In this document: positions 1-64,000 of the stretch, in pieces | Position numbering within the stretch: position 1 is the first letter of the stretch | Layout of the letters: each line of letters starts with the position of its first letter | Notes under the pieces: model-generated | Seen by the model: only the letters and a program-made list of their open reading frames with translations | Told to the model about the DNA's origin: nothing | The model's database searches: none | Program-made: the position numbers and the translations under genes | Source of the DNA: Patescibacteria group bacterium | GTDB taxonomy: Bacteria; Patescibacteriota; Patescibacteriia; JAHJFT01 | NCBI GenBank assembly: GCA_028710985.1 | Contig: JAQTTB010000001.1 | Span: 19,280-83,279 of the forward strand | Reading direction: 5' to 3' | Length of the DNA stretch: 64,000 nt

Positions 1-752
1 TTTGATGAAACCGCGCTTTTTTGCGTCCGCTCAACAAGAGACGCGCCGATTTTAAATCCGCGTGCCGCGAGCGCACTGTTCGCCAGTCCGCCCCCGAGTA
101 TGAGCCAATCCGCTTTTTTAACAAATTTTTTTATCAAATTAATTTTTGTGGAAATTTTCGCGCCGCCAAGAACCACAACAAGCGGACGCTTCGAACCCTG
201 TACCGCGCGCTCAAGATTCTCCACTTCATCCGCCAAATCAAACCCGGCATAACTCGGTAAAAACTTTGTCACCGCGGCCACACTCGCGTGCGCCCGGTGC
301 GAGGAGGCAAAGGCGTCATTCACGAAATAATCAAACGGTCGGGCGAGTTCCCGCGCCCAGTTCGCGCTATTTGCTTCTTCTCCGGCGTAAAAACGAATAT
401 TTTCAAGGAGCGTCACCTGGCCGTCCCAGGTTTCCCAGGCGTTGCCAAAAAATTCTGACCCCGGAATCGGAGCGTCGCAGAAATAAACTGATTTTTTTAA
501 AAGCTTCGAAAGCCGTGCTCCGATCGGCCGGAGCGAATATTTTGGGTTCCGCTTTCCTTCGGGCCTCCCAAAATGAGACACGAGCACCACGCCGCCGCCA
601 CGCGCTGTAAGATAACGAATCGTCTTAAGCGAACGCCGAATCTTAGTGTCATCCAAAATACGGCTGTGCGCAATCGGCACGTTGTAATCAACGCGAACTA
701 AAAAAAGCTCGCCCCTAATTTCTTTAATGTCCGTAATTTTTCTGAGTTTCAT
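1..752 (-). CDS. pgk: phosphoglycerate kinase, C-terminal end cut by window edge (absent from supplied ORF track)
   Basis: Own translation of the minus strand from ATG at 750-752: MKLRKITDIKEIRGELFLVRVDYNVPIAHSRILDDTKIRRSLKTIRYLTARGGGVVLVSHFGRPEGK..., open to position 1 (...KRPLVVVLGGAKISTKINLIKKF...ILGGGLANSALAARGFKIGASLVE). PGK N-domain and hinge motifs recognised by eye. Confidence 0.9.
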   Translation of the reverse strand, partial: MKLRKITDIKEIRGELFLVRVDYNVPIAHSRILDDTKIRRSLKTIRYLTARGGGVVLVSHFGRPEGKRNPKYSLRPIGARLSKLLKKSVYFCDAPIPGSEFFGNAWETWDGQVTLLENIRFYAGEEANSANWARELARPFDYFVNDAFASSHRAHASVAAVTKFLPSYAGFDLADEVENLERAVQGSKRPLVVVLGGAKISTKINLIKKFVKKADWLILGGGLANSALAARGFKIGASLVERTQKSAVSS

Positions 753-767
753 GCTGTTATTATATCA

Positions 768-1688
768 CTAGAAAGAGATATTCAAAACCGAAATTTCCGG
801 CGGATCAAAAAGCCTGGCTCTCGGCCCAATCTCTCCAAGTCCTGGTGTGACAAACATATTTTTGCCCTTCCACTCCAGGAGCCCCCGGGCATAAGTCCGC
901 GGCAAATCGGACGGCAATTCAACCACCGAACCGATATAAGGCAGCCTGATTTGACCGCCATGCGTATGCCCGGAAATCAGCAAATCAACTCGGAGCGGCG
1001 CCGGCAGATACCGCACCACGTCCGGATTATGGGCAAGTAAAATCACGCTTTGGCCCGGCCGCTGACCGACCAGTGCGCGGGTTAAATCCATGTTGCCAAA
1101 CCAGTAATCATCCACTCCGGCGATGTAAAATTCCCGACCGCTGATCTTTATCGTTGAACCCTGATTGCGTAAAAATATAATATTTAATTTTTGCAATTTT
1201 TCAACAACCCCGTCAATGCCCCCGCCCTGATAATCATGGTTTCCGGTAACCGCGAACACGCCGAGCGGCGCCTGGAGCTCTCCAAGTTTGGCAAATTTAT
1301 CAATCTGCCCATTGTCAAAAGAAATAAAATCGCCGACCAAAAAAATAATGTCCGGCCGCACGCGATTTACGCGACGCACGACATTGTCAATCAAATATTC
1401 ATCATTATATGGACCGAGATGAAAGTCTCCCAGCACCACGGCCTTAATCATATTCTCCCCGCTTCCGCTGCTGATCGGATAATCATAGTTGCGCGTCACG
1501 ATAAAACGCGGTTCAACGAAACTGCCATAAAAAACCGTGAGCCACGCAATTGCTAATGACAAAACAAAAAAATGAAATAACGCTCTTTTGTTTTTCTTTG
1601 CCCGATCGCGGAGCTCGAGAATACCGGCGCCCGAGGCGATCAAAAAAAAGAAAATTATTCCGTCAAATAGCAGATTTTCCCAACGCAT
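768..1688 (-). CDS. membrane-anchored metallophosphoesterase (calcineurin-like)
   Basis: 306-aa ORF with N-terminal TM helices, then MPE motifs GDFHLG, VGDFIS, GNHDY, AHNP, GHTHGG. ATG lies 3 nt after the gap stop. Confidence 0.8.
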   Translation of the reverse strand: MRWENLLFDGIIFFFLIASGAGILELRDRAKKNKRALFHFFVLSLAIAWLTVFYGSFVEPRFIVTRNYDYPISSGSGENMIKAVVLGDFHLGPYNDEYLIDNVVRRVNRVRPDIIFLVGDFISFDNGQIDKFAKLGELQAPLGVFAVTGNHDYQGGGIDGVVEKLQKLNIIFLRNQGSTIKISGREFYIAGVDDYWFGNMDLTRALVGQRPGQSVILLAHNPDVVRYLPAPLRVDLLISGHTHGGQIRLPYIGSVVELPSDLPRTYARGLLEWKGKNMFVTPGLGEIGPRARLFDPPEISVLNISF

Positions 1689-1691
1689 AAT

Positions 1692-2699
1692 TTATTTCCT
1701 GATCGCCTTACCGACAACTAGCGCCATTTCCGCGAGCCGGTGAGAATATCCCCATTCATTGTCATACCAGGCAATGATCTTTAAAAGATCTCCGTCAACA
1801 ACTTCGGTCAGGCTTAAATCAACGATCGAAGAATGATCGTTACCAATAAAATCCGACGACACCAGCGGCTCGTCGGTCACGTCAATGATGCCGCGGTAGT
1901 GCGGAGCCCCGGCCATTTTTTTCAAATGACTATTCACCGCCTCGGCGGTTGCTTTTTTCTTCAAGACGAAAGTAAAATCCGCGAGTGAAACCACCGGAAC
2001 CGGCACGCGAATGGACATGCCATCAAACTTGCCCGCGAGCGATTTTATAACCTTGCCGGTCGCGATCGCCGCGCCGGTTGTGGTCGGAATAATATTCTGC
2101 GGAGCGGTACGGGCGCGGCGCAAATCATTATGCGGACCGTCCACCAGCACCTGGTCCGAAGTCATTGCGTGGATGGTGGTCATATACGCCTTCTTGATGC
2201 CCCACTTCGCCTCAACAATCGCCGCAATTGGAGCGATGCAGTTTGTGGTGCATGAAGCATTATCAATTATATCTTCACCCTTATATTGATGCGCGTTCAC
2301 TCCCTGCATGTATGTATTCACTCCCTCGCCCTTGGCCGGCGCCGAAATAATTACCTTCTTCGCACCCGCGCTAAGATGCATCGCCGCCTGCTCTTTTGAG
2401 CGAAAAAAACCGGTGCATTCAAGCACCACATCAACTCCAAGCTTCCCCCACGGTAATTTACTCGGGTCCTTTTCCATGAATGCCCATACCTTCTTGCCGT
2501 CAACCGCGAGCGAATCCTTAGTGCTTGAAATCCTATGCCCCCATTTTCGATAAACCGTGTCGTATTTAAGCAAATGCGCCAGAGTCGCGGTATCAGTAAG
2601 ATCATTAATCGCCACGAACTCTATCCCCTTTTTGTCCCAGCCGGCCTTGAATGTTGTCCGGCCGATCCGACCGAAACCGTTTATTGCTACTTTTATCAT
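1692..2699 (-). CDS. gap: glyceraldehyde-3-phosphate dehydrogenase, type I
   Basis: 335-aa ORF with NAD-binding INGFGRIGR, catalytic-Cys motif ASCTTNCIAP and C-terminal WYDNEWGYS. Confidence 0.95.
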   Translation of the reverse strand: MIKVAINGFGRIGRTTFKAGWDKKGIEFVAINDLTDTATLAHLLKYDTVYRKWGHRISSTKDSLAVDGKKVWAFMEKDPSKLPWGKLGVDVVLECTGFFRSKEQAAMHLSAGAKKVIISAPAKGEGVNTYMQGVNAHQYKGEDIIDNASCTTNCIAPIAAIVEAKWGIKKAYMTTIHAMTSDQVLVDGPHNDLRRARTAPQNIIPTTTGAAIATGKVIKSLAGKFDGMSIRVPVPVVSLADFTFVLKKKATAEAVNSHLKKMAGAPHYRGIIDVTDEPLVSSDFIGNDHSSIVDLSLTEVVDGDLLKIIAWYDNEWGYSHRLAEMALVVGKAIRK

Positions 2700-2705
2700 A
2701 ATATT

Positions 2706-3326
2706 TTAGTTATTATTAATAAATGAAAAATTATATAAAACGTTATCGAAAATATCTTGAGAATCTTCGTTCAAAACCCGACTAATTAAATCAACCGACC
2801 ACAATTCGCCGTTCCTCAGGACAAATGCGCTCTGGATTACCGACCCGCCTTCCAAATCGGTTGAGGCTTGGATAATCACCGACGGCAAACCGCCGAGCGC
2901 CGCCGGATGGCGCGCGATGAGTGCATAGCTCGGATCGGATGATATATTCTGATTTAAATATTCGCTCACGTATTCATCGAGCCCTAAATCGGTCGTCACT
3001 TTACCCACCACGAGCCGCAAACCTCTCTCCCCCCGTTCCGGGGTCGTATTTGGATCCCAACTCGTGAATACCAAAAAATCCTCTTCTTGACCCTCAAACC
3101 ATTTGGACGGATGCTTAAATGAAATACTCTGATTTTTATAGCTCACAAATTCAATCGGTTCGAGCTCTTCAGATGGTTCCGAAACCGGCGCCTCGACGGA
3201 CAGGGGGGCCGGCAGCGTCTCCATGGCCGGCTCAAGGCGTGATTTTTGGAAAAAATAAAGACCCAGCGCCATGGCCAAAGCCAGGACGACGATGAATATC
3301 ACTCCGGCTCGTTCCGATCCTTTCAT
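2706..3326 (-). CDS. hypothetical membrane-anchored extracytoplasmic protein
   Basis: 206-aa ORF with one N-terminal TM helix (VIFIVVLALAMALGLYFF), an acidic Pro/Glu linker and a ~150-aa globular part. No family recognised. Confidence 0.5.
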   Translation of the reverse strand: MKGSERAGVIFIVVLALAMALGLYFFQKSRLEPAMETLPAPLSVEAPVSEPSEELEPIEFVSYKNQSISFKHPSKWFEGQEEDFLVFTSWDPNTTPERGERGLRLVVGKVTTDLGLDEYVSEYLNQNISSDPSYALIARHPAALGGLPSVIIQASTDLEGGSVIQSAFVLRNGELWSVDLISRVLNEDSQDIFDNVLYNFSFINNN

Positions 3327-3346
3327 AATGCATATATTTTATCATA

Positions 3347-3382
3347 AAACACCGCTATCGCATATACGCAATGGCGGTGTTT
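3347..3382 (-). terminator. rho-independent terminator after tsf
   Basis: 9-bp stem AAACACCGC/GCGGTGTTT (3347-3355 and 3374-3382). On the minus strand it is followed by UUUUAUGAU. It lies 25 nt downstream of the tsf stop. Confidence 0.6.
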
Positions 3383-3406
3383 ATTTATTTCGTATTTATC
3401 TATTAT

Positions 3407-3991
3407 CTATATCGAAATCCGACAAAATCGACGAATTTCCACTTTCTCCCCAAGCGTCACGATCCGGTCATTGATCAAGTCCGCAATCGTCTTATCTTCG
3501 TCCTTTATAAATACCTGGTTCATAAGGCAAACCTCGCTGTAATACTTGGCAAGCTTGCCCTCCATAATTTTATCCATGATTGCTTCGGGTTTTCCTTCGG
3601 CCACGAGTTCTTCGCGGTACATCTCCTTCTGTTTTTCCAGAATCTCCGCGGGAATATTTTCGGGCTTGAGATACAGCGGCTCGGTTGCCGCAACCTGCAT
3701 GGCAATGTCATGCGCCAGTTCTTTGAATATTTCGTTACGGGCAACGAAATCGGTTTCGCAAAGAATCTCAATCATGGCTCCGACCTTGCCGTTTGCATGT
3801 GTATAAGCGTGCACTATTCCTTCCTTCGTCACCCTTTCGGCGCTCTTTTTCGCCGCCTTGATCTGGCCTTTTTTCTTTAAAATTTTCACCGCTTCGTCGA
3901 TATCGCCAGCGGCTTCATCCAGCGCCTTCTTGCAATCAAGCATGCCCGCGCCAGTAATTGTACGCAATTTTACCACTTCTTGTGTTTCCAT
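3407..3991 (-). CDS. tsf: translation elongation factor Ts (short form)
   Basis: 194-aa ORF with the N-terminal UBA-like motif LRTITGAGMLDCKKALDEAAGDIDEAVKILKKKG. It directly follows rpsB, the conserved rpsB-tsf order. Confidence 0.9.
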   Translation of the reverse strand: METQEVVKLRTITGAGMLDCKKALDEAAGDIDEAVKILKKKGQIKAAKKSAERVTKEGIVHAYTHANGKVGAMIEILCETDFVARNEIFKELAHDIAMQVAATEPLYLKPENIPAEILEKQKEMYREELVAEGKPEAIMDKIMEGKLAKYYSEVCLMNQVFIKDEDKTIADLINDRIVTLGEKVEIRRFCRISI

Positions 3992-4012
3992 ATTTTTTAT
4001 TTTTATTAGTGC

Positions 4013-4732
4013 TTATTTTTTACTCTCCGGAGCCGCACCCCGCTTTGCCTCTTCCCGCCCCTCTTTCACCGCCTCGGCAACATACCGGGTCATGAGCTCA
4101 ATTGATTTAACCGCGTCATCATTTGCCGGTATGCAATAAGCAACGCCGGTTGGATCAATATTCGTGTCACAGAGCGCAACCAGTTTGACGCCGCGGTTAT
4201 CGGATTCGGCGCGCGCGGTTTTTTCGTATTTCAGATCAACCACGAAAATCGCATCCGGAATTTTATTGAGTTCCTGGATACCGCCGATTCTCTGGCGCAA
4301 TGTTTCAATCTCGCGCGCGAAAACCAATTGCTCCTTTTTTGTATATTTCTTAAGTTCGCCTTTTTCCTGGCGCTTCTGCAGATCACGGAACTTCCGGAGC
4401 AATATGAGAATCTCACTAAAATTCGTAAGCATTCCGCCGAGCCACCGCTCGGTAAGATACGGCGCCCCGCATTCAATGGCGTAGCGCTTCACGATATCCT
4501 TGGCCTGGCGCTTCGTGCCGAGAAATAGCACGACTCCGCCGCGCGCCACGGTTTGGCGCACGAAATCCAGAGCCTTCTCCAGGTATTTCTGCGTTTCCTC
4601 CAGATTGATGATGTGTACATTATTTCTCGCGCCGAAAATGTACGGTTCGGCTTTGGGATGCCATCGGCCGGTCTGGTGCCCAAAATGCACGCCGGCTTCA
4701 AGCATCTCCAATATTGTTGGTAGTTTTGGCAT
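4013..4732 (-). CDS. rpsB: 30S ribosomal protein S2
   Basis: 239-aa ORF: LLEAGVHFGHQTGRWHPKAEPYIFGARNNVHIINLEET..., plus a basic/acidic C-terminal tail. Confidence 0.95.
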   Translation of the reverse strand: MPKLPTILEMLEAGVHFGHQTGRWHPKAEPYIFGARNNVHIINLEETQKYLEKALDFVRQTVARGGVVLFLGTKRQAKDIVKRYAIECGAPYLTERWLGGMLTNFSEILILLRKFRDLQKRQEKGELKKYTKKEQLVFAREIETLRQRIGGIQELNKIPDAIFVVDLKYEKTARAESDNRGVKLVALCDTNIDPTGVAYCIPANDDAVKSIELMTRYVAEAVKEGREEAKRGAAPESKK

Positions 4733-4847
4733 ATTAAAAAAATATTCCTTTTTACCGCTGTCTCGGACTCGCTAAGGGGCCCCGTGGGGCAGGATCTTAA
4801 CTTACTCGCCCAAAACATGAGAGATTAATTAATTTAATTGTGGCTGT

Positions 4848-4876
4848 ATTATATATATAAGCCCCGACCCTGTCAA
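4848..4876 (-). promoter_or_regulatory. sigma70-type promoter of rpsB-tsf
   Basis: The minus strand reads TTGACA (4876-4871), 17 nt, TATAAT (4853-4848), about 115 nt upstream of the rpsB ATG. Confidence 0.6.
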
Positions 4877-4898
4877 GAGAGGGGTTGATATGTTAAAA

Positions 4899-4972
4899 TA
4901 GCTTGTAGGAAGTAGCTTGTAGCTTGTAGGACGCGACCTATTAAGATCCTACAAGCTACAAGCTACAAGCTA
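4899..4972 (+). repeat. hairpin built from tandem 7-nt AGCTTGT words in the leader of the 698-aa membrane-protein gene
   Basis: TAGCTTGTAGCTTGTAGGA (4913-4931) is the exact reverse complement of TCCTACAAGCTACAAGCTA (4947-4965), with a 15-nt loop. Extra word copies flank it (4899-4910, 4966-4972). It is preceded by an extended -10, TGTTAAAAT (4891-4899), and ends 2 nt before the ATG at 4975. Confidence 0.9.
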
Positions 4973-4974
4973 AT

Positions 4975-7071
4975 ATGCTCGTCACCCGCACAACCTATCT
5001 CATTACAATTGCCATCCTGATAGTACTGGAGGCCGTCTTCCAGCTATTGTGGCCCAGCCCGCTCTTCGGACTCCTGATATTTGCCGCCGGGCTCGGTCTG
5101 ATCGGGCTGGTTATCGGCGCGCGCCTCCTTCCGAACTGGCGCCGCGCCGAACAGGTGCTTTGGGGCGCAATGTTTGTTTTTTCAATGATTGCGATCGCGG
5201 TCGCGATTTTTTATTATTTCTGGTCCATGAATCCCTTGGCCCTCTCCCTCGCCTGGCTTCCGCCCGCGGTTGCCGGATTCTTTTCTCTGCCAACGCCGAT
5301 CATGATCAATGACGAAGAAAAGAAAAATTCTATTCTTGTAAAAATTCTTTTGGCCGCGCTTTTTATTATCATCACCGCCATCGTCCTCAAGACCGCCGAC
5401 CTGCTCTGGGATTCCGGCACGCTGGAAGCAATCCGCTCGCCATGGACCGTTGTTCCGAAAAACTTTTTTATTCTTTTTTATCTCGCCACTGCCGCCGCTC
5501 TTATCTTTCTCGCGAAATCCAAATCAACAAAATTCGCCTGGCTTACTGCCGGCGCTCTGACGTTCCTGTTTCTGGGCATCAATCTTTTTATTTACAAAAT
5601 CGGCTACGGCTTTGACCCGTTCATCCATCAGGCCACGGAAAAATACCTAGCCGAACACGGCACTATCACTCCAAAGCCGTTCTATTACATCGGCCAATAT
5701 TCATGGGTTGTGTTTTTAAATTACTTTACCCATCTCGGCATCAATCTGCTCGATAAGCTTCTCCTGCCCATCCTCGCAGCCGCCGCGCTGCCGGCCGCGG
5801 TCTATACCGGCCTGCGTCGGGGATTCGGTCTCGCGGAAAGCAAAAGCCGGCTCGCCGCGCTCCTCATCCTTCTCATTCCCCTCTCCTCAATGATCGCGAC
5901 CACGCCGCAGGGGCTCGCCAATCTTTTTACCCTGATAATCATTTTTCTTTCGCTCGCCCATCTCCGTTCCAAAACCCCGCCGCTCATACTTCTCGTTGTT
6001 CTTGCGGCCGCGACCGTGTTCATCCATCCGCTTTCCGGCATTCCGACCGCCATCTATCTCACCCTGATTGTAATAATTAAAATTAAAAAATCAAAAATCC
6101 GGATTCCGCTCGTTGCCGCGGCCGCGGGTTTAGGCGCCATTGCCCTACCCCTGCTTTTTATTTTGAATTCCCTGCTCTCCGGCACGGCGGTTGAAGCCAC
6201 TACCGCGATCCTCCAAAGTCCGGCCGTACTCTTTAGTAATCTCCAATTGCCGGCGTTTTATACCGCGAGCCACTTTTCAAGTATTTTGGATTTTATCTAC
6301 ATCTACGGATACAATCTCGCCTGGATTATTCCGCTCCTTGCCATACTTGCCATTATTTTTATCGCCCGCAAAAAAATTCCGTACTGGTGGCTCGCGCTCG
6401 TGATGTTTGCCATACTGCTGGTCAACTATTTTTTCTTACAAAATGCGGTTGAATTTTCTTTTCTTATTTCCTACGAGCGCGGCGCCTATGCCGAGCGCGT
6501 GCTTGCGCTCGCGCAATTTTTTCTATATCCGTTTTTCATTCTCGGCGTAATCGCCTGGGTTGGCCGGGCCTGGCGCGGACCGTGGGCCGTACGCGCGGTT
6601 ATTATTCTCTTTCTCGCCGCCTGCCTTAGCGCCTCCCTCTATCTCTCCTACCCGCGGCAAGACGCCCTGGAAATCTCAAAGGGCATTAATGTTTCAAAAA
6701 GCGATTTGGCCGCCGTGCAATGGGTTGAACGCGACGCACCGAATGATGAGTTCATCGCGCTCGCGAATCAAACTGTGGCCGCCGCCGCTTTGCATGAATT
6801 TGGATTTAAAAAATATTTTGGCGACAAATTCTACTATCCCATCCCGACCGGCGGCGAACTCTACCAGTATTATCTCAAAATGTCATATGAATCACCCTCG
6901 GCCGTAACCATGCGCCAGGCAATGGACTTGGTCGGAGTAAATTACGGATATTTTATCATCAACGATTATTGGTGGAATTCGGAAAAAATAATTGAAGATG
7001 CTAAACTCCAGGCCGGCTCGTGGCAGGAGATTGACGAAGGGAAAATTTATATTTTCAAATATAAAAAATAA
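4975..7071 (+). CDS. large polytopic membrane protein with C-terminal soluble domain (GT-C-like or polymerase-like; family not recognised)
   Basis: 698-aa ORF with more than 12 predicted hydrophobic helices, then a ~150-aa hydrophilic C-terminal domain (YPRQDALEISKGINVSKSDL...IYIFKYKK). No Shine-Dalgarno sequence is visible upstream. Confidence 0.6.
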   Translation: MLVTRTTYLITIAILIVLEAVFQLLWPSPLFGLLIFAAGLGLIGLVIGARLLPNWRRAEQVLWGAMFVFSMIAIAVAIFYYFWSMNPLALSLAWLPPAVAGFFSLPTPIMINDEEKKNSILVKILLAALFIIITAIVLKTADLLWDSGTLEAIRSPWTVVPKNFFILFYLATAAALIFLAKSKSTKFAWLTAGALTFLFLGINLFIYKIGYGFDPFIHQATEKYLAEHGTITPKPFYYIGQYSWVVFLNYFTHLGINLLDKLLLPILAAAALPAAVYTGLRRGFGLAESKSRLAALLILLIPLSSMIATTPQGLANLFTLIIIFLSLAHLRSKTPPLILLVVLAAATVFIHPLSGIPTAIYLTLIVIIKIKKSKIRIPLVAAAAGLGAIALPLLFILNSLLSGTAVEATTAILQSPAVLFSNLQLPAFYTASHFSSILDFIYIYGYNLAWIIPLLAILAIIFIARKKIPYWWLALVMFAILLVNYFFLQNAVEFSFLISYERGAYAERVLALAQFFLYPFFILGVIAWVGRAWRGPWAVRAVIILFLAACLSASLYLSYPRQDALEISKGINVSKSDLAAVQWVERDAPNDEFIALANQTVAAAALHEFGFKKYFGDKFYYPIPTGGELYQYYLKMSYESPSAVTMRQAMDLVGVNYGYFIINDYWWNSEKIIEDAKLQAGSWQEIDEGKIYIFKYKK

Positions 7072-7109
7072 AAAAGTACGAGTCGTCTATATGCAACCCG
7101 TACTTTTTT
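7070..7109. terminator. bidirectional terminator between convergent genes
   Basis: AAAAAGTACGAGT...ACCCGTACTTTTT forms a ~13-bp stem with one mismatch, an A-run on the 5' side and a T-run on the 3' side. It lies between the stop at 7069-7071 (+) and the stop at 7109-7111 (-). Confidence 0.6.
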
Positions 7110-8275
7110 TATTTTACCAACTCCAGCAATTTGCTGATATAATTTTCCAGTCCATATTCCGCCACCGTCTTCCGACAGGCCTCGCTCATGCCCGCAAGCC
7201 GCGCCGGATCCGCTATGAACGGCTTAATTTTCGCAAGCAGCTCGTCTTTCGCCCCCGGCGTAAAAGTCCACCCGTTCTCCCCTTGGCGCACGAGCTCCCC
7301 GGCTCCGCCAATGCGCGATACAAGCACCGGCACTCCGGCAGCCAGGCTCTCGGAGATTACGGCCGGCGAATTCTCGTAGCAAAATGACGGCACGATGGCG
7401 AGATCCGCCCCGGAAAAAAGTCGTCCAATCTCTTCACGCGGCCGCGGACCTAAAATATTTATTCGCGCATCGCCCGCGGCGATTTTTTTTATTTCTCCAA
7501 GATCCGAACCACCACCCGCAACCGCAAGATGCCAATCGCCGGGCAGATCCTTAAGGGTTTCAACCAGCCACCGCGCGCCCTTGTGTTTCTCAATCTGGCC
7601 GAGATACAGCAGATTAAGCCCGGGGTGCAATATTTTTTCCGCCATCCCTGCCAGGGGCGCGGGATTCGGCAAAACCTCAACGCGCGAGTCTTTAAAAAAT
7701 CCCTTATTTTTATAAAATTCCGCGAGCCAGCGCGACGGCGAAACAATGAGCCGCGGCGAACCAAAAAGCCGGCGCGAGTACGCTTCCCAGATCTTCCGCA
7801 CGAACGAACGCTCCGCCTTTGCTTCTTCCCCCCAGAGCATGAGTCCGTTCGGCGCAGAAAGCTGAATGTCGTGTGCCACGTGCACCCAGCGCTCGCTCTC
7901 TGCCTTGAGCGCCAAAACTCCGAGCATGCCCAGGCCCCTAAGATTATGGCTTACGATAAGATCCGGCACTTCTTCCCTAATCGCGCGCCGCATCATGCCC
8001 AAACCCGCAAGGCTCATGGCGTCCAGCGCGTGCCAGATCGCGCGCGCCGCAAAACCGTGCTCTCCGATATTTTTATACCAAAAAATATTAAGCGGAAAAA
8101 AGCGGCAAATTTTAATGCCATCCGCCTTGTCGCAGGCAAAACCGCGCGGACCGCTCGAGAGCACCGCCACCTCGTGCCCGGCATCGCGAAACCCGCGCGC
8201 CTGGAGTTCAGCCACCCGCTCGGCTCCGCCCCGCGCCTCGGGCGGATACAAATTTGAGACAATCAGAATCTTCAT
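7109..8275 (-). CDS. glycosyltransferase, GT-B fold, family 4-like
   Basis: 388-aa ORF with N-terminus MKILIVSNLYPPEARGGAERV and the C-terminal E-x7-E region CYENSPAVISESLAAGVPVLVSRIGGAGELV. Confidence 0.85.
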   Translation of the reverse strand: MKILIVSNLYPPEARGGAERVAELQARGFRDAGHEVAVLSSGPRGFACDKADGIKICRFFPLNIFWYKNIGEHGFAARAIWHALDAMSLAGLGMMRRAIREEVPDLIVSHNLRGLGMLGVLALKAESERWVHVAHDIQLSAPNGLMLWGEEAKAERSFVRKIWEAYSRRLFGSPRLIVSPSRWLAEFYKNKGFFKDSRVEVLPNPAPLAGMAEKILHPGLNLLYLGQIEKHKGARWLVETLKDLPGDWHLAVAGGGSDLGEIKKIAAGDARINILGPRPREEIGRLFSGADLAIVPSFCYENSPAVISESLAAGVPVLVSRIGGAGELVRQGENGWTFTPGAKDELLAKIKPFIADPARLAGMSEACRKTVAEYGLENYISKLLELVK

Positions 8276-9420
8276 AATTTAAAATATTGCCCACGCATCT
8301 TCCCGACGATTACCGGCCAGGTAAATTCCGCCTCAATCCTCTCGCGCGCCCGCTCCCCCATTTCTTTTACACTCTCCGGATCCGCGGCCATATCGTTAAT
8401 CGCCTTGGCAAGGCCGTTAACATCCTTCGGCGCCACCAGCGCGCCGGTTCTGCCGTCCTGCACCACATAGCGCACGCCCGGAAGACTGCTCGCGATCACC
8501 GGTTTTCCGCAGGCGCCGGCTTCGAGCGCCACGAGCCCGTAGGCTTCGGATTTATCAACCGAAGGAAATGTGAGCGCGTCGGCCAAATTATAATATTGCG
8601 GCAATTCGCGGTCATCCACTCCCCCGGCAAAAAATACGCGCTCCCCCAGGCCGGCGGAGGCGACGATCTGCTCAAACTCCGGCCGGCGGTCGCCGTCTCC
8701 CACGACAAGCAATTTAATCTTTTTATCTTTGACTGTCTTTACTGCCTCAATCAATTTATCCAGTCCCTTGAAATAATGCGCGCGGTCCAATCCGCCGACA
8801 AAGAGCAGGACAAAATCGCTGGCTAGAATATTATATTTTACGGCGAGCGTCTCCAGCCGGTGGCCGGGCGAAAAAAATTTCTCGTCCACCCCGAGATTTG
8901 AAACCACGAATTTTTCCGGATCCTGAGCCACGAATTTCGCCAGATCCCCGGCCTGGGCGTAATCAAGCGTGGATACAAAAACCTTATCCGCGGCCGCGAG
9001 AATCCGCCGCAAAAATAACCGCCGGTATAATCTGAAAAACAACCCTATTGCTCCCCTTCCTACCGTATCCATATGATACGTAACAACCAGTTTGTTCTTT
9101 TGTTCTTTTGTTCTTTTGTTCTTTTTCCAAAAAAGAGCCGCTTCCGCTCCGCCAAAAAACGGATAGTGCAAATGAACGACATCAAATCCGTCCAGCATGT
9201 CCGCAAGATGCGGCACCCAGGCGGCATTGCCGTAGCGGATGACCGGCTTAAGATAAATTACGTTAAAATCAAACTTCAGCCGCTCGGCTCCCCGGGGCGT
9301 CGGGCAAAACACCGTCACCTCGTCGCCGAGACGCGCGAGCTCGCGCGCGTGCGCGTATGCCACGTTGCCCATACCGCCGCGATAAGGAGGAAATGTCGAT
9401 GTGATTATCGCTATCCTCAT
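8272..9420 (-). CDS. glycosyltransferase, GT4-like, carrying an internal 8-nt x4 tandem repeat
   Basis: 382-aa ORF: MRIAIITSTFPPYRGGMGNVAY...KSEAYGLVALEAGACGKPVIASSLPGV. 4-nt overlap with the downstream GT4. Confidence 0.85.
   Translation of the reverse strand: MRIAIITSTFPPYRGGMGNVAYAHARELARLGDEVTVFCPTPRGAERLKFDFNVIYLKPVIRYGNAAWVPHLADMLDGFDVVHLHYPFFGGAEAALFWKKNKRTKEQKNKLVVTYHMDTVGRGAIGLFFRLYRRLFLRRILAAADKVFVSTLDYAQAGDLAKFVAQDPEKFVVSNLGVDEKFFSPGHRLETLAVKYNILASDFVLLFVGGLDRAHYFKGLDKLIEAVKTVKDKKIKLLVVGDGDRRPEFEQIVASAGLGERVFFAGGVDDRELPQYYNLADALTFPSVDKSEAYGLVALEAGACGKPVIASSLPGVRYVVQDGRTGALVAPKDVNGLAKAINDMAADPESVKEMGERARERIEAEFTWPVIVGKMRGQYFKL
9091..9122 (-). repeat. perfect octanucleotide tandem repeat (TTTGTTCT)x4; sense strand (AGAACAAA)x4
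   Basis: Four exact contiguous copies read directly (9091-98, 9099-106, 9107-114, 9115-122). They encode codons ~100-110 (KKNKRTKEQKNK) of the GT4 gene. The unit length is not a multiple of 3. Confidence 0.95.
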
Positions 9421-9450
9421 AAATTAATCAGCTTCGATGCCTTGTTTGGT

Positions 9451-9593
9451 TTAGTCAAAAGTTAAAAGTCAAAAGTCCAAAGTCAAGTCTAAAATTTTTT
9501 AGTCCAATCTCTCCAGCTGAATGTATCTATAACTTTTTGACTTTTAACTCAACTTTTAACTTTAGACTTTAGACTTTTAACTACAAAACAAAC
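9451..9593. repeat. intergenic inverted block of 7-nt periodic words (AAAGTYN x5 versus CTTTWRA x5-6)
   Basis: The left block, 9451-9494, carries GTTAAAAGTCAAAA (9461-9474) and AAGTCTAAA (9485-9493). The right block carries their complements: TTTTGACTTTTAAC (9535-9548, 14/14), GACTTTTAAC again (9572-9581) and TTTAGACTT twice (9561-9569, 9568-9576). It fills the 173-nt gap between two co-directional GT genes. Confidence 0.75.
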
Positions 9594-10712
9594 CTACCAA
9601 AATATAATTAGTCGTGCAATTAAAAAATAAAGATTAAACAACGGATTAGCGATTTTAAGCGCCCAATTATTAATTTCCTGATACTCAATCTTCCCTGTGA
9701 AATGACGAAGCACTTCTTTATCCCCGATACTTCTCGCGCGCGCGATTCTCGCGTGCTTGACGAAGAGATACGGCCAGTGCCACGGCGCGATCATCCAAAG
9801 ATATGCCTTAAGCTTCTCGCGCCACCAGCCGGACTTGATGGAAAAAATAAACTGCCCGAGCTCCATCGCGAGAAAGGCCGGCAGAAACACGAGCTGGGTC
9901 AGAAATTTATAATCGCAAAAATATAAAATAAAACGATTTCGCTCCATCCAGTAATATTTTGAAATACTCCGGCTGAATTCATATTCGTGATACACAACCG
10001 ACCGCGGCGCGAGCACGTTCACGAACCCGCCAAGCCGGAGCCGCCAGCCCAGATCCAGGTCTTCGTGATACGCAAAAAGTTTTTCATCAAAAAGCCCGGC
10101 ATCGCGCAAGGCGCCGATCTTGTATAAAACCCCGGCTCCGGAGCCGTAAGCAATTTCCGGAAGCCCGATAAAATCGCGTTCGCTCCGCGCCGCGCGCGAA
10201 CCGCCGCAAAATCCGAATCCCAGATAATGAATCATGTTGCCCGACGAATTAATGAGTCCGCGCTCGGGCCAGAGCGCGAGCAGAGACTGCACCGAACCGA
10301 TTTTCTGATTTGATTCCGCCGCATCGACGGCATGGCGCAAAAAATCCGGCTCAACCCGCGTATCGTAATTTATTAAATAAACATAATCAAAACCCTGCAC
10401 CTGCCTGCCGGTAGGCAGGGCCATTGCATACTCAATCGCGCGGTTGTTTCCGCCGGCAAAGCCGAGATTCGTGTTCATGGGCATAAAGTGAATCTTCGGC
10501 AGCCCCTGGGGCGGCGACTGCATTATCTCCAGAATGCGCTCGCGCGACCCGTCGGTTGACGCATTGTCAACAATAACAAGCTCAACCGCCTCCCGCGGAT
10601 AATCCAAGAGCGCGAGCGATTCAATCCAGGCATCTAAAAAACGCCGCGCCTTCCAGAGCACGGCGATAATTGCCACTCGTTTTACATCCTGATTATTCAT
10701 GCTTTTTTGCAT
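9594..10712 (-). CDS. glycosyltransferase family 2 (rhamnosyltransferase-like)
   Basis: VAIIAVLWKARRFLDAWIESL...VIVDNASTDGS, then DYVYLINYDTRV and YHEDLDLGWRLRLGG. The ORF-track start at 10838 is an extension overlapping the upstream gene. ATG at 10712 (MQKSMNN) or 10700 is more likely. Confidence 0.8.
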   Translation of the reverse strand: MQKSMNNQDVKRVAIIAVLWKARRFLDAWIESLALLDYPREAVELVIVDNASTDGSRERILEIMQSPPQGLPKIHFMPMNTNLGFAGGNNRAIEYAMALPTGRQVQGFDYVYLINYDTRVEPDFLRHAVDAAESNQKIGSVQSLLALWPERGLINSSGNMIHYLGFGFCGGSRAARSERDFIGLPEIAYGSGAGVLYKIGALRDAGLFDEKLFAYHEDLDLGWRLRLGGFVNVLAPRSVVYHEYEFSRSISKYYWMERNRFILYFCDYKFLTQLVFLPAFLAMELGQFIFSIKSGWWREKLKAYLWMIAPWHWPYLFVKHARIARARSIGDKEVLRHFTGKIEYQEINNWALKIANPLFNLYFLIARLIIFW

Positions 10713-11037
10713 CTTCACTCTTCTCTCCCACCGCGATTTCGCGGGTAATTTTTGTGATATTTTTTTCGATTGACTGAATTTTAATGAATATTCTGAACGC
10801 GAGATAAAATAACAGCACGATTGAAAGATATGTCGCAAGATCCGCGCCGCGCTCGACTCCGAACCAGGCCGCCGCCACGTCGGTTTTCTTTGGGATTACC
10901 GCCGCCGCGCTGACCGCAATCCAAAACAAAAGCCAAACCGCGAGCCATCCGGCGGTAATGTCTTTTGATCGGTACTTGCGGAACGCTCTCCAGGCCGCAA
11001 TCGCCGCAAATAATATAATAACCGCTTGAATTATCAC
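10693..11037 (-). CDS. small membrane protein, DUF2304-like (usual partner of polyprenol-phosphate GT2 enzymes)
   Basis: 114-aa ORF with a GTG start in a GTGA overlap with the upstream GT2 stop. Three TM helices plus the C-terminal amphipathic IFIKIQSIEKNITKITREIA. Confidence 0.65.
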   Translation of the reverse strand: MIIQAVIILFAAIAAWRAFRKYRSKDITAGWLAVWLLFWIAVSAAAVIPKKTDVAAAWFGVERGADLATYLSIVLLFYLAFRIFIKIQSIEKNITKITREIAVGEKSEDAKKHE

Positions 11038-11705
11038 AAAAATTTATTTAATAAATAATCCCAGACTATTTTTAACGAGCCGAGCGATCTCTGTCCTTTC
11101 GCCAGGCTTTCCGGCGTGTATTTAACCGTTACCGGCACTTCGACATATCTTAATTTGTTCCTTCCGATTTCGTCAAGAATTTCCGAAGCGTGAGCCATTC
11201 TGTCCTGGGTAATTTTAATCTTCTCGGCCGCCTCACGGCTCAATGCGCGGAATCCGTTATGCGTGTCTGTGACCCTAAGCCCGGAAGTCAAACGGGTAAA
11301 AATTATACCACCCATAAGCACGAGCTGGCGCAAAGCCGGCACATTGGATTTTTTTCCCAAAAACCGCGAGCCCAGCGCCACATCCGCCCCGCCAAGAATA
11401 ATCGGCTTCACCATCTCGTCAATCTCTTCGGCCAGATGCTGGCCGTCAGCATCATAATGCACGATAATATCCGCGCCCAGGCTCCGGAGAGTGAATTCGG
11501 TACCCGTGGCAAGAGCCGCCCCCTGTCCACGGTTAATCACGTGACGCAGTACCACCGCTCCGGCCGTTCTTGCGACTTCAGCCGTCGCGTCGGTTGAACC
11601 GTCATCAACAACTACGGCGGCATCAATATGCGGCTTTATATCTTCTATGACTTTCGTGATAGAAGCCTCCTCGTTGTAAGCTGGTATTACTGCTACTATT
11701 TTCAT
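11034..11705 (-). CDS. glycosyltransferase family 2, polyprenol-phosphate sugar synthase-like (soluble DPM1/GtrB-type)
   Basis: 223-aa ORF: KIVAVIPAYNEEASITKVIEDI...VVVDDGSTDAT...HYDADGQH. Confidence 0.8.
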   Translation of the reverse strand: MKIVAVIPAYNEEASITKVIEDIKPHIDAAVVVDDGSTDATAEVARTAGAVVLRHVINRGQGAALATGTEFTLRSLGADIIVHYDADGQHLAEEIDEMVKPIILGGADVALGSRFLGKKSNVPALRQLVLMGGIIFTRLTSGLRVTDTHNGFRALSREAAEKIKITQDRMAHASEILDEIGRNKLRYVEVPVTVKYTPESLAKGQRSLGSLKIVWDYLLNKFL

Positions 11706-11731
11706 AAAACTACTTTCGCATCAATATTATC

Positions 11732-11960
11732 GTCATTCCCGCGAAGGCGGGAATCCAGAAACAGTATACCTTGCGGATTCGATTTATAAACTGTCACACA
11801 AATCACTCCAAAGCGGATTGCAGTCTTCAATGAATTTAATCTTTTAGACCCTTTCCACTTATTGGAGGATGCAAATATAGAACTGCCGATAATCGGACAT
11901 AGCATAAATAAGTAGCCCCGAGATTAATTGGTTGTGGATTCCCGCCTTCGCGGGAATGAC
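11732..11960. repeat. MITE-like unit bounded by 26-bp perfect terminal inverted repeats, each a REP-type hairpin
   Basis: GTCATTCCCGCGAAGGCGGGAATCCA (11732-11757) is the exact reverse complement of TGGATTCCCGCCTTCGCGGGAATGAC (11935-11960). The arms are 177 bp apart. Each arm is itself a palindrome (ATTCCCGC-GAAG-GCGGGAAT). It occupies the gap between two co-directional genes. Confidence 0.7.
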
Positions 11961-11964
11961 AGTT

Positions 11965-12978
11965 CTAAATCCCAACCAACCCCTTCTGCACCCTTGAAAA
12001 ATCAATCGTCTTTTGAAGGCCCTCCTCAAGCCGCACGAGCGGAATCCAGTCTAGCCTCTCTTTGGCTTTGGTGATATCCGGAAGCCCAAGTTCGGTCATG
12101 AAAAGAAGCGGGGGTTCATGTTTGATTTCCGAGGATGAATTCACCATGGCGATTATTTTCTTTGCCACGTCGGCGAGCAGGAAATCCTGGTCCGATCCGA
12201 GATTCACGGGCCCGATATCCGCCGGCGCCTGCATCAGGCGCTTCAGCCCGTCAACAATATCCGAGACAAAACACAGGCTTGTTTTAAAACTTTCATCGCC
12301 GTAAATAACCAGTTCTTTGCCGTCAAGCGCGTCGGTGATAAAATCCGGTATCATCTGGCCGTCAAAAAGTTTCATGCGCGGCCCGTAGGTGCGGAAGATA
12401 CGCGCAATTTTCGCGTCGATCCCAAAAACTTGACTATAAGTCGCGACCATTGCTTCAGCGAAGCGCTTTCCCTCATCATAACAGGCGCGAGGCGAAATGG
12501 TTGAAACCCCGCCGATTTCATCTTCCCGAAAAGAAAGATGCTCTTCTTTGCGCCCTCCATAAATTACCGAACTGGATGTAAAGAGAAATTTTGCTTTGTA
12601 CTTCACCGCGATATCCAGGGCGTGCCTTGTTCCGACCGAGTTGGAAAGCGCGGTCTGCAGCTTAAATTCATCAAATCGTTTCGCCGATGTCGGACAGGCC
12701 AGATGATAAACTTCCTGAATTCCCTGAAAACGCAATTTGAACCTCTCAAGCTCGGGAAATGATTCCAGATCAAACGGTTCGTTGGTATCCAGCCGCAGAA
12801 ATTCAAAATCCGGATTCTGCATCAACCGGTCAATGTTTGATTCCGAGCTCGTCACAAAATTATCAATACAAATAACCTTGGCTTCATCCAAAAGCGACTC
12901 GCAGAGGTGTGAACCGATAAATCCGGCCCCGCCGGTGACAAGCACATTTTTCTTCTCAAATATGGGCGAAATTGGCAT
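11965..12978 (-). CDS. NAD-dependent SDR, UDP-glucuronate decarboxylase (UXS)-like
   Basis: 337-aa ORF: VLVTGGAGFIGSHLCESLL, VYHLACPTSAKRF, YDEGKRFAEAM (YxxxK). The usual STSEVYG motif is diverged to TSSSVIYG. Confidence 0.7.
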   Translation of the reverse strand: MPISPIFEKKNVLVTGGAGFIGSHLCESLLDEAKVICIDNFVTSSESNIDRLMQNPDFEFLRLDTNEPFDLESFPELERFKLRFQGIQEVYHLACPTSAKRFDEFKLQTALSNSVGTRHALDIAVKYKAKFLFTSSSVIYGGRKEEHLSFREDEIGGVSTISPRACYDEGKRFAEAMVATYSQVFGIDAKIARIFRTYGPRMKLFDGQMIPDFITDALDGKELVIYGDESFKTSLCFVSDIVDGLKRLMQAPADIGPVNLGSDQDFLLADVAKKIIAMVNSSSEIKHEPPLLFMTELGLPDITKAKERLDWIPLVRLEEGLQKTIDFSRVQKGLVGI

Positions 12979-13082
12979 AATTTTTGTATTTATTTTATCA
13001 AGTTTATATGTATATTTTAGACGAAATCACGCTTTTTGGCAAGGAGCGAGAATAATAATAAAACGAGCCGATTAAAGCCCGC

Positions 13083-13114
13083 TTTGTTCCATTGTTCTAT
13101 TGTTTTATTGTTCT
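13083..13114 (-). repeat. 8-nt periodic word array (sense AGAACAAT AAAACAAT AGAACAAT GGAACAAA) across the GtrA-like stop codon
   Basis: The plus strand reads TTTGTTCC ATTGTTCT ATTGTTTT ATTGTTCT. This is the same word family as 9091-9122 and 53967-54074. The stop codon is at 13097-13099. Confidence 0.8.
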
Positions 13115-13552
13115 CTTAAAAATGAATATTTTCTGAAAAAAGAAATTAATAAAATAGAGAATGGCATACACCACAAATTTTGCCGCCACGTCCCAGATTC
13201 CGAGGTAATGCACCGTGACAAACAGCAGGCCTTCGCCGATCAAAAAAACCACAAGCGCGTTAATCCAATAAACCGCATACTGCCTGACCACGCGCTTATC
13301 CGTATCGCCGAAAGTATAAGTCTTGTTAAACCAATAACCCACGATCGCGCCGAGCGTCATGCTCACAAAATTCGCCAAAAGATAATGTATGCCGAAAATT
13401 TTTGTGAGCAATAGATACGTCCCAAAATCAACGCCGGTCGCCCCGGTCCCCACGATCGTGAACCGCCACAGCTGTTTGATGGTTTGAAAAAGATTTGATT
13501 TTTGAGATATATTTTTGAGATTTGAGATTTGAGATTTGAGATTATCTTCCAT
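13097..13552 (-). CDS. GtrA-like family membrane protein (putative lipid-linked sugar translocase)
   Basis: 151-aa ORF with 4 TM helices: RFTIVGTGATGVDFGTYLLL...LANFVSMTLGAIVGYWFNKTYTF. Confidence 0.75.
   Translation of the reverse strand: MEDNLKSQISNLKNISQKSNLFQTIKQLWRFTIVGTGATGVDFGTYLLLTKIFGIHYLLANFVSMTLGAIVGYWFNKTYTFGDTDKRVVRQYAVYWINALVVFLIGEGLLFVTVHYLGIWDVAAKFVVYAILYFINFFFQKIFIFKRTIKQ
13514..13541 (-). repeat. perfect heptanucleotide tandem repeat (TTTGAGA)x4 in codons 4-13 of the GtrA-like gene
   Basis: Exact copies at 13514-20, 13521-27, 13528-34 and 13535-41, plus an isolated fifth copy at 13501-07. The array also lies in the divergent promoter region of the priming transferase gene. 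Confidence 0.95.
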
Positions 13553-13613
13553 ACTCTTGAAATTTTATCTAATATTAGTTAATATATGCCCACAAGCACA
13601 TATATTATCTCCT

Positions 13614-14993
13614 ATGACCGACACCATTGTCAAAGTAAAGAAAGCCCTGCTCGTGCTCGGCGACCTCGCGGCCGCCTATTCTTCGCTTTATCTTACCCTG
13701 CTTTTACGCTACCGCGACGGCCTGAATCTTGAAGCCTGGCAGAGCCATCTCGTCCCGTTCACCGCAATTTACCTTGCCTGGATTGTGGTATTTTTTATAA
13801 GCGACCTTTATAACCTGAACACCGCGCGAAACACCGTGGATTTCCGCCGACGCTTCTTCCAGGCTCTGGCAATCAACGCCCTGATCGCGGTCGCCTTCTT
13901 CTACCTCAATCCCGCCGTCGCTATTGCGCCAAAAACCAACCTTATTATCAACATCGCAGTTTTTGCGATTCTCGCCTACTTTTGGCGCGCGATTTTCAAC
14001 CTCGCGGCTTCACATTCAATTTTCGCGAACCGCGTGCTCTTTATTGGTTCACAGAAAAAATTTCAAGACATCATGCCCGACCTCGCACGAGGCGCCTATC
14101 ACGACTGGAAGGTCGTTGCCGTTGTCGACCCGCAGGAGATTAAAGAATACCGCCGCGACAACGTCAGTTTTTATAAAAACACCACCCCGCTTTCCGAAAT
14201 CATTAACCAGGAAAAAATCAGCACCATCGTGCTCGGCCTCTCCCCGGAAGAGCACCCGCGTCTCGGAAGAGAACTCTACGACTGTATCTTTGCCCATTCA
14301 ATCGCAGTCGTGAATTTGCCGAAATTTTATGAAATCGTCACCCAGCGCCTGCCGGCCGATTTGCTTTCAGAATACTGGTTTTTGGAAAATATCAAAGAAA
14401 TGGACAAAAAATTCCACGACTCGGCAAAGGCCATCGCCGATATCGCCCTCTCAATCGCCTTTGGCGCATTTTTCCTCGCCACCCTACCGATTATCGCGGC
14501 CGCGACACTGATCGACAGCGGCTGGCCAATTTTTTACACCCAGAACCGCGTCGGCCGCCGAGGCAAAATTTTCAAAATCATCAAATACCGCACCATGTAC
14601 CGCGATGCCGAGCTCCAGGGCGCGCTCTGGGCTAAGCGCAACGATGCACGCATTACCCGCGTCGGCCGCTTGCTCCGCAAAACCCGGCTGGACGAACTGC
14701 CGCAGATTATCAATGTCCTCAAGACCGACATGAGCTTCATTGGCCCGCGGCCGGAACGCCCGGAATTTGTAGCTGATTTGGAACGCATGATGCCGTTCTA
14801 CGCTCTCCGCCACTTAACCCGGCCCGGACTCACCGGTTGGGCGCAAATCAATTATGAATACGCCGCGAGCTACGAGGAAAATTTGAAAAAACTACAATAC
14901 GATTTATACTATATCAAGAACCGGTCACTCCTCTTGGACTTTAAAATACTTTTAAAGACCGCCGGGATTGTAATAAGCAGGAAGGGGCAATAA
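13614..14993 (+). CDS. polyprenyl-phosphate sugar-phosphate transferase (WbaP/EpsB-type priming enzyme)
   Basis: N-terminal TM helices, a central domain, and a C-terminal Bac_transf motif region: RDAELQGALWAKRNDARITRVGRLLRKTRLDELPQIINVLKTDMSFIGPRPERPEF...PGLTGWAQIN. The ORF-track TTG start at 13536 is probably an extension. ATG at 13614 (MTDTIVKV) is preferred. Confidence 0.85.
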   Translation: MTDTIVKVKKALLVLGDLAAAYSSLYLTLLLRYRDGLNLEAWQSHLVPFTAIYLAWIVVFFISDLYNLNTARNTVDFRRRFFQALAINALIAVAFFYLNPAVAIAPKTNLIINIAVFAILAYFWRAIFNLAASHSIFANRVLFIGSQKKFQDIMPDLARGAYHDWKVVAVVDPQEIKEYRRDNVSFYKNTTPLSEIINQEKISTIVLGLSPEEHPRLGRELYDCIFAHSIAVVNLPKFYEIVTQRLPADLLSEYWFLENIKEMDKKFHDSAKAIADIALSIAFGAFFLATLPIIAAATLIDSGWPIFYTQNRVGRRGKIFKIIKYRTMYRDAELQGALWAKRNDARITRVGRLLRKTRLDELPQIINVLKTDMSFIGPRPERPEFVADLERMMPFYALRHLTRPGLTGWAQINYEYAASYEENLKKLQYDLYYIKNRSLLLDFKILLKTAGIVISRKGQ

Positions 14994-15007
14994 AAAAATA
15001 ACAAAAA

Positions 15008-15037
15008 ATAGGTGTTTGCAGACACCTATTTTTTTAC
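15008..15037. terminator. bidirectional rho-independent terminator
   Basis: ATAGGTGT-TTGCAG-ACACCTAT, an 8-bp stem, is preceded by AAAAAA and followed by TTTTTTT. It sits between convergent stops at 14991-14993 and 15039-15041. Confidence 0.7.
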
Positions 15038-15038
15038 A

Positions 15039-15956
15039 CTATTTATTTTCCAATCCCCACCGTTCAAACAAATCTTTCATCCCGTCGATGAACTTTACCT
15101 GCGGCTCCCAGCCAAGAAGTTCTTTGGCGCGCCGGATGTCCGCCCGCGTATGCTTGGCCTCAATGCGCGGCGGCAAAAATACTTTTTCCCCGCCGAACAT
15201 GGCCGCGATTTCATTGACCGAATGGTTATCTTCGGCACCGATATTTATCACTTCGCCTTTCCCCACCTTCATGGATTCAAGCGCTAGAATATTGGCGTTA
15301 ACCACATCGTTTATATGCGTAAAATCGCGCGTCTGCTCACCGTCGCCGATTATGGTCAAGGGTTTACCGGCGTCATAGAGCTGCTTAAAAATACTCATTA
15401 CCGTCACATAGGCCCCCTTATCCGCCATGCCCTGGCCATAGACATTAAAATAACGTAAAGAAACCGTAGGTAGTTTGTAGATATTGGCAAAAATTTTCGC
15501 GTACAGCTCACCAATGTATTTCTGAAGGCCATATGGATGCATCGGTTGAGCCGGCAGTCCTTCGTGGAGCGGCAATGTCTCCTGCTCGCCATAAGCCGAT
15601 GACGAGGCGGAATAAACTAACTTCTTGACACCCGCATCACGGGCCGCGATTAACACGTTCAATGTTCCACCAACATTTGCTTCGTGCGTCTCCTGCGGCT
15701 TCTCGATTGAAAGCGGCACCCTCGGAAGAGCCGCGACGTGAAAAACCCCCTCAACGCCAGTAAAGTGCGGCTTTATCTCATCAAGTTTAGTTATATCGGC
15801 AAACACAAATTCCGCATCCGGATGCAAATTTTCTTTTTTACCGGTAGACAAATTATCAATAATCTTCACGGCGTAGCCGCGGCTGATTAATTCTTTTACC
15901 AAATTATGGCCGATAAATCCCGCGCCGCCAGTGACTAAAACTTTTTTATAATTCAT
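15039..15956 (-). CDS. NAD-dependent nucleotide-sugar epimerase (UDP-hexose 4-epimerase family)
   Basis: 305-aa ORF: VLVTGGAGFIGHNLVKEL, SASSSAYG, YGLQKYIGE (YxxxK). Confidence 0.85.
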   Translation of the reverse strand: MNYKKVLVTGGAGFIGHNLVKELISRGYAVKIIDNLSTGKKENLHPDAEFVFADITKLDEIKPHFTGVEGVFHVAALPRVPLSIEKPQETHEANVGGTLNVLIAARDAGVKKLVYSASSSAYGEQETLPLHEGLPAQPMHPYGLQKYIGELYAKIFANIYKLPTVSLRYFNVYGQGMADKGAYVTVMSIFKQLYDAGKPLTIIGDGEQTRDFTHINDVVNANILALESMKVGKGEVINIGAEDNHSVNEIAAMFGGEKVFLPPRIEAKHTRADIRRAKELLGWEPQVKFIDGMKDLFERWGLENK

Positions 15957-16004
15957 ATTACCGATCTTTATTTATTTAAATTATTGTAGCATAGACTGAA
16001 TCTT

Positions 16005-16033
16005 TTGACAAGGGCGGCTAATTCGGATAAAAT
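16005..16033 (+). promoter_or_regulatory. sigma70-type promoter of the flippase gene
   Basis: TTGACA (16005-16010), 17 nt, TAAAAT (16028-16033), 22 nt upstream of the ATG at 16055. Confidence 0.6.
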
Positions 16034-16054
16034 ATTGAATATTCATAAAGACCC

Positions 16055-17308
16055 ATGGAAATCAAATTAATAAAAATCGCTGAAAAATTTTTCAAAACCG
16101 ACATTAATTATTTAATTAAGGGCGGCTTTTGGCTTACTTCCGGGCAAATCCTTACTTCGCTGTCATCTCTAATTTTAGCAATCGCTTTTGCCAATTTGCT
16201 GGAAAGAGAATCTTATGGCACCTATAGATATATTCTTTCCGCAATCGGCATCATTTCGCTCTTTACTCTTCCGGGAATAAATACCTCTTTGATAAGATCG
16301 ATAGCGAATAATTTTTCCGGATCCTACCTGAAGGCAATTAAGACAAAGTTTAAATTTTCACTGATTGCCACTATAGCTTGCTTAATAGTCGGAATATATT
16401 ATTTTTATTGCCAAAATAATGAAATTGCCTTTTGTTTCTTTATTATTGCATCCATTATCCCTTTCAATAAATCATCCGAACTCTATTTGTCTGTACTGAA
16501 CGGCCAGAAAAGATTTAAACTCTATACTATTCTATATGCGAGTTCAAATATTATTGCAACGTTGTCAATAATCTTAACTTTATTTTTCACGGATAGTTTA
16601 GCGCTAATTTTAACGTCGTATTTCTTATCTTATACGATCCTGCAATTAATATTTTCTTTGTACGTAAAAAAATACCTAAACAACAATGAGGCTGATAATA
16701 CCGTTGAATATGGCATTCATTTGAGCATAATGGATGTAATCAAAACGATCGCCGGACATCTCGACAGGATACTCATATTCAACGCAATGGGACCGTTAGA
16801 GGTGGCTATTTACTCTTTTGCCGTTGTCCCGCATAGCCAGGCAAAAAGTTTCCTCGAAAATATTAAAGTCCTCGCTTTCCCCAAACTTAGCGCGTCCAAC
16901 GAGGAGGATATAAGAAAATTTTTACCAAAAAAAATTCTAAAAATGGAGCTCATAATCGCAATCTTGGTAATCATCTACATCTTCGCCGCTCCGACCCTAT
17001 TCCAAATATTTCTCCCGAAATACATGGATTCGGTCCTCTATTCCCAAGTGTACTTTATCTCGTTGATATTTTTCCCAAGAACAATTTTATCTACCGCAAT
17101 GACCGCAAAAATAAAAAAGAAAGAACTTTATTCCATAAGAATCCTCAGTCCAATACTAAGAATTATACTGATGGTCGTCGGATTAAAATTCTTTCAACTT
17201 TGGGGCGTACTCGTCGCGGGTATGGCGGCAAATGCGCTCATGATGTTAATCTACGGCTATTACTTTAAAAAAGCATTCAAGCAAATCACTTATCAATCAT
17301 CTCTCTAG
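16055..17308 (+). CDS. Wzx-like polysaccharide flippase (MOP superfamily)
   Basis: 417-aa ORF with ~12 TM helices and the typical N-terminal region (INYLIKGGFWLTSGQILTSLSSLILAIAFANLL). It is the first AT-rich gene of the island. Confidence 0.7.
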   Translation: MEIKLIKIAEKFFKTDINYLIKGGFWLTSGQILTSLSSLILAIAFANLLERESYGTYRYILSAIGIISLFTLPGINTSLIRSIANNFSGSYLKAIKTKFKFSLIATIACLIVGIYYFYCQNNEIAFCFFIIASIIPFNKSSELYLSVLNGQKRFKLYTILYASSNIIATLSIILTLFFTDSLALILTSYFLSYTILQLIFSLYVKKYLNNNEADNTVEYGIHLSIMDVIKTIAGHLDRILIFNAMGPLEVAIYSFAVVPHSQAKSFLENIKVLAFPKLSASNEEDIRKFLPKKILKMELIIAILVIIYIFAAPTLFQIFLPKYMDSVLYSQVYFISLIFFPRTILSTAMTAKIKKKELYSIRILSPILRIILMVVGLKFFQLWGVLVAGMAANALMMLIYGYYFKKAFKQITYQSSL

Positions 17309-18071
17309 AAAAAAGACTGTTGCGGGGATATATCAGCAAGATCTGAAATAGCAAATATACTATCGAAAAAATGATATATAGACCATACATCCATACTCCA
17401 TATCTAATATCGTACAAGCAAACCAATAATATCAATAAATACCATATCCATACGAAGTCGTAGATCATACTTACCGAATAGTTAAGAAATTTCATAAAAA
17501 CCTTTTTACCCGTAAAGAGGTTTTTATTATAATCCCTGAGGACATCCTGATGATTTTCAAGAGTAACTTTATATTTGATATGATGCCTCAACTTACCTAG
17601 CATTTTATAGTTAGTGAGCAATATGGAAAAAACAATGCTCGAAATTAATATCAGCATGTTCTGCGTAAGAACATAAAGAAAAACGCCCGTAGAAAAAGTC
17701 AAGGCAAACGGATAATAGAAATGAAATAATATCTCGTAATATATTCCCCTCTGAGTATAATGCTCACGATATCGGGCAATACCACCGTCTACCTTATCCA
17801 ACATTGATGATATTCTCATCAAAATAAGCTGGATAAAATATATCCAGAAAGGATCTACGGCAAATAACAGTAAATTAATAAAAAGGGAGATAATCAATAA
17901 CGCCACATTCAAAACGGACACGAAGTTGGGCGAAATTTTTGGAAAAATATTTAACAAAATAAATGTTATATACAAGGCCAGATAGCGTTCTGCGCGGTAT
18001 ATAATACCGCTCTTTTTTATTTTTTCCTGCTTGCCCAAGAAACATTTATCCCTCAGCTCAGAAAATGTCAT
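17286..18071 (-). CDS. polytopic membrane protein, CDP-alcohol phosphatidyltransferase-like with a degenerate motif
   Basis: 261-aa ORF. LDKVDGGIARYREHYTQRGIYYEILFH matches DG-x2-AR-x8-G, but the two terminal Asp residues are replaced (E, H). Its 3' end overlaps the convergent wzx-like gene by 23 nt. Confidence 0.4.
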   Translation of the reverse strand: MTFSELRDKCFLGKQEKIKKSGIIYRAERYLALYITFILLNIFPKISPNFVSVLNVALLIISLFINLLLFAVDPFWIYFIQLILMRISSMLDKVDGGIARYREHYTQRGIYYEILFHFYYPFALTFSTGVFLYVLTQNMLILISSIVFSILLTNYKMLGKLRHHIKYKVTLENHQDVLRDYNKNLFTGKKVFMKFLNYSVSMIYDFVWIWYLLILLVCLYDIRYGVWMYGLYIIFSIVYLLFQILLIYPRNSLFSREMIDK

Positions 18072-19177
18072 ATAAATTTAAATAATTTAATTAGTTTATC
18101 CGTCTGCTGTGATAAGGAAAAATTATCACGGACATGGGAAAATGCCGCCATCCCCATTTTATTTCTAGTTTCACTATCCAGCATTTTCTTTATAGCATTA
18201 CTGATTTGATCTTCATTGCCACGCTCAATAATAAACCCATTCACATTATCAAGCACTATCTTATTTATTCCCCCTACGGCAGTTGAAATAACCGGCAATC
18301 CACATGACATGGCCTCCAGTACGGCATTTGGACAACCCTCATTTTTAGAGTATAAAATAAAAATATCGGCCAATAGATACTGTTCTTTTAATTCCTCTCT
18401 ATCCAATAAACCGGTAAAAATAACTTTTTCTGCCAGCCCTAAATCAAGCGCAATTTTTTCGAAATGCTGCCGCAATTGACCCTCGCCGACGAGAACAAGT
18501 CTGGCGATAGGCAGACCCCGATCCACCATTTTTTTAAAAAAATAAATTAATTGTTCCTGGCCCTTGTTCTCATTTTTCATCGAGCCCACATTCAATAACG
18601 TTACCCGGTCAATTTTTTTACCTTTTCTTAATTCCCCCAATGCTCCTTCGGATATTTCAATTTCGACTCCATTATTAATAACAATCATCCGGTTTCGATA
18701 GAATGGCTGATACTTGACTAGGCTGTTCATTACTTCTTCTGAAACGGCGATTATCCTATAGCAACAAAAATTTAAAAAAACATCGATTATCCTTAAAAAC
18801 AAACTCTTTCGATCCGCCATCCCCGATTCTCGAATTAAAACCCTCAGCCTCGGATTAAAAATTTTCAAAAGTCTAGCAACGACGTTCGCCACATCTAGGG
18901 TAGAATAAACAAATTTTATATTGTTAGTTTTCACAAAAAGCAGGGTTCGATAAAATGATCTAACGTCAAATAAATACTTAAAATTAAAACTCACTACTTC
19001 ATTTTTTATTCGTAATTTGGAAACGAAGGTCTGTTCGGCGCGAAAAATCGTAGCAAAAAAAATATTAAATCCCTGCGCCGATAAATAGTTAGCCTGTTTT
19101 ATAAAATAAGTTTCGGCGCCGCCGACACCCAATCCGTTTATCAAAAGTAATATATTTTTAGTTGCAGATTCTTTCAT
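18068..19177 (-). CDS. glycosyltransferase, GT4-like
   Basis: 369-aa ORF: NGLGVGGAETYF...KNEGCPNAVLEAMSCGLPVISTAVGGINKIV. Confidence 0.85.
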   Translation of the reverse strand: MKESATKNILLLINGLGVGGAETYFIKQANYLSAQGFNIFFATIFRAEQTFVSKLRIKNEVVSFNFKYLFDVRSFYRTLLFVKTNNIKFVYSTLDVANVVARLLKIFNPRLRVLIRESGMADRKSLFLRIIDVFLNFCCYRIIAVSEEVMNSLVKYQPFYRNRMIVINNGVEIEISEGALGELRKGKKIDRVTLLNVGSMKNENKGQEQLIYFFKKMVDRGLPIARLVLVGEGQLRQHFEKIALDLGLAEKVIFTGLLDREELKEQYLLADIFILYSKNEGCPNAVLEAMSCGLPVISTAVGGINKIVLDNVNGFIIERGNEDQISNAIKKMLDSETRNKMGMAAFSHVRDNFSLSQQTDKLIKLFKFI

Positions 19178-19178
19178 A

Positions 19179-19847
19179 TCAGTTACACCGCACCACGGCC
19201 CATATTTCCCCCCAATTTATTTTGTAATCCGATATAGACATTCCGGCTGAATTCAGCTCTTCGGAAAAGTCATTAAAAGTATATTCAATAAAATGATTCC
19301 GATCCAATCGATATTCAAGTCCAAGCTCTTTTTTATACGGCACTAACCAATCCCGATTAATCATCGGCACGCGTATTAAAGCGATATCGCAAATATTTTT
19401 TATTTGCTTTAAAAGAGAAGTCCTATCATCTATATGCTCCAGTACATTAGATACTACGACGCGATCAAATTTTTCATTAAAACTATACTGTGTCGCATCG
19501 GCGACAATATATTCAACGTTTGGCAACGCGCAGTGCGATTTTGCATACTCAATACTGGTTTTATTCATATCAATCCCCACGACTCTTTTGGCCTTTTTGG
19601 CAATCTCGCGGGTCAAAATACCATTACCGCAGCCAATATCAAGGACGGTGTGCGATGGCTCGATATTATTTAGAAAAAAATCGTGATATTCAGTGAGGCG
19701 ATGCTTTGGATGTATCCCCCCCTCTCGCAATGAAGCGACCGTGACAATTTTATGCAATGCCCAATCGTGCAAATAAAATAATCGCCTCAGGATCCAGAGG
19801 GATAAATTTTTATTTTTAAACGCTCTTTTTAATAAATCCTTTAGCAT
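19179..19847 (-). CDS. class I SAM-dependent methyltransferase
   Basis: 222-aa ORF with motif I VLDIGCGNGILT, motif II VVGIDM, and VVVSNVLEHI. Confidence 0.8.
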   Translation of the reverse strand: MLKDLLKRAFKNKNLSLWILRRLFYLHDWALHKIVTVASLREGGIHPKHRLTEYHDFFLNNIEPSHTVLDIGCGNGILTREIAKKAKRVVGIDMNKTSIEYAKSHCALPNVEYIVADATQYSFNEKFDRVVVSNVLEHIDDRTSLLKQIKNICDIALIRVPMINRDWLVPYKKELGLEYRLDRNHFIEYTFNDFSEELNSAGMSISDYKINWGEIWAVVRCN

Positions 19848-20775
19848 ATTCTTTTAATGTGGAACTAATAATACTTTTTTTCTTTGAAAAAATCAGCATC
19901 TTTTCAAACAAATCATAAAAATGTTCCAATTCCTGTTCATTTTTCACATAAGGGCTTCCGCCGATCATCAGCTCGCTTGAATGCACCATAAAAACAGCTA
20001 CGGGAAAATTTTGTCTGAGTAAAGCTTCGAGCACAGACCTTATTTCATCAAAACTTGAGTTTGAGAATATCCTCAACCACCGCTGTTTAAAAAATAATTT
20101 ATTTAATACTTTTTTCAATAACGAATCCGGCAATAAAGCAAATGACCTAGAAATATATGAGGCCTCTCCAACGAAAGGTGAGGTAAACGCAACTGTCATC
20201 GGCACCTCCAATACCCCGTCCACTACCGAGGGCATCAGCGACGAACCGCGAAAATCCGGTCCCCGTCTATCGTGGCCGCCGGAAGAATTATTCTTCCATG
20301 ATATCTTTGGGGTTACCGAGCTGTCGGCGATATAGCCCAATTTATTCAAAAATCGCATTATCCGAATATCATAACCCCAGCGTCCGGCTCGATGAGTCTT
20401 TGGACTTATGCCAAAATTTTCCGCAATCGCCTTTGTTAAAGATGATAATTTTTTGTACAGCTCTTCGTCTTCAAGCTCATTAGGAAAACGATGCTTCAGC
20501 ATTTCCCATTCCCTGTCCTTCACACAAGGCGGTGTTGTCCAAGGATGCAAATGAGCCCCAACTTCCGCTGACCCGGAATCCTGAAAAGGCTTAAGAATAT
20601 TTACCGATTCTCTATCTACCGCAACCTCATAAGTTATAAAATATGTCGGTTTAAAGCGATATTTTTGGCAAAGCTCCTGGAAGCGAGGCAGAAATTTAAT
20701 ATTTTCAAGTGTAATTTCCTCAGATCTTTTCCACTGGTTGTCCGCCTCAACATCAACGGTTATTATTAATTTCAT
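19816..20775 (-). CDS. polysaccharide deacetylase-like (WalW/CE4-like) protein
   Basis: 319-aa ORF: MKLIITVDVEADNQW...VGAHLHPWTTPP...HRAGRWG. Recognised only by recollection of this family. Confidence 0.5.
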   Translation of the reverse strand: MKLIITVDVEADNQWKRSEEITLENIKFLPRFQELCQKYRFKPTYFITYEVAVDRESVNILKPFQDSGSAEVGAHLHPWTTPPCVKDREWEMLKHRFPNELEDEELYKKLSSLTKAIAENFGISPKTHRAGRWGYDIRIMRFLNKLGYIADSSVTPKISWKNNSSGGHDRRGPDFRGSSLMPSVVDGVLEVPMTVAFTSPFVGEASYISRSFALLPDSLLKKVLNKLFFKQRWLRIFSNSSFDEIRSVLEALLRQNFPVAVFMVHSSELMIGGSPYVKNEQELEHFYDLFEKMLIFSKKKSIISSTLKEYAKGFIKKSV

Positions 20776-22406
20776 ACATTTTTAAAACCCCTGATTCGCA
20801 TCCAATATTTGATAACGCTTGAATACACCTTGTAATAATAGTAACATTGTTTTCTTTCACCGCCAAATGCTTCCTTGAATTCAGCGATTGACCTGAGCCC
20901 CCTCTGATTTGAATCCGGACTTATGCCGCCTAAGTCAAAAATTTCATGATCCGTTAATTTCGCGTATCGAATTGCCTCCCAAACGATCATCCGATTTGCC
21001 TGCCCCACAATCTCGCACTGCTGGCTATCGGAAAAACGCAGTGAGGAAAGAGCCCAAGCACGAATATTCCTAGTATCGCTGATAAAAATACCGCCGGCGA
21101 TCATTTCGTTTTTATAATAAGCGGAAAAAAGTAAGCCGTTTTCTAGATAATGGTTGACTCTTTCGATGGGCAAACCTTTTTCTGAGCGAAAAATACTATA
21201 AATTCTTCTAAATTCCTTATGATTTAGGTCATTTTTTACGATAATCCCATTTCTTTCCCCTCTTTGAATCTGTTTACAGATATAATTTTTCCTCATCTTG
21301 CTCCAAATCGTTTCAATGCTCTGTCTTAAATCAATTACCGTGGTTAAACCCGCTCGTTTATGAAAATCTGGCTTATCAATATTGTGATAGGAAAAAAAAT
21401 TGATCATTCCAACGCCTGGAATGTCTTGCGGATCCTCAAACCATCGCCAGCACTTTTTTAAAAAATTAGTGTCAAATAAACCATAGCAAATCCGGCTAGA
21501 AATTACCGGCTTATGCGCCTTTATTAATATAAGATGTGAAAAACCTCTGATTATCGGCAAGTGTTCAGCGAGGCGAAAAAGCGTTGGATAAATTTTTTTT
21601 AAAAAACCCATCCTCTGTTCAAACGGAAGCGCTATGTCAATGAAACTAACATTGTCGATAAAAAAATTTTTGTTAAATAAATTTATTATATCTTTCGCGG
21701 AAAAATAATAATAATAAATACCCGAAGGATGAACTCCCTCTTTTGGTAATTTCTTTAATCTCCTCCTTAAATCAAGATGATACGCCGATAAAATCAACGG
21801 CTTGCCCGGCGCAAGGGTGAAATTAATGTTTTGGAGAAACTGATTACGATACGCATCGGATGGCAAATGCTCTAAGACTTGGGCAGAGAAAGCAATATCA
21901 AAAAAACCTTTTGCTGTTTTAAACGACGTTACGTCAGCCCAGACCAAACCAACATTATTGGATTTTAATTTGCACGAAAGTATCTCCAGCGAATTAAACG
22001 AGATATCCACCCCCAATAAACAACTATAATCAACAAATTCCTCTGTAAAACGACCTGTTCCGCAGCCATACTCAATTATTTTTTTTCCCGATACGTCGCC
22101 GACTTGCGCAAGCGTTGAGGGAATTTCCCTATCATGCCTCGCAGACAATCTAGCGTCATAACCGCCAGCTTGCGCATCTCTAACGGCTATCTCAGAACCT
22201 ATTTTTTCATCATTGACCGTCTGCTCCGGCAATATAAACAAAATCCCATTTTTAATTTGATATGCTTTCCCACAACGAACGCATTTTAGAAAACCATTAA
22301 ATATTGCCTCGTCATTGCCGCTTTCCATGCCACCAATTTCAAGACGAGCGTTATCAGATTGACAGACCAGGCAAGCAATAAGTTTTTTCGAAAATCCTAT
22401 CCTCAT
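20772..22406 (-). CDS. three-domain fusion: Trm112-like zinc ribbon + SAM methyltransferase + FemAB/GNAT(Acetyltransf_6)-like domain
   Basis: 544 aa. CLVCQS...CVRCGKAYQIKNGILFILPE (zinc ribbon). IIEYGCGTGRFTEEF...FDIAFSAQVLEHL (methyltransferase). The C-terminal ~200 aa read IRAWALSS...QANRMIVWEAIRYAK...DLGGISPD...GLRSIAEFKEAFGG (FemAB-like). Confidence 0.6.
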   Translation of the reverse strand: MRIGFSKKLIACLVCQSDNARLEIGGMESGNDEAIFNGFLKCVRCGKAYQIKNGILFILPEQTVNDEKIGSEIAVRDAQAGGYDARLSARHDREIPSTLAQVGDVSGKKIIEYGCGTGRFTEEFVDYSCLLGVDISFNSLEILSCKLKSNNVGLVWADVTSFKTAKGFFDIAFSAQVLEHLPSDAYRNQFLQNINFTLAPGKPLILSAYHLDLRRRLKKLPKEGVHPSGIYYYYFSAKDIINLFNKNFFIDNVSFIDIALPFEQRMGFLKKIYPTLFRLAEHLPIIRGFSHLILIKAHKPVISSRICYGLFDTNFLKKCWRWFEDPQDIPGVGMINFFSYHNIDKPDFHKRAGLTTVIDLRQSIETIWSKMRKNYICKQIQRGERNGIIVKNDLNHKEFRRIYSIFRSEKGLPIERVNHYLENGLLFSAYYKNEMIAGGIFISDTRNIRAWALSSLRFSDSQQCEIVGQANRMIVWEAIRYAKLTDHEIFDLGGISPDSNQRGLRSIAEFKEAFGGERKQCYYYYKVYSSVIKYWMRIRGFKNV

Positions 22407-22408
22407 AT

Positions 22409-23521
22409 TTATCCTAAAATCTTCATTAAATCATTATAAAACCGATCGGGGTTATACTGATTCTTTATCAATTCAAAGCCGGCATTTCCCATTTTTATTA
22501 AGTTGTGCTGATCCGAAATAGTCAGGCGAATCTTATCTATTAAATCGACCAAATTTTTACTTTCAAAGATGTAACCATTCACGCCATTCTCAATATATTC
22601 CTTCGTTCCATTTTCGCTCGAACTAATAACCGCCAGTTTGCAACTCATTGCTTCAACTATCGAAAAAGCCGCGGCTTCACCATAGCTCGGTAAAATGAAT
22701 ACATCATTTACTTTATATTCTTCATAAACATCCTTCCAATTAATATCAAATTTCACCTTCACAATTTCCGATAAATTATTAACTTTAATGTACTCTAATA
22801 ATTCATTTGTATATTCATTCTCATCCCTTTCGCCGACTAATGTAAGATTAATATTAAAATTATCTTTTAATTTTTCAACGGCCTTAACTAATAAAATCTG
22901 ATTCTTGCGCTCTTGGAATTTACCTACGCAGATAATATTAACCCATCCGCCAATAAAATACTCCTTGTTGAAGTCAAGCGCTTCATGAACAAATGGAATA
23001 TAAAAAAGATTCTTATTCTTACTTGCATAAGCGTCGTTACCCCTCAATGGAGTAATTACCGACGCCTTCCACAAAAAACCAACCAGCCAAATCGAGAAAC
23101 TCTTGATTTTTTTTCTAAATTTTTCAATTTGAATTAAAAAAATAATTTTTTTAACACCCAGGAACCGACTTAGAAGCGCGCCAAGGATTGAATAAAGACT
23201 ATCAATATTTTTTATCAGCACAACGTTCGGCCGATATTCCTTTATCAAATGATATAGTGAAAATATGGGTGGATAGCTATATCGTATCTCGAACCGATTC
23301 TTAATTGTGCGTCCACCCCGCTTATTGAATATTCTATTAAATAGCTTAAAAATATTCGAATATCCAACAACTCGCGGTTCTAGAATATCATAGCATTCTG
23401 ATTTTCCGCGATACATAACAAACATGGCCACTTCGTGTCCAAATGACTGAAGGGCCTCAATCATGTAGAAAAAATTTGTATGATATCGCGGGGTAAGAAA
23501 TAAAAATTTCATTGATTTCAA
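22409..23521 (-). CDS. glycosyltransferase, GT4-like
   Basis: 370-aa ORF: YGEAAAFSIVEAMSCKLAVISSSENGTKEYI. Confidence 0.8.
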   Translation of the reverse strand: MKSMKFLFLTPRYHTNFFYMIEALQSFGHEVAMFVMYRGKSECYDILEPRVVGYSNIFKLFNRIFNKRGGRTIKNRFEIRYSYPPIFSLYHLIKEYRPNVVLIKNIDSLYSILGALLSRFLGVKKIIFLIQIEKFRKKIKSFSIWLVGFLWKASVITPLRGNDAYASKNKNLFYIPFVHEALDFNKEYFIGGWVNIICVGKFQERKNQILLVKAVEKLKDNFNINLTLVGERDENEYTNELLEYIKVNNLSEIVKVKFDINWKDVYEEYKVNDVFILPSYGEAAAFSIVEAMSCKLAVISSSENGTKEYIENGVNGYIFESKNLVDLIDKIRLTISDQHNLIKMGNAGFELIKNQYNPDRFYNDLMKILG

Positions 23522-25191
23522 ATTTTTAAAATTTTATAATCCTTATTACTGAAAACTTCCTCCAGTCCGTCTGCTGAATTCGAACTATAGTATAAATCCA
23601 TATATTTACCGCGCGGCAAAAGAATATATGAACAATCAAGCCTAACGGCAAAATTTACAATCTCTTTGAAGTCAGCCGCTTTTTCAACGATCTGATTATA
23701 TGCCTGTCTCTCCTCATACCATCTTTTAGCATTTTCGAAATTTGAAGTAACCCAAATAGAACCTTCTTTTTCAGTCAGATTAGTATTCTGCCTACTTAAT
23801 ACTTTGAATTTAAATTCATTTTGAAAGTCATCAAAAACAAAAATCCGGTTCTCACTAACGGAAAGCGCGCTTTTTGCCCAAATTGCCGCCTCATAAAGAT
23901 TGTTAAAGTTATTTGTATTCGATTCATCCACCACGGGGGCTAAATTATATTTTATTCTTATGCCTTCGGGCACCAATGCCCTTACTACCGGCCTAATAAC
24001 GGGCGCAAAAAAATAAATTGGCGTAACCACAACGATCAAAGATAATGCTACGGACAGCCATTTTTTATTCATCCTAGAATAAAGCAAATAAACAACTAGA
24101 GCGAACTGCATGATTAGAATGAAGCCCAACACCCTCATTAGCCGAATGTGCTCCACGAAAAATGGCAGCTCTCCATTTTTCATTAAAAAATAATTAGTAA
24201 CATCAACACCGATAACGAATAAAATGGTTATAATCATCAGTATGGTGCTGATTTTATGAACTGCCCGTTTCTCCGAATCTAATGAGGACCCGTAGATACG
24301 CATGATAAAAAACGATAAAAAAAACATTAAGATCATTGTAAAACTATCCCACATCGAACGTTTAATTCTGGCCAAGTCGACTGTCGCGAGAAAACCGTTC
24401 GCTTCAAACCTATATTGAACAATTTCAGAATGCAAAGCAACGTCCTCGGCGCTCAAATACTCCTCGGCCGGAATCATGCCGGTACTCGAATTAGTAAAAT
24501 GGTTTATCAAAAATGGCAAAGCTACTATAAAATAAATGACAGCAAAAATAATTATCGGCTTGAAATATGCCCTATGTTGCTTCGCATAAAAAATCAAAGC
24601 GCCCAAGATAAATAAACCGATAACTACGCTTCCGACGGGCGGATATAAGTAAAGCAAAATGCCGGCAGATATTGCCAATAAAATATTATATTTATTATTT
24701 TTTAAACCATAAATTATCCAATAGTAGCTAAGCAAAAAATAAAAAGGAAAGGCGAATGTATTGCCGCGCAAATTCCCAAGATCGAGCAAGCCAATTCTTG
24801 TAAAGAATACATTACGCGGTACTACGCACAAAAGTCCCACCAATGCCGCTAGGGACCAGCTTTTAAATATTTTTTTAGCAATTAATCCGCTCGCAAGATA
24901 GGTTATGGCAATTATAAGAATAGTAAATAGATGATAGCTCACTAAATCATACTTCAAGCCTGGATTGAAATAATAAAAAACCGGGAACGCTGCATATAGC
25001 TCCTCCTGATTATAAGCCGACGGCACGTCTGTCCATACTCCATCATTTTTTTGTATCATCAATAATTGATAACACCAAAGATCGCTGCTCAAATCGCCAA
25101 GATTACTACCATAATTAGTAAAAATATAATAAAAAATTATGACTACAAGTATGATAGTAAAAAAAAGTTTAGAATTGAAAAATTTTAACAT
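23518..25191 (-). CDS. polytopic membrane protein with C-terminal soluble domain (GT-C-like or Wzy-like; unassigned)
   Basis: ~557 aa from ATG at 25191 (MLKFFNSK); the ORF-track TTG at 25224 overlaps the upstream GT2. More than 12 hydrophobic helices, then a ~170-aa hydrophilic tail. Confidence 0.55.
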   Translation of the reverse strand: MLKFFNSKLFFTIILVVIIFYYIFTNYGSNLGDLSSDLWCYQLLMIQKNDGVWTDVPSAYNQEELYAAFPVFYYFNPGLKYDLVSYHLFTILIIAITYLASGLIAKKIFKSWSLAALVGLLCVVPRNVFFTRIGLLDLGNLRGNTFAFPFYFLLSYYWIIYGLKNNKYNILLAISAGILLYLYPPVGSVVIGLFILGALIFYAKQHRAYFKPIIIFAVIYFIVALPFLINHFTNSSTGMIPAEEYLSAEDVALHSEIVQYRFEANGFLATVDLARIKRSMWDSFTMILMFFLSFFIMRIYGSSLDSEKRAVHKISTILMIITILFVIGVDVTNYFLMKNGELPFFVEHIRLMRVLGFILIMQFALVVYLLYSRMNKKWLSVALSLIVVVTPIYFFAPVIRPVVRALVPEGIRIKYNLAPVVDESNTNNFNNLYEAAIWAKSALSVSENRIFVFDDFQNEFKFKVLSRQNTNLTEKEGSIWVTSNFENAKRWYEERQAYNQIVEKAADFKEIVNFAVRLDCSYILLPRGKYMDLYYSSNSADGLEEVFSNKDYKILKI

Positions 25192-25192
25192 T

Positions 25193-26050
25193 TTATTTAC
25201 GTTGTTTAAATAGAAGATCAGCAATTAGAGAAATGAAAAATATGAGCACGGCGCTTAACATGAGGAATATGCTGAAATTACCAACAAAATTATCGCCTAC
25301 AAGATCATATATACCCTTGGCGAAACCGACTGTAAAGAATGCAATTCCAAACGGTATTAAAAATTTTAATGGTTGAAAATAGAAGGCAATTTTAAAAATT
25401 AAATTTATGTAAGTAAAAAAATTCCACGGCCTAATACCAGACTCGCCCACCCTTTTGTGATAGTCGATTGGCAGGAATTTGACTAAGTAATCATTCTTTA
25501 AAAACGCCATAGTAATGGTTGACGTAAATGAATATCGGCTGGGATACAATCCCCAAAACTCAAAACAGATATCTTTTTTGAAAAGCCTCATCCCCGAATT
25601 CAAGTCAGGTATTTTTCTATTGACAAGCCATCCCGCAAACCAATTTACAAATTTTTTCGGAACCCGTCTAATAAATTCGGTATGGTTAACCTTCGTCACT
25701 CTTGCACCGACAATCATGTCATAAGAATCCATGAACGGAAAAAAATCCGATAGCTTCTCTACGGGATAAGTGCCATCGGCATCGATAATAAAAATCCACT
25801 TGCCGGCTGCGGTTTTAATCCCCCTTTTCAAGGAGGCTCCGTAACCTAAATTATATGGATTGCGAATAATCTTTATATCTGATCGTGATTCTAATGTTTT
25901 CAGAGTGCCATCCTCGCTCTTATCATCAATGGCAATTATTTCAAAAGTATGTGATGTACACTTTTCGGCAACTCGTGCCAGTCCATCCAAAACATTCGCA
26001 ACCGTCGCTTCTTCGTTATAACATGGGATAACAATTGAAATTTCACTCAT
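25193..26050 (-). CDS. glycosyltransferase family 2 with C-terminal TM helices (GtrB/ArnC-like polyprenol-phosphate sugar synthase)
   Basis: 285-aa ORF: SIVIPCYNEEATV...IAIDDKSEDGT...IDADGTYP, with two C-terminal TM helices. Confidence 0.8.
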   Translation of the reverse strand: MSEISIVIPCYNEEATVANVLDGLARVAEKCTSHTFEIIAIDDKSEDGTLKTLESRSDIKIIRNPYNLGYGASLKRGIKTAAGKWIFIIDADGTYPVEKLSDFFPFMDSYDMIVGARVTKVNHTEFIRRVPKKFVNWFAGWLVNRKIPDLNSGMRLFKKDICFEFWGLYPSRYSFTSTITMAFLKNDYLVKFLPIDYHKRVGESGIRPWNFFTYINLIFKIAFYFQPLKFLIPFGIAFFTVGFAKGIYDLVGDNFVGNFSIFLMLSAVLIFFISLIADLLFKQRK

Positions 26051-26054
26051 ATAA

Positions 26055-26981
26055 TTATTTATTTATTGCAATTATTCGAATATTGGAGGTGGCATATAGA
26101 GCCCCGAGAACAAAATCAATTAACGAAAAAAATAGTGTTAAAAATAAATTATTTATATTAAACCAACCGGCAATTTTTTTATGTTTGTCATCGAAATAAT
26201 GATGCAATGACTGAATCCAGAAAGTCGGGCTCAGCAAAAATTGAATTCCAATAACAGCGAAATTGCACTCATTCAACAAACCCACGAGGATATTTTTATT
26301 AAAAATATGCCAATGTCGTGGTATATGATAGCCTCCCCAATATCTCTTTCTAAAAATTCTCGCATCTAGAGAATCGTAATTTGGGGTTTCGATAATAAGC
26401 AAGCCGTTCCGTTTAAGCATCCTCCTGGCCTTTAAAATAATTTCGCGTGGATTATGAAGGTGCTCAATCGTTTGATTCAAAATGATTGCGTCAAAATAAT
26501 CATAATAACCCCCCATTTCTTCGAATCTTCCTGCAATGAATTCGATACCATGCCGATTTAATATATCACCAGTTGCAGAATTAATATCATTGCCATACAA
26601 TTTCCATCCGCTACCCCTGTGTTTCTTAATAATTCTGAGCAATTCTCCGTTGCCGCACCCACCGTCGAGAATTCTAGCATCATCCGAAAGATTAGCAAGC
26701 AAAGGACGAACCTTCAATCTTTGCACAAAATTCCGCGCAATCTTTGTAATAAAATTTAACCCCTCTTCAAATTTATAAGGAAAATAATTTGCTGGATAAA
26801 TCTTTTCAATTTCTCCGACGGTCGGATTGGGATTTAGGTATATCACACCGCACTTTAAACACTTTACGTAACAATATTCCTGATCGGATGTGTGATATTC
26901 AAAATCTTTTCCATGCGCCCAAACTTTGTACAGATCCGATCCGCATACACCACGACAAGCTTTTTGGGTCCTTATTTCCAT
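26055..26981 (-). CDS. class I SAM-dependent methyltransferase with N-terminal Cys-rich zinc-ribbon
   Basis: 308-aa ORF: CRGVCGS...CLKCGVIYLNP, then ILDGGCGNGELLRIIK and FDAIILNQTIEHL. Confidence 0.8.
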   Translation of the reverse strand: MEIRTQKACRGVCGSDLYKVWAHGKDFEYHTSDQEYCYVKCLKCGVIYLNPNPTVGEIEKIYPANYFPYKFEEGLNFITKIARNFVQRLKVRPLLANLSDDARILDGGCGNGELLRIIKKHRGSGWKLYGNDINSATGDILNRHGIEFIAGRFEEMGGYYDYFDAIILNQTIEHLHNPREIILKARRMLKRNGLLIIETPNYDSLDARIFRKRYWGGYHIPRHWHIFNKNILVGLLNECNFAVIGIQFLLSPTFWIQSLHHYFDDKHKKIAGWFNINNLFLTLFFSLIDFVLGALYATSNIRIIAINK

Positions 26982-27080
26982 ATTTTTTTATAATCCACCG
27001 GAAACTGCTTCTCATAAATTGGCAATAAATAATCAAATTTTCCCCACTGATATCCGAATCTCTCTTCAGAACCCATACAT

Positions 27081-28913
27081 TTATAATTCAAGCTTATTTT
27101 TACGGTAAAATTTTACAAAACTTATCAAACCCCACAACTCTCTACTATAATCTTTCTTATTCCCCATATGATCCGCAACCATTTTTTCAATCGCTTTACC
27201 ATTTAAAAATGCTATATCCGCAATATTCTTTTTATCTAAAATATCCATCATGAAATCCTTTAATTCATTCTTCAGCCAATCCGCGATCGGAAAGCTGAAT
27301 CCCTGCTTCTTTGTATAAATTAACTTTTTCGGTAAATACCTCTCTAGAAGCTTTTTTAAAATATACTTAGTGGTGATACCGCGAATTTTTAATCCCGGCG
27401 CCAAGGAATTGCTAAACTTTATTACTTCGTTGTTCAAGAAAGGAACACGTACCTCTAAAGAATTAGCCATGCTCATTCGATCGACCTTGACTAAATACTC
27501 CCCTTCCAGCACGGTTTTCTGATCAACATACAATAGCTGATTCAGCACATCTTCCCCCTCCACGACTTTAAAATACTCTGCAAAATCGTCGCAAACATTG
27601 TTAAAAAAATCTTCAACTAGGATATCCGCATTATGCATTATTCTATAATAAAAATGAGATTTTGTAAATGGATACTTGGCCGCATAAACAAACCTTTTTA
27701 ACTTATAATCAAAGCTCATTTTTCTGTAAGAAGACGGCAAATAATGAACCATTTTTTCCACCAATGTTTTTATGGGCAGGTGGCGATAAATTTGACTAAT
27801 TCTAGGCAAATAATAGATAGGGTAACCCCCAAATAACTCATCCCCGCCGTCGCCGGATAAGCAGACTGTCGCTCGCTCTTTTGCAAAATGGCACAAGAAA
27901 TATGTGGGAATCGCGCTGCTGTCACCAAAAGGCTCCTGAAAATAATCAAAAATATCCGGAATGGCATTTATGACCTCCCTCTTCTCTAGATAAATCGAAT
28001 TATGATTAGTGCCAATAATCTTTGCGATTTTACTGGCGTTCTTTGATTCGTCATAAGAATTCTCACCGAAATTAAATCCAACCGTAAATGTATTCAGGTT
28101 TCCTACATGCTCCTTGGCGATGGCGGTGATTAAACTAGAATCAACGCCGGAGGATAAGAATACCCCCAATGGCACATCGCTGACCAAGGATTGTTCGATT
28201 GATTCATCGAGCACGCACCGTAGGGCATCGATTGAATTATTAAGATCTTGATAATTATTTGTAAATGTCGGTTTCCAATATTCCTGAATATTAATTTGCT
28301 CTTTCTGCAAATCAAAAATCGCAAAACTAGCCGGTGGCAATTTAAAAACGTTTTCAATTATGGACTCATTGCCATAAATGTAATTTTGATAAAAAAATCT
28401 TCTGACTGCCCTTAAATTAATTTTTTTGTTGATCTGGAGCGATGCCAGCTCAGAGGCGAATTGAAATATCCCGTCATGAAAACTATAGTAAAGTGGTTTT
28501 ATTCCCATTCGATCTCTGGCCAAAATTAATTGATTTTTAACTTCATCGTAAATTGCCAGGGCGAACATGCCATCGAATAATTTGAAGGCTTCTGGTCCAT
28601 ATTTAATATAGGCCCTTAATACAACCTCCGTATCGGAATCGGAGAAATAGTCACCGGGCAAATCTTTTTTTAATTTTTTAAAATTATATACTTCACCATT
28701 GTAGACAATCGCATAGGCGCCAATTCTCATGGGTTGGCTCGCCCTTTGAGAAAGATCAATGATAGAAAGACGCCGGTGTCCTAATTTGACCCTCTGATCT
28801 TCGGATATAAAAAAACCTGCCGCATCCGGACCGCGGTGGAGCATTGAATCTCTTCTCTTCAAAAAAATTTCCTTATCAAATTTCGATGAATATTCTCCGA
28901 TAATTCCGCACAT
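27081..28913 (-). CDS. asparagine synthase (glutamine-hydrolysing)-family amidotransferase
   Basis: 610-aa ORF with the N-terminal nucleophile MCGIIG, a GATase-II domain and the PP-loop LSSGVDSSLITA. Confidence 0.9.
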   Translation of the reverse strand: MCGIIGEYSSKFDKEIFLKRRDSMLHRGPDAAGFFISEDQRVKLGHRRLSIIDLSQRASQPMRIGAYAIVYNGEVYNFKKLKKDLPGDYFSDSDTEVVLRAYIKYGPEAFKLFDGMFALAIYDEVKNQLILARDRMGIKPLYYSFHDGIFQFASELASLQINKKINLRAVRRFFYQNYIYGNESIIENVFKLPPASFAIFDLQKEQINIQEYWKPTFTNNYQDLNNSIDALRCVLDESIEQSLVSDVPLGVFLSSGVDSSLITAIAKEHVGNLNTFTVGFNFGENSYDESKNASKIAKIIGTNHNSIYLEKREVINAIPDIFDYFQEPFGDSSAIPTYFLCHFAKERATVCLSGDGGDELFGGYPIYYLPRISQIYRHLPIKTLVEKMVHYLPSSYRKMSFDYKLKRFVYAAKYPFTKSHFYYRIMHNADILVEDFFNNVCDDFAEYFKVVEGEDVLNQLLYVDQKTVLEGEYLVKVDRMSMANSLEVRVPFLNNEVIKFSNSLAPGLKIRGITTKYILKKLLERYLPKKLIYTKKQGFSFPIADWLKNELKDFMMDILDKKNIADIAFLNGKAIEKMVADHMGNKKDYSRELWGLISFVKFYRKNKLEL

Positions 28914-28919
28914 AGATAC

Positions 28920-29399
28920 TTAATTCTCTTTAAAGCAAAAAACGAATCTTTTATTAATTAAAAATGTAAAAAAGGACATTAATAATCCGACCAGGGCAAC
29001 GGATAAAAGGTAATAAAAACCTAAAATAGTTGTTAGCAAATAGACCAAAGTGAAGGTAATTAATCCTATTGCGCCATATATCGCGAGATAACCAAGGTAC
29101 CTTGCAACATAACCTGATTTTCCATGACCAGAAAATGTAAATAATGAATTCATTATAAAACTAAAAGTCCAGGTAATAAAAGTTGCGATTACAAAAGATA
29201 ACATGTACCAAAAATGCAGTGATTCAGTAAAAATGAAAGTTAATAATAAATTCAACAAAAAAGAACTGACTCCAATGATGAAAAATATCGGATATCTCCT
29301 AAAGATATTTATTATATTCAAAGCCATCTTGAAAAAATTAATAAAGTCACGCTTCAACAATTTTCTTTTTACGACCTCCGAATTTCCATGAATTGCCAT
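28920..29399 (-). CDS. GtrA-like small membrane protein
   Basis: 159-aa ORF with 4 TM helices, ending in FLINKRFVF. The start may be the internal ATG at 29327 (MALNIINIF), because 29399 overlaps the upstream gene by 53 nt. Confidence 0.6.
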   Translation of the reverse strand: MAIHGNSEVVKRKLLKRDFINFFKMALNIINIFRRYPIFFIIGVSSFLLNLLLTFIFTESLHFWYMLSFVIATFITWTFSFIMNSLFTFSGHGKSGYVARYLGYLAIYGAIGLITFTLVYLLTTILGFYYLLSVALVGLLMSFFTFLINKRFVFCFKEN

Positions 29400-30783
29400 T
29401 TCTCATCTGAATATAAATTGAATTCAAATCAATTTCTGAATTACTTCTCAACCATCGTTCGATAAGATCCCTTGATAAATATGTAGTTGTTGGCGTTACC
29501 AATTGGTCAAAAACAATGTGGTGAAAAAAAATAAAGTTCTCCTCGGAAATCCAAACGGTATATTGATATAATGGTAATTTTTTTACAAAAGAAATACTTT
29601 TAAGTATATTGATTATTTTAGAGTAAAGAAAAAATAAAATAGCCAATGGGCCAGCGATAAAATATTTATTTAACCACCATGGTGTATGACAAACAATGCG
29701 ACGAAGTCGATCGATGACGTTTATTATTATCCAATTGCCTTCTTCCGCATAAACCCAGCAATGAAAACGACCGCCGGGTATAGTATTTTTAATTACAAAA
29801 TTAAAACCCAACTCCGGCTCCTTTAAATGATGGAGAACGCCAATACAATAAACAACATCGAACCCACCTTCGCTGAATTGTAAAATATCATCCTGAATAA
29901 TCCTATATTTTGTATTTTTGATATCTTCTAAATTTTTTCTCGCCGAATCGACGGAAGCACCTAAGTCAACCCCAACCATTTCACGCGGCTGCCAATTTGC
30001 TAAATGCACCATCAGGCTGCCATTGCCGCAGCCGAGCTCTAATATTTTATTTCCAGAAAAATCATTCTTGGTCAGTGGATGCATCCAATCCTCGAACTGT
30101 TTAAATGTATATATTGAACCAGCGACCAGATGATTCCACGATTTGGCAAATGCATCTGCCGTACCCTGATCCGGACTAGCAATAGCTTCATTCAGCTCCT
30201 TGGAGTGTGATTTTACACAAACGAATTCAAACGAAATCTCATCAAATCCCCCAACCCAAAAGCACCATATTCTGCTGCAAAAAACCTGGTTAAAATTAGC
30301 TAAACCGCTAATAAATTTATCTACTATTTTCAGTAGTTGCGTGGAAATTTCGCCATAACCCAAATATTGCAATAAATGCGGAAAAGCCATCCACCGCAGT
30401 TCCATTCTTTTCAGCCTAAATTCGACGCCGATATATCCAGATGAAGTATACTTTTCATTAAAGTAAAGGGGGAAAGCAACATCAAAACCGTGTGCATGTT
30501 GAGCGTGCGTAAAGCCGCGAGAAAAATGCGGCACTTTCAATTTTAAAATGCCGCCGTCTCTTAAAATTCTGTGCATCTCTTTCATCACCTCGAACGGTTT
30601 ATCGAGATGCTCCAAAACATGATAAGCCTCAATCAAATCAAAGCTATTCGATTCAAATGGATAAGGCAAACTGTTCAGGTCATGGATAACATCCGGTGAA
30701 ACTAACGGATTGATGTCAACATTGATATAATCGCTCTTTTTTGACGCACCGCATCCTAAATTTAATTTGTTCGTACTTTTCAT
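29347..30783 (-). CDS. tandem double SAM-methyltransferase with C-terminal membrane segment
   Basis: 478 aa. Domain 1: LNLGCGASKK...FDLIEAYHVLEHL. Domain 2: ILELGCGNGSLMVHL...FDVVYCIGVLHHL. Then the hydrophobic segment FIAGPLAILFFLYSKII. Confidence 0.7.
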   Translation of the reverse strand: MKSTNKLNLGCGASKKSDYINVDINPLVSPDVIHDLNSLPYPFESNSFDLIEAYHVLEHLDKPFEVMKEMHRILRDGGILKLKVPHFSRGFTHAQHAHGFDVAFPLYFNEKYTSSGYIGVEFRLKRMELRWMAFPHLLQYLGYGEISTQLLKIVDKFISGLANFNQVFCSRIWCFWVGGFDEISFEFVCVKSHSKELNEAIASPDQGTADAFAKSWNHLVAGSIYTFKQFEDWMHPLTKNDFSGNKILELGCGNGSLMVHLANWQPREMVGVDLGASVDSARKNLEDIKNTKYRIIQDDILQFSEGGFDVVYCIGVLHHLKEPELGFNFVIKNTIPGGRFHCWVYAEEGNWIIINVIDRLRRIVCHTPWWLNKYFIAGPLAILFFLYSKIINILKSISFVKKLPLYQYTVWISEENFIFFHHIVFDQLVTPTTTYLSRDLIERWLRSNSEIDLNSIYIQMRNGNSWKFGGRKKKIVEA

Positions 30784-30800
30784 AACTGGATTTAAAATGT

Positions 30801-31754
30801 CTAAAAATTAATTTTAGATTTTAAAACGTACGGTTTCTCCCCTCGCGATTCATAATAAGTGCGCATGATCAATTCCGCTAAAACACCCATGGCGATAAGC
30901 TGTATGCCGACAATGATAAATAAAGCAGTCAATATCGGCAATGGAGTCTCCACGAAACTTCTTAATCCAAAAATTTTAAGCACAATCGCAGATAGGCCGG
31001 CCATAATCCCGACAAAAAGCGCGATAAACCCCATCCCTCCAAAAAAATGCATCGGCTTATTCAAATACTTTTCAAAAAATTTTATAACTACCAAATCCAG
31101 TAAAACTCTAAAAATTCTAGATAAACCATAATTGCTCCGACCGGCTTTTCTTGGACGATAGTTTACCTCCACTTCTGTCAGATTAGCGCCTTGGCGTACG
31201 GCATAAGCCGGTATAAACCGATGCATTTCTCCATAGAGGGAAAACCCGTGTAATATTTTTTTTCTATATGCCTTCAATGTGCATCCATAGTCATGCAACT
31301 TAACATTAGTAATTCTTGAAATCAACCAGTTCGCCATGAGGGAGGGCAGTCTACGACTTAATTTATTCTTTTGCCAACGCCCGCGACGCCACCCGGAAAC
31401 AACGTCATACCCGTTATTAATACGCTCCAAGAGCCTTGGAATATCGGCCGGGTCATTTTCTAAATCACTATCCATGGTCACGATTATATCACTGCTCGCA
31501 TATTCAATCCCGGCTTGAAGCGCGGCGGTTTGTCCGCGATTTACCGCAAAACTTAAAACCTTAATTTTATTATTATCGCCCGCTAGTGATTTTAACACGG
31601 CCAAAGAATTGTCGCTCGACCCATCGTCAACCAGAATTATTTCATAATCATAACTATTCCTCTCCATTACGGACACGATCTCTCGGACCAATTCCAATAA
31701 ATTTTTTTCCTCATTATAGACTGGTATAACAATCGATAAATGCATATTTCCCAT
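30801..31754 (-). CDS. glycosyltransferase family 2, GtrB/ArnC-like polyprenol-phosphate sugar synthase
   Basis: 317-aa ORF: SIVIPVYNEEKNL...ILVDDGSSDNS...TMDSDLENDP, with two C-terminal TM helices. Confidence 0.85.
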   Translation of the reverse strand: MGNMHLSIVIPVYNEEKNLLELVREIVSVMERNSYDYEIILVDDGSSDNSLAVLKSLAGDNNKIKVLSFAVNRGQTAALQAGIEYASSDIIVTMDSDLENDPADIPRLLERINNGYDVVSGWRRGRWQKNKLSRRLPSLMANWLISRITNVKLHDYGCTLKAYRKKILHGFSLYGEMHRFIPAYAVRQGANLTEVEVNYRPRKAGRSNYGLSRIFRVLLDLVVIKFFEKYLNKPMHFFGGMGFIALFVGIMAGLSAIVLKIFGLRSFVETPLPILTALFIIVGIQLIAMGVLAELIMRTYYESRGEKPYVLKSKINF

Positions 31755-33418
31755 TAAAATTTAATTAAAACAAAATATTCATTTTGCGATATGGGAAGAT
31801 CCCCTTGATCCCCTTCTTTCACCACTCCGGCTAACGCTGAGTTCGAACGCAATAGCGCATAATTTGCCCCATATTTACGACCAAAATCTATCAACTTAAC
31901 GATATCGTCACCGTGTAGGGCATTGTTTTGTTCTTCAAATACTCTGCGCCATTCTACCAATTGATTCTTGCCCGACATTAAATATGCGGATCCCTCTTCA
32001 AAGGAAGTAACTATATTAACCCTGCAGAAATAACGCAAATTAAAATCATTACTAATCACGGTATCCCCGTCGCCGACACCGCCGTTTTTAAGTTGCTGGC
32101 AAACTATATTATATATCTTTTCCTGGTCTTCAAACACCTTATTTTGAAATACCCTGGGTATATATTCCTCCTGATAATTCTCATAACCTAATAAAAATTG
32201 AAACCATTCGAAGCCAAAGGAGGAGCTCAAAAAGCCCAAAATGAGCAGGGCGGATAAGAAAATTACTCGAACTTTTTTTTGTAAAAAATATCTATTGCGT
32301 CTAAATAATTCTTCCAGTGAAACAGCCACTAATAAAAATATACCAAAGTAAACAAATTTAAAAAATCGACTAGTTTGCTGAAAAATAAACGGACCATCCA
32401 AATGGATCATCGCTATTTGTAGTATTGGAAAAAATACACTAAAAAATATTGAGAGCAGTATAAATAAAATTGACCACTTTGCGATAAGATAATCCAAGGA
32501 TTCTTTTATGATTAACCTCTTTTTCAAGAGGTACAAAACATATGCAACGAATGGCGCAAAGAAAACAAGAATAATTATCATATGCCGTATCCACATAAGG
32601 CTCTCCGGCGGATAATCCCATGGCGTCCTAAAAATTATCGCTTCCAAGAAGTCTAAGCTTGAGTATTCAACATTAGATAAAAATTTGGAATTTATTGCAT
32701 CTAAACGAAAAATTATTTCATACAACAGCAAGGATGAACCAAGAATAAATGCAGCTGACGCTGATGCGGTCTGTTTCAAAACACCAAAAAAATTATTGCG
32801 CCAAAATAAAAGAAATAAAGATATTACGAGAGCTAGAAAAGTAAAAAATAATATGCTTACCGGATGAATATAAGAGACTATACCGAGCAATAAGAACAAC
32901 GGCCAAATTTTCTTATTGTCGTAAATAAATTTAATAATTAATGCACCGATTATCCATAAGAATGGCATCGCCGTCGAACGTCCCAAAACTTCATAATTCG
33001 TGAGAACTCCGAATATTTCGTTCCCGACCGAAAAGCGCGGGGCAAGGGCTACTATAGCTACAACGATCGCGATTGAACGCCGTATGCCCAATATTCTAAG
33101 CGCAATATACGCCGAATAACCAGTAAAAAAAACCATAGAAAATAATAGTATATTGCGGCTGGTAAATGGATCAAAGAAATAACTCAACGCATTAATAATA
33201 TATGGATAAACGTAGTATCGATACGTCATCGTGGACAATAATTCATTTCCTGGATAAGAACTATCCATTAAAGCCCGGTTAGACGCCATAATGGCAATCT
33301 CATCGCCATTGAGTCTAAACGGCAGGGAAAAATTATAAACAACCGACAGAGCGGCAATAAACAAAAAAATCAATATTACACATAAATTGACGATTCCAAC
33401 ATTTTTACGCTCTGACAT
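31754..33418 (-). CDS. polytopic membrane protein with C-terminal soluble domain (GT-C-like; unassigned)
   Basis: 554-aa ORF with more than 11 helices and a ~150-aa C-terminal hydrophilic domain. Its stop overlaps the downstream GT2 start by 1 nt. Confidence 0.55.
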   Translation of the reverse strand: MSERKNVGIVNLCVILIFLFIAALSVVYNFSLPFRLNGDEIAIMASNRALMDSSYPGNELLSTMTYRYYVYPYIINALSYFFDPFTSRNILLFSMVFFTGYSAYIALRILGIRRSIAIVVAIVALAPRFSVGNEIFGVLTNYEVLGRSTAMPFLWIIGALIIKFIYDNKKIWPLFLLLGIVSYIHPVSILFFTFLALVISLFLLFWRNNFFGVLKQTASASAAFILGSSLLLYEIIFRLDAINSKFLSNVEYSSLDFLEAIIFRTPWDYPPESLMWIRHMIIILVFFAPFVAYVLYLLKKRLIIKESLDYLIAKWSILFILLSIFFSVFFPILQIAMIHLDGPFIFQQTSRFFKFVYFGIFLLVAVSLEELFRRNRYFLQKKVRVIFLSALLILGFLSSSFGFEWFQFLLGYENYQEEYIPRVFQNKVFEDQEKIYNIVCQQLKNGGVGDGDTVISNDFNLRYFCRVNIVTSFEEGSAYLMSGKNQLVEWRRVFEEQNNALHGDDIVKLIDFGRKYGANYALLRSNSALAGVVKEGDQGDLPISQNEYFVLIKF

Positions 33419-33430
33419 ATTTTATGAAAA

Positions 33431-34159
33431 TTATTTTCTACATATCGCCATCAACGAAACGCCGAATGGAAAATTAAAACGCTTCAATACAAACGCTTCC
33501 AGGGAAAACACCCAAAATAATATACGAGATAAGGGGCCGCCGCTGCCGACAAATTCGATTTTCTTAACAGAAAAAAAAGCTTTTTCGAAAAAACGGAAAA
33601 ATAATATTGGCAAAAATAAAATGGTATTAAAATACGAAGAACGTACAACGTGCAAACCCAAACTCCGTAATTTTACAAAAATTTGATTGTAGGTATAACG
33701 GCGAAAATGATGTCCCGCCTCATCGGCCCAGCCCCACAAAAAATTAAAAGCAGGAACAAAAATAATAATTATTCCTTCTTTTTTTACTACACGTTTCAAT
33801 TCACTAATAGCTTTATTATCATCAGACACGTGTTCTAATACATCGAGGCAAATCACAACATCAAAAAAATTATCTGGAAATTGAATATTCGTAATATCTC
33901 CCAAATCGACATTCTCTAAAAAATTTTGTTTACAAAAATTAACGGCCAACGGGCTATTATCAACGCCATAACAAACACCGAATTTTTTGAGCTCCTTCAT
34001 CAGCATACCCGTGCCACAACCGACATCGAGCATCTTCAATGCACCACTATGGTCAGAAAAAAAATTACTGATTATATCAGCTACAATTCTTCGCCTCACC
34101 CTATACCACCAATTATCTTTTTCAGCTGTATAAATTAATTTATAGACGTCAGATCGCAT
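33431..34159 (-). CDS. class I SAM-dependent methyltransferase
   Basis: 242-aa ORF: MLDVGCGTGMLMKEL...FDVVICLDVLEHV. Confidence 0.8.
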   Translation of the reverse strand: MRSDVYKLIYTAEKDNWWYRVRRRIVADIISNFFSDHSGALKMLDVGCGTGMLMKELKKFGVCYGVDNSPLAVNFCKQNFLENVDLGDITNIQFPDNFFDVVICLDVLEHVSDDNKAISELKRVVKKEGIIIIFVPAFNFLWGWADEAGHHFRRYTYNQIFVKLRSLGLHVVRSSYFNTILFLPILFFRFFEKAFFSVKKIEFVGSGGPLSRILFWVFSLEAFVLKRFNFPFGVSLMAICRK

Positions 34160-34166
34160 AACTTTA

Positions 34167-35237
34167 TTAAATATTCTTATCTGGATAAAAATTATCCATC
34201 AAACGCTCAATTAAAAAATCCAAACTATGCTCGCGGATTATAATTTCTCTCAATCCCTTGCCTAACGCCACCCGCCTGTCTACATCCATAGTCAATAAAT
34301 TTATCAATTTATTCTTAAAATCATTCACGTCATCCTCCTCAAAAACCATCGGCTCAGGCAAAACATCCTTTAGCGCCCTATTTGATACCAGCACCGGCAT
34401 TTCACAGGCCATGGCTTCAAAAATTGTCTTATCCATGCTCCCGCTCTGTGTAAAATTAACATAAAGCGCGTGTTGGTTATAAATGTTCGATGTCTCACGA
34501 TATGGCACGCCAGGATAAAAAGAAAGCATTCCTGCGCCCTCCAGCTCCTTGCCCGCTCCCCTGACTCTTTGATAATATTCCGCATCGGAATCGGTCGGAT
34601 CGCCATAGATACTCGCCGTAAAGCCAATTCCTTGGCCATGCAGATCAGACAAAGCGTTAACAAACATTTCGACTTTCTTAACTGGCGATATTCTCCCCAG
34701 AAACAATACGGATTTTTCATATTTCGCCGATGGATCGAAACCTTTAAATATATCTGTGTCGATCCCAACGGGCATAATCCTTGCTTTTTTATACCGCGAG
34801 CAAAACGAATTTGGTGAAGTGTAGAATACGTTATTGGAAAATAAGACGCCAAACCTAGTTATGATATTACCAATCTTGTGATTGTGCCATAGAAAAATTT
34901 TTTTATTAAAAATTCTCCACAATATACCGGCCATAACAATATATTCCGGATTCATATGGACAAAAATAACGTCGTAATCCCTAATTAGAAAAATAATATT
35001 TTTATAAAATTCGATAATATAGCCAACCCGACTCTTCCTTTTTTCCTTTTCCAGGGATATAACTCGCACATTGTTTGGCAAATTATATTTTCCTGACTCT
35101 AGACAAACTACGTTAACAGTATCAAACGATGGGCTAATCTTCATAATCCAGTTATGAAAAAATCCAAGCACTTTATCGTCCCTGTCAACCTTCTGAGTAA
35201 TAATTAGCAGATTTATTTTTTTATCGCCTTGTCCCAT
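34167..35237 (-). CDS. glycosyltransferase, GT-B fold (GT4/GT1-like)
   Basis: 356-aa ORF: LGRISPVKKVEMF...SGSMDKTIFEAMACEMPVLVSN. Confidence 0.75.
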   Translation of the reverse strand: MGQGDKKINLLIITQKVDRDDKVLGFFHNWIMKISPSFDTVNVVCLESGKYNLPNNVRVISLEKEKRKSRVGYIIEFYKNIIFLIRDYDVIFVHMNPEYIVMAGILWRIFNKKIFLWHNHKIGNIITRFGVLFSNNVFYTSPNSFCSRYKKARIMPVGIDTDIFKGFDPSAKYEKSVLFLGRISPVKKVEMFVNALSDLHGQGIGFTASIYGDPTDSDAEYYQRVRGAGKELEGAGMLSFYPGVPYRETSNIYNQHALYVNFTQSGSMDKTIFEAMACEMPVLVSNRALKDVLPEPMVFEEDDVNDFKNKLINLLTMDVDRRVALGKGLREIIIREHSLDFLIERLMDNFYPDKNI

Positions 35238-36337
35238 GTTTCGTTATAAAGTTTTAATGTCGCCTCCTTGCCCGGAAGTCGCTCTAACGCGTTCTTGGCA
35301 TTTTGACTAAACTTCATTTTTAATTCAGGGTTATTCTTTACTTTGACCAATGCGTCAGAAATCGCACTTATATTATTTACCGGGACCACGATACCATTCT
35401 CATAGTTTTTTACCACCTCTCCGGCGCAACCGACGTCGGTCATGATAACTGCGCAGCTGCAAGCCAGGGATTCAATAGCCACCCTGCTCCATCCTTCGTA
35501 TTCAGAGGTCAATAAAACACAATCCGCTCCCTTAAAAAAACTCACAACGTCCTGGGTCCAGGGAATGAAAATCACCGATTCACCCAAGCCCAATTCGCCT
35601 ACCAATCTTTTTAATTCTTTTTCCTGACTCCCCTCGCCAACAATGAGCAAGCCGCTCTTAGGACTTTTTTTTAAGAACATTAAAAATGCTTTTAAGGCAA
35701 CGTCTATTCTTTTTACCCTCTCCAATCGCCCCATAACCAGAGCGATAAAATCAAATTGTGAATATTTTTCCTTTAGATTAAAATCCGGCTCCTTTAATTC
35801 CAGACTTTTCCAAGGTGTGCAAATCGGCAGAACCGTTATCTTTTCTTGATTAATCCCTCTCTTGATTAAGTCCCGCTTGATTCTCTGACTAACCGCTCTG
35901 ATAGAATCGGCCTTTTTTATAATTCCCAAGCCAAGATACCATCGTAGATTGTTCAAAAAATTTTCTCCGCGCCAATGAGGATTACTAAAAAAATCGCCAT
36001 GGAGTTGAATATTCAAACCTAAACCGAATTTTCTTTTAGCGAAATATCCGATTAACCCGATGGCAAACGGGTCTTGAACCGAAACGACATTAATATTGCT
36101 GCGCTTAATAATGCTGGCTGCTTCCCTCCACAATTTTAACCAGCCAAAAAATTTATTATTAACTCCCACGGATCGTACGAATACGTTGTCGGTTAATTGT
36201 ATATTCGTGCTACAACCAGCCGGCAGCAAAATATAAAATTTATTACCAATAAAATTGGCGTAACTCTTAAATCTCTCCTGTGTCTCGCTACCCGACTTTA
36301 AAATTCTTGCATCGGTGCCAATTATCAAAATGTTCAT
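35213..36337 (-). CDS. glycosyltransferase, GT4-like
   Basis: 374-aa ORF: EYEGWSRVAIESLACSCAVIMTDVGCAGEVV. Confidence 0.8.
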   Translation of the reverse strand: MNILIIGTDARILKSGSETQERFKSYANFIGNKFYILLPAGCSTNIQLTDNVFVRSVGVNNKFFGWLKLWREAASIIKRSNINVVSVQDPFAIGLIGYFAKRKFGLGLNIQLHGDFFSNPHWRGENFLNNLRWYLGLGIIKKADSIRAVSQRIKRDLIKRGINQEKITVLPICTPWKSLELKEPDFNLKEKYSQFDFIALVMGRLERVKRIDVALKAFLMFLKKSPKSGLLIVGEGSQEKELKRLVGELGLGESVIFIPWTQDVVSFFKGADCVLLTSEYEGWSRVAIESLACSCAVIMTDVGCAGEVVKNYENGIVVPVNNISAISDALVKVKNNPELKMKFSQNAKNALERLPGKEATLKLYNETWDKAIKK

Positions 36338-37338
36338 TTCAGCTTCAAATTAATTGCTTTAATTATCGGCTTATTGGCAATGCTGCAGTTTTTGCATACC
36401 GGCAATTCCTGCTCAATGACTGCTCTTCTGATTTTTGCGTATTTATCGCTCTGCCAAATTTTATTAAAACTTCTTTCTTCAAAAACATTACCAACCACGA
36501 TGCTCCCCTCAAGATCGGTGCAGCATACACCCACATCACCGTTCCAAAGTATCACACTGCGCCAAATCCAGGGGCATGTCTTTGGCTTATCTATATTCAC
36601 GAGTCTACCCTCCTTCAGGCGATAGCGACTATTTTTTAAATCCGTTGGCAGAAACTCCAAGGCATTTGCTAGAAGCTTTTCCTGAAGTTCGGCCGTTGAC
36701 CCGATATTGAAAGAAGCGCTTTTAAACCACAGGGCGTCAACTCCGAGCTTGCGGCCCAAATCCTCAATCGCTCCCATCTCACGCTCATTGAACTTCATTA
36801 CCAAGAATTGAATAATAATCCTTGTCTTGCGGTTTTTGATGCCCGCTATCTGCCGCAGGGTTCCAACTATTTTATTAAAATCGCTATTGACACGATATTT
36901 CTGCTGCGTCTCGGCCGATGCTCCGTCCATGGCAAAAATCAAATTATCAATTCCATAGCCGACCGCCTCGCGATACCTTTCAACCGGCATGGTCCCATTA
37001 GTACTAACTGTCAATATATAACCGTGGTCTTTGAGATACTTCACCATCGCCGGAAACTCAGGATTGGCGAATGATTCGCCGGAAAAGTGCAAAGTAATTT
37101 TTTTGATGCTCCTGGGCAAATAACTTTCTATTTCCTCGAGCTGTTTCAAGGTTAAAAATCCTCTCGGCTTGGTTGACGTTCTCTGAATGCAAAACGGACA
37201 ACGCAAATTACAAAAACTCGAGGCCTCAATAATTATTTCTTTAAGCGGCCTAACCCTCCGAATCCAGGCATCTGGAAGCAATAACAGCGCTCTGTTGAAC
37301 AGAGTCGATTTACTTATTTTATCTTTCAGCCAATACAT
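36334..37338 (-). CDS. radical SAM enzyme with C-terminal SPASM-type Cys cluster
   Basis: 334-aa ORF: SSFCNLRCPFCIQ (CxxxCxxC). C-terminal CPWIWRSVILWNGDVGVCCTD...LPVCKNCS. Confidence 0.85.
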   Translation of the reverse strand: MYWLKDKISKSTLFNRALLLLPDAWIRRVRPLKEIIIEASSFCNLRCPFCIQRTSTKPRGFLTLKQLEEIESYLPRSIKKITLHFSGESFANPEFPAMVKYLKDHGYILTVSTNGTMPVERYREAVGYGIDNLIFAMDGASAETQQKYRVNSDFNKIVGTLRQIAGIKNRKTRIIIQFLVMKFNEREMGAIEDLGRKLGVDALWFKSASFNIGSTAELQEKLLANALEFLPTDLKNSRYRLKEGRLVNIDKPKTCPWIWRSVILWNGDVGVCCTDLEGSIVVGNVFEERSFNKIWQSDKYAKIRRAVIEQELPVCKNCSIANKPIIKAINLKLK

Positions 37339-38449
37339 ATCGTTTTATTATATTCAGGGTATCGGTCGCCGTATCTTTCCACGTGCGGTTTAATTCACCT
37401 TCTTTTATATCTGGACAAATTCTTTCATAATCAGATTCCTCGGCCAAACGAGCAATGTCTTTTTTTATTTCTTCGCGATCCATTGGATTAGTCAAAGTGG
37501 ATCTACCTTCAAAAATTTCTTCCATACCATTATCCCTGGTAATAATCAGGGGTTTCCCGAGTTTCATGCATTCCATGCCAAAATTCGGGCTGATTTCCGA
37601 AAACGAAGGCAGGATGCAGGCATAGGCCAATTTTATCCTTTCAATAACCCCTTGATGCGGAATGCCGTCAAATATTTTTATATATTCATCTGACCGGCTC
37701 TCTCGAACAATTCGTTTTAAATTATCTTTTTCGGGACCATCGCCATAAACACTCAAAAAAATCTTTTTTCCCTCGGTACGAAGCTCGACAAAAATTTTAA
37801 TTAAATCAGCCAGATTTTTTAATTTTATCAATCTGCCAGCAAATAAAAATATTTTATCCGGTTCAGCGTAACTCAATGACTGCCCTTTTAAAATCTGAGG
37901 GAATGGATTTAAAATAACGCTGCTCTTGGCCTCAATGAAAGGAAATACTTTCAAATAAATATTTCTCTGAAAATCGGTAGAAAAAATAATATGGGAACTG
38001 CGTGTTAAAACCAATTTAATAAGACGAAAGGCCATGCCACGCGTATATAAGTTTCTGCCGTAATATTCCGATAGCGTAACCCTTTGGCCGGATTCAGCCG
38101 CTTTCTCCCAAAGATAATCTCCACCGAGACGCAAAAATATTTTTTTTCTTAAATATACATTGGCAATTGCGGTTGGCAAACCAGCGCTCAATATATCAAA
38201 TGTATAAATGAGATCCGCCTTTCGTCCGTGTCGCAAGACATTAATAAAAAAGGTGAAATATCTAATATAAACACACGGCTTTCTTGAAACACCGTGGATT
38301 CTCATCCCCTCCACCGCATTTGGCTGGCCATATGTAATTATTTCGATCTCATGGCCTAATTTTTTTAGCTCCGCAGATAAATTTTCTACATACGTTGCTG
38401 GCCCGCCAATATCCGGTGGAAATATGCCCGTTGTGATCAATATCTTCAT
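37319..38449 (-). CDS. glycosyltransferase, GT4-like
   Basis: 376-aa ORF: MKILITTGIFPPDIGGPATYV...FSEISPNFGMECMKLGKPLIITRDNG. Confidence 0.8.
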   Translation of the reverse strand: MKILITTGIFPPDIGGPATYVENLSAELKKLGHEIEIITYGQPNAVEGMRIHGVSRKPCVYIRYFTFFINVLRHGRKADLIYTFDILSAGLPTAIANVYLRKKIFLRLGGDYLWEKAAESGQRVTLSEYYGRNLYTRGMAFRLIKLVLTRSSHIIFSTDFQRNIYLKVFPFIEAKSSVILNPFPQILKGQSLSYAEPDKIFLFAGRLIKLKNLADLIKIFVELRTEGKKIFLSVYGDGPEKDNLKRIVRESRSDEYIKIFDGIPHQGVIERIKLAYACILPSFSEISPNFGMECMKLGKPLIITRDNGMEEIFEGRSTLTNPMDREEIKKDIARLAEESDYERICPDIKEGELNRTWKDTATDTLNIIKRYVLAER

Positions 38450-39558
38450 TTTAAATATTTATCATATTCCCCGCTCACTTGCCGAACAACCTTATCCCAG
38501 TTGAATCTTCCCAACCCCTGAAAAGCATTATTTCTTAATCGTTCGCGCAGTTCCTGGTCGCTAAGAAGACGCTTTATGGCCGCAGCGATGGCTTCCGAAT
38601 CTCGCGGCGCAATTAAAAGCCCGGTTTGATTATCGGAAATAACATCCGGAATTCCGCCGACTCGCGTTCCTATAACTGGCGCCCCGCACGCCTGGGCTTC
38701 AATAAAGACAATACCTAAACCCTCAGCGAGCGATGGACAAATAAATATTTGAGCCTTGCCCATCTCCCTAAGTGTCTCTTCGTGCGGCAGTTTACCCAAG
38801 AGCGTAACCCTGCTCCCCAAATTCAATTCCTTTATCATCCGCTCAATTTCCTGTCTTTTATTTCCCTCCCCAACCATAACCAAATGAGCATTGGGAAATT
38901 CTTGAAAAACCGAGGGCAACGATTTTATTAAATAATCCAATCCTTTTTCCCAGGAGAGTCGCGCCACGCAGACGATTCTTCCCGGGATCGGTTCGGCCTG
39001 ACTTTGTTTTGCCAGCTCAAGGTCAACCCCATTCGGAATAATTACAACCTTGCCCTGATCGGTCCTCAATTTCTTCGCGCGTTCAGCAAGCGACGAGCTA
39101 ATCGCAGTTACAAGATCGGGCGTAGAGTGAATTCTTTTCCAAAGAAATGCGGGAATTTTCTTGCTCGGATCGTCCAGATCGCCGCTTTGTAAAGTCAGGA
39201 TTGTTGTAATTTTTTTATTAAAAATTGAAAAAAGCCACAACGCGATGCCGGCATAGCTCTCCATAACTGCATGAACCAAGTCCGGCTTTAATTTTTTGGC
39301 TAAAATTACAGCAAAAATCGGATACAGCCATTTATCAAAAGAACTGCCGATTCCAACGCGGTAGTACTTAAACTTGTCCCGCTGTTCAAATTTTGGCAGT
39401 TTCTTATCTAATCGAGCGCTGATGATTGTAAAATCATATTCTCCAGCCAGCCGTTCAACCACTTCTTTCACAAACATCTCCGCACCGCTGATAAATGGGT
39501 CGTAAAAGCAAGAAAAAATTACAATTTTTTTTTGTCCATTCATTCTATAAAAAATCAC
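38446..39558 (-). CDS. glycosyltransferase, GT4-like
   Basis: 370-aa ORF (GTG at 39558; alternative ATG at 39543, MNGQKK): LAEGLGIVFIEAQACGAPVIGTRVGGIPDVI. Confidence 0.85.
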   Translation of the reverse strand: MIFYRMNGQKKIVIFSCFYDPFISGAEMFVKEVVERLAGEYDFTIISARLDKKLPKFEQRDKFKYYRVGIGSSFDKWLYPIFAVILAKKLKPDLVHAVMESYAGIALWLFSIFNKKITTILTLQSGDLDDPSKKIPAFLWKRIHSTPDLVTAISSSLAERAKKLRTDQGKVVIIPNGVDLELAKQSQAEPIPGRIVCVARLSWEKGLDYLIKSLPSVFQEFPNAHLVMVGEGNKRQEIERMIKELNLGSRVTLLGKLPHEETLREMGKAQIFICPSLAEGLGIVFIEAQACGAPVIGTRVGGIPDVISDNQTGLLIAPRDSEAIAAAIKRLLSDQELRERLRNNAFQGLGRFNWDKVVRQVSGEYDKYLK

Positions 39559-40265
39559 TTAATTACTTTTTCCTGAATTGAACTATATTGACTACTCTTC
39601 AAAGCCTCCAGCCCCTTCATTTCGTTCTCCAGTCTTTTTATCATTTCCGGATGGGCATAGGCCTTATCAATTAACTCTTTCCATCGAGGCTCCTGCTCGA
39701 TTAATACATCTTCCGCGGAAATGAAATCCACGTCGACATCGCTATATATTGGATTGTCTTTCTGAAACTTTTTACAAAAAGCTTCCGATCTCGGAACATG
39801 ATAAGCATTCGTAACGATTAAAATATGGTTCCAAAAATTTTCCTTTGCTATCCTGAATAGTTCTTCAAAATTCTGCTTGGTATTTTTGGAAACTTTTTCA
39901 ACAAAAATCGATTCTTCCGGTATTCCTCTTCCCACTAACTCTTTTTTCATCAACTCACTTTCCTCCGGCGTCTCCGGTGGCTCGCTTTCAAGATAGTTAG
40001 GCTTTCCAGTGACAGTCAAAACGTTCTTTGCCGTGTCGCCCTTTTTAAAGAGATACTCCGTGGCAATAACTCTAATCCGGCCACCTAAGGCGCCGAATGC
40101 ATCGCCTTCGGAATAGGCCGTCGTGCGCCATCCGAATTTTTCATGCTTTCTCATTGCGCCACTCAACGTGATAATGGCGTCATAGCGATATTTATTTTCC
40201 TTTTCAACGTTAGTCTCATCAAATATTTCGCCGGTCACCGATGAGACTCCTTCGGATAATGGCAT
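39555..40265 (-). CDS. DUF218 (YdcF/ElyC/SanA-like) domain protein
   Basis: 236-aa ORF: AIITLSGAMRKHE...ILIVTNAYHVPRSEAF. Confidence 0.65.
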   Translation of the reverse strand: MPLSEGVSSVTGEIFDETNVEKENKYRYDAIITLSGAMRKHEKFGWRTTAYSEGDAFGALGGRIRVIATEYLFKKGDTAKNVLTVTGKPNYLESEPPETPEESELMKKELVGRGIPEESIFVEKVSKNTKQNFEELFRIAKENFWNHILIVTNAYHVPRSEAFCKKFQKDNPIYSDVDVDFISAEDVLIEQEPRWKELIDKAYAHPEMIKRLENEMKGLEALKSSQYSSIQEKVIK

Positions 40266-40267
40266 AT

Positions 40268-41254
40268 CTATGTTGCCGAATTATTATAGATACTTTTATA
40301 CCACTCATAAGTACGCCGCAATCCTTCGTCCAGTCCGACTTGCGGCAAGAAATCCAAAAGTTCCTTCATGCGCGTTACATCCGGACAGCGATAACGGATA
40401 TCAGCCCTTTTTCCTTCAACGAACACGGGTTGAAGATCTTCACGGCCCGAAATTTTGATAATCTTTTCCGCCAAATCCAATATCGTGGTCTGCCGACCCA
40501 TTCCAATATTTATAACCTGACCATTTGTCTTTTCCGTAAGAAGCGCCCGAACTTGTGATTCAATATTATCATCAATATAAATAAAATCACGCGTCATCAT
40601 ACCATCACCATAAACTGTGGGCGATTTACCATCCAAAACCTGACGGATAAACACTCCGGTTACAAATCCATAGGCCGAGGACTCTTGGCGCGGTCCGTAA
40701 ACATTAAAGAAGCGCAGGGCTGTGGCCGGCAGATTAAACTTATCGTTATATCCTAAAAACATATTCTCACCAATTAGCTTGGTCAATGCGTAAGTATCGC
40801 GCGAACGCGGATTATGCACTCCGTCCTCTTTCTCCGGCAAAGTCACCGGCTCACCATAAGCTTCGGATGACGATGAAAAAACAATCTTCTTAACACCCTT
40901 AATGAGCGACAACTCCAAAATATTTTTATATCCATCGATATCACGAAGCGGCAAAAGCGGATTTTCTTGAACTCGCTTCACTCCGACCACGGCTGCTAAA
41001 TGAAAAACATAATCAATCGGATTCATCAAAAAAACATCCCTGAGTTCTTCGTAGACGCAAACATCGCCTTCAATGAATTTAAAATTCGGATTTTCGCGAA
41101 AACTAGAAAAATTTTCCAGTTTGCCCGTGCTCAAATCGTCAATAACTATTACCTTAGCTCCTTCACGGAGCAAGCGATCCGTCAAGTGTGAACCCACGAA
41201 CCCGGCCCCGCCGGTCACAAGAACACTCTTGTCTTTTAGTTGAGAATAGTCCAT
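40268..41254 (-). CDS. NAD-dependent nucleotide-sugar epimerase/dehydratase; first gene of the long minus-strand operon
   Basis: 328-aa ORF: VLVTGGAGFVGSHLTDRLL, SSSSEAYG, YALTKLIGE. Confidence 0.85.
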   Translation of the reverse strand: MDYSQLKDKSVLVTGGAGFVGSHLTDRLLREGAKVIVIDDLSTGKLENFSSFRENPNFKFIEGDVCVYEELRDVFLMNPIDYVFHLAAVVGVKRVQENPLLPLRDIDGYKNILELSLIKGVKKIVFSSSSEAYGEPVTLPEKEDGVHNPRSRDTYALTKLIGENMFLGYNDKFNLPATALRFFNVYGPRQESSAYGFVTGVFIRQVLDGKSPTVYGDGMMTRDFIYIDDNIESQVRALLTEKTNGQVINIGMGRQTTILDLAEKIIKISGREDLQPVFVEGKRADIRYRCPDVTRMKELLDFLPQVGLDEGLRRTYEWYKSIYNNSAT

Positions 41255-41302
41255 ATTTTGAGTAGAATTAGCTGTTTTATTGACTTGAAATTAATATAAC
41301 AT

Positions 41303-41337
41303 TAGACTATTATATATATATTGAGTATAATCGTCAA
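41303..41337. promoter_or_regulatory. overlapping divergent sigma70-type promoters
   Basis: Minus strand: TTGACG (41337-41332), 17 nt, TATAAT (41314-41309), facing the 22-gene glycan operon. Plus strand: TAGACT (41303-41308), 17 nt, TATAAT (41326-41331), facing the four-helix-bundle gene. Confidence 0.55.
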
Positions 41338-41396
41338 GAACGAATTTTTGGCTATATCAAGAGAAAAAACAAAAAAAAGAAATAGAGAAAAAGACT

Positions 41397-41789
41397 ATGG
41401 GCGAAACTATCAAATCATTTGAGGACTTGCTCGTTTGGCAAGAGTCGCACAAGCTCATGATTGACGCTTATGGGTTCGCGGACCGCTATTTGCCGCCGGA
41501 AGAAAAATACAATCGCATTTCTCAAATAAAACGCTGTTCAAGCTCAATCCCTGCCAATATCGCCGAAGGTTATGGTCGATTTCATTTCTTGGAAAATATC
41601 CAATATTGCCGGCAAGCCCGAGGTTCACTTGATGAACTTAAAAACCACATCATCGCCGCCCGAGACCTAAAGCAGGCTCCTCCGGAAGAATGTGCCAAAT
41701 TTATCCAAAAATGCAATTATGTACGGGCTATCCTAAATAACTACATTAACAAAACTCATGATCTCTATATTGAAAATAAGCAAAAATAG
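41397..41789 (+). CDS. four-helix-bundle protein (23S rRNA intervening-sequence protein family)
   Basis: 130-aa ORF: FEDLLVWQESHKLMIDAYGF...RISQIKRCSSSIPANIAEGYGRFHFLENIQYCRQARGSLDELKNHI. Confidence 0.85.
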   Translation: MGETIKSFEDLLVWQESHKLMIDAYGFADRYLPPEEKYNRISQIKRCSSSIPANIAEGYGRFHFLENIQYCRQARGSLDELKNHIIAARDLKQAPPEECAKFIQKCNYVRAILNNYINKTHDLYIENKQK

Positions 41790-41854
41790 TATATCACCCG
41801 TTTGACCACATTTTTCTTCTTTTCTCTTTTTCCTTATTTCTCAATACAACCCTC

Positions 41855-43021
41855 ATGCCACCAAATTCCCCAAAAAAGAAATTATTGCATCTCATTACTC
41901 AACCAACGTGGGGCGGCGCCCAGCGCTATATTTTTGATTTGGCCTCAAGCCTCAAGGACGAATTCGACATCACGGTCGCGTCCGGCCCGCTTCGCCAAAG
42001 CGAAAGCGAGGCGAGCGAAATTAAGGATGGCCGCGAGCTCCTTGACCGTCTTGAGGCCCAGGGCATAAAGACACGTGTTTTCCCTCACCTTATCCGTGCC
42101 ATCAATCCAATAAGAGATTTGCAGGCTTTTATACAAATCTTCGTATATCTATACGCCAATAAATTCGATACCATCCACTTAAATAGCAGCAAAGCCGGCG
42201 TCCTCGGCTCCATCGCCGCTAATATTCAGTCGGTTCCGAAAATAATTTATACCGCACATGGCTGGGTTTTTAATGAACCCATGCCAACCTGGAAAAAGAG
42301 ATTCTATAAATGGGCCGAACGCCTGAGCGCCAAACATAAAACAAAGATTGTCACCCTTTCCCGTTTAGAAACCGAGATCGGGGTACTTGAGCGCATTGCG
42401 CCGGCTGAAAAATTTGTACAAATCTATCACGGCGTAAAACCGATTGAATTTCTTTCATCCGATCAGGCCCGCGACGAACTAAAAATACCGCGCCAGATTC
42501 CGGTAATCGGTTGCATTGCCAATTTTTATGAAACCAAGGGCCTGGAATATATCGTCAAAGCCTGGCCGCAAATCATCGCCGCAATTCCTGACGCCCAGCT
42601 CGTGATTATCGGCGATGGCGCGCTTCGAAAAAAACTTGAATCGCTGATTAAAAAATTAAATCTTGATGAAAACATTGCGCTTGCCGGCTCCCGGCCCGAT
42701 GCTTCAAAATATTTAAAAGCTTTTGATGTTTTCGCGCTCCCGTCGGTTAAAGAAGGCCTTCCCTACGTGATTCTTGAGGCCATGCAAGCCGGTGTTCCGA
42801 TCGTGGCGACGCGCGTCGGCGGCATTCCAGAGATGATTGAGGACGGCGCAAGCGGCCGGCTCGTCCCGCCGGCTGATTCGGCCGCCCTTGCAACCGCGAT
42901 TATAAAAATTCTGCAAAACAAAAATCTCGGCGAGTCATACGCCGAGAACGCGCGCCAAACGCTGACGCAAAAATTCAGCTTTGAAAGAATGATCGAACAA
43001 ACCCGATCGTTATACAACTGA
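41855..43021 (+). CDS. glycosyltransferase, GT4-like
   Basis: 388-aa ORF: KLLHLITQPTWGGAQRYIFDL...VKEGLPYVILEAMQAGVPIVATRVGGIPEMI. Confidence 0.85.
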   Translation: MPPNSPKKKLLHLITQPTWGGAQRYIFDLASSLKDEFDITVASGPLRQSESEASEIKDGRELLDRLEAQGIKTRVFPHLIRAINPIRDLQAFIQIFVYLYANKFDTIHLNSSKAGVLGSIAANIQSVPKIIYTAHGWVFNEPMPTWKKRFYKWAERLSAKHKTKIVTLSRLETEIGVLERIAPAEKFVQIYHGVKPIEFLSSDQARDELKIPRQIPVIGCIANFYETKGLEYIVKAWPQIIAAIPDAQLVIIGDGALRKKLESLIKKLNLDENIALAGSRPDASKYLKAFDVFALPSVKEGLPYVILEAMQAGVPIVATRVGGIPEMIEDGASGRLVPPADSAALATAIIKILQNKNLGESYAENARQTLTQKFSFERMIEQTRSLYN

Positions 43022-43028
43022 GCATCAA

Positions 43029-43263
43029 TAAAATCCCTCTCTGCCTCTCCCTTCCTGCCTGCCGGCAGGCAGGTTGCATACTTTTGGTTACAAAAGTATG
43101 TCCTGCTGAAAGCAAACAAGAGTGGTGCTAGAAAAGATAATTATTGCCCAGACAGGTGGCAGGCAAGAACTTAAAAATCCCAATATTAAAACAACTTGTA
43201 CGATAATATATAATAGGATTCCCCCGGTACATTGAACCTGGATTCCCGCCTTCGCGGGAATGA
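43029..43263 (+). repeat. mosaic palindromic-unit repeat, copy A
   Basis: In order: AAAATCCCTCTCTG..CTCTCCC; the 20-nt perfect palindrome CCTGCCTGCCGGCAGGCAGG (43053-43072); the hairpin CATACTTTTG-GTTA-CAAAAGTATG; a ~130-nt body; and the REP hairpin TGGATTCCCGCCTTCGCGGGAATGAC (43238-43263). 43051-43263 aligns with 56985-57198 at roughly 85-90% identity by eye. Confidence 0.85.
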
Positions 43264-43370
43264 CAAAAGTAAGGCAGGAATGACAAATGGCGCTAAGATT
43301 TTTATAGCAAGATTCCCGCCGGAGCCTGCCCTCATGCAAATGGGGGGGGTGGCTAAAAATATCGTCAACC

Positions 43371-43405
43371 AAAAAACCACTCCGACGTTACGTCGAAGTG
43401 GTTTT
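43371..43405. terminator. bidirectional terminator after the Wzy_C-TPR gene
   Basis: AAAAAACCACTCCGACG-TTA-CGTCGAAGTGGTTTT: ~11-bp GC-rich stem with one mismatch, flanked by an A-run and a T-run. It lies 12 nt downstream of the stop at 43417. Confidence 0.65.
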
Positions 43406-43416
43406 GAATTTTAATC

Positions 43417-45660
43417 TTATTGCCCCGCCTTCGCTTCTTTCTCGTCAATCATTTTCAGAAACTCATCCGTATCCGCGGATATTGAGGGATCCAACTGTTT
43501 GGCAATATTCGCGTACAACCGCGCGAGCTCATACTCCCCGACTTCAAAATATGCCGCCGCAATACCGGCATATAACCGCGGATCGTTTTCATCAATATTG
43601 TCAATCGCAAAATTATAAAGTTCAATCACCCTCGGCATATTGCCGGCTTTAGCATTAAGTTCAACCATCGCCGCCACTTCCGGAAGATTTACCGGATGTC
43701 CGCCGATTGATGCCGATTTTTCAAATGCCTCAAGTGCTTTATCTTCCCACTCGGCCTCATAGTATGCAATACCTAAATTCCACCATGACTCCGTGACATT
43801 GGGATCGAGGTTCACTGTCTCCAGATAATACTGGACAGCCTCATCGGTGCGGCCAAGATTCAAGAGCGCCTTACCGCGCACAAAACGCAACTGCTGACGA
43901 TCGGGAGAATACCTTAGCGCCTCATCAATGTCCGCGAGCGCCTGTTCATGGTGCGTCGGATCAATCTTACCAAGCTCGAGCTGAATCAAGCTCATGAGAT
44001 AATAATTATATATATTCATGGGATGAAGCGGCACAGTTGCCTTTAGCGCATCGTATGATCGCTCAAGATACTCAGCGAGCTCATCGCTTGGCATTTGCAT
44101 TGAGCGGCTAATTTGCGCCATCTCTCGGCTATAGTAAAGAGGAACCAAATCCGGATATTGGTTTGAGATAGCCATGCCTTTTTCAAATGCTGCGGCCGAA
44201 CCTTTATAATCCCCTGCCTGTGACGCAATCACTCCGCTCCGCACCCAGGTGGAAGCAAACGCGGTCCGAAAAGTAAATAAATACAAAACCGCAAACGAAA
44301 AAATTATCAAGACCGCGAGCCACGCTCCGGCAACGGCTGGAGTATTGATAAACAATCTTCCCTCTTTTTTCGGTTCGGTTGTCTCGCTCTGCCACCAGGC
44401 CAGGCAGAAATAAAACATAATCAATGCATTCGGCTGGTCAAAGATAAAAAGATTTTGCACGAAATATCCGATCAGAATTCCAATTGAGCCGCAATAAATA
44501 TGGGTATCGATTTTACCGCCCTTGAAGGCTTTGGTGAGCTGAATGATTATGAGAGCGAATAAGGCGAGATATGCCGCCGTACCGACCACGCCCGTATTAT
44601 TCAGCATATCCATCATCTGGTTATGCGCATGGTCAAACCATGTTTCGTAGAACGAAAACTCCAGTGACTTTGGATTGTAGTATTTATTGAAAGTATAAAA
44701 ATAATTTTCCGGACCCCAACCAAAAACCGGACGCTCCAAGAATCCCTTCCACGCGATTTCCCAAGCAATAAAGCGCGTCGCCGCCGTGCCACCGGTTAAC
44801 GAAATATCTCGGAAGCGATTGAGGCCGGGAACCTGCGCGGTCCAGGCCTGATCTTTAATCAGCCAAAATCCAGCCGACGCAAGGATTATTGCCAAAAATA
44901 TACCCGCGGAAATTATGCGGATCTTTTTATTATTTTTAAGTATTGCGTAAAGCGCGAGATACACGAGCCCGGCGAGAAAAACTCCAACCATTGCGCCGCG
45001 TGTTTCGGCGAAAAGAAAAGCCAAGAACTGTATTGCGAGCATGGCTCCCCACATTGCCTTGGTTGACCACCGCACGGCTTTTTGCAGAAGAACGAGCGTA
45101 ATGAACATAGTGAAAATCAAATACGCAGCCAAGAAAATCGGATTATTCATAAACGCGCCGGTACGAGCGCCGGTTTGCAGCACCAATTCCGGCGCCACGC
45201 GCTGGATAAAAGCGACAAACGACAGCGCCACGCTCACACCCACATTGAAAATTAAAACTTTTTTCCATTCGCGCCAGCCGCGGAAAACCGAAATTGCCAT
45301 AAAATAAAACAGGAGATAATGGAGAAGCGGCCAAAAACCGGTCATACGTTCGTGATAACTCCAGAAGCTGCGATTCGAATCAACGCCAAAAATCACGGCT
45401 AAAAAAAGTCCGATGAAATACGCCGCAAGCCCGTACATAATAAGCGACCGCCGCGGCCGGTATTCCGGCTTGCGCGCGAGAAGATATATATACCACGGCA
45501 ACGCGCTCATGAGCACGATCATAAGATAGACCGTCTTGCCAAAAATATACGGGTAAACCGTCCATGGCAAAAAAATAAACGGCATCACGAGAGCCGCATA
45601 TACGCTAATTTTTACCCACCAATATGCGATGCGGTCCATTGTTTCAAGATTGTTATTCAT
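43417..45660 (-). CDS. O-antigen ligase family (Wzy_C) polytopic membrane protein with C-terminal TPR domain
   Basis: 747 aa: FAETRGAMVGVF...RFIAWEIAWKGFLERPVFGWGPENYF...WFDHAHNQMMDMLNNTGVVG. The last ~250 aa are TPR-like (ALRYSPDRQQLRFVRGKALLNLGRTDEAVQYYLETVNLDPN...). Confidence 0.85.
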   Translation of the reverse strand: MNNNLETMDRIAYWWVKISVYAALVMPFIFLPWTVYPYIFGKTVYLMIVLMSALPWYIYLLARKPEYRPRRSLIMYGLAAYFIGLFLAVIFGVDSNRSFWSYHERMTGFWPLLHYLLFYFMAISVFRGWREWKKVLIFNVGVSVALSFVAFIQRVAPELVLQTGARTGAFMNNPIFLAAYLIFTMFITLVLLQKAVRWSTKAMWGAMLAIQFLAFLFAETRGAMVGVFLAGLVYLALYAILKNNKKIRIISAGIFLAIILASAGFWLIKDQAWTAQVPGLNRFRDISLTGGTAATRFIAWEIAWKGFLERPVFGWGPENYFYTFNKYYNPKSLEFSFYETWFDHAHNQMMDMLNNTGVVGTAAYLALFALIIIQLTKAFKGGKIDTHIYCGSIGILIGYFVQNLFIFDQPNALIMFYFCLAWWQSETTEPKKEGRLFINTPAVAGAWLAVLIIFSFAVLYLFTFRTAFASTWVRSGVIASQAGDYKGSAAAFEKGMAISNQYPDLVPLYYSREMAQISRSMQMPSDELAEYLERSYDALKATVPLHPMNIYNYYLMSLIQLELGKIDPTHHEQALADIDEALRYSPDRQQLRFVRGKALLNLGRTDEAVQYYLETVNLDPNVTESWWNLGIAYYEAEWEDKALEAFEKSASIGGHPVNLPEVAAMVELNAKAGNMPRVIELYNFAIDNIDENDPRLYAGIAAAYFEVGEYELARLYANIAKQLDPSISADTDEFLKMIDEKEAKAGQ

Positions 45661-45661
45661 A

Positions 45662-47620
45662 TTATTTTATTTCAACGGCATTAATATTGTCAAAAACGCC
45701 ACTGATAAAGCGCAGATTAATTTTATTATTATAAATTTCCGCGATGGCGATTCTCACCTCTCCGACAATATAGTCATAAAATGCTTTCAAGTCAAACTGA
45801 TTCGCCTGCGTCGCCCAGTTTGCGCTGCGGAGGAACGCGCCATTCCGATCGAATGATTTTATATATATATTTCCGTCTGTTTTATAAGTAACCAGTATCT
45901 CTTCTTCTTCGCCCGTATCCAAATTTTGCGTCGCAACGAATATTGGCCCCGTGATTTTCTCTGCCGCTTGAAAATTTGAAACCAAGACGCCACTCTTCCT
46001 AAATATCTTAATATGCAAAACACCGGCATCAATAAATCCCACGATTATTTCATCCGTGTCATCGGCATCAATATCTCCAGCCGTGACCGTAACGCCGCCG
46101 CGAAAACCAGAAGTATACGCCATAAAATTACCCTGAATTTCCCCTCTTTCATTAAACACTAGTATATGCGGACCGCCGCCCGGACCCGGCGCGGTGATAA
46201 TTTCATCGTTCACCGTCCGGCTGTCCACATTTCCGACGGCGATATTCACGCCACCGCGGAAAAGCGAATTATACGCAAAAAATTGTCCGTACAATTTCCC
46301 TGTCTCGCTAAAAATACGCACCTGCGGACCGCCGCCCGGACCCGCGCCGACCACAATTTCTTTTTGACCGTCATTATTTACGTCGCCGCTCTGAGCCGTG
46401 AACCCCTTTTTGAAACTATCCGGAAACACCGCGAAGCTATCTTTGACTTCCCCGCCGCTCCCAAGCTCACGGACAACCGGCGTAAAACCAAGCGGCGCAC
46501 CGATTACAAGCGATGAACCGCTCTTTGCCGCTTCAAGCGCCAACTCAAGCGCAGCGCGCGCATCCACGCGCGTTCCCAAGCCTCCGGCAAAATCCGGATT
46601 GATCCCGTCAATTATCACGCCGCTTTTTACCAAAATTTCATTGATTTCACGAGCCGAGAGCCCGGGCGCGATTGATTTCACGAGTGCGGACACGCCGGAA
46701 ACAATCGGCGCCGCAAACGAAGTGCCCGACCAATCGTCATCATAGAATGTATCAAAATCCGCAATTGCCGAGTTATAAACACGCGCGCTCCATATATCCA
46801 TGCCCGGTGCCGAAACATCAACGCAGGCTTTGCCAAAATTTGAAAATTTCGCTTTTTGATCCAACGTGTCGGTTGCCGCGACTCCAAGTACGTATATTTC
46901 ATTCTCATATTGATCAATGCACACCGGAAATTCATCGTACATATCCAAGTTCGAGCCGCCCGATTCGTCCGGCGTATTGCCGGCCGCCGCCACTACTACT
47001 ACTCCCGCTTCCCAGGCGCGGCGCACCGCAGTTGACATATCCTCGCTAAAATTAAAACCTACAAAACTCAAATTAATCACATCCGCACCATTTCGAATGG
47101 CGTAATAAATCGCTTTTGCCACATTGTCCGAGAATCCGTTACCCGTGGCATCGAGCACCTGAAGCGGCATTATCTTGCTCTCCCAGGTGATTCCGGCCAT
47201 GCCGTTCCGATTATTCCCTTCGGCTGCGATGATGCTCGCCACCGCCGTGCCATGGCTAATTCCCTCTTCCGCATATCCGTTGGAAAAATTCGGCAATATA
47301 TTTCCGTTATTATCCGAGAAATTCCATCCATTCACATCATCAATATAATCATTCTTATCATCATCGATTCCGTTTGCCGGAATTTCATCTTCATTGATCC
47401 AAGCATTGCCATCCAATTCCGGATGCGAAATATCCACGGCCGTATCAATCACTGCGACAATCACCTTCGGACTGCCGGTCGAAATATCCCAGGCGCGTTC
47501 GGCATCAATCTGACGCAAATACCACTGACGCGAAAAATCCGTATCGTTTGGGGTGAAAGCCTGCGCGCCTTGAACCGCAACGAATACAAAAATTATTGTG
47601 CAGAATATAAACTTTTTCAC
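45662..47620 (-). CDS. secreted subtilisin-like (S8) serine protease fused to FG-GAP/VCBS beta-propeller repeats
   Basis: 652 aa with a GTG start and signal peptide MKKFIFCTIIFVFVAVQGAQA. Catalytic triad: AVIDTAVD, HGTAVASI, SGTSFAAPIVSG. C-terminal repeats: FxAY...FRGGVxVxxGDxDxDxxDEIIxGxGPGGGPxxxVF. Confidence 0.9.
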   Translation of the reverse strand: MKKFIFCTIIFVFVAVQGAQAFTPNDTDFSRQWYLRQIDAERAWDISTGSPKVIVAVIDTAVDISHPELDGNAWINEDEIPANGIDDDKNDYIDDVNGWNFSDNNGNILPNFSNGYAEEGISHGTAVASIIAAEGNNRNGMAGITWESKIMPLQVLDATGNGFSDNVAKAIYYAIRNGADVINLSFVGFNFSEDMSTAVRRAWEAGVVVVAAAGNTPDESGGSNLDMYDEFPVCIDQYENEIYVLGVAATDTLDQKAKFSNFGKACVDVSAPGMDIWSARVYNSAIADFDTFYDDDWSGTSFAAPIVSGVSALVKSIAPGLSAREINEILVKSGVIIDGINPDFAGGLGTRVDARAALELALEAAKSGSSLVIGAPLGFTPVVRELGSGGEVKDSFAVFPDSFKKGFTAQSGDVNNDGQKEIVVGAGPGGGPQVRIFSETGKLYGQFFAYNSLFRGGVNIAVGNVDSRTVNDEIITAPGPGGGPHILVFNERGEIQGNFMAYTSGFRGGVTVTAGDIDADDTDEIIVGFIDAGVLHIKIFRKSGVLVSNFQAAEKITGPIFVATQNLDTGEEEEILVTYKTDGNIYIKSFDRNGAFLRSANWATQANQFDLKAFYDYIVGEVRIAIAEIYNNKINLRFISGVFDNINAVEIK

Positions 47621-47701
47621 AGGCTAAAAATTCATAAGTTATACGGATATGATACCATTTTTGCGCAAAAAATACACACTCATGCCATCCATCCCCAACC
47701 T

Positions 47702-47739
47702 AAATCCCGCCCCCGGGCGTCCCCAGGGGCGGGATTTTT
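47702..47739 (-). terminator. GC-rich hairpin terminator after the surface-protein gene
   Basis: AAATCCCGCCCC (47702-47713) pairs with GGGGCGGGATTT (47726-47737), with a 12-nt loop and flanking A/T runs. It starts ~40 nt downstream of the stop at 47778. Confidence 0.5.
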
Positions 47740-47777
47740 GAGTTACTGAATATTGCCGATTACTCGGCCAGTCAAGA

Positions 47778-50700
47778 CTAGAAGGTCAATACCACGTTTT
47801 CGGTGAGATCCTTGACGAGATACTCGTCAGTCCAATCACCGGTTGACAACGTATCTAATTGAGCGTTGTGCGGTATTGCCGCCTTGTCTGACCAGACAAG
47901 GTAAGCAGCAACTTCGCCACCCACTACACCGGTTGCATCCAAGTTCGGACCACGTACGGTGCCGACCGCGGCTGCATTCAGGTGATAGGTGTAGATGGTT
48001 GAGCTGCCAGTCTTAATAGTTACGTTAAGCGACTCGCTGGAGCCTGCACCGCCAACCGTACCCTTGAGGGTAAAGATGTGGCCGGAGCCAGAAATGCTCT
48101 GCTCTGTGCCGCTCGTGTAACTAATAAAGATTGTGCCCGAGGCATCGGTTGCGCCTTCAACAGTATTGCCGAGGTTATCAGTGATGGTAACCAAATCGGA
48201 AATATCTGTACCGTCCTGGAACCACTTCAAGGTATCAACCGTGAACGCACCGCTCTTAGTGAATTCGAATGTGAGTTTCGCGACACCCGCATCGCCTGCA
48301 CTGTCTGCGGTAACCTTGGTCTTGTAGAGTTCAATCGTACCGTTGGCCAGGCTCGAGCTAGCTAACGCTTGCTTGGCAAAAGTAAGCTTGGTCTTGCGGA
48401 TAACCATTGGGTTGCCCGCGAGGACCGCCGAGGCCGCCGCGTACACGCGCTCGCCGGACATGGCGCCCGTGCCCTTCACATTGTAACTATTGGTATAGTT
48501 CGCATCCCACTCGCCGGTCGTAACATTGTATTCAACCGCGAGTTTCGGGTTGTTGCCCGAGGTTGCGCCTGCGTCAATCGCGTTCAGCTTGCCAACCACC
48601 TGGAAGGTCACACTGCCGTCAGCCGGCACGGTGATCGGGGTGGAAAGCGTGATGTCGGTCGCCGTCGCCGAACCCGGGAACACATCCGTGCCCGAGGAGA
48701 CGATTACGCCGTCCTTCTGAATCGCGAGGTACTTGAAGTCACTATTTGCGCCGCCGCTATAGCGTTGCAGGCGGATCTTGTCAACGGAGATATTTTCGTA
48801 CTGTGAAGTAATCTTGGCTTGGGCAAAGGTTGTCCAAGCATCCTTACCGGCAATGACAATGTCGGTTGACGGATTTGATTCCGCCGCGATTGTCAATGTA
48901 CCGGAATTCTTCACAGTCTGGAAGATTGTCGGACCGTTGTTGATCGGATTGCTCCAAGTCACGTCGCCGTCAGTCGCAGTAACTGAATTGGCATCTGCGT
49001 CTTCGGCCGAAATATCGGTTTCGAGAGCAATACCGACCCAGAATGTGTCATCCGTACCGCCGGAAGTCGCCACTGAATCAAGTATTGCCTTGACAACCAA
49101 TGTCTTGGTTTCACCCGCCGGAATGCTATAGCTGAGACCGTCAAATGTGGCGGTACCCGCCGTTGCATCCGGGCTCTCGGCCGTGCCGAGCTGAGTCGTG
49201 CCATCCCACAGCGTAAGCTGGGTAATGACATCGTCCAGTTGAGCCGCGGTATAACCCGCACCGTTCACATTGCCCTGACCAGTGACTTTAACGCTCGTCA
49301 CTTTGATTGCGCTCTGTGAACCAGCTGTGAACACAAAACCAGATGAAGCAACATCTGATGTCTTCTTGACATAGGTGTCACTCACCGGAGTCGCGGCCAG
49401 CTGAACTGTCAGACTCGATGTCTTGACCGTCATGGTGTTGCCGGTAATAACCGCATTCGGCACGATTTGGGTTACAGCGAGATATTCGCCTGTGGCATTG
49501 TTCTTCACATAATCGGCAGCAAAGGCATTCAACTTGGCCACATATTGGCGATCGCTGTTGAACCAGGCGTTGTTTGCCACATCGGCCTTGAGGGCCAAAT
49601 TCTTGGTTGTGCCCGCGTTCACATAAAATGAATCGCTAACCACCCAAGTGCAAGTAGTTGCATCCTCACCACAGGCGGGACTTCCGCTTGAAAGTTGAGT
49701 CGGACCGGCGACAACTTCGCCGGAATCGGTATCAACTAATTTGATGTCAGTGAACAGATCTGTGGTGGATGCGTCAATGTAGTCATCACCATTGATACCT
49801 GCCAGTGTGAAGCTGATCTTGCGGACCTCGAGAGTGTTCTCGGCCGCAGTCATGCCAAACTGGAAGAAGATCTGATCCTGGCCGGCCTTTGGCATAGTGC
49901 CAGTCGCCGGACCATTGTAAGCGATCGTCAATTGACCGCCCTCGGTATTCGTGGTTACTGAATCGCCGCTATCAAAATCATCAATGTTCACTGCCGCGCC
50001 CCAGCCATAGGTATTATCTGTGGCATCGACATCGGTAGTGTACTCAAGATAGGTAATGATAGAGCGGCCGCCCTTGCCCACGACATCGGCCTTGACATAA
50101 AGAGTCTTGGTTGTGCCGTTGGAAATGAGATAAGGCGTGGCGAGGATAAAGTTTATCTTATCGCCGACAATTGTCGCTGTTTCGGCCACTAATTCTGTAC
50201 CAACATACAGCTTCAGGTTGGTAACGTCGCTGTTCACGACCGTACCGGCCTGAGCGATGCTGATTTGATTAAGCTTAATATCCGCGCTTGCGGCAGTAAG
50301 CTTAAATGAAGAAATCGTGGCTGCAAGTGATCCAACTGTTACGTTGGCCGGATCTGAACCTTCATTCACCGTCAGAGTGGCGGCATCCTGTGCACCAACC
50401 GTGAAGGTGTTGCCGCGTATCGGGAAACTGCCCGAAACCGTGGCGGTTGTGCCAACCTTACTCGTCGCAACGAGCTCTAGGGCATGTTCATCCGCAGCTA
50501 TTGCGGTTGAACTCAAATCGCCGCGGACCGTGAGATACTTGGTCGTGCCGGCGGTAATCGTCAAGTTCAGGTTGTTGAATTGAGCCTCGTTTGAGCTGGT
50601 ATTGATACTGCGACCGCTCGTCAGTCTTGTTGAACCCTCATAGAGGTAGACGTTCGTGAAGTCGCTCGCTGTACCAACGCCAAGGCGATGGAATGTCAGG

Positions 50701-51557
50701 GTATTAAGAATGACATTGCCGTCCGAGCTCGCGGTCACAGCGACCTTAATAAGCTGCACGCTTGACGAACCCTGGGCGACAGTTGCGCCCGCCGGGGTGT
50801 CAGAGGCCAAGGCCACGGCAAGACCGGTGCCTGTGCCGGAAACGCCGGCTACAAGATCCGTAATGCCCGCTTCACCGCCGGTAACCGCGGTTCCGTCCGC
50901 ATAAGTTACATCGGCCGCGACTGGGCTAATTACGAAACGCCATTGGAACATGTTGGCATCAAATGCCGCCTCGTTCGCAATTGCGCGCTTCTGACCATCC
51001 TGAATGTAGTAGACGGATGCACCAGAAGCATACTTAATCAAGCATCCATTCGGATGCACATAAGTGCTGATTGAGGTGCCGATTGAATAGTTGGTGAAGA
51101 ATGAATCCGGAACGTCAACTACCCAGCTGGCCCAATTTGTTCCCCAGAGTTTCTGGGCAACGGCCTCGGTCTCAACCCAATGCAAAACACCGCCGGTCGT
51201 CACGGCATAAACCTTGGGATCGGTGGTAATTTTGATTAGGAATGTACCTGGGCGGATTGTGATATTTCCGCCGATAGAGACTGCCGCGAGTTCCGCGTCA
51301 GTGATCTCTTTCAGGGTTGAGAAATCGGGGTACCATGAATAATAGGTGTTCTCGTTCGGGAAAACGTATCTCTTACCATCTGCTGCGTAATAATACACCG
51401 CCGGTTGGCTGGCCTTAATAAGGTCGCCTGCGGACAAGGTCGCTGCTTCCGCTGCCAAAGGCATTATGAAAGCCGCAAAACCGATTGACCACGCCATGGT
51501 GGTGATAACTACGCCAACGGTAAGGATCCTCTTTGAAATGCGTAGAACTTCAGTCAT
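47778..51557 (-). CDS. large secreted modular surface protein (S-layer-like or adhesin-like; family not recognised)
   Basis: 1259 aa with signal peptide ...FIMPLAAEA/AT. Three N-terminal ~60-aa modules: PAVYYYAADGKRYVF, PKVYAVTTGGVLHWV, ASVYYIQDGQKRAI. Then repeated T/S/A/G/V-rich ~100-130-aa modules ending ITAGTTKYLTVRGD, ISNGTTKTLYVKADV, VNAGTTKNLALKADV, IPAGETKTLVVKAIL. Confidence 0.7.
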   Translation of the reverse strand: MTEVLRISKRILTVGVVITTMAWSIGFAAFIMPLAAEAATLSAGDLIKASQPAVYYYAADGKRYVFPNENTYYSWYPDFSTLKEITDAELAAVSIGGNITIRPGTFLIKITTDPKVYAVTTGGVLHWVETEAVAQKLWGTNWASWVVDVPDSFFTNYSIGTSISTYVHPNGCLIKYASGASVYYIQDGQKRAIANEAAFDANMFQWRFVISPVAADVTYADGTAVTGGEAGITDLVAGVSGTGTGLAVALASDTPAGATVAQGSSSVQLIKVAVTASSDGNVILNTLTFHRLGVGTASDFTNVYLYEGSTRLTSGRSINTSSNEAQFNNLNLTITAGTTKYLTVRGDLSSTAIAADEHALELVATSKVGTTATVSGSFPIRGNTFTVGAQDAATLTVNEGSDPANVTVGSLAATISSFKLTAASADIKLNQISIAQAGTVVNSDVTNLKLYVGTELVAETATIVGDKINFILATPYLISNGTTKTLYVKADVVGKGGRSIITYLEYTTDVDATDNTYGWGAAVNIDDFDSGDSVTTNTEGGQLTIAYNGPATGTMPKAGQDQIFFQFGMTAAENTLEVRKISFTLAGINGDDYIDASTTDLFTDIKLVDTDSGEVVAGPTQLSSGSPACGEDATTCTWVVSDSFYVNAGTTKNLALKADVANNAWFNSDRQYVAKLNAFAADYVKNNATGEYLAVTQIVPNAVITGNTMTVKTSSLTVQLAATPVSDTYVKKTSDVASSGFVFTAGSQSAIKVTSVKVTGQGNVNGAGYTAAQLDDVITQLTLWDGTTQLGTAESPDATAGTATFDGLSYSIPAGETKTLVVKAILDSVATSGGTDDTFWVGIALETDISAEDADANSVTATDGDVTWSNPINNGPTIFQTVKNSGTLTIAAESNPSTDIVIAGKDAWTTFAQAKITSQYENISVDKIRLQRYSGGANSDFKYLAIQKDGVIVSSGTDVFPGSATATDITLSTPITVPADGSVTFQVVGKLNAIDAGATSGNNPKLAVEYNVTTGEWDANYTNSYNVKGTGAMSGERVYAAASAVLAGNPMVIRKTKLTFAKQALASSSLANGTIELYKTKVTADSAGDAGVAKLTFEFTKSGAFTVDTLKWFQDGTDISDLVTITDNLGNTVEGATDASGTIFISYTSGTEQSISGSGHIFTLKGTVGGAGSSESLNVTIKTGSSTIYTYHLNAAAVGTVRGPNLDATGVVGGEVAAYLVWSDKAAIPHNAQLDTLSTGDWTDEYLVKDLTENVVLTF

Positions 51558-51782
51558 AAATAATTTATATCCTTTTGAATTTAATTCTTATCACGCAAGC
51601 GGCCATTGGCCCCGACCTTTTAGCCTGCGCGTTAATTAACTCTGGTACAAGTTCCGACGCCCCAACATAAAGTTGGCGGTCGGAATCCCGACTTCCGCCT
51701 GCGGCGGAATGTCGGGACATCAGCCCATACCCCGGAAACGGCTTCCATAAAAACCGCCTTCGGGGTATTTCCGATGATTAAT
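51558..51782 (-). promoter_or_regulatory. 225-nt structured leader and promoter region of the surface-protein gene
   Basis: The minus-strand RNA would contain AUACCCCG...CGGGGUAU (51729-51768) and a 14-bp bulged hairpin UCCCGACAUUCCGCC-GCAG-GGCGGAAGUCGGGA (about 51684-51716). A GGAAC box (51655-51651) is a possible ECF-type -35. There is a weak SD, AAAGGA, before the ATG. Confidence 0.45.
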
Positions 51783-52991
51783 TTAATTCGTTACCGCTTT
51801 TGTCGTGGTTGCGGCTCCAGCCACTGCTGGCGTAGATGAAGTCTGAATTACGGGAATGATTGGGTCAGTCGATGAAACCCCAACCGGTTCGGTTATAATC
51901 GGCGTCTCGCTTGCTTCACTCTGATTTTCGGCTCCAACCGCCGAAGCCAGGGTATTCACTTCTTTTACCGCCGCAATCGCCCCGACTAAATCATTATTTT
52001 CCAAAAGTTCCCGTGCCTCCACAACTTTTTCCGCCAGTTGATCGGCAGTCGCGGTTGATGCTCCCGTTACCCCGATAACTTCACCCGTGCCGCTCGCCGC
52101 ACCAGTAATCACCTCTCCGGTCGAAGACGCGGCCTCCGAACCCACCGGGGTAGAAATTACCTCCGCGGTACCCGAAGCGCTCGTTACTCCAACCAACGCT
52201 GCCGCGGCTTCGGCTCTTTCCAGCTTGCTCGTAATTTTTTCAATTACTTCTTCCTCGGTGATTCCTTCGGCCTGACCCTGGGCGTGTTTCTCTACGATGA
52301 CTTCAACGGCCTTAACTGCCGTTACCTCAACAACCGCTTTCGCTTCTTGGACATCATTCTTATTGACATCGGAAAGCTTGTCCATGGTTTCCTGCAATTT
52401 ATTTTCAAACTCTTCAGATTTTTCATCAACGATTTTCGCCACCTCAACCGCCTTCTTTGAAGAACTTTTTTGTTTAATTTCTTCCAGATCATCCTGAACT
52501 GTTTTCATGCCTTTTTTAAAATCCGCCATGGACTTGGTTAGCTTTTCTTCCTTCCTTATATCGGGTTTCTCAATCAACTTAGTCGCTTCTTCCAGCCGCC
52601 GTCCGGCAAAATCAATGCGCAGTTTTGTTTTAACTTCCCGGGCCGGCGAAAGGGTTATTTGCGCGCCTTCGGAAAATAATTTTACGCCGTAAAGCGCATC
52701 ACCCGGCAAGCTGCCAAAAGACGCACTCACTGTCGCGGTCCAGCTGCCAAATACCAGAAATACGATAACCATGGCTGCGACAACCGGACGAAACGCCTTA
52801 GACCAGCCGGTGCTTACATCCACTGCCAATGAAAAATTTTCAAGCAGACTGCCGGTTTTCTCCGCCGCCGGCGCGTCCTGTCTTGCGTGAGCAAGCATGC
52901 TTTCGCGCGTTGACAATACCCAAGCCTCACGCGCTTTGCCGCCCGCTTTCGTCTTACCGAGATTATTCAATTGTTCTACCAATTTATCCAT
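51783..52991 (-). CDS. single-pass membrane protein, putative anti-sigma factor (DUF5667-like ectodomain)
   Basis: 402 aa. A ~75-aa cytoplasmic N-terminus, a TM helix (VVAAMVIVFLVFGSW), then SLPGDALYGVKLFSEGAQITL...KLRIDFAGRRLEE, a coiled-coil and an Ala/Thr/Ser/Gly-rich tail. It starts 9 nt after the sigma-factor stop. Confidence 0.5.
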   Translation of the reverse strand: MDKLVEQLNNLGKTKAGGKAREAWVLSTRESMLAHARQDAPAAEKTGSLLENFSLAVDVSTGWSKAFRPVVAAMVIVFLVFGSWTATVSASFGSLPGDALYGVKLFSEGAQITLSPAREVKTKLRIDFAGRRLEEATKLIEKPDIRKEEKLTKSMADFKKGMKTVQDDLEEIKQKSSSKKAVEVAKIVDEKSEEFENKLQETMDKLSDVNKNDVQEAKAVVEVTAVKAVEVIVEKHAQGQAEGITEEEVIEKITSKLERAEAAAALVGVTSASGTAEVISTPVGSEAASSTGEVITGAASGTGEVIGVTGASTATADQLAEKVVEARELLENNDLVGAIAAVKEVNTLASAVGAENQSEASETPIITEPVGVSSTDPIIPVIQTSSTPAVAGAATTTKAVTN

Positions 52992-53000
52992 TTATCGGGT

Positions 53001-53546
53001 TTATTTATTGTCTTGCTGCTCCATAATTTCACGTAATGCCGCGAGCGAGCGGTGAAGCAGAACCCGCACATTGTTTCCGCTTTTCTGCAAAATACTCGCG
53101 ATTTCGCCAGCTGTCATATTATCCAGATACTTCATCACCACAATCTCGCGATACTCATCCTTTAGTTTATTCAGCGCACGGTAAATCCTCGCCAAGTCAG
53201 ACTGCTTCTCCAGTTCCGCCAGTCCAACGATGTCCACTTCTCCGGCCGTCTCTTCCATGAGCTGAATATCGCTCTTTCTCTGCCGATAATGGTCAATGAC
53301 CAAATTCCGCGCAATTGTGTAGAGTAGGGCTCCCACACTTTTCACCGGCTGGCTGCCTGCAAGATAATCCCAGGCTTTTAAAAAAACCTCTGAACTCAAG
53401 TCTTCAGCTTCTTGTTCCGAGGATACTTTAAAAAAAATAAATCTATATATCTTGGCGCCGTAATCATCATATAACTCTGCAAATGCCCCTGCGTCCTGCT
53501 TCGCCTTGATCTTATAGACCAGTATTTTTTCTTTGAATTTATTCAT
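53001..53546 (-). CDS. RNA polymerase sigma factor, ECF (sigma-70 group 4) type
   Basis: 181 aa. Region 2: FAELYDDYGAKIYRFIFFKVSSEQEAEDLSSEVFLKAWDYL...IARNLVIDHYR. Region 4: EYREIVVMKYLDNMTAGEIASILQKSGNNVRVLLHRSLAALR. Confidence 0.85.
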   Translation of the reverse strand: MNKFKEKILVYKIKAKQDAGAFAELYDDYGAKIYRFIFFKVSSEQEAEDLSSEVFLKAWDYLAGSQPVKSVGALLYTIARNLVIDHYRQRKSDIQLMEETAGEVDIVGLAELEKQSDLARIYRALNKLKDEYREIVVMKYLDNMTAGEIASILQKSGNNVRVLLHRSLAALREIMEQQDNK

Positions 53547-53638
53547 CTATATTGACGATAAGATGATACGAATGTTACACAATCCGCCTTCATTTGTAAA
53601 GTCTTTTAGTCTCAAATTCGGTTAAATCACCCGTTTTC

Positions 53639-53667
53639 TTGACAAACTTTCAAGCTGCACATATAAT
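53639..53667 (+). promoter_or_regulatory. consensus sigma70 promoter of the small HTH gene
   Basis: TTGACA (53639-53644), exactly 17 nt, TATAAT (53662-53667). It is immediately followed by the palindrome AAGTCTA-N8-TAGACTT (53668-53689), a possible operator. Confidence 0.7.
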
Positions 53668-53702
53668 AAGTCTAAACTAGCCTAGACTTTTAATATAAGC
53701 CC

Positions 53703-53999
53703 ATGTCTTCATCCATTCGCTTATCCGTATCCGAAGCCGCCCGGCTTTTTGGCATTAGTGAAAAAACCCTGCGCCGCGCCATCATTAATAAGGAAATCAA
53801 CTATATCGTGGTTGCCGGCCGGTACAAGCTAAATTTTGAAAGCCTGGTCAAGTGGTCCCAGCAAAAAACCACGGTGCGCCGCAAATCCGAAAAATACGGC
53901 ATCGACCAATTTGTGGATAAATGGCGCCTCTCCGCCACCCTCTACTCCCCCAACCCACCCGCCACGGAACAAGAGAACAATTCAACAATACAACAATAG
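53703..53999 (+). CDS. small helix-turn-helix DNA-binding protein (excisionase/MerR-type HTH)
   Basis: 98 aa: LSVSEAARLFGISEKTLRRAIINKEINYIVVAGRYKLNFESLVKW. The C-terminal 11 codons are encoded by the SAACAA word array. Confidence 0.7.
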   Translation: MSSSIRLSVSEAARLFGISEKTLRRAIINKEINYIVVAGRYKLNFESLVKWSQQKTTVRRKSEKYGIDQFVDKWRLSATLYSPNPPATEQENNSTIQQ

Positions 54000-54074
54000 A
54001 ACGACCTATAAAAAAACAAGCGTTTTACCTATGCTTGTTTTTTTGTTGTATTGTTGAATTGTTGCGTTGTCCGC
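53967..54074. repeat. two facing 8-nt periodic word arrays around a bidirectional terminator hairpin
   Basis: 53967-54006 reads GAACAAGA GAACAATT CAACAATA CAACAATA GAACGACC. 54043-54074 reads TTGTTGTA TTGTTGAA TTGTTGCG TTGTCCGC. 53976-53996 and 54043-54063 are exact 21-nt reverse complements. The inner terminator is AAAAAAACAAGC-GTTTTACCTAT-GCTTGTTTTTTT (about 54010-54044). Confidence 0.9.
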
Positions 54075-55229
54075 TTACGCCGTTTCCAGCGCGAACTTGC
54101 ATTCCGGCTTCAGATCGAAATAAAGTCCGGAAATGTCGCGGCAGATGTCTTTCCAGTTATATTTTTCATTCACGAAAATCTTCGCGCGCGCGCCCAGCTC
54201 TTTCAGATTTTCGGTTTGCGGCAAATACGTCTCAAGCTTACGGATTAAATCTTCAACATTCTTATTTTCAAAACTGATTCCCGCTTCACTCACGACTTCC
54301 ATATTTTCCGGGATATCGCTCGCGATCACCGGCAAACCCCAGCCCATCGCTTCAAGCAAAGCGATCGGCAAACCTTCGGATTCGGACGGATGAACCAGCG
54401 CGTAAGCGTTGCCAAAAAGCGCATTCAACGGCTCGCCGTTCTGAAAACCGGTAAATACAATAGATTCGTCGCCGGCCGCCATCTCATGAAGTTCTTTCAC
54501 GTAATCATCTGTAAAAGCCGAGTCGCCGACGATCACGAGTTTTTTATTGCCAATTATCTCCGGATTACGGAATTTTAGAGTTTTATAAGCATCAATCAAA
54601 TAATGGGCGCCCTTATGACGCACCAGCCGCGAAACCATAATAATATACTCTTTAGGCTCAAGACCAAACTTTTTAAGATACTCGGTGTCGGCCGGATTCT
54701 GCATCCTAACGCCGTTCGGAATATATTGAGTCATGGAATCATAAGCTTCGGAGCAATACTGATTCAAAGTACGCGAAACCGTAATGGTGCGGTCCGCGAA
54801 ACGGCACGCTGACCATTCGCCAAGGCGAAGCATAGCGCGGGCAATAAATCCCCATTTTTGATGCTTGCGATCAATGCAGTGAAAAGTCACCACCACTTTG
54901 GTGCTGGGTCGCAAAATTTTCGGAAGCCACGAGAGTAGCGCCGGCCCGACGCCGTGAATGTGGATAATCTCAAAACCGCTCCGGCAGGCATGAATAATGC
55001 TCAAGAAAGTATGGCTAATGGCATCAAGATGCTTGGTCTTAAGGCTCGGGGTATAAATAAGATGCACCCCGTTAATCTGTTCCTCGTGGCCCTTTGAGTA
55101 CCACGGGCGACAGTATACAAAAACCTCCAGGCCGAGTTCAGCCAGGCCGCGCGAAAGCTCATCCACGTGGCGTTCAATACCACCGAAGATAGCCGGGATG
55201 CCTTTTTGTCCGATCATTGCTATTCTCAT
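54075..55229 (-). CDS. glycosyltransferase, GT4-like
   Basis: 384-aa ORF: MRIAMIGQKGIPAIFGGIERHV...ESEGLPIALLEAMGWGLPVIASDIPENMEVV. Confidence 0.85.
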   Translation of the reverse strand: MRIAMIGQKGIPAIFGGIERHVDELSRGLAELGLEVFVYCRPWYSKGHEEQINGVHLIYTPSLKTKHLDAISHTFLSIIHACRSGFEIIHIHGVGPALLSWLPKILRPSTKVVVTFHCIDRKHQKWGFIARAMLRLGEWSACRFADRTITVSRTLNQYCSEAYDSMTQYIPNGVRMQNPADTEYLKKFGLEPKEYIIMVSRLVRHKGAHYLIDAYKTLKFRNPEIIGNKKLVIVGDSAFTDDYVKELHEMAAGDESIVFTGFQNGEPLNALFGNAYALVHPSESEGLPIALLEAMGWGLPVIASDIPENMEVVSEAGISFENKNVEDLIRKLETYLPQTENLKELGARAKIFVNEKYNWKDICRDISGLYFDLKPECKFALETA

Positions 55230-55353
55230 ACCATGATTATTTGTAATGCGATTAATTTGTTATGTAATCTCATTAAATCCTCGTCTTGCCCGCCGAAATC
55301 CCGACCGAACGAAGTGAGCGTCGGGACGAAGGAGGGTCATTGCTATTCTCATA
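55214..55353. repeat. 17-bp direct repeat (TCATTGCTATTCTCATA) flanking a 106-bp insert that carries a REP-like hairpin
   Basis: Copies at 55214-55230 and 55337-55353, exactly 123 nt apart. The repeat contains the GT4 start (minus-strand ATGAGAATAGCAATGA). The insert contains ATCCCGAC-N15-GTCGGGAC (about 55298-55327). The upstream copy opens a 30-codon ORF, MRIAMTLLRPDAHFVRSGFRRARRGFNEIT*. Confidence 0.8.
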
Positions 55354-55413
55354 TTAAACAACCCACTATACCACATTTTTGCGTTTTTGTCAACTCTCGA
55401 GTCCGGCCAGCTC

Positions 55414-55442
55414 TTGACAAAACCCGCAATTTATGATATACT
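55414..55442 (+). promoter_or_regulatory. sigma70-type promoter upstream of the GC-rich lipoprotein gene
   Basis: TTGACA (55414-55419), 17 nt, TATACT (55437-55442). It leaves a ~215-nt leader before the ATG at 55665. Confidence 0.55.
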
Positions 55443-55664
55443 TTACCGTTAAAGTCAAAATGGAACAGTCGTATCTTATGACAAATTTTGGCTAAAGCAA
55501 GCCCTTTACAACCTTCTCCCAAGCGTCGAATCTACATTTTCTGGCTATTTTCAGCAATGGTTGGCACACAGTTCAACCCCACCTGCTCGGCTTATATTAT
55601 GCAGATTCATCGCTTAGGAGAAGCAAAACAACCTAAACGCAAAAAACACCGAGGAGGGTGTAAA

Positions 55665-56699
55665 ATGAAGAACTCCAGGATAGTGCTGATTCTCTGCGCC
55701 CTGGTACTGATGGCCTGCGAGACGAGGTACGTGGACGTGGGCGGCGAGCCCGACACCTCCATCGACACCGCGTCCGACAGCGTGGAGCTCTGCTCCGACG
55801 GCCTGGACAACGACATGGACGGCCTGGTCGACTGCAACGACAACGACGGCGACGAGAACTGCCCGCCGTGCGCGGACGCGTCAACCGACGCCGTGGCCGA
55901 CGAGATCGAGGACAGCGCAGAAACCGACGTCCCGCCCGTGGAGCTCTGCTCCGACGGCCTGGACAACGACTTCGACGGACTCGTGGACTGCAACGACGGG
56001 GACGACTGCTGCGATGAAGCAGTGTGCGTTACGAGCGAGCACTGCGCTTCGGAAGACGCTTCAAGCGACTCCGAAGAGGAAGCCGACGCAGTCTCCGACT
56101 CGGGTGCGGATTCGGATCCCGCCGAGGACCCCGTGCCTGACACTGATCCCGACACCGCCTCCGACCCGGATAGCGCAAGCGATCCGGACGCGGTCTCTGA
56201 CCCGGACGTGGTGGACGCCGAAGCCGACGCAGCTGACATCCTCCACTCCGGCCTGGCCACGTTCAAGTGGTGCCGGCCCATGACCATGGCGCGCCCCGAC
56301 CACATTCTCGCGGAATGCTTTGTCTGGGGAAGCCTCTATGAAAGCTGGGATGACTCCTGGGAGCTGGCAACCGGCTCTCCGGACTTCGTCGCACCGGCCG
56401 ACAGCGACTGCATCGAGTTCACCCTGCCAGATCTGGATTACACGCTCCTCGGAATAAGCGTAGAGTGCAACATCACTGCCTATTCCGACTCGGCGTACGG
56501 GCCGTGGGGACGCATCTACGCTCTCGGCGAGTGCACGTGCGGCGGCAGCTGTGTCGTAAAAGGCACGCTTACCGTCCGTTCCGGTCCCGACGCTGATGAC
56601 GCAACCGCCTTGGATCTCACGAGCCTAGTCGTGCAGAATCCGCGATGCGCGTCCCTGAGCGACCAGGCCGGCAACTACGTCCTCTCACCTATTCCATAG
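55665..56699 (+). CDS. GC-rich secreted lipoprotein with two TSP3-like Ca-binding Cys/Asp repeats and a poly-acidic linker
   Basis: ATG at 55665 is preceded by GAGGAGGG. Lipobox: [18 protein letters not shown]. Repeats: [29 protein letters not shown] and [24 protein letters not shown]. Then a D/S/P/A-rich linker and a ~160-aa Cys-containing C-terminal domain. The ORF-track TTG start at 55488 is rejected. Confidence 0.75.
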
Positions 56700-56718
56700 G
56701 GGGTTCGTCTCTCCCCAT

Positions 56719-56768
56719 GGGCAGGATAAGCAAGGTCCCCCCCTACCTTGCCCCTGCCCGCCTTTTTT
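56719..56768 (+). terminator. rho-independent terminator of the GC-rich gene
   Basis: GGGCAGG...CAAGGT-CCCCCCCT-ACCTTG...CCTGCCC forms a nested stem (56719-56759), followed by CCTTTTTT. Confidence 0.7.
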
Positions 56769-56809
56769 CAGCGAATCATGCAAATGATTCATTGAAAAAA
56801 GGCAAAAAT

Positions 56810-56844
56810 AAAAAACGCCCCGTGTTTACCGAGGGCGTTTTTTT
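56810..56844. terminator. second, bidirectional terminator hairpin
   Basis: AAAAAACGCCC-CGTGTTTACCGA-GGGCGTTTTTTT. Confidence 0.6.
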
Positions 56845-56984
56845 GTGCATCTTAGTCAGAACATGGGGTTCGGGGGCGCAACTGAGCATGGCGCTAGGAA
56901 GCAGTGAATTGCCTATTTGCCGAGAGCGAACCCGCCTGCCAACGCCTGGCGTAGGCCTGGCGGGCAGGTTTGCGACCCCGAAAC

Positions 56985-57384
56985 TTCCTGCCTGCCGGCA
57001 GGCAGGTTGCATACTTTTGGTTACAAAAGTATGTCCCGCTGAAAGCGAACAAGAGTGATGCTAGAAAACAATAATCAATACCCAGACAAGCGGCAGGCTG
57101 TGGCTAGAAAATCCCAATATTAAAACAACTTGCACGAAAATATTTAATAGGATTCCCCCGGTACATTGAACCTGGATCCCCGCCTTCGCGGGGATGACGA
57201 AGAGAGCACTTTGCCACTTACCGTCATTCCCGCGAAAGCGGGAATCCAGAAACAAAGCCCCTCCAAAATCCCTCTCTGACACGTCGCTCGCGAGCGACGT
57301 GTCTCTGTCTCCCCCTTCCTGCCTGCCGGCAGGCAGGTCAGCCACCCCGAAACTTTTTGGTTACTTTTTGGTTACAAAAAGTAA
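56985..57384 (+). repeat. mosaic palindromic-unit repeat, copy B (expanded)
   Basis: 56985-57198 parallels copy A, with the same palindrome, hairpin, body and REP. It is followed by an inverted second REP (57223-57248), then the AAAATCCCTCTCTG...CTCCC unit interrupted by the palindrome ACACGTCGCTCGCGAGCGACGTGT. A second CCTGCCTGCCGGCAGGCAGG follows (57317-57336), then the hairpin TTACTTTTT-GGTTAC-AAAAAGTAA. Confidence 0.85.
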
Positions 57385-57459
57385 CGCGCCGGAGGCAAGA
57401 GACCAGAGGTAAAAAGATGCAAGAAAAAAATGGGAGGCCCAAACGATTGTAGGAGGAAC

Positions 57460-57489
57460 AAAAAGACGTGCCTTTAAGCACGCCTTTTT
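57460..57489. terminator. bidirectional terminator after the 631-aa gene
   Basis: AAAAAGACGTGC-CTTTAA-GCACGCCTTTTT. On the minus strand it lies 10 nt after the stop at 57499 and is followed by a U-run. Confidence 0.65.
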
Positions 57490-57498
57490 ATAATATTT

Positions 57499-59394
57499 TT
57501 ATGGACGGACTTTTCCAAGACCCGCCGCCCGCGTGTCATGCGCAAGCTCGGTCGTAATCAACGGAGTGGCAAACGACAAATCTTTACCGATAAATTCATC
57601 ATGCGCCGTCACCTTTATCCAGTCAACGAGCGACGCCGCCGTGCCCGCCTGATCCGCGGTCGGCACAATTTCCACCTCAAAGCTCAGGCCGATCACGGCC
57701 CCGGATTCAGCTGTGGCCGAAAGCTCTTTAAGCGACCAGGTTATCATTCCGGTGTCCGGATTATAATTAATGCTGTCCCCGGCCGTCACGCTTGAAAGCC
57801 CGGCATATGTAACATTCGGGGCAAGTTTTGCCTGCAGAAACATGTTGGTCAGATCGCTTGTGGTTTTTGGCAAATTCCAGAAAACCCAATACTTGGTCGG
57901 TCTCTCGACCTTGGGCGGCATGGAACCACGGCCAAGCTGATCACCGGTTTCGGCCCAATAACGCGCGAATGCCTGACTCGCGAACGGCGTTATCATTTTT
58001 ATATCAATACGTCCAGTTTTATAAACCGCAGCCCCTTCTTCCCCTTCAACGCGGTAACTCGCCAAAACCGCGACAGGCATTGTTATATTCTTCTGCGACT
58101 CGAGCTGTGAAAAATCCGGATTACTTTTTAGATATAAGGCGCCGGATACTTTTTTTGTCTCGCCCGGCGCAAGGCCTGCCGCACTTTCTTTAAAATAAAA
58201 TCTTCCATCGCGAAATTCCATTCCCTCGATGCGCGCCGTATTTATTAAATAAGCATCGGCTTCAACCGCGAGAGCGACGTCGGAAAGCGCAAAGTCGCCA
58301 ATATTTTTATACGATACCACGACATCCATTTTCTCGCCCCAGCCGGCAACCGGTTCGGATGTATCATTTATACGTATAACCGCTTCAATCTGCGGCGGAA
58401 CAATCTGCGCCGAAGCGGCTAAAATCTCCTGGCGCGCTTTCTCTTCACCCGCGGTTACGTATGTTTCGAAATAAAAATTCGCGCGGCTGTCCGGACAGGC
58501 AAGATAGCCGCGAATTGTAATCTCACCCTCTTTCCCGGCCTCAAGGTCGCCAATTCTAAAAACATTTTCTAACATAGGGAGCGATGAACTCAAGTATTCA
58601 AACCCGGCGGGCCAATACGCGTGAACCTCAGCATTCACGAGAGCGGCGCTTCCTGTATTTTTATATTTAATCTTAACATCAATATCCTGATTATTTATCA
58701 GCTTTTCCGGAGCCTCAAGCTCGGCCCAGAACACGGAATCATCTATAGTATAGCTTGCGGTGAACGGCTTCTGCTCATTCTTGCCGTTCTCGGCCTGTGT
58801 GAATCCGAGCGTTGACCAGACGGTTTGTGAATCTCCAACCGTGCCCCAAACGCGTCCATGCAAACGCAGTCTCCCCTCTCCCCCTGGGGGCAGGGTTCCG
58901 ATATCCACAATATTTTTTGTTGCGTCGGTCTGCGCCGGAATCGTATCTAAAAGTTGAAAATTATTCGGCAGCCTGAAACTCCAATAAGCCTCGTCAAGTA
59001 TTGATTCCGAATCGTTCCGGTAAACCCAGACCACGCTCACTTCTCCGCCGCTCACGATCTCCTGCGGCATAACTGCGGTATCAATATGAATCTTGTCGGC
59101 AATCGAAGGCTTGTAAAAATAAATAAGTGTGACAAAAACCGAGAGCGCAATAATGAGTCCTAAAAGCGCCATATCCACCCAGAAAAGAATTTTGGCGCGC
59201 TTGTATTTGCCTTCATAGCGCGTTTCATAATGATCGCGAAGCCGCGAGGTAATGGCTTTCGCCGGCTGTAAGGCCACATTCAGTGTCCCAATAAAAATAT
59301 TACCTCGTCCTTTGTCGGCCGCGGATTTAAATTCCTGCGGAGTCATAACATCTTCCGACACATTGGTTAAATCAGTTGTTTTTTCTTCTGGCAT
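57499..59394 (-). CDS. single-pass membrane protein with repeated CARDB/DUF11-like beta-sandwich modules (hypothetical)
   Basis: 631 aa with a TM helix (ILFWVDMALLGLIIALSVFVTLIYFY). Repeated segments resemble IGTLPPGGEGRLRLHG, IGDLEAGKEGEITIRG and LAPGETKKVSGALYL. Confidence 0.55.
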   Translation of the reverse strand: MPEEKTTDLTNVSEDVMTPQEFKSAADKGRGNIFIGTLNVALQPAKAITSRLRDHYETRYEGKYKRAKILFWVDMALLGLIIALSVFVTLIYFYKPSIADKIHIDTAVMPQEIVSGGEVSVVWVYRNDSESILDEAYWSFRLPNNFQLLDTIPAQTDATKNIVDIGTLPPGGEGRLRLHGRVWGTVGDSQTVWSTLGFTQAENGKNEQKPFTASYTIDDSVFWAELEAPEKLINNQDIDVKIKYKNTGSAALVNAEVHAYWPAGFEYLSSSLPMLENVFRIGDLEAGKEGEITIRGYLACPDSRANFYFETYVTAGEEKARQEILAASAQIVPPQIEAVIRINDTSEPVAGWGEKMDVVVSYKNIGDFALSDVALAVEADAYLINTARIEGMEFRDGRFYFKESAAGLAPGETKKVSGALYLKSNPDFSQLESQKNITMPVAVLASYRVEGEEGAAVYKTGRIDIKMITPFASQAFARYWAETGDQLGRGSMPPKVERPTKYWVFWNLPKTTSDLTNMFLQAKLAPNVTYAGLSSVTAGDSINYNPDTGMITWSLKELSATAESGAVIGLSFEVEIVPTADQAGTAASLVDWIKVTAHDEFIGKDLSFATPLITTELAHDTRAAGLGKVRP

Positions 59395-59411
59395 ACAAGT
59401 ATGATACCAAT

Positions 59412-61469
59412 TTATTTAATCATGGACAATGTAAAAACCCCGGTTGTCTCGGCGATAATCTCATCGCGTCCATCATTGTCAATATCCGTCGCCGCAACGC
59501 CGACTCCGGAATTATCGTGCACATCATAAGCAAAAAATCCGCCGCCGTCGAGCGCCTGCCCTTTTTCGTTGAACACGCGCACATGCGGACCGCCGCCCAG
59601 GCCCGGACCAGTGATTATTTCATCCGCGCCATCGCCATCCGTATCCCCGGCCGCGACATTCACTCCGCCACGAAAATTTTTATCATAAGCGAAAAATCCC
59701 GGATTGATCAGGCGTCCGTCCAGCCCAAAAACGCGCACATGCGGACCCCCGCCGACTCCGGCTCCGGCAATTATCTCTTTCCAGCCGTCGCCGTTCAAAT
59801 CTCCGATCGTCACATTCACCCCGCCACGAAAATTTTTATCATAAGCGAAAAATCCCGGATTGATTAAAACGCCATCGCGGTTAAAAATTCTAATTTGCGG
59901 ACCGCCGCCATTTTCCGTTCCGGTGACGATTTCCATAAAACCATCCTTGTCCAAATCTCCGGCTGTGATATTTATGCCACCGCGATATTTATCCGTATAG
60001 GGATAGAACTGGGCATGCACCTTGCCGGAGGCATCATAAATCGTCACGCGATTTATATCACCGACCACGGTTTCGTCCTGACCGTCACTATTCAAGTCAG
60101 CAATCGCCACATTACTTCCGCCCCGGTAATCCGCTTCGTAGGCAAAAAAACCGGTGCGATAAACTTCGCCGTAACGGTTGAATATTCTTACAAAACTTCC
60201 GTTTGTGAATGTCGTGTTGGCAATTTTTTCGATCGGCCGAATCAGCACAATGCCGTCGCGCGGCGCGACAACTGTGCCGCTCACGATGGACCCGTCGTTT
60301 TTTTTCGGATCCTGGACACCGTGAATTTTTTCATATTCTCCAAAAAATTCGGTTGACTGGTTGCTGTAAGTAGAATTCACCAGCACCAAGCCGTTTTGAA
60401 ATTCGCGCTTCCACAAACCCTCCATTAAATCCGAACCGGAAGAAGTGAGGTTTTCCGCCGGACCCTTGGGAGCGCCGAGATATGCACCGTATTCATCATA
60501 CCACCAGGTTTGGCCGTGATCCTGGTCACCGAAATCAAAACTGTAATATCCGTCAAAAAGCATAGCGCTCGTATAACCGAAACGCATTGTCTTGTAATCA
60601 TTCTGGCTGCCGGTATTGTTCGTATTGGAATTTAGAATATTGGACGATGGCTGCTGCGATTCCGTGACGGCATCGCGGTAGTTTTTAAGCGCGTACGTCC
60701 AATCTTTGCTCGAAAAATTCTCAACCGTCACACCGTCGGTATGGTTTGCGTAATACGGGCCATCATTCAGCATCACGAGATATTTGGAGCCAATCGCACT
60801 CGCGGTTGCATCTAATGCTTTCGCGATTCCTTCTTTCCACAGGCGATTTGCGTCGCTTGATCCCGCCGGCTGACCGTCGCGGTTAAAATCAAGATTTCCG
60901 CCGGCAAAATATGTTACATCCTCCCAGCCATTATCAAAAAAAACACCATCCCATTTTCCCGAAGCGATAATTTCATTCTTAACAAAACTCGGCAAATAAT
61001 CATTCCAGCGTTGACCGGCAACCGAAAGGCATTCGTTCGTGATATTCATTATCCAATTGCCCTGCCAGAATGATCTTTTGTTTCCGGATGTATCAACGAG
61101 GTACCATTCATTTTTAATTCCCTGGGCCAATTTACGCCGCAGCGAACTTGAGGCCAGGCCGTCAATACTTTGTCGCACTTCAACGAGCGGAATATAAGCG
61201 AATATTTTTATATCCGGATTGATTCGCCTCATCGTGTCAATGGCGGAGGGATTGGATGTCTGGATATCCATGTCCAAAATCACCACATCCCATTCTGCAA
61301 GATCTCGCGCCTTGTCGTCTGCCACGCTCCAATGCAAAAAAATATTGGCCAACCGCGGCGCGTCCGTATTCAAAGGCGCACTTGCCGCCAAACCAGGCCA
61401 ACTAATAAATATAATTAACAAAATAAAAAAGCCTTGAACCCAAAACTTTAATTTACGGAGAATTTTCAT
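59412..61469 (-). CDS. secreted protein: TIM-barrel glycoside-hydrolase-like N-domain fused to FG-GAP/VCBS propeller repeats
   Basis: ATG at 61469 gives the signal peptide MKILRKLKFWVQGFFILLIIFISWPGLAASA; the ORF-track start at 61574 overlaps the upstream GT4. N-domain: WDVVILDMD...IFAYIPLVE...GVFFDNGWEDV (weak recollection of GH114/GHL-type). The C-terminal half has 6-7 repeats: FFAYDKNFRGGVNVxxGDLxGDGxxEIIxGxGxGGGPHVRVF. Confidence 0.65.
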   Translation of the reverse strand: MKILRKLKFWVQGFFILLIIFISWPGLAASAPLNTDAPRLANIFLHWSVADDKARDLAEWDVVILDMDIQTSNPSAIDTMRRINPDIKIFAYIPLVEVRQSIDGLASSSLRRKLAQGIKNEWYLVDTSGNKRSFWQGNWIMNITNECLSVAGQRWNDYLPSFVKNEIIASGKWDGVFFDNGWEDVTYFAGGNLDFNRDGQPAGSSDANRLWKEGIAKALDATASAIGSKYLVMLNDGPYYANHTDGVTVENFSSKDWTYALKNYRDAVTESQQPSSNILNSNTNNTGSQNDYKTMRFGYTSAMLFDGYYSFDFGDQDHGQTWWYDEYGAYLGAPKGPAENLTSSGSDLMEGLWKREFQNGLVLVNSTYSNQSTEFFGEYEKIHGVQDPKKNDGSIVSGTVVAPRDGIVLIRPIEKIANTTFTNGSFVRIFNRYGEVYRTGFFAYEADYRGGSNVAIADLNSDGQDETVVGDINRVTIYDASGKVHAQFYPYTDKYRGGINITAGDLDKDGFMEIVTGTENGGGPQIRIFNRDGVLINPGFFAYDKNFRGGVNVTIGDLNGDGWKEIIAGAGVGGGPHVRVFGLDGRLINPGFFAYDKNFRGGVNVAAGDTDGDGADEIITGPGLGGGPHVRVFNEKGQALDGGGFFAYDVHDNSGVGVAATDIDNDGRDEIIAETTGVFTLSMIK

Positions 61470-62694
61470 TTTTGAGTTTAAGCGATGACTCATATATCTC
61501 AAATATTTTTTTATAGTGATCCGCCGCGCCGTTTTCTTTCTCCACCCTCGCCCTCCCCTGTTTTCCGAACTCAATAAGTTTTTTCGGATTTTTTTCCGCG
61601 TCCAGGATTCTTGCCGCTAAATCGTCCGGATTTCTTGGTTCATAGAGATAACCGCTCATACCGTGCTCAACCATTTCCGGAATTCCACCAAGCCGCGACG
61701 CGATTATCGCCTTGCCGAGCGCTTGGGCCTCGAGCACGCCATATGGATAATTATCGTGCATGAGCGTCGGCACGATTACCGCGCGGCATCCGCCAATTTC
61801 AGCCTTGAGCGCGTCCGGCGCAAGATGTCCGAAAAATTCAATATTTTTCGCGCCGCTGGTTTTTACAAAATCCTTAAGTCCGTTCTCGAGCGGTCCGGAT
61901 CCGGCGATCTTCAATTTAATATTCTTGTGTTTGCAAAAAACGCTTACCAGATCGGAGACTCCCTTTTCGTGCGCCAGCCGCCCGGCATAGAGATAGTAGT
62001 CTCCGACTGCTTCGTGCGGCTCATATTCATCAAGGAAAACAAAGTTCGGCACTACCTCAATGCGCTTCACCCGTACCCCCCAATCCTTAATTTTTTTGGT
62101 AAAGAAACGGCTTGGGCTAACGTAGCAATCTACCACATTTTCGTATATTTGTCTAGTCTTGGCAATGGCCATTTCCGCGGCCGCGAGAGCGCTCGAGGCC
62201 AGCGAATTCTGCGCGCATCTGTAAATAATGGCATTGTAATATTTGTGTTTGAAACACCTCTCGCAGATTCTGCCGCGGGTGAATAATTTATAATTCGGAC
62301 AAATGAGTTTATAGTCATGGAGGGTCAGGATTTTTGGCGCCGGCGAATCGCGGAGCGCATCCAGCACCGATGTACTCAGCTGATGATAGATATTATGGAG
62401 ATGCACAATATCGGGTTTAAAATCCGCGAGCAGTTTTTTCAAATTACTGCGCGCTTCGAAATTATATAAATACCCTGCCGCCTTGCCGGCTTCTCTTAAG
62501 ATTCCTTCGCGGCGGGTGTAATCAACTTCGGAAACAAAATACTTGCTCCATACGGATTTATCATTTTCACGGCCCTTCATGGAGAAGAATGCGACTTCGT
62601 GGCCCTGCCGCTTCAGGAGCTCCGCTAGGTCAAAAAAATAAGTTTCCGCTCCGCCGCGCCGGTAAAAAAATTTATTAATTAATAATATTTTCAT
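61453..62694 (-). CDS. glycosyltransferase, GT4-like
   Basis: 413-aa ORF: MKILLINKFFYRRGGAETYFFDL...MHDNYPYGVLEAQALGKAIIASRLGGIPEMV. Confidence 0.85.
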   Translation of the reverse strand: MKILLINKFFYRRGGAETYFFDLAELLKRQGHEVAFFSMKGRENDKSVWSKYFVSEVDYTRREGILREAGKAAGYLYNFEARSNLKKLLADFKPDIVHLHNIYHQLSTSVLDALRDSPAPKILTLHDYKLICPNYKLFTRGRICERCFKHKYYNAIIYRCAQNSLASSALAAAEMAIAKTRQIYENVVDCYVSPSRFFTKKIKDWGVRVKRIEVVPNFVFLDEYEPHEAVGDYYLYAGRLAHEKGVSDLVSVFCKHKNIKLKIAGSGPLENGLKDFVKTSGAKNIEFFGHLAPDALKAEIGGCRAVIVPTLMHDNYPYGVLEAQALGKAIIASRLGGIPEMVEHGMSGYLYEPRNPDDLAARILDAEKNPKKLIEFGKQGRARVEKENGAADHYKKIFEIYESSLKLKNENSP

Positions 62695-63773
62695 AATTTT
62701 GTATACAGAGACTGGTATTCATACGCCATTTTCTGGATTGAAAATTCCTTCTCCGTGTAATCCTTGGCCTCTCTTGCCATAAAGAGCGCCTCGCTCGGAT
62801 GCTCGATCATCCATTCAATCGCCTTGGCAAGCGCCGCCTCGTCGCGCGGCGGAACAAGCAGGGCGTTCTTTTTATCTTGAAAAATATCTGCGAGTCCGCC
62901 GACCGCGGATGCGATTATCGGCAGGCCGCTCGCCGCCGCCTCGATCGCCGCGAGTCCCATGCCCTCCCAGAGCGACGGAAAAATAAAAATATCCGCTTGA
63001 GCAAGCAAACTCGGTACATCCTGACGGGCGCCCAGTAATTCGATACGATCCTCGAGACCTAATCCCCTCACGTCGGCAATAATCTTTTCCCGCAGTGCGC
63101 CCTCTCCGACAAGCCACAGCATCCACGGCGTGTCTTTTATTTTATAAAGCGCGCGCACCAAATATTCATGCCCCTTTTGCGGCTCAAGCCGCGCCACATT
63201 GATAAGAACCGGCGGTGATGAAAAGTTTTGTTTTTCCTTTTTTGAAAAACGCGAAAAATCAATACCGTTATATATAATTTTAATTTTATTACGCGGTGCG
63301 CCCTCATGCACCACGGCGTAATCCGCCACGGCCGGCGAGACGGCAATAATTTTTTTGAATATGCCGACCGTCATTTTTTTTATAATTTTCTTTAACATGC
63401 CTTCATTCAAATTCAAATTGTGTTCGGTCTTCACGATCGCCGGAACGCCGGCAAACCGCGCCGCGAGCCCGGCCCAGATATCCGCGCCAAAAAGATGCGT
63501 ATGCACGATTGCCGGTTTTTCTTTTTTGAATAACAGATACAGCGATAAAAAGACTCCAAGCCCCAGCCTGGTGCGCTTAACTAAAACGAGCGGCCTGATA
63601 CCCGCTGCGATAAAATCTTTTTCCAGATTGCCGCCGCGCACCATTGAAACGACTCTGACTTCAAAGATATTTTTATCCAATTTGGAAACCAAATCCAAAA
63701 CCAGCCGCTCCGCGCCTCCGTAGCCAAGAGTCGTAATCACCTGAATAATTTTAATTTTATCCCTCTTTTCCAT
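62691..63773 (-). CDS. glycosyltransferase, GT4-like
   Basis: 360-aa ORF: IKIIQVITTLGYGGAERLVLDL...LWEGMGLAAIEAAASGLPIIASAVGGLADIF. Confidence 0.85.
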   Translation of the reverse strand: MEKRDKIKIIQVITTLGYGGAERLVLDLVSKLDKNIFEVRVVSMVRGGNLEKDFIAAGIRPLVLVKRTRLGLGVFLSLYLLFKKEKPAIVHTHLFGADIWAGLAARFAGVPAIVKTEHNLNLNEGMLKKIIKKMTVGIFKKIIAVSPAVADYAVVHEGAPRNKIKIIYNGIDFSRFSKKEKQNFSSPPVLINVARLEPQKGHEYLVRALYKIKDTPWMLWLVGEGALREKIIADVRGLGLEDRIELLGARQDVPSLLAQADIFIFPSLWEGMGLAAIEAAASGLPIIASAVGGLADIFQDKKNALLVPPRDEAALAKAIEWMIEHPSEALFMAREAKDYTEKEFSIQKMAYEYQSLYTKL

Positions 63774-63783
63774 TTTCTAGTAT

Positions 63784-63803
63784 GGGTCGCATATATGCGA
63801 CCC
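63784..63803. repeat. 20-nt perfect palindrome GGGTCGCATATATGCGACCC between genes
   Basis: The sequence is self-complementary as read. It lies between the partial upstream gene's stop (63826) and the GT4 start (63773) and may act as a terminator or processing hairpin. Confidence 0.6.
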
Positions 63804-63825
63804 CTTCCTTATTTCGTTTTTTTCG

Positions 63826-64000
63826 TTATTTCGTTTTTTCCTCTTTTCTTTTTTTCTTCTCCAGATGCGGCCGCTCTTCGTGACGAAAAACTTTGGTCGC
63901 CGCGAGCGCCAAAGCGAGCGGAATCCATAACTTTGGGCTGTAATAATTTGTATTAAATAATTGATAAGTCATACTTCCCGCGGCCATCACGAGGCACGAA
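63826..64000 (-). CDS. C-terminal fragment of a membrane protein (N-terminal part lies outside the window)
   Basis: Own translation of the minus strand: ...SCLVMAAGSMTYQLFNTNYYSPKLWIPLALALAATKVFRHEERPHLEKKKRKEEKTK*, with the stop at 63826-63828. Not in the ORF track because it runs off the edge. Confidence 0.35.
   Translation of the reverse strand, partial: SCLVMAAGSMTYQLFNTNYYSPKLWIPLALALAATKVFRHEERPHLEKKKRKEEKTK

What the first reader, a model, noticed from the sequence alone, without database searches (positions are those of the whole stretch)
4891..4977. Near-perfect 19-bp (extendable to ~26-bp) hairpin of AGCTTGT heptads forms essentially the whole leader of a membrane-protein gene
The extended -10 TGTTAAAAT (4891-4899) would start transcription just before a hairpin whose arms (4913-4931 and 4947-4965) are exact complements built from tandem AGCTTGT words. 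The 3' arm runs to within 2 nt of the ATG at 4975, and no Shine-Dalgarno sequence is visible. Such a structure should either block initiation or act as an attenuator or thermosensor-like element. It could also be the binding site of a regulator for this GT-C-like protein.
Basis: partly seen in the sequence, partly recalled or inferred. Interest (0 to 1): 0.55.

Follow-up and report, generated by a model that had tools for sequence, protein, structure and literature searches.

The report
Heptad-repeat foldback inserted in gene leader
The hairpin is real, but it is not a gene-specific switch: it is one copy of a scattered family of 7-base repeat "foldbacks", here inserted between an old promoter and the start codon of a membrane glycosyltransferase-like gene in a tiny uncultured (Patescibacteria) bacterium.

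Summary
Observation confirmed. There is a perfect 20-bp stem (4912-4931/4947-4966) built from TAGCTTG/CTACAAG heptads, with RNA MFE about -39 kcal/mol (z -5.7 to -7.3). An extended -10 lies just upstream and the ATG at 4975 lies 2-8 nt downstream.

Interpretation only partly supported. Six of eight orthologous loci (54-64% protein identity) lack the hairpin. In those six the same extended -10 sits 9-12 nt from the ATG, a leaderless-type layout. The hairpin is therefore a roughly 70-bp insertion. Only about 6 of 55 genes in the window have an SD-like motif, so the missing SD is normal here.

The element belongs to a class. Period-7 and period-8 tandem arrays are 5-13x over-represented in 676 kb of Patescibacteria loci, often as inverted pairs. 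TAGCTTG arrays occur in more than 120 metagenome contigs. Foldbacks with the same layout precede unrelated genes (uL23, SmpB, a PilC/GspF-like protein, GT4).

Inverted word arrays also bracket 11 of 12 PF05635 ("23S rRNA IVS protein") genes examined, one of them in this window.

It is not a thermosensor, not an intrinsic terminator and not in Rfam. Most likely it is a repeat-derived 5'-terminal stem-loop with a constitutive effect on mRNA stability or translation. An RNase III-processed, IVS-like reading is the main rival.

The parts
4891..4899 (+). Extended -10 promoter element TGTTAAAAT of the membrane-protein gene. It is orthologous to TGTGATAAT / TGCTAAAAT / TGCTAGAAT in relatives.
   Evidence: Promoter scan. 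The element is conserved at the same place in L003, L004, L009, L010, L011, L012 and L013.
4899..4931 (+). 5' arm: heptad array TAGCTTG TAGGAAG TAGCTTG TAGCTTG TAGGA. The core stem strand is 4912-4931.
   Evidence: The same word set (TAGCTTG plus TAGGAAN/TAGAAAG) occurs in L075, L175 and L181.
4932..4946 (+). 15-nt loop CGCGACCTATTAAGA.
4947..4972 (+). 3' arm: TCCT(ACAAGCT)x3, i.e. CTACAAG x3.4. The core stem strand is 4947-4966. The arm ends 2 nt before the ATG.
4975..7071 (+). 698-aa polytopic membrane protein. It has no Pfam or NCBIfam hit and a GT-C-like predicted fold. Its start codon is confirmed by the conserved N-terminus.
4848..4876 (-). Back-to-back divergent rpsB promoter (TTGACA-17-TATAAT, 12/12). 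Given as context. The hairpin lies upstream of its -35.
   Evidence: rpsB and tsf were identified.
9442..9600 (-). Sibling element: inverted AGTCAAA/TTTGACT heptad arrays that fill the spacer between the GT2 stop and the GT4 start. In orthologous loci this spacer is 12 nt or the genes overlap.
41359..41842 (+). Sibling element with cargo: inverted octad arrays (AAGAGAAA / TTTTTCTC) bracket a PF05635 (23S_rRNA_IVP, TIGR02436) ORF at 41397-41789. The right-hand array ends 12 nt before the ATG (41855) of a GT4 gene.
53967..54070 (.). Sibling element: inverted octad arrays (GAACAATA / TTGTTGTA) around a terminator-like inner hairpin, between convergent genes.

Best explanation
The hairpin is a lineage-specific foldback: two inverted tandem arrays of the heptanucleotide TAGCTTG, with a TAGGAAG variant word. 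It belongs to a dispersed family of heptad/octad repeats that is strongly enriched in Patescibacteria and also occurs in other bacteria.

It sits as a roughly 70-bp insertion between an ancestral, still intact extended -10 promoter and the start codon of a GT-C-like membrane-protein gene. In most relatives that promoter abuts the ATG, giving leaderless or near-leaderless mRNA.

Shown:
- The insertion relative to orthologues.
- The conserved promoter and start codon.
- The repeat-family membership.
- The computed stability.

Inferred:
- Transcription starts about 6-8 nt after the -10, around 4905-4907, inside the first heptad.
- The mRNA therefore begins with 5-7 free nt, then the 20-bp stem-loop, then 8 free nt (AAGCUAAU) and the AUG.
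- The stem acts constitutively as a 5'-terminal stem-loop. It would protect the 5' end and set, probably lower, SD-independent initiation.
- It is not a signal-responsive switch.
- Arm complementarity is best explained by DNA-level processes: heptad slippage plus inverted duplication or quasipalindrome correction. RNA-specific selection is not indicated.
For: Insertion:
- Alignment A2 places the hairpin as a gap between TAAAATAG and CTAATATG in 6 of 8 orthologous loci.

Leaderless-type architecture:
- It is the norm in the family across 70 further GTDB loci.
- It is also seen in this window.

Class membership:
- Period-7 arrays: 92 observed against 7 expected. Period-8: 36 against 7.4. Other periods are at expectation, in 676 kb.
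- There are four inverted word-array pairs in this window alone.
- (TAGCTTG)x3 occurs in more than 120 metagenome contigs, where less than 1 is expected by my own estimate.
- 35 of 124 such arrays have an inverted partner within 250 nt.
- The same layout (5' arm, loop, TCCTA(CAAGCTA)n, 2-22 nt, ATG) stands before uL23, SmpB, a 5'-3' exonuclease, a PilC/GspF-like protein, a BNR-like protein and a Cys-rich protein. A half-element stands before GT4. These protein names are my reading of the translations; no family scan was run on them.
- In L116 the -10 abuts AGCTTGTAGG exactly as in the window.

Not a dedicated riboregulator:
- No Rfam family.
- No terminator on the + strand.
- The stem is too stable for a thermometer.

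DNA-level symmetry:
- Over 14 foldbacks, sense G.U-type mismatches number 26 and antisense 27.
Against: - There are no transcript data, so the start site and any processing are inferred.
- L013 (60% identical orthologue) has a related foldback at the same site, with AGCTTGTT words and TAGGA/TCCTA inner ends. If the two are homologous, the element has been kept for a long time, which would suggest function. The NJ tree could not settle one gain plus one loss against two gains.
- The CAAGCTA-to-ATG orientation outnumbers the reverse 9 to 3. This hints at a strand-specific, RNA-level role.
- No second TAGCTTG copy lies in this 64-kb window, and the rest of the 744-kb genome could not be read.
- A perfect 20/20 stem could reflect selection rather than recency.
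Confidence: 0.5

Rival explanations
1. IVS-like module. The hairpin is the ORF-less form of the foldback cassettes that carry PF05635 genes. Like the intervening sequences of 23S rRNA, its stem would be cut by RNase III. Cutting removes the structure and leaves a short, unstructured leader of about 10-20 nt in front of the AUG. The gene would then be expressed almost as in its leaderless relatives.
For: - 11 of 12 PF05635 genes examined are bracketed by inverted 7-8-nt word arrays. One is in this window, and two (L152, L172) use TAGCTTG/CAAGC-type words.
- Syntenic cassettes (window, L213, L217) keep arm complementarity while using different words.
- A 20-bp perfect duplex is about the minimal RNase III substrate (my own knowledge).
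- CPR rRNA genes carry PF05635 ORFs and short IVS-type insertions (PMC11270868).
- Related foldbacks precede essential genes, so they cannot be strongly inhibitory.
Against: - No cleavage data exist.
- rnc was not looked for; only 64 kb of the genome is available.
- The mismatch pattern gives no RNA-specific signature.
- This copy has no ORF, and its 15-nt loop shows no remnant of one.
Confidence: 0.17
2. Gene-specific riboregulator. The stem would occlude the start region and respond to temperature, a ligand, an RNA-binding protein or transcription attenuation to control this glycosyltransferase-like gene.
For: - The stem ends 2-8 nt from the AUG in an SD-poor genome, where open structure near the start codon matters.
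- A related element lies at the same site in L013.
- Orientation bias of 9 to 3.
- The heptad period of UAG-N4 words formally resembles HutP-type (UAGNNNN)n sites (my own knowledge; not tested).
Against: - Absent from 6 of 8 orthologues.
- Far too stable for a thermometer.
- No U-tract and no alternative pairing partner for an attenuator.
- The same family stands before many unrelated genes, including uL23 and SmpB.
- The geometry relative to the ATG varies among foldbacks, 2 to about 85 nt.
Confidence: 0.1
3. DNA-level element. The inverted heptad arrays would be bound by a protein (operator, nucleoid or transposase-like) or would extrude as a cruciform between the back-to-back rpsB and GT-C promoters. 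Alternatively they act as a slippage-prone contingency locus that varies expression of surface-glycan genes.
For: - No RNA-specific wobble bias.
- Arrays occur in all contexts, including convergent intergenic regions and coding regions.
- The window is a glycan-synthesis region with many arrays, including a perfect 8-mer x4.4 inside a GT4 gene.
- Long simple-sequence repeats are linked to phase variation and envelope genes (PMC4679880, citing Mrazek 2007 and Guo & Mrazek 2008).
Against: - No copy-number difference among the three assemblies that carry the locus.
- No candidate binding protein was identified.
- A 7-bp spacing is off the helical repeat.
- The hairpin lies downstream of the + promoter and more than 20 bp upstream of the rpsB -35.
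Confidence: 0.1
4. The promoter has moved. Transcription now starts inside or after the element, for example from TTAAGA-17-TACAAG (my hand reading). The mRNA would still be leaderless and the hairpin would not be in the RNA at all.
For: - By my hand reading of the sequence, weak -35/-10-like hexamers (4/6 each) sit at 4941-4946 and 4964-4969, placed to start at the A of the ATG.
- Relatives are leaderless-type.
Against: - The consensus scan finds no promoter there.
- TACAAG lacks the conserved final T.
- The ancestral extended -10 is intact and abuts the element, as it does in L116 and L013.
Confidence: 0.06

Closest known systems
Intergenic TAACTGA heptamer direct repeats of marine Beggiatoaceae, also in some Cyanobacteria and Bacteroidetes (MacGregor 2015, PMC4679880)
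   Same: - Tandem 7-nt words of 2-6 or more copies, sometimes interrupted by a related word.
- Mostly intergenic and lying a few nt upstream of start codons in one preferred orientation.
- The downstream genes lack SD sequences and share no functional theme, and include ribosomal proteins.
- The same word is shared across distant taxa.
   Different: - That case has one dominant word per genome and essentially no inverted copies (169 direct sets, 1 indirect).
- Here there are many different words (88 among 128 arrays).
- Inverted pairs that form long hairpins are frequent.
- The host is a Patescibacteria genome.
Cyanobacterial STRR heptanucleotide repeats, 'long simple sequence repeats' (Mazel 1990 from memory; Mrazek 2007 as summarised in PMC4679880), and Nostoc heptamer repeats near promoters and start codons (bioRxiv 10.1101/2022.06.06.494920)
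   Same: - Period-7 arrays are specifically over-represented.
- They lie near promoters and start codons.
- Their function is unresolved.
- PF05635 genes are also abundant in the same cyanobacteria.
   Different: - A foldback arrangement that makes up a whole 5' leader has not been described in the papers I could read.
- The words differ: STRR1-3 are CCCCAGT, TTGGTCA and CAACAGT (from memory).
23S rRNA intervening sequences (IVS), with or without a PF05635 ORF, excised by RNase III
   Same: - A long stem formed by terminal inverted repeats.
- Short ORF-less forms and long ORF-bearing forms both exist.
- Distribution is sporadic and lineage-specific.
- PF05635 cassettes in this window and in relatives have the same bracket architecture as the hairpin.
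   Different: - This element lies in an mRNA leader, not in an rRNA helix.
- This copy carries no ORF.
- RNase III cutting is untested.
- Arms built from tandem heptads have not been described for IVSs as far as I know.
REP/BIME palindromic units of enterobacteria
   Same: - Intergenic palindromes.
- Many sibling foldbacks fill intercistronic spacers or convergent 3' ends.
- Dispersed copies occur within a genome (the L076 hairpin occurs twice).
   Different: - REPs are about 35-bp imperfect palindromes of a single consensus, present in hundreds of copies, and are not built from tandem words.
[quoted passage not shown]
- No RAYT gene was seen.
5'-terminal stem-loop mRNA stabilisers (E. coli ompA, B. 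subtilis ermC/aprE leaders; from memory)
   Same: A stable hairpin within a few nt of the predicted 5' end of the transcript.
   Different: Those hairpins are short, conserved and functionally tested. This one is repeat-derived, much longer and untested.

Membership tests
Heptanucleotide tandem repeats (STRR / LSSR / TAACTGA-type) | Head-to-tail copies of a 7-nt unit, 3 or more copies | tested here: met
   TRF reports TAGCTTG x4.4 and CTACAAG x3.4.
Heptanucleotide tandem repeats (STRR / LSSR / TAACTGA-type) | Period 7 specifically over-represented in the genome or lineage | tested here: met
   92 observed against 7 expected for period 7, and 36 against 7.4 for period 8. Other periods are at expectation, in 676 kb of related loci. 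The source genome beyond the 64 kb was not available.
Heptanucleotide tandem repeats (STRR / LSSR / TAACTGA-type) | The same word recurs at many loci and in many genomes | tested here: met
   More than 120 metagenome contigs carry (TAGCTTG)x3. L075 and L013 also carry it.
Heptanucleotide tandem repeats (STRR / LSSR / TAACTGA-type) | Array lies a few nt upstream of a start codon in a preferred orientation, with no SD | tested here: met
   The array ends 2 nt before the ATG. Orientation is 9 to 3 in metagenome hits. About 20 arrays abut start codons.
RNA thermometer (ROSE, fourU) | Weak, mismatched stem that pairs with the SD or AUG and melts at 30-42 C | tested here: not met
   20 perfect pairs at -39 kcal/mol. 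There is no SD, and the AUG lies outside the core stem.
Intrinsic terminator / transcription attenuator | G+C-rich stem followed by a U-tract, with an alternative anti-terminator pairing | tested here: not met
   No +-strand terminator was found. The stem is followed by CAAGCUAAUAUG.
Any Rfam family | Covariance-model score at or above the gathering threshold | tested here: not met
   No hits at gathering threshold. Only chance sub-threshold hits appear, e.g. a plant miRNA precursor at 23 against 70 bits.
rRNA-type intervening sequence (IVS) | Stem formed by terminal inverted repeats that bracket the inserted segment | tested here: met
rRNA-type intervening sequence (IVS) | Inserted in a 23S or 16S rRNA helix | tested here: not met
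   It lies between the rpsB and GT-C-like genes. There is no rRNA in the window.
rRNA-type intervening sequence (IVS) | Excised by RNase III | not testable with these tools
   This needs transcript 5'/3' end mapping or an in vitro cleavage assay.
MITE / REP-like mobile palindrome | Many near-identical copies in one genome; target-site duplication; cognate transposase | tested here: inconclusive
   The element is unique in this 64 kb. A possible AG/AGCT duplication at the junction is ambiguous. The L076 hairpin occurs twice in 8 kb. No transposase was seen. The whole genome is not available.
Leaderless mRNA gene | -10 element about 6-12 nt upstream of the start codon | tested here: not met
   Met in 6 orthologues and most family members. 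In the window the -10 is 75 nt from the ATG because of the insertion.
GT-C fold glycosyltransferase (the gene product) | Polytopic N-terminal membrane domain of GT-C topology plus a C-terminal soluble domain; fold match to known GT-C enzymes | tested here: inconclusive
   AF2 model has pLDDT 75 and pTM 0.79. The Foldseek top hits are DPY19, STT3 and Pmt4, at E 3e-4 but TM only 0.2-0.3. There are no Pfam, NCBIfam or PDB sequence hits.

The most novel reading that the evidence does not exclude
Heptad/octad foldbacks and PF05635 (Avd-like, '23S rRNA IVS protein') genes are two parts of one widespread system. The foldback would be the element's end structure, and hairpins like 4899-4972 would be its ORF-less form. 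The PF05635 protein (Avd, its relative, is pentameric; my own knowledge) would bind or propagate the roughly 4-5-copy word arrays. RNA-level excision by RNase III would make insertions into operons and leaders harmless. This would link the long-unexplained heptamer repeats of cyanobacteria, Beggiatoaceae and Patescibacteria to the function of the IVS proteins.
Probability: 0.15. Interest if true: 0.85.

Novelty: new variant of a known kind. Interest (0 to 1): 0.55.

Why it matters
For this gene, the hairpin should not be read as a conserved riboswitch-like control of a surface-glycan enzyme. It is a recent or lineage-specific repeat insertion that turned a leaderless gene into a leadered one.

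More broadly, Patescibacteria carry a rich population of 7-8-nt tandem arrays. None of my searches of the paper library found a description of this. The arrays are often paired as foldbacks, stand at mRNA 5' ends, fill operon spacers and even lie inside coding regions.

Nearly every PF05635 gene examined, in four kinds of bacteria, is bracketed by such inverted arrays. Together these observations give a concrete and testable handle on two old puzzles: what bacterial heptamer repeats do, and what the 'IVS proteins' are.

They also offer a natural experiment on how SD-poor, leaderless-prone bacteria tolerate strong 5' structure.

Tried and rejected
- Rfam at gathering threshold on the whole window, and at E<=1 on 4700-5000: nothing meaningful. 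tRNA/tmRNA scan: none.
- Thermosensor and terminator readings were rejected on stability and the lack of a U-tract.
- Covariation in close relatives could not be tested. The nearest homologue among 5.8 billion proteins is 64% identical, and the source genome is not in the GTDB representative set.
- The G.U-against-A.C mismatch test for RNA-level selection gave a hint in the first 5 foldbacks. It vanished with 14 (26 against 27).
- An NJ tree meant to decide whether the window and L013 elements share one origin gave weak and unreliable support.
- An internal promoter giving a leaderless start is weak by eye and was not found by the scan.
- A 'hairpin-bridged SD' was considered: AGGAAG just 5' of the stem with the AUG 8 nt 3' of it, as in T4 gene 38. 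It was set aside because the genome is SD-poor and the TAGGAA word sits at varying positions in related elements.
- PDB sequence search with the protein-family profile: no hit.
- Literature searches for heptamer repeats in Patescibacteria, for PF05635 together with heptamers, and for the tandem word itself returned nothing relevant.
- No strain-level copy-number variation was seen among the three assemblies that carry the locus.
Full report
**1. The observation.** The core stem is 20 perfect pairs (4912-4931 with 4947-4966) around a 15-nt loop. A longer pairing (4899-4922 with 4949-4972, 88%) requires the word AGGAAG(T) to bulge.

Both arms are tandem heptads: TAGCTTG x4.4 and CTACAAG x3.4. 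As RNA the region folds at -39.4 kcal/mol (z -5.7, 0 of 200 shuffles as good). From the predicted transcript start it folds at -39.6 kcal/mol (z -7.3). The 14-mer occurs nowhere else in the 64 kb.

An independent assembly carries the hairpin identically. Another contig begins inside its 5' arm. The hairpin is therefore not an artefact.

**2. Context.** The window comes from a Patescibacteria MAG. Upstream and divergent lie rpsB and tsf. rpsB has a perfect TTGACA-17-TATAAT promoter at 4876-4848 on the minus strand. That promoter stands back-to-back with the extended -10 TGTTAAAAT (4891-4899) of the + strand gene.

The downstream ORF (4975-7071) has no Pfam or NCBIfam match. It belongs to a large Patescibacteria family. 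Its AF2 model (pLDDT 75, pTM 0.79) best matches the GT-C enzymes DPY19, STT3 and Pmt4, at low TM-scores. 'GT-C-like' is therefore plausible but not proven. The region is rich in glycosyltransferase and sugar-nucleotide genes.

**3. Comparison with orthologues.** Eight orthologous loci (54-64% protein identity, same rpsB/GT4 synteny) were recovered. The N-terminus MLISRP.Y is conserved, which fixes the start codon.

In six of the eight loci the same extended -10 (TGCTAAAAT, TGTGATAAT or TGCTAGAAT) lies only 9-12 nt before the ATG, and there is no hairpin. In the alignment the window's hairpin is a clean gap between TAAAATAG and CTAATATG.

Across 70 more distant family members, a -10 element 7-12 nt from the ATG is again the common state. 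In the window only about 6 of 55 rough gene calls have an SD-like motif. Several operon-first genes have a -10 element 6-13 nt from their ATG.

The organism is therefore SD-poor and prone to leaderless mRNAs. The hairpin is an insertion that converted such a gene into a leadered one.

As a contrast, the rpsB leader in the same intergenic region is conserved. It has a consensus structure of 20 pairs, 5 of them with compensatory changes among 4 sequences.

**4. One orthologue does have an element.** L013/L007 (60% identity) carries a 189-bp foldback at the same site. Its 38-nt arms are made of AGCTTGTT-type octads and end in TAGGA/TCCTA, like the window's arms. The spacer is 113 nt and AT-rich, and the fold gives -55.9 kcal/mol, z -5.2. 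An extended -10 precedes it. I could not decide between shared ancestry and a second gain.

**5. The hairpin belongs to a class.** The window holds three more inverted word-array pairs:
- 9442-9600: AGTCAAA heptads that fill a GT2-GT4 spacer, which is 12 nt or an overlap in orthologues.
- 41359-41842: octads that bracket a PF05635 ORF, ending 12 nt before a GT4 start.
- 53967-54070: octads between convergent genes.

In 676 kb of window plus related loci, period-7 arrays number 92 against 7 expected. Period-8 arrays number 36 against 7.4. Other periods are at expectation. There are 88 distinct words among 128 arrays, and some are shared between genomes. About 20 arrays abut the start codons of long ORFs.

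Foldbacks often fill whole intercistronic spacers. One hairpin occurs twice within 8 kb in L076. Other family members (L014, L076, L063, L052, L065) also have arrays or foldbacks between the -10 and the ATG.

**6. The TAGCTTG family.** Their GC content runs from 0.27 to 0.66, and less than 1 hit is expected by my own estimate.

Of 124 arrays, 35 have an inverted partner within 250 nt. Arrays in the CAAGCTA orientation abut a start codon three times as often as the reverse, 9 against 3.

Several contigs repeat the window's layout in front of unrelated genes. The protein names below are my reading of the translations; no family scan was run on them.
- L116: TGATATAAT|AGCTTGTAGG...(ACAAGCT)4A-ATCT-ATG.
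- L160: uL23.
- L207: SmpB.
- L175: a 5'-3' exonuclease.
- L181: a BNR-like protein.
- L107: a PilC/GspF-like protein.
- L075: a half-element 4 nt before a GT4 gene.

The 'bulged' word TAGGAAG of the window recurs as TAGGAAT or TAGAAAG in L181, L175 and L075. It is therefore part of the family vocabulary and not a local accident.

Because housekeeping genes carry such modules, they cannot be strong blocks to expression.

**7. RNA or DNA?** Over 14 foldbacks with known transcription direction, I counted the mismatches that would be G.U on the sense strand (26) and on the antisense strand (27). There is thus no RNA-specific signature.

Syntenic PF05635 cassettes (window, L213, L217) have entirely different arm words yet remain complementary. 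I read this as concerted, DNA-level turnover. The likely processes are slippage of heptads (as proposed for LSSRs by Mrazek 2007, summarised in PMC4679880) plus inverted duplication or quasipalindrome correction (my own knowledge). Selection on the duplex is not excluded.

**8. How it most likely works.**

Shown:
- The promoter is orthologous and intact.
- The element is an insertion.
- The stem is very stable.

Inferred:
- Transcription starts about 4905-4907. The outermost helix (4900-4906/4966-4972) is then not fully in the RNA.
- The mRNA has a 5-7-nt tail, the 20-bp stem-loop, then AAGCUAAU and the AUG.
- Such a 5'-terminal stem-loop should protect the 5' end. In an SD-poor organism that relies on open structure at the start, it should also lower or at least set initiation.

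I favour a constitutive, repeat-derived effect (confidence 0.5 for the whole statement; about 0.85 for the insertion and repeat-family part).

The main rival is RNase III processing, as for rRNA intervening sequences. Processing would restore a short open leader (0.17). A gene-specific switch (0.10), a DNA-level operator or contingency role (0.10) and a relocated promoter (0.06) are less likely.

**9. What is known.** The closest described phenomena are these:
- The TAACTGA heptamer repeats of Beggiatoaceae. They lie just upstream of start codons, their downstream genes lack SD sequences, and those genes share no functional theme (PMC4679880).
- Cyanobacterial STRR/heptamer repeats (bioRxiv 10.1101/2022.06.06.494920).
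- rRNA IVSs with PF05635 ORFs, which also occur in CPR rRNA genes (PMC11270868).
- PF05635 as an Avd homologue (PMC10053308).

I found no paper that describes heptad repeats in Patescibacteria, foldback heptad leaders, or a PF05635-heptad link. The library lacks most subscription journals.

**10. Verdict.** The regulatory interpretation is only partly supported. The element is a new variant, a foldback sitting in an mRNA leader in Patescibacteria, of a known kind, namely heptanucleotide tandem repeats and IVS-like stems.

Interest is moderate (0.55). The score comes mainly from the wider pattern it exposes, not from this one gene.

Noticed in passing
window 41359-41842; L013 1310-1706; L152 13577-14075; L172 2675-3125; L174 1270-1805; L213, L214, L215, L217 (about 640-1194); L219, L220 (cyanobacterial plasmids): 11 of 12 PF05635 (23S_rRNA_IVP / TIGR02436 four-helix-bundle, Avd-like) genes examined are bracketed by inverted arrays of 7-8-nt words that abut their start and stop codons. 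This holds in Patescibacteria, in two higher-GC metagenome contigs and in cyanobacterial plasmids. One cassette sits between cas10 and cmr3. Syntenic cassettes use different words but stay complementary. L218 (Nostoc) has arrays on both sides that are not complementary. The sample is small and partly ascertained through arrays.
   Followed up: partly
window 9091-9125 (inside GT4 gene 8272-9420, minus strand): A perfect 8-nt tandem repeat (TTTGTTCT x4.4) lies inside a glycosyltransferase coding region, where it encodes a K-rich loop (WKKNKRTKEQKNKLV). The unit length is not a multiple of 3, so gain or loss of one unit would shift the frame. This is the design of a phase-variable contingency locus.
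   Followed up: partly
L077 2942-3986 and L079 2959-4029 (Falkowbacteria-type homologues of the 698-aa protein): Four to five heptad arrays (TTACTCG, CTTCTTA) lie inside the coding sequence at conserved positions. They encode TM-like peptides such as LLVTRYSLLVT and LLTSYFLLLTS. The two species use different words at the same positions.
   Followed up: partly
window 4733-4841, minus strand: The rpsB 5' leader, downstream of a perfect consensus promoter, is conserved in four relatives. Its consensus structure has 20 pairs, 5 of them with compensatory changes. It matches no Rfam family. It may be a Patescibacteria S2 (rpsB-tsf) autoregulatory leader.
   Followed up: partly
window 13084-13114 and 13491-13543; 63805-63860: Further single word arrays are present. 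TTGTTCTA x3.9 and AGATTTG x7.7 flank a GtrA-family gene. T-rich octads lie upstream of another GT4 gene. Their partners and roles were not worked out.
   Followed up: no
window, all gene starts (e.g. 752, 3326, 12978, 59394 on the minus strand): The genome segment is SD-poor: about 6 of 55 genes have an SD-like motif. Several operon-first genes have an extended -10 only 6-13 nt from the ATG, which suggests widespread leaderless or very short-leader mRNAs in this Patescibacterium.
   Followed up: partly
L076 2925-3000 and 5216-5422: The same TTATGTG/CACATAA hairpin occurs twice within 8 kb. One copy lies in the leader of the GT-C-like gene. The other is nested inside an outer AGATTTA/TCTTAAA foldback downstream of that gene. 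These are dispersed and nested copies, as seen for mobile palindromes.
   Followed up: no
L013 1687-1903: A second long foldback lies next to the PF05635 cassette in the tsf-rpsB spacer, which is about 4-21 nt in relatives. Its arms include GCACTAGTGTCGCGTTAA plus AATTC words.
   Followed up: no
one search hit table: Many close PF05635 homologues sit on very short contigs (0.6-2 kb). This is consistent with assemblies breaking at the flanking repeat arrays. L002 likewise breaks inside the hairpin.
   Followed up: no

Follow-up and report, generated by a model that had tools for sequence, protein, structure and literature searches.

Phase-variable switch or tolerated loop expansion? A perfect octanucleotide array in a glycosyltransferase gene of a Patescibacteria group bacterium

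Introduction

Does a short tandem repeat embedded in a patescibacterial glycosyltransferase gene act as an on/off switch, or is it an expansion that the enzyme tolerates? CPR bacteria are attached to other cells and live under phage pressure, and because of this lifestyle the stochastic switching of envelope glycans would be a plausible adaptation for them. None of the papers turned up by literature searches describes SSR phase variation in Patescibacteria, and none describes intergenic tandem arrays there. The locus considered here belongs to an uncultured Patescibacteria group bacterium, of which one stretch of 64,000 nucleotides, referred to below as the window, was analysed. An earlier reading of this DNA (the original prediction) had proposed a slipped-strand switch in a GT4 gene, built on an exact octanucleotide repeat.

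The octanucleotide array and its host gene

The array is displayed directly by the raw sequence and was recovered by TRF as a perfect tandem array at 9091-9125, with a period of 8, 4.4 copies, 100% matches and a score of 70; there are zero differences between its units. The unit reads TTTGTTCT on the window strand and (AGAACAAA)n on the coding (minus) strand, where the full tract takes the form AAA(AGAACAAA)4 and occupies codons 99-110 (K99-K110, KKNKRTKEQKNK). The original prediction had placed four exact 8-nt units at 9091-9122, at codons ~100-110 of a 382-aa GT4 gene. Both the units (TRF and raw sequence) and their position in the gene (Pfam and sequence) were borne out, and 9122 does close exactly four units, although the tract itself runs 3 nt further, to 9125. 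The features concerned are as follows.

7109..8275, minus strand: second GT4 gene (ORF list, sequence, Pfam)
8272..9420, minus strand: GT4 gene with the array (GT-B fold, retaining-type), 382 aa (Pfam, exact protein match, AlphaFold)
9091..9125, minus strand: perfect octanucleotide array, (AGAACAAA)x4.4, encoding residues 99-110, KKNKRTKEQKNK (TRF, sequence, variant modelling)

The window holds three perfect arrays whose unit is at least 5 nt long and repeated three times or more; 100 approximately dinucleotide-preserving shuffles yield 0.1 on average and never more than 2. In ~203 kb of related loci, no other perfect array with a unit of at least 7 nt was found deep inside an ORF. The tract is also spanned by an independent Logan contig (L002), which has an identical sequence and four units.

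The protein encoded by the ORF at 8272-9420 matches Glycos_transf_1 (PF00534; 4e-39, 134 bits, cut-off 26.4) and Glyco_transf_4 (PF13439; 6e-18, 65.8 bits, cut-off 28.5), and is assigned to the GT-B class on the basis of both Pfam domains scoring above their gathering scores. This protein (P0001) is identical to NCBI MDD4994873.1, annotated as 'glycosyltransferase family 4 protein [Patescibacteria group bacterium]' and recorded on a 744-kb contig. Its E292-x7-E300, the E-x7-E motif of the C-terminal domain, is invariant in alignment A1, and its relatives with solved structures, as found by sequence search, include BshA, MshA and PimB. The ATG of the second GT4 gene overlaps the stop of the array-bearing gene (ATGA at 8272-8275), and the same GT4-GT4 pair is present in four related loci (L002, L003, L027 and L030). 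The cluster also holds GT2, GtrA, Bac_transf, Wzx-like and epimerase genes (Pfam). Taken as a whole, the window forms a glycan island in which ~13 GT4-type genes lie; part of it, at 16-41 kb, is a low-GC block. The array-bearing gene is the sole one of these ~13 GT4 genes with a non-homopolymer SSR; among all island genes, only it and a GtrA-like gene carry one. An Avd-like gene at 41397-41789 was considered as a sign of a diversity-generating retroelement and set aside, as Pfam detected no reverse transcriptase among the ~44 larger ORFs of the window.

Copy number and reading frame

The GT4 gene was rebuilt in silico with 1 to 8 octamer units. Alleles with 1, 4 and 7 units encode full-length enzymes of 374, 382 and 390 aa, respectively. 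Those with 2, 5 and 8 units run into a stop after ...RTNWLLRIIWIR, giving 114, 122 and 130 aa, and with 3 or 6 units the product ends at 142 or 150 aa, respectively. A change of one or two units from the present four hence yields products of 114-150 aa, and a change of three units keeps the frame. The expectation that gain or loss of a single unit frameshifts the gene was confirmed by these alleles, all of which truncate at 114-150 aa except those with 1, 4 and 7 units. The tract is an intrinsic frameshift hot spot, a latent switch, because every copy number except 1, 4 and 7 truncates the enzyme. All three sense frames of the unit are free of stop codons and, read together, give KEQKNKRT; in each of them the tract peptide is hydrophilic and Lys-rich (K/N/R/T/E/Q).

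A contingency locus is defined by tract-length polymorphism, with both ON and OFF alleles occurring within a lineage, and by fast reversible switching (roughly 1e-5 per generation or more). Several of its other hallmarks are present here: a perfect SSR tract within an ORF (100% matches, 4.4 units), a unit of 8 nt, not divisible by 3, with truncating alleles, and a gene for a surface or interaction structure, here a GT4 in an envelope-glycan cluster. The array lies at a relative position of 0.26 in the gene. Judged from the gene arrangement, the second GT4 is probably translationally coupled to the first and would suffer polarity from an off-frame allele; with the ATGA overlap and premature termination ~800 nt upstream, lowered translation of the second GT4 is likely. 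Programmed frameshifting at GG-AAA-AAG was also considered and dropped, the heptamer being imperfect.

Search for length variants

All retrievable alleles have four units (3 contigs and the NCBI record). Back-translated scans covered contigs from one genome per species as well as JGI metagenome contigs and found no relatives closer than 46% identity, and the exact predicted products of the 1-, 2-, 3-, 5-, 6-, 7- and 8-unit alleles were absent from a collection of 15 billion proteins, a look-up that is thinly sampled (the gene is on 3 contigs and in the NCBI record) and constitutes weak negative evidence. The 90% protein cluster of the GT4 has a single member, which is found on 3 contigs. The only high-identity fragment among the top matches was P0003, from contig L001, and no truncated allele product was seen. 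A query with the N-terminal 110 aa recovered only a 51%-identical protein of 95 aa and is uninformative, since it missed P0001 itself.

Age and constraint

Contig L001 (ENA ERZ841149, 1.5x coverage) is the sole close relative found. Its DNA is 88% identical downstream from 9093, a position inside the tract at which the homology to the window ends. For the 272 codons that follow the tract, dN is 0.047 and dS is 0.47; the resulting dN/dS of 0.10 indicates that the array-bearing GT4 is under strong purifying selection. The array must have been formed or homogenised long after the split from L001, and is therefore taken to be young, because its units show zero differences despite the dS of 0.47.

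Immediately 5' of a conserved CTG, L001 reads ...GAGAACAAGAGTGTCGGTAAG, unlike the window. The sequence upstream of the tract in L001 is the C-terminus of an FtsK-like protein, not GT4, and the last codons of this FtsK-like gene form a GAACAAGA/CAACAATA array that is 92% identical to window 53967-54002. L001 was accordingly rejected as an OFF allele arising by loss or gain of a unit, its upstream part being an FtsK-like C-terminus that ends in an array of the SAACAA family. Either the assembly is chimeric at this junction by way of the shared repeat family, or the rearrangement is genuine.

The loop in the protein and its orthologues

An AlphaFold model of the array-bearing GT4 was built on alignment A1 (mean pLDDT 89, pTM 0.86) and shows alternating beta-alpha elements in both halves. 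Around the tract, the model has a helix at 91-100, a coil at 101-109 and a strand at 110-115, and the 10-residue block 101-110 has a mean pLDDT of 69. In this predicted structure, the tract is a low-confidence helix-to-strand connection in the N-terminal Rossmann domain. Going by how such folds are generally arranged, the loop presumably faces away from the catalytic cleft between the two domains. The flanks, HLHYPFFGGAE and TYHMD, hardly vary among 26 homologues, and the segment between them is K/R-rich in all 26 and variable in length. The commonest loop in the closest clade is WKKKNPRKKL; the loop of the predicted one-unit allele, WKKNKL, comes close to it, being ~3 residues shorter.

Orthologues of the array-bearing gene with 57-62% identity come from syntenic clusters. 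Locus L030 shares the full gene order with the window: rpsB, tsf, a 698-aa membrane protein, GT4, GT4, GT2 and DUF2304, followed by GT2, epimerase, GtrA and Bac_transf. Arrays were found at the same loop in two of these loci. In L003 (P0004, 57% identity), TRF detected an array of period 8 at 1814-1851, with 4.8 copies, 73% matches and the unit GGCAAAAA; it has the same 12-codon length as in the window and encodes QKGKKAQEQKGK. In L030 (P0005, 59% identity), the loop array lies at 10295-10325, with 3.9 copies, 78% matches and the unit AAGAAATA. No array was found at the loop in L031 (P0002). L027 and L029 (P0007 and P0013) carry at this same loop a GC-rich insert of ~50 nt with two mini-palindromes, which P0012, a close relative of P0007 and P0013, lacks in the alignment.

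The 8-nt periodicity of the decayed arrays was compared with shuffles and with a coding background. The lag-8 self-identity of the L003 loop is 0.71 (shuffle p = 1e-4; 6.5e-4 allowing any lag), and that of the L030 loop is 0.77 (p = 0.004; 0.02 allowing any lag). A lag-8 self-identity of at least 0.70 was reached by only two of 363 A-rich coding windows (36 nt, non-overlapping) drawn from ~203 kb of these loci, and one of the two is the L003 loop. The loop is thus a recurrent or persistent site of 8-nt arrays and other DNA-level inserts, always in frame. The unit consensus differs between the orthologous arrays (AAGAACAA, AAGGGCAA and AAGAAATA), which suggests either that an old array has evolved in concert or that expansions arose independently and repeatedly. 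A neighbour-joining tree of the orthologues carries no support values and is not relied on for a single versus recurrent origin of the arrays. The original prediction had named orthologues carrying the same insert, conserved as a peptide, as one part of the outcome that would speak against a switch. Decayed in-frame 8-nt arrays do occur at the loop in L003 and L030, which belong to other genera, but conservation as a peptide was not upheld, the window array being perfect and young and the loops of most close orthologues being shorter.

Related arrays and the question of an RNA-level role

TRF detected thirteen arrays in the window with 7-8-nt units and at least ~3 copies, at seven loci, nearly all at gene boundaries. 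Four of the seven loci are inverted pairs, and three fold into very stable hairpins. The hairpins and the arrays related to the octamer tract are listed below.

4899-4972: hairpin of paired arrays, z = -7.6 (RNA fold)
9442-9600: hairpin of paired arrays, z = -4.5 (RNA fold)
53967-54064: hairpin of paired arrays, z = -9.9 (RNA fold)
13083..13114, minus strand: degenerate 8-nt array of the GAACAA word family, covering the last codons and stop of a GtrA-like gene
13491-13543: solitary array at the 5' end of the same GtrA-like gene
53967..54002, plus strand: 8-nt array (GAACAAGA/CAACAATA) of the SAACAA family, in the last codons of an HTH_17 gene, left arm of the hairpin
54035..54064, minus strand: inverted partner of the preceding array, forming the right arm of the hairpin; lies downstream of a convergent GT4 gene

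The word SAACAANNSAACAA has 9 matches against 0.04 expected, located at 9092-9121, 13084-13097, 53967-53996 and 54043-54064. The recurrence of the word family at gene 3' ends (13083-13114 and 53967-54074), as originally noted, is therefore well founded. The SAACAA word is common to three arrays of the lineage, and the GtrA orthologue in L030 likewise ends in an 8-nt RAACAR array. The array at 13083-13114 is solitary and unstructured. The GtrA-like gene, which belongs to the cluster of the array-bearing GT4, has at its codons 3-13 a perfect heptamer array that is capable of frameshifting. Heptamer arrays that form hairpins are found in the orthologous spacers of L027 and L031.

The octamer tract does not belong to the class of hairpin-paired arrays: it has no inverted partner within 1.5 kb, and its RNA fold is not significant against shuffles (z = -1.1, compared with -4.5, -7.6 and -9.9). 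Rfam gave no match in the 64 kb, and promoter-like and terminator-like sites were at chance level. The RNA-level role that had been offered as an alternative to a switch thus found no support for this copy, given the missing partner, the weak fold and the absence of an Rfam match. The array-built hairpins, whose position is conserved across genera, may be the more original lead, and the case draws attention to hairpins made of tandem arrays as a class not yet described in these genomes.

Comparison with known systems

Octanucleotide phase variation has been published for the lipooligosaccharide gene losA of H. influenzae (Erwin et al., 2006, cited in PMC6156194); for losA, strains with different unit numbers and frameshift variants within patients are documented. 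Other octanucleotide SSRs have been catalogued in H. influenzae (PMC2651432). The view that octamer units would be unusual was therefore overstated. The losA gene resembles the window GT4 in having 8-nt tandem units in a surface-glycan ORF, with the unit number setting the frame. Unlike losA, only 4-unit alleles have been seen for the window GT4 (3 contigs and the NCBI record). The window tract also differs in lying at codon ~100, in a structural loop of a conserved syntenic gene, and in an uncultured Patescibacteria host.

Tetranucleotide and homopolymer contingency loci in glycosyltransferases are known from Haemophilus, Neisseria, Campylobacter and Helicobacter (PMC2651432, PMC6321876, PMC3315296), and these resemble the window GT4 in gene class and, in principle, in mechanism. 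Should the window tract switch, it would do so by slipped-strand mispairing, as in losA and in the tetranucleotide loci of Haemophilus or Neisseria. However, the four genera have many such loci per genome, with tracts that are usually at or above the cut-offs and often 5'-biased, whereas the window has one octamer tract (4.4 units) and one heptamer tract at a gene start, among ~13 GT4 genes. The PhasomeIt cut-off applied to longer repeats (tetra- and pentanucleotides) in Campylobacter is at least 5 units (PMC6321876).

Borg repeats offer a different comparison. Like the window tract, they are perfect and young, with an A-rich sense strand and a partial unit at the flank; they are found between as well as inside genes, have independent origins and add hydrophilic or disordered segments, and their intragenic units are always divisible by three (PMC9879509). 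The window unit, unlike those of Borgs, is 8 nt long, and a change of a single unit destroys the frame. Nor does the tract amount to an amino-acid repeat of the Borg type, as the peptide would repeat every 8 aa (24 nt) and the tract holds only 1.5 such periods. Rickettsia palindromic elements are small repeats inserted in frame into permissive protein loops. The window tract can be likened to them as an in-frame DNA element tolerated at a surface loop of a conserved enzyme, and the GC-rich palindromic insert at the same GT4 loop in L027 and L029 invites the same comparison, but the window tract is a tandem array and not a palindromic mobile element.

What best explains the array?

The preferred reading, with a probability of about 0.5, sees the tract as a loop expansion that arose by slippage, is tolerated and has a latent capacity for frameshifting; it would not be a tuned contingency locus. 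Replication slippage would have made a young microsatellite, (AGAACAAA)4.4 on the coding strand, leaving the lysine-rich connection between helix 91-100 and strand 110-115 eight residues longer than in the one-unit state. The in-frame copy numbers (1, 4 and 7) would merely alter the length of a permissive basic loop, because the unit is stop-free and encodes K/N/R/T/E/Q in all frames. Other copy numbers would truncate the enzyme at 114-150 aa and probably depress the next GT4 too. The array would then be incidental to the array-making habit of the lineage, seen in its abundant 7-8-nt arrays, with purifying selection holding the frame. Accordingly worded, this reading supposes an origin by slippage, a presently low rate of switching, polarity downstream and no adaptive tuning. 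One point against an incidental expansion is that an 8-nt period recurs at this loop in three genera, which could mean that it is maintained there rather than accidental.

Could the array nevertheless be a genuine contingency locus, in which slipped-strand changes in octamer number reversibly switch the GT4, ON at 1, 4 or 7 units and OFF otherwise? Such a locus would also exert polarity on the overlapping GT4 and generate surface-glycan heterogeneity, for instance against phages or in host-cell contact. Both parts of this proposal are possible and are regarded here with some doubt. From the original claim of a slipped-strand switch, the structural prerequisites stand (a perfect, non-triplet tract in a surface-glycan GT4 ORF of a CPR host, with early truncation), and the comparative data show repeat turnover at the loop over evolutionary time. 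A surface-glycan glycosyltransferase is the classic gene class for such loci, off-frame alleles end at 114-150 aa, the downstream GT4 overlaps by ATGA, and the ~203 kb of related loci hold no second perfect non-triplet tract that, like this one of 35 nt, lies deep in an ORF. Building four identical units by single steps passes through OFF alleles in a gene with a dN/dS of 0.1, which implies either fast slippage or tolerated OFF states, both of which favour a real switch. Turnover that is still ongoing is implied by an array much younger than the 88%-identity split, and the unit consensus varies among orthologues (AAGAACAA, AAGGGCAA, AAGAAATA) as concerted evolution would produce. The perfect heptamer array at codons 3-13 of the GtrA-like gene supplies a second frameshift-capable tract in the same cluster, and octanucleotide precedents exist in H. 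influenzae in losA (cited in PMC6156194) and in other octanucleotide SSRs (PMC2651432). However, no length variants were recovered from the few assemblies (3 contigs and the NCBI record), and the tract, at only 4.4 units, is below the PhasomeIt cut-off of at least 5. The gene is conserved, syntenic and under strongly purifying selection, the orthologous arrays are decayed and locked in frame, and the other ~12 GT4 genes of the island have no such tract. Such arrays are also common outside coding sequence in this lineage, so that a mutational origin suffices.

The remaining explanations are weaker. If the insert were kept for its peptide, as a longer basic loop of the N-terminal domain with which, speculatively, a peripheral GT4 might bind an anionic membrane, the loop should matter in itself; it is indeed K/R-rich in every homologue, L003 keeps a same-length insert (QKGKKAQEQKGK) in degenerate form, and the three sense frames of the unit are all hydrophilic and Lys-rich. 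The DNA repeat would then be only how the loop arose, and would be effectively stable. Most close orthologues have a loop 4-8 residues shorter, however, and the perfect identity of the units marks a recent array and not a conserved peptide, which makes both the peptide function and such stability unlikely. A cis-acting element of the SAACAA 3'-end array family, serving as an internal terminator or attenuator, a platform for RNA-protein binding or a recombination site, is very improbable. It would account for the word family shared with the arrays at 13083-13114 and 53967-54064, and for L001, in which the GT4 is joined, precisely at the tract, to an array of this family from an FtsK-like 3' end. 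Yet the tract has no inverted partner within 1.5 kb, its fold (z = -1.1) falls short of those of the paired arrays (-4.5 to -9.9), Rfam gave no match, promoter- and terminator-like sites are at chance, and the L001 junction, at 1.5x coverage, may be an assembly chimera.

Even without switching, the preferred reading of a tolerated expansion describes a non-triplet microsatellite fixed in a strongly constrained enzyme by way of a permissive loop. A bolder proposal, which is a rather long shot, is that this is the first SSR phase-variable surface-glycan switch in Patescibacteria/CPR, set within an undescribed, lineage-wide system of 7-8-nt arrays. If it were true, arrays would persist at the GT4 loop, the GtrA 3' end and the GT2-GT4 spacer across genera, their unit sequences would change in concert through an active array-renewing process, and selection would exploit this renewal for ON/OFF variation and for gene-boundary hairpins.

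An assembly or sequencing artefact is hardly credible. Tandem arrays often confound assemblers, and L001 breaks at the tract; however, the 35-nt tract is shorter than a read, the independent Logan contig L002 is identical, and the same protein is found on 3 contigs and in the NCBI record. As L001 illustrates, arrays of this kind break or mis-join metagenome assemblies.

Frameshift-capable repeats in glycan genes

The TCTCAAA heptamer array of a GtrA-like gene is a second SSR able to alter frame or spacing in the conserved envelope-glycan cluster around the octamer-bearing GT4 gene. Two further repeats lie near the start of coding regions, one of them in L015, a contig from a 42%-identical relative.

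Repeats in glycan genes and an adjoining ORF
Window 13491-13543, perfect core 13514-13543: heptamer array (TCTCAAA) in the GtrA-like gene 13097-13552, minus strand
L015 4260-4291: perfect heptamer array (TCTATTT)x4.6 in a 747-aa ORF
Window 39525-39533: A9 run, coding strand of the GT4 gene 38446-39558, minus strand

The TCTCAAA array consists of a x4.3 perfect core inside a x7.7 degenerate array, makes up codons 3-13 of the GtrA-like gene, and sits in the divergent region that this gene shares with the Bac_transf priming-transferase gene. The 5' end of the GtrA orthologue on contig L030 lacks such an array. The (TCTATTT)x4.6 array lies at relative position 0.05 of its ORF (the start codon being putative), which adjoins a GT4 pair. 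The A9 run, at relative position 0.02 of its gene, is of borderline length for homopolymer slippage and probably merely reflects the A/T-richness of its surroundings: the GC content of window 16000-41000 is 35-42%, versus about 50% elsewhere. This block is dense in GT4, GT2, methyltransferase, asparagine-synthase-like and radical-SAM/SPASM genes and probably represents a glycan island, either variable or gained by horizontal transfer, that adjoins the conserved cluster.

Events at the GT4 loop

The K/R-rich loop encoded by the octamer tract carries, in two orthologues, a GC-rich in-frame insert of ~50 nt (L027 3300-3365; L029 350-400) containing two mini-palindromes, CCGCC..GGCGG and GCGCC..GGCGC. 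The loop of a close relative, P0012, lacks this insert, which looks like a small palindromic element put into a permissive loop. Contig L001 (1.5x coverage) comes from a relative with 88% identity. On this contig an FtsK-like C-terminus (1-519), terminated by an array of GAACAAGA/CAACAATA, is fused to the GT4 gene (474-1350) exactly at the octamer tract. This joint reflects either a genuine rearrangement or a chimera that assembly produced via the repeat family.

Arrays and palindromes between genes

In several intergenic hairpins, tandem units of 7-8 nt make up both arms as inverted arrays, and the unit differs from locus to locus (TAGCTTG, AGTCAAA, CAACAATA and others).

Array-built hairpins
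Window: 4899-4972 (RNA fold z = -7.6); 9442-9600 (-4.5); 53967-54064 (-9.9)
L027: 505-576; 1257-1406; 2882-2959
L031: 316-463; 1668-1801

Such a hairpin occupies the GT2-GT4 spacer in three genera, and literature searches found no description of array-built intergenic hairpins of Patescibacteria. Inverted 8-nt arrays, purine-rich and pyrimidine-rich (41359-41394 and 41811-41842), also flank a PF05635 gene (23S rRNA intervening-sequence protein, Avd-like; 41397-41789); Rfam detected no rRNA in the window, and Pfam scans of its larger ORFs no reverse transcriptase.

The window further contains five ATTCCCGC-N4-GCGGGAAT palindromes (0.1 expected), a motif similar to the Neisseria ATTCCC-N8-GGGAAT repeats.

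ATTCCCGC-N4-GCGGGAAT palindromes
11735-11754
11938-11957
43242-43261
57176-57195
57226-57245

A 259-nt intergenic element (11706-11964) has two of these palindromes as its inverted ends and resembles a miniature inverted-repeat element.

Follow-up and report, generated by a model that had tools for sequence, protein, structure and literature searches.

The 229-bp element at positions 11732–11960 of the window (the whole 64-kb stretch of DNA analysed here) can be assigned with high confidence, judging from its sequence, to an inverted pair of CGTC-1/dRS3 REPs, i.e., an HH dimer enclosing a 177-nt, AT-rich, non-coding and apparently unique spacer. When set beside the corresponding loci of related genomes, it is a genuine lineage-specific insertion. 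The hairpin itself is not new, and the element belongs, as an ordinary representative, to a class of repeats already described, found here in a new host group, the Patescibacteria. Its architecture matches that of a solitary dRS3-RS-dRS3 unit of the NIME type or, equivalently, that of a REPIN with an over-long spacer. The initial annotation had described a MITE-like element with a core that could be a small RNA; the first label is only partly justified, and readings of the unit as a small RNA or as a small protein gene are unsupported.

The two ends, 11732–11757 (GTCATTCCCGCGAAGGCGGGAATCCA) and 11935–11960, are exact reverse complements of each other at 26 of 26 positions, as had been noted at the outset, and each contains the palindrome ATTCCCGC-GAAG-GCGGGAAT. 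The left REP hairpin lies on the plus strand, with its C-GTC tag beginning at 11731, and includes a stem (11735–11742), the loop GAAG (11743–11746), the second half of the stem (11747–11754) and the tail CCA (11755–11757). The right REP hairpin is inverted and has TGTC as its minus-strand tag; both tags point outward, which is the arrangement of an HH dimer. Between them lies the spacer, or core (11758–11934; 177 nt, no strand), which is AT-rich and non-coding and is the equivalent of an RS unit. The G+C content follows a wave of 61.5, 37.9 and 61.5% across REP, core and REP, compared with 49–50% in the flanking genes, and the spacing between the two dRS3 20-mers (11735–11754 and 11938–11957) is 183 nt. 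Beyond the REPs, a weaker inverted similarity reaches 45 nt at 82%. The core margins of ~23 nt (11758–11780 and 11912–11934) bear a weak resemblance to each other, as well as to the REP-adjacent sequences at 43216–43238 and 57150–57172.

Two minus-strand genes of glycan pathways border the element, an SDR gene and a GT2 gene, and the 259 nt from the stop codon of the first to the ATG of the second are occupied by it, in agreement with its earlier placement between a UXS-like gene and a GT2 gene. The upstream gene (11965–12978) encodes a UXS-like SDR epimerase/dehydratase of 337 amino acids with the Pfam domains Epimerase and GDP_Man_Dehyd, homologues of which are named UDP-glucuronate decarboxylase by JGI. 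The SDR protein is 100% identical to one encoded in a MAG of the Patescibacteria. The product of the downstream gene (11034–11705) is a family-2 glycosyltransferase (GT2) of 223 amino acids. The SDR stop codon is separated from the element by 4 nt (11961–11964, minus strand; AACT on the mRNA strand), and the element is separated from the GT2 ATG by 26 nt (11706–11731, minus strand). A Pfam scan of 49 ORFs in the window identified glycan-biosynthesis genes together with rpsB, tsf, gap and the genes of a sigma factor and a subtilase; no transposase or recombinase domain was found among these ORFs, and no IS with the 26-nt ends of the element was found in the window. Logan unitigs that carry both genes (SRR22315506, SRR22315508 and SRR22315509) end at the hairpins, which is the appearance of a repeat in an assembly graph.

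The CGTC-1 REP has been defined by a CGTC or TGTC tag (CCTC is tolerated), an 8-bp stem starting with AT, a 4-nt loop and a CCA tail (PMC3733652), and in Neisseria it corresponds to dRS3 (Di Nocera, De Gregorio & Rocco 2013, BMC Genomics 14:522; PMC3733652). Such REPs are known from five phyla, lie between unidirectional or convergent ORFs and occur mostly as HH dimers, with the tags outward and spacers usually of 20–100 bp; no transposase was found by Di Nocera et al. to be associated with CGTC REPs (PMC3733652). Each of the five hairpin copies in the window has the tag, the AT-first 8-bp stem, the 4-nt loop and the CCA tail; the copies read ATTCCCGC, loop GAAG or GAAA, GCGGGAAT and CCA, with a ATCCCCGC/GCGGGGAT change in one of them. 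Five copies in 64 kb, in intergenic positions between unidirectional or convergent genes, likewise agree with the genomic repetition and setting of the class. The earlier recognition of the ends as REP hairpins is therefore borne out, and their family can be named as CGTC-1/dRS3. A search of PLSDB with the hairpin and its flanks returned as best matches two N. gonorrhoeae chromosomes (97% over 33 nt, at least 40 places in each), followed by matches in Photobacterium, Azospirillum, Novosphingobium, Legionella and others. The sequence at one gonococcal locus, GTCATTCCCGCGCAGGCGGGAATCCAGAAA...CTGGATTTCCGCCTACGCGGGAATGAC, is the dRS3 repeat, ATTCCC-N8-GGGAAT. The two chromosomes of N. gonorrhoeae (2.17 Mb; NZ_CP119140.1 and NZ_CP119142.1) are stored as plasmids in PLSDB.

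To count copies in the window, the 20-mer ATTCCCGCGAAGGCGGGAAT was searched with up to 3 mismatches allowed and with shuffled sequences as the expectation. Five occurrences were found, starting at 11735, 11938, 43242, 57176 and 57226, against 0.02 expected. The hairpin had been reported to recur at three sites outside the element, and copies are present at all three, except that the one given as 43238–43263 was one base off and is correctly placed at 43239–43264. This copy is a singleton REP on the minus strand, with the identical 26-mer, at the end of a mosaic repeat, and an extra half-site (GGAATGAC) is found near it at 43277. The copy at 57173–57198 (minus) has 2 differences in the 20-mer, which form the compensatory pair ATCCCCGC...GCGGGGAT in the stem, while the copy at 57223–57248 (plus) has 1 difference, in the loop, which reads GAAA. 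Together these two REPs make up a tags-inward (TT) dimer with 24 nt between the 26-mers. The tag is CGTC at 11731–11734 and 57222–57225 and, as the reverse complement, CGTC at 57196–57199 and TGTC at 11958–11961 and 43262–43265. By type of junction, one REP locus is unidirectional and two are convergent.

The mosaic repeat, of ~215 nt, is present at 43051–43267 and 56984–57201, in both cases between convergent genes, and its copies are 85–96% identical. Its components are a 20-nt palindrome, another hairpin (CATACTTTTGGTTACAAAAGTATG) and a body, with a CGTC-1 REP at the end; past the TT dimer, the palindrome occurs a third time (57302–57338). Additional tag-proximal half-sites (GGGAATGAC / GTCATTCCC) lie ~12–20 nt outside full REPs, at 43277–43284 in the window and likewise in unrelated genomes and phage contigs (L138, L182, L235, L133, L150, L091 and others). 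From their sequences, these extras look like repeated binding half-sites.

Evidence for insertion comes from seven syntenic loci of related genomes, whose SDR proteins are 77–80% identical to that of the window and in which the gene order Bac_transf, GtrA, SDR, GT2, DUF2304, GT2, GT4, GT4 is kept. The SDR–GT2 gap in these loci is 3, 3, 3, 11, 37, 37 and 125 nt, versus 259 nt here, and the dRS3 hairpin (ATTCCC-N8-GGGAAT) is absent from the junction in all seven. Because empty sites exist in the relatives, the insertion is real; a search for such sites had been recommended in the initial annotation, and the identical occupation in all relatives that it named as the contrary outcome was not seen. 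The junction reads TAA-ttt-ATG in the relatives and TAG-aact-(229 nt)-gataatattgatgcgaaagtag-tttt-ATG in the window. The comparison shows ~255 nt to be new in this lineage, at a junction that measures 3–37 nt in most relatives, and the inserted DNA is ~26 nt longer than the REP-bounded unit. Since the relatives have only 'ttt' at the site of 11706–11731, most of this segment came with the insertion or later. No direct repeat flanks the element (ATTATC / element / AGTTCT), and target-site duplications, for which a check had also been proposed, are not visible around the unit; a 3-nt TAG duplication derived from the empty-site comparison would be possible at most, and is speculative and unprovable. 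One of the relatives (L248) carries a different long hairpin, of 125 nt, at the same SDR–GT2 junction.

These data bear on whether the element is a true MITE, i.e., one copy of a multi-copy, non-autonomous transposon with a family-specific core, whose 26-bp TIRs would be bound by the transposase of a cognate IS for cut-and-paste transposition. We consider this unlikely. The element does possess perfect TIRs (26/26), a length of 229 bp (below ~500 bp), filled versus empty sites and neither a transposase gene nor a conserved ORF, and multi-copy units of ~180 nt with the same ends exist in Magnetococcales, Binatia and Bacteroidia. However, a flanking target-site duplication is lacking (TTATC / element / AGTTC), no transposase was found in the window, and, when searched for in the 64-kb window and by blastn in ~2 Mb of hairpin-bearing loci, the core (11758–11934) recovered only itself; its pseudo-ORFs yielded no relatives. 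Further full-length copies of the 229-bp unit, which membership of a MITE family had led the initial annotation to expect, are equally absent from the window and from these loci. A metagenome scan with a degenerate REP plus subterminal pattern gave 2 matches; neither has a complete hairpin, and both are therefore chance matches. Moreover, the TIR is a free-standing REP that is also found in the window as a singleton and in a tags-inward dimer. The exact 26-mer was found in 115 IMG/VR stretches, in which the flanks are not conserved, and the letter-perfect 26-mer is common to CPR bacteria, Proteobacteria, Chloroflexota, Planctomycetota, Bacteroidota, phage contigs and others. Two opposed consensus REPs will always give a perfect 26-nt inverted repeat, so this perfection is silent on a recent copying of either end from its counterpart: the TIR is simply two cross-phylum consensus REPs. 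At least 120 genome stretches, spread over many phyla, have inverted hairpin pairs 164–194 nt apart, with hosts among the Alpha-, Beta- and Gammaproteobacteria, Dehalococcoidia, Binatia, Planctomycetota, Magnetococcales, Bacteroidia, Ignavibacteria, Leptospiraceae, Nitrospiraceae and Campylobacteraceae as well as one Halobacteria MAG. The multi-copy units of ~180 nt have lineage-specific cores (76–98% over ~190 nt in Magnetococcales, 94–96% in Binatia, and also in Bacteroidia), but their similarity often extends past the hairpins, or the unit sits in a mosaic array, which is NIME/BIME-like mosaic behaviour and not that of a classic MITE. It is also doubtful that the element arose stepwise, either from two independent REP insertions or from a short HH dimer that was invaded later, in which case the 229 bp would never have been a unit. 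Such an origin is consistent with the occurrence of REPs in the window singly and in other arrangements, and with the lengths of HH spacers, which are 12–55 nt in 25 of the 37 pairs of an unbiased IMG/VR sample; the 177-nt spacer of the element falls in the long tail of this distribution, at 3–10 times the typical length. Among the matches listed in the genome scan, the lengths of hairpin-bounded units are spread evenly over 214–244 nt without the peak that a family would give, and more hairpins lie inside 65 of the 123 cores. What argues against separate steps is the inverted similarity that extends past the REPs (the 45 nt at 82%), together with the lack of any one-REP or short-dimer intermediate in the seven related loci.

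The remaining readings assign a function to the inserted sequence. The region as a whole is predicted to fold with a minimum free energy of -96.2 kcal/mol (z = -6.8) on the mRNA strand and -90.4 kcal/mol (z = -7.9) on the other strand, and in this fold the two REPs pair with each other, giving the single long hairpin that is characteristic of REPINs. Such stability would be expected of a selected cis-acting RNA structure or of a small RNA gene, e.g., a processing site that uncouples expression, for which the REPs would have served as building blocks and would not be marks of mobility; the different 125-nt hairpin that L248 has acquired independently at the same junction points in this direction, as do the reports that a role at the RNA level, downstream of ORFs, is generally ascribed to REPs (PMC3733652) and that Correia elements are bound by RNase III (PMC2649163). 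Yet the strong overall fold arises because the REPs pair with each other, and the core alone folds no better than shuffled sequences (z = -1.3 and -0.3). Searches of Rfam at gathering and permissive thresholds gave nothing above noise, a tRNA search found no tRNA genes, and the promoter/terminator scan found no terminator-like site at the element and promoter-like matches at chance level (2 versus 0.9 expected). Given also that a 3-nt junction suffices for most relatives, we judge a selected RNA structure or RNA gene improbable, and the core, which lacks conserved relatives, does not bear out the earlier suggestion of a small RNA. That the unit is co-transcribed, as had been supposed, is by contrast very likely, since the neighbouring genes are co-oriented and lie 3–37 nt apart in six of the seven relatives (125 nt in the seventh). 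As for protein, a 67-aa ORF (11702–11905, minus) exists whose TGA overlaps the GT2 ATG (ATGA), so that it might restore translational coupling. It is absent from all relatives, however, its C-terminal part is the hairpin pseudo-peptide LDSRLRGND, and a search of a 5.8-billion-protein index gave no candidate, while an exhaustive phmmer search yielded 4 marginal partial matches among 1.84 billion cluster representatives; a small protein gene is accordingly very improbable, and we reject it. The earlier judgement that the core has no convincing coding capacity holds, in that its pseudo-ORFs have no protein relatives and word-index searches returned no candidates for core-encoded peptides. Translation of the hairpin gives LDSRLRGND, SFPRRRESR, VIPAKAGIH and WIPAFAGMT, which confirms the pseudo-peptides that had been predicted; the accompanying statement that they populate metagenome annotations was left unconfirmed by a word-index search, which produced no candidates. 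In other genomes, DSRLRGNDG, IPAKAGIQ and SFPRKRESR are present in ORFs running through hairpins of this kind, and a literature search gave no match for the exact hairpin sequence or the pseudo-peptides.

Taken as a whole, we consider it fairly probable that the element, a CGTC-1/dRS3 HH dimer inserted in this lineage, was mobilised in trans or imported and that it is co-transcribed and forms an RNA duplex. The unit encodes no transposase of its own and shows no target-site duplication. It would be non-autonomous, most likely a REP dimer mobilised in trans, in the manner of a REPIN, through single-stranded hairpin DNA, or it may have arrived by recombination with imported DNA that carried it. 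The sole candidate enzyme proposed for this hairpin is the Group 2 RAYT (a Y1/HUH transposase) suggested for Neisseria, where the ATTCCCGCGCAGGCGGGAATC REPINs have been tied to Group 2 RAYT (Bertels & Rainey, preprint 10.1101/2021.07.10.451892), and insertion of the RAYT type would leave no target-site duplication. In the use made of RAREFAN by these authors, the REPs of a REPIN lie <130 bp apart (Bertels & Rainey, preprint 10.1101/2021.07.10.451892); with 183 nt between its 20-mers, the element exceeds this distance. As the spacer is longer than typical and above the 130-bp cut-off, insertion of the whole unit in one step is not proven. Once in place, the unit would be transcribed within the operon mRNA, and in the RNA the REPs can pair as a perfect duplex of ~26–27 bp. 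This large structure would replace the former close coupling of the two genes and, by analogy with Correia elements, which bind RNase III and are either cleaved or protected (PMC2649163), could act as a processing or stability element of the RNase III type. No benefit to the cell need be assumed.

E. coli RayT had no tblastn match in the hairpin-bearing loci or the window, and the 64-kb window contains neither a RAYT nor an IS110-type gene. In N. gonorrhoeae (NZ_CP119140.1; L251, 1074425–1076297), a frameshifted RAYT-like ORF has a dRS3 HH dimer ~130 nt upstream. It is flanked most closely by GTAG-type REPs (GTAGGTCGGATTCTCGAATCCGAC), not by dRS3, so that this RAYT is a candidate enzyme for the dRS3 hairpin and no more; published views diverge on the REP that is served by the Neisseria RAYT, and the locus is relevant to them. 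The genes recurrently bracketed by inverted REPs in ~2 Mb of loci, in the manner of a REPtron, are ordinary housekeeping genes only, e.g., Glu/Gln-tRNA synthetases. An origin mediated by IS110/Piv, which was considered since dRS3 is the target of Nf phage, was rejected for de novo insertion, as the empty sites have no pre-existing hairpin.

The operon carries three small structured insertions that its relatives are without. The second GT2 protein has gained 7 residues, LPTGRQV, from 21 nt inserted in-frame at 10398–10418 (minus; ctgcctaccggcaggcaggtg), and precisely this stretch is missing from the relatives L240 and L241. Except for 1 mismatch, the inserted sequence copies a perfect 20-nt palindrome, CCTGCCTGCCGGCAGGCAGG, that is also found at 43054, 56987 and 57318, and it represents an RPE-like intragenic behaviour of a second palindrome family in the same operon as the 229-bp unit. 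Between the GT2 and GT4 genes, a 173-nt insert (9421–9593) stands where the relatives have 3–12 nt; its form is that of a long, imperfect hairpin with arms of ~45 nt made up of heptamer runs (AAAGTCT / AAAGTTA). Similar heptamer-armed hairpins are present in L248 at three operon junctions (1068–1192, 1871–2044 and 3480–3605), the SDR–GT2 junction included, and they may constitute an undescribed repeat class of this Patescibacteria clade. A further inverted repeat (53969–54070), with 34-nt arms that are 85% complementary and contain short AACAAT-type repeats, is intergenic and lies upstream of the sigma-factor gene. The region 16000–41000 is a low-GC block (35–40% versus 45–55% elsewhere) of glycosyltransferase, methyltransferase, asparagine-synthase and radical-SAM genes, and probably represents a glycan island that is variable or was acquired horizontally; a REP locus lies a few kb beyond each of its ends, at 11.7 kb and at 43.2 kb. 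The CGTC-1 hairpin of several phage contigs is found between purine-rich heptamer runs (GTGAATA-type) and a ribosome-binding site with ATG, and its orientation to the downstream gene is constant in those IMG/VR loci (L022, L068, L070, L102, L116 and others). Microcystis phage MaAM05 (MW495066.1, 274 kb) has 15 copies of the hairpin.

The clean comparison of filled and empty sites illustrates that a REP-bounded unit can enter a 3-nt junction in a tightly packed operon of a reduced CPR genome. NIME-like dRS3-RS-dRS3 units, formerly thought to be Neisseria-specific, are found across many phyla. For annotation, the hairpin and the peptides LDSRLRGND, VIPAKAGI, SFPRRRES and WIPAFAGMT should be masked as CGTC-1/dRS3 REPs and be neither recorded as genes nor taken for new MITEs. 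Which enzyme moves CGTC-type REPs is disputed, and small complete CPR genomes with REPs could narrow the candidates. It is a long shot that CGTC-1/dRS3 REP units are now mobile in the ultra-small genomes of Patescibacteria and that the perfect 26-mer shared among phyla reflects a horizontally spreading REPIN-like system, or a universal host factor by which this hairpin is recognised, instead of many independent lineage-specific REP families. On that view, the independent gain of long hairpins at the SDR–GT2 junction in two lineages would speak for selection on RNA structure.

Among known systems, CGTC-1 REPs (PMC3733652) share with the element the tag, stem, loop and tail, the outward-tag dimers, the position between unidirectional or convergent ORFs, shortly after a stop codon, and the lack of an adjacent transposase. 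Patescibacteria are absent from the five phyla listed, however, and most of the dimers described have spacers of 20–100 bp, compared with 177 nt in the element. The NIMEs (neisserial intergenic mosaic elements), described as Neisseria-specific (Parkhill 2000; Bentley 2007, PMC1797815), consist of dRS3 inverted repeats around RS units of 19–214 bp, and their G+C content peaks at dRS3 and dips in RS (Bentley 2007, PMC1797815). The 20-mer of the element fits ATTCCC-N8-GGGAAT, with GTC...CCAG flanks as in the gonococcus, and inverted dRS3 repeats enclose an AT-richer unit that is within this range of lengths and follows the same G+C wave. In contrast to the clustered arrays of the genus Neisseria, the element is a solitary unit in Patescibacteria; its core is single-copy in the window and ~2 Mb of loci, whereas RS cores have family members, and, unlike with the neisserial NIMEs, neither an Nf-type phage nor an IS110/Piv recombinase was seen here.

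REPIN-RAYT systems (Bertels & Rainey 2011, PMC3116915; preprint 10.1101/2021.07.10.451892) resemble the element in that two inverted REPs form one long hairpin, which is non-autonomous and has no target-site duplication, and the master sequence of the Neisseria REPIN is the same hairpin with a different loop; they differ in the distance between the REPs (<130 bp versus 183 nt). Rickettsia palindromic elements include RPE-6, which is CGTC-1 (PMC3733652), and so belong to the same hairpin superfamily as the REPs of the element, but they are inserted in-frame and the 229-bp unit is intergenic. Correia elements and other bacterial MITEs (PMC2649163; Chunjie in Geobacter) differ in their TA target duplications, their conserved multi-copy core and their TIRs, which are not free-standing REPs. 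What they have in common with the element is a small, TIR-bounded insert between the genes of an operon, along with co-transcription and the possibility of a duplex of the RNase III type, both of which are probable for the unit described here.
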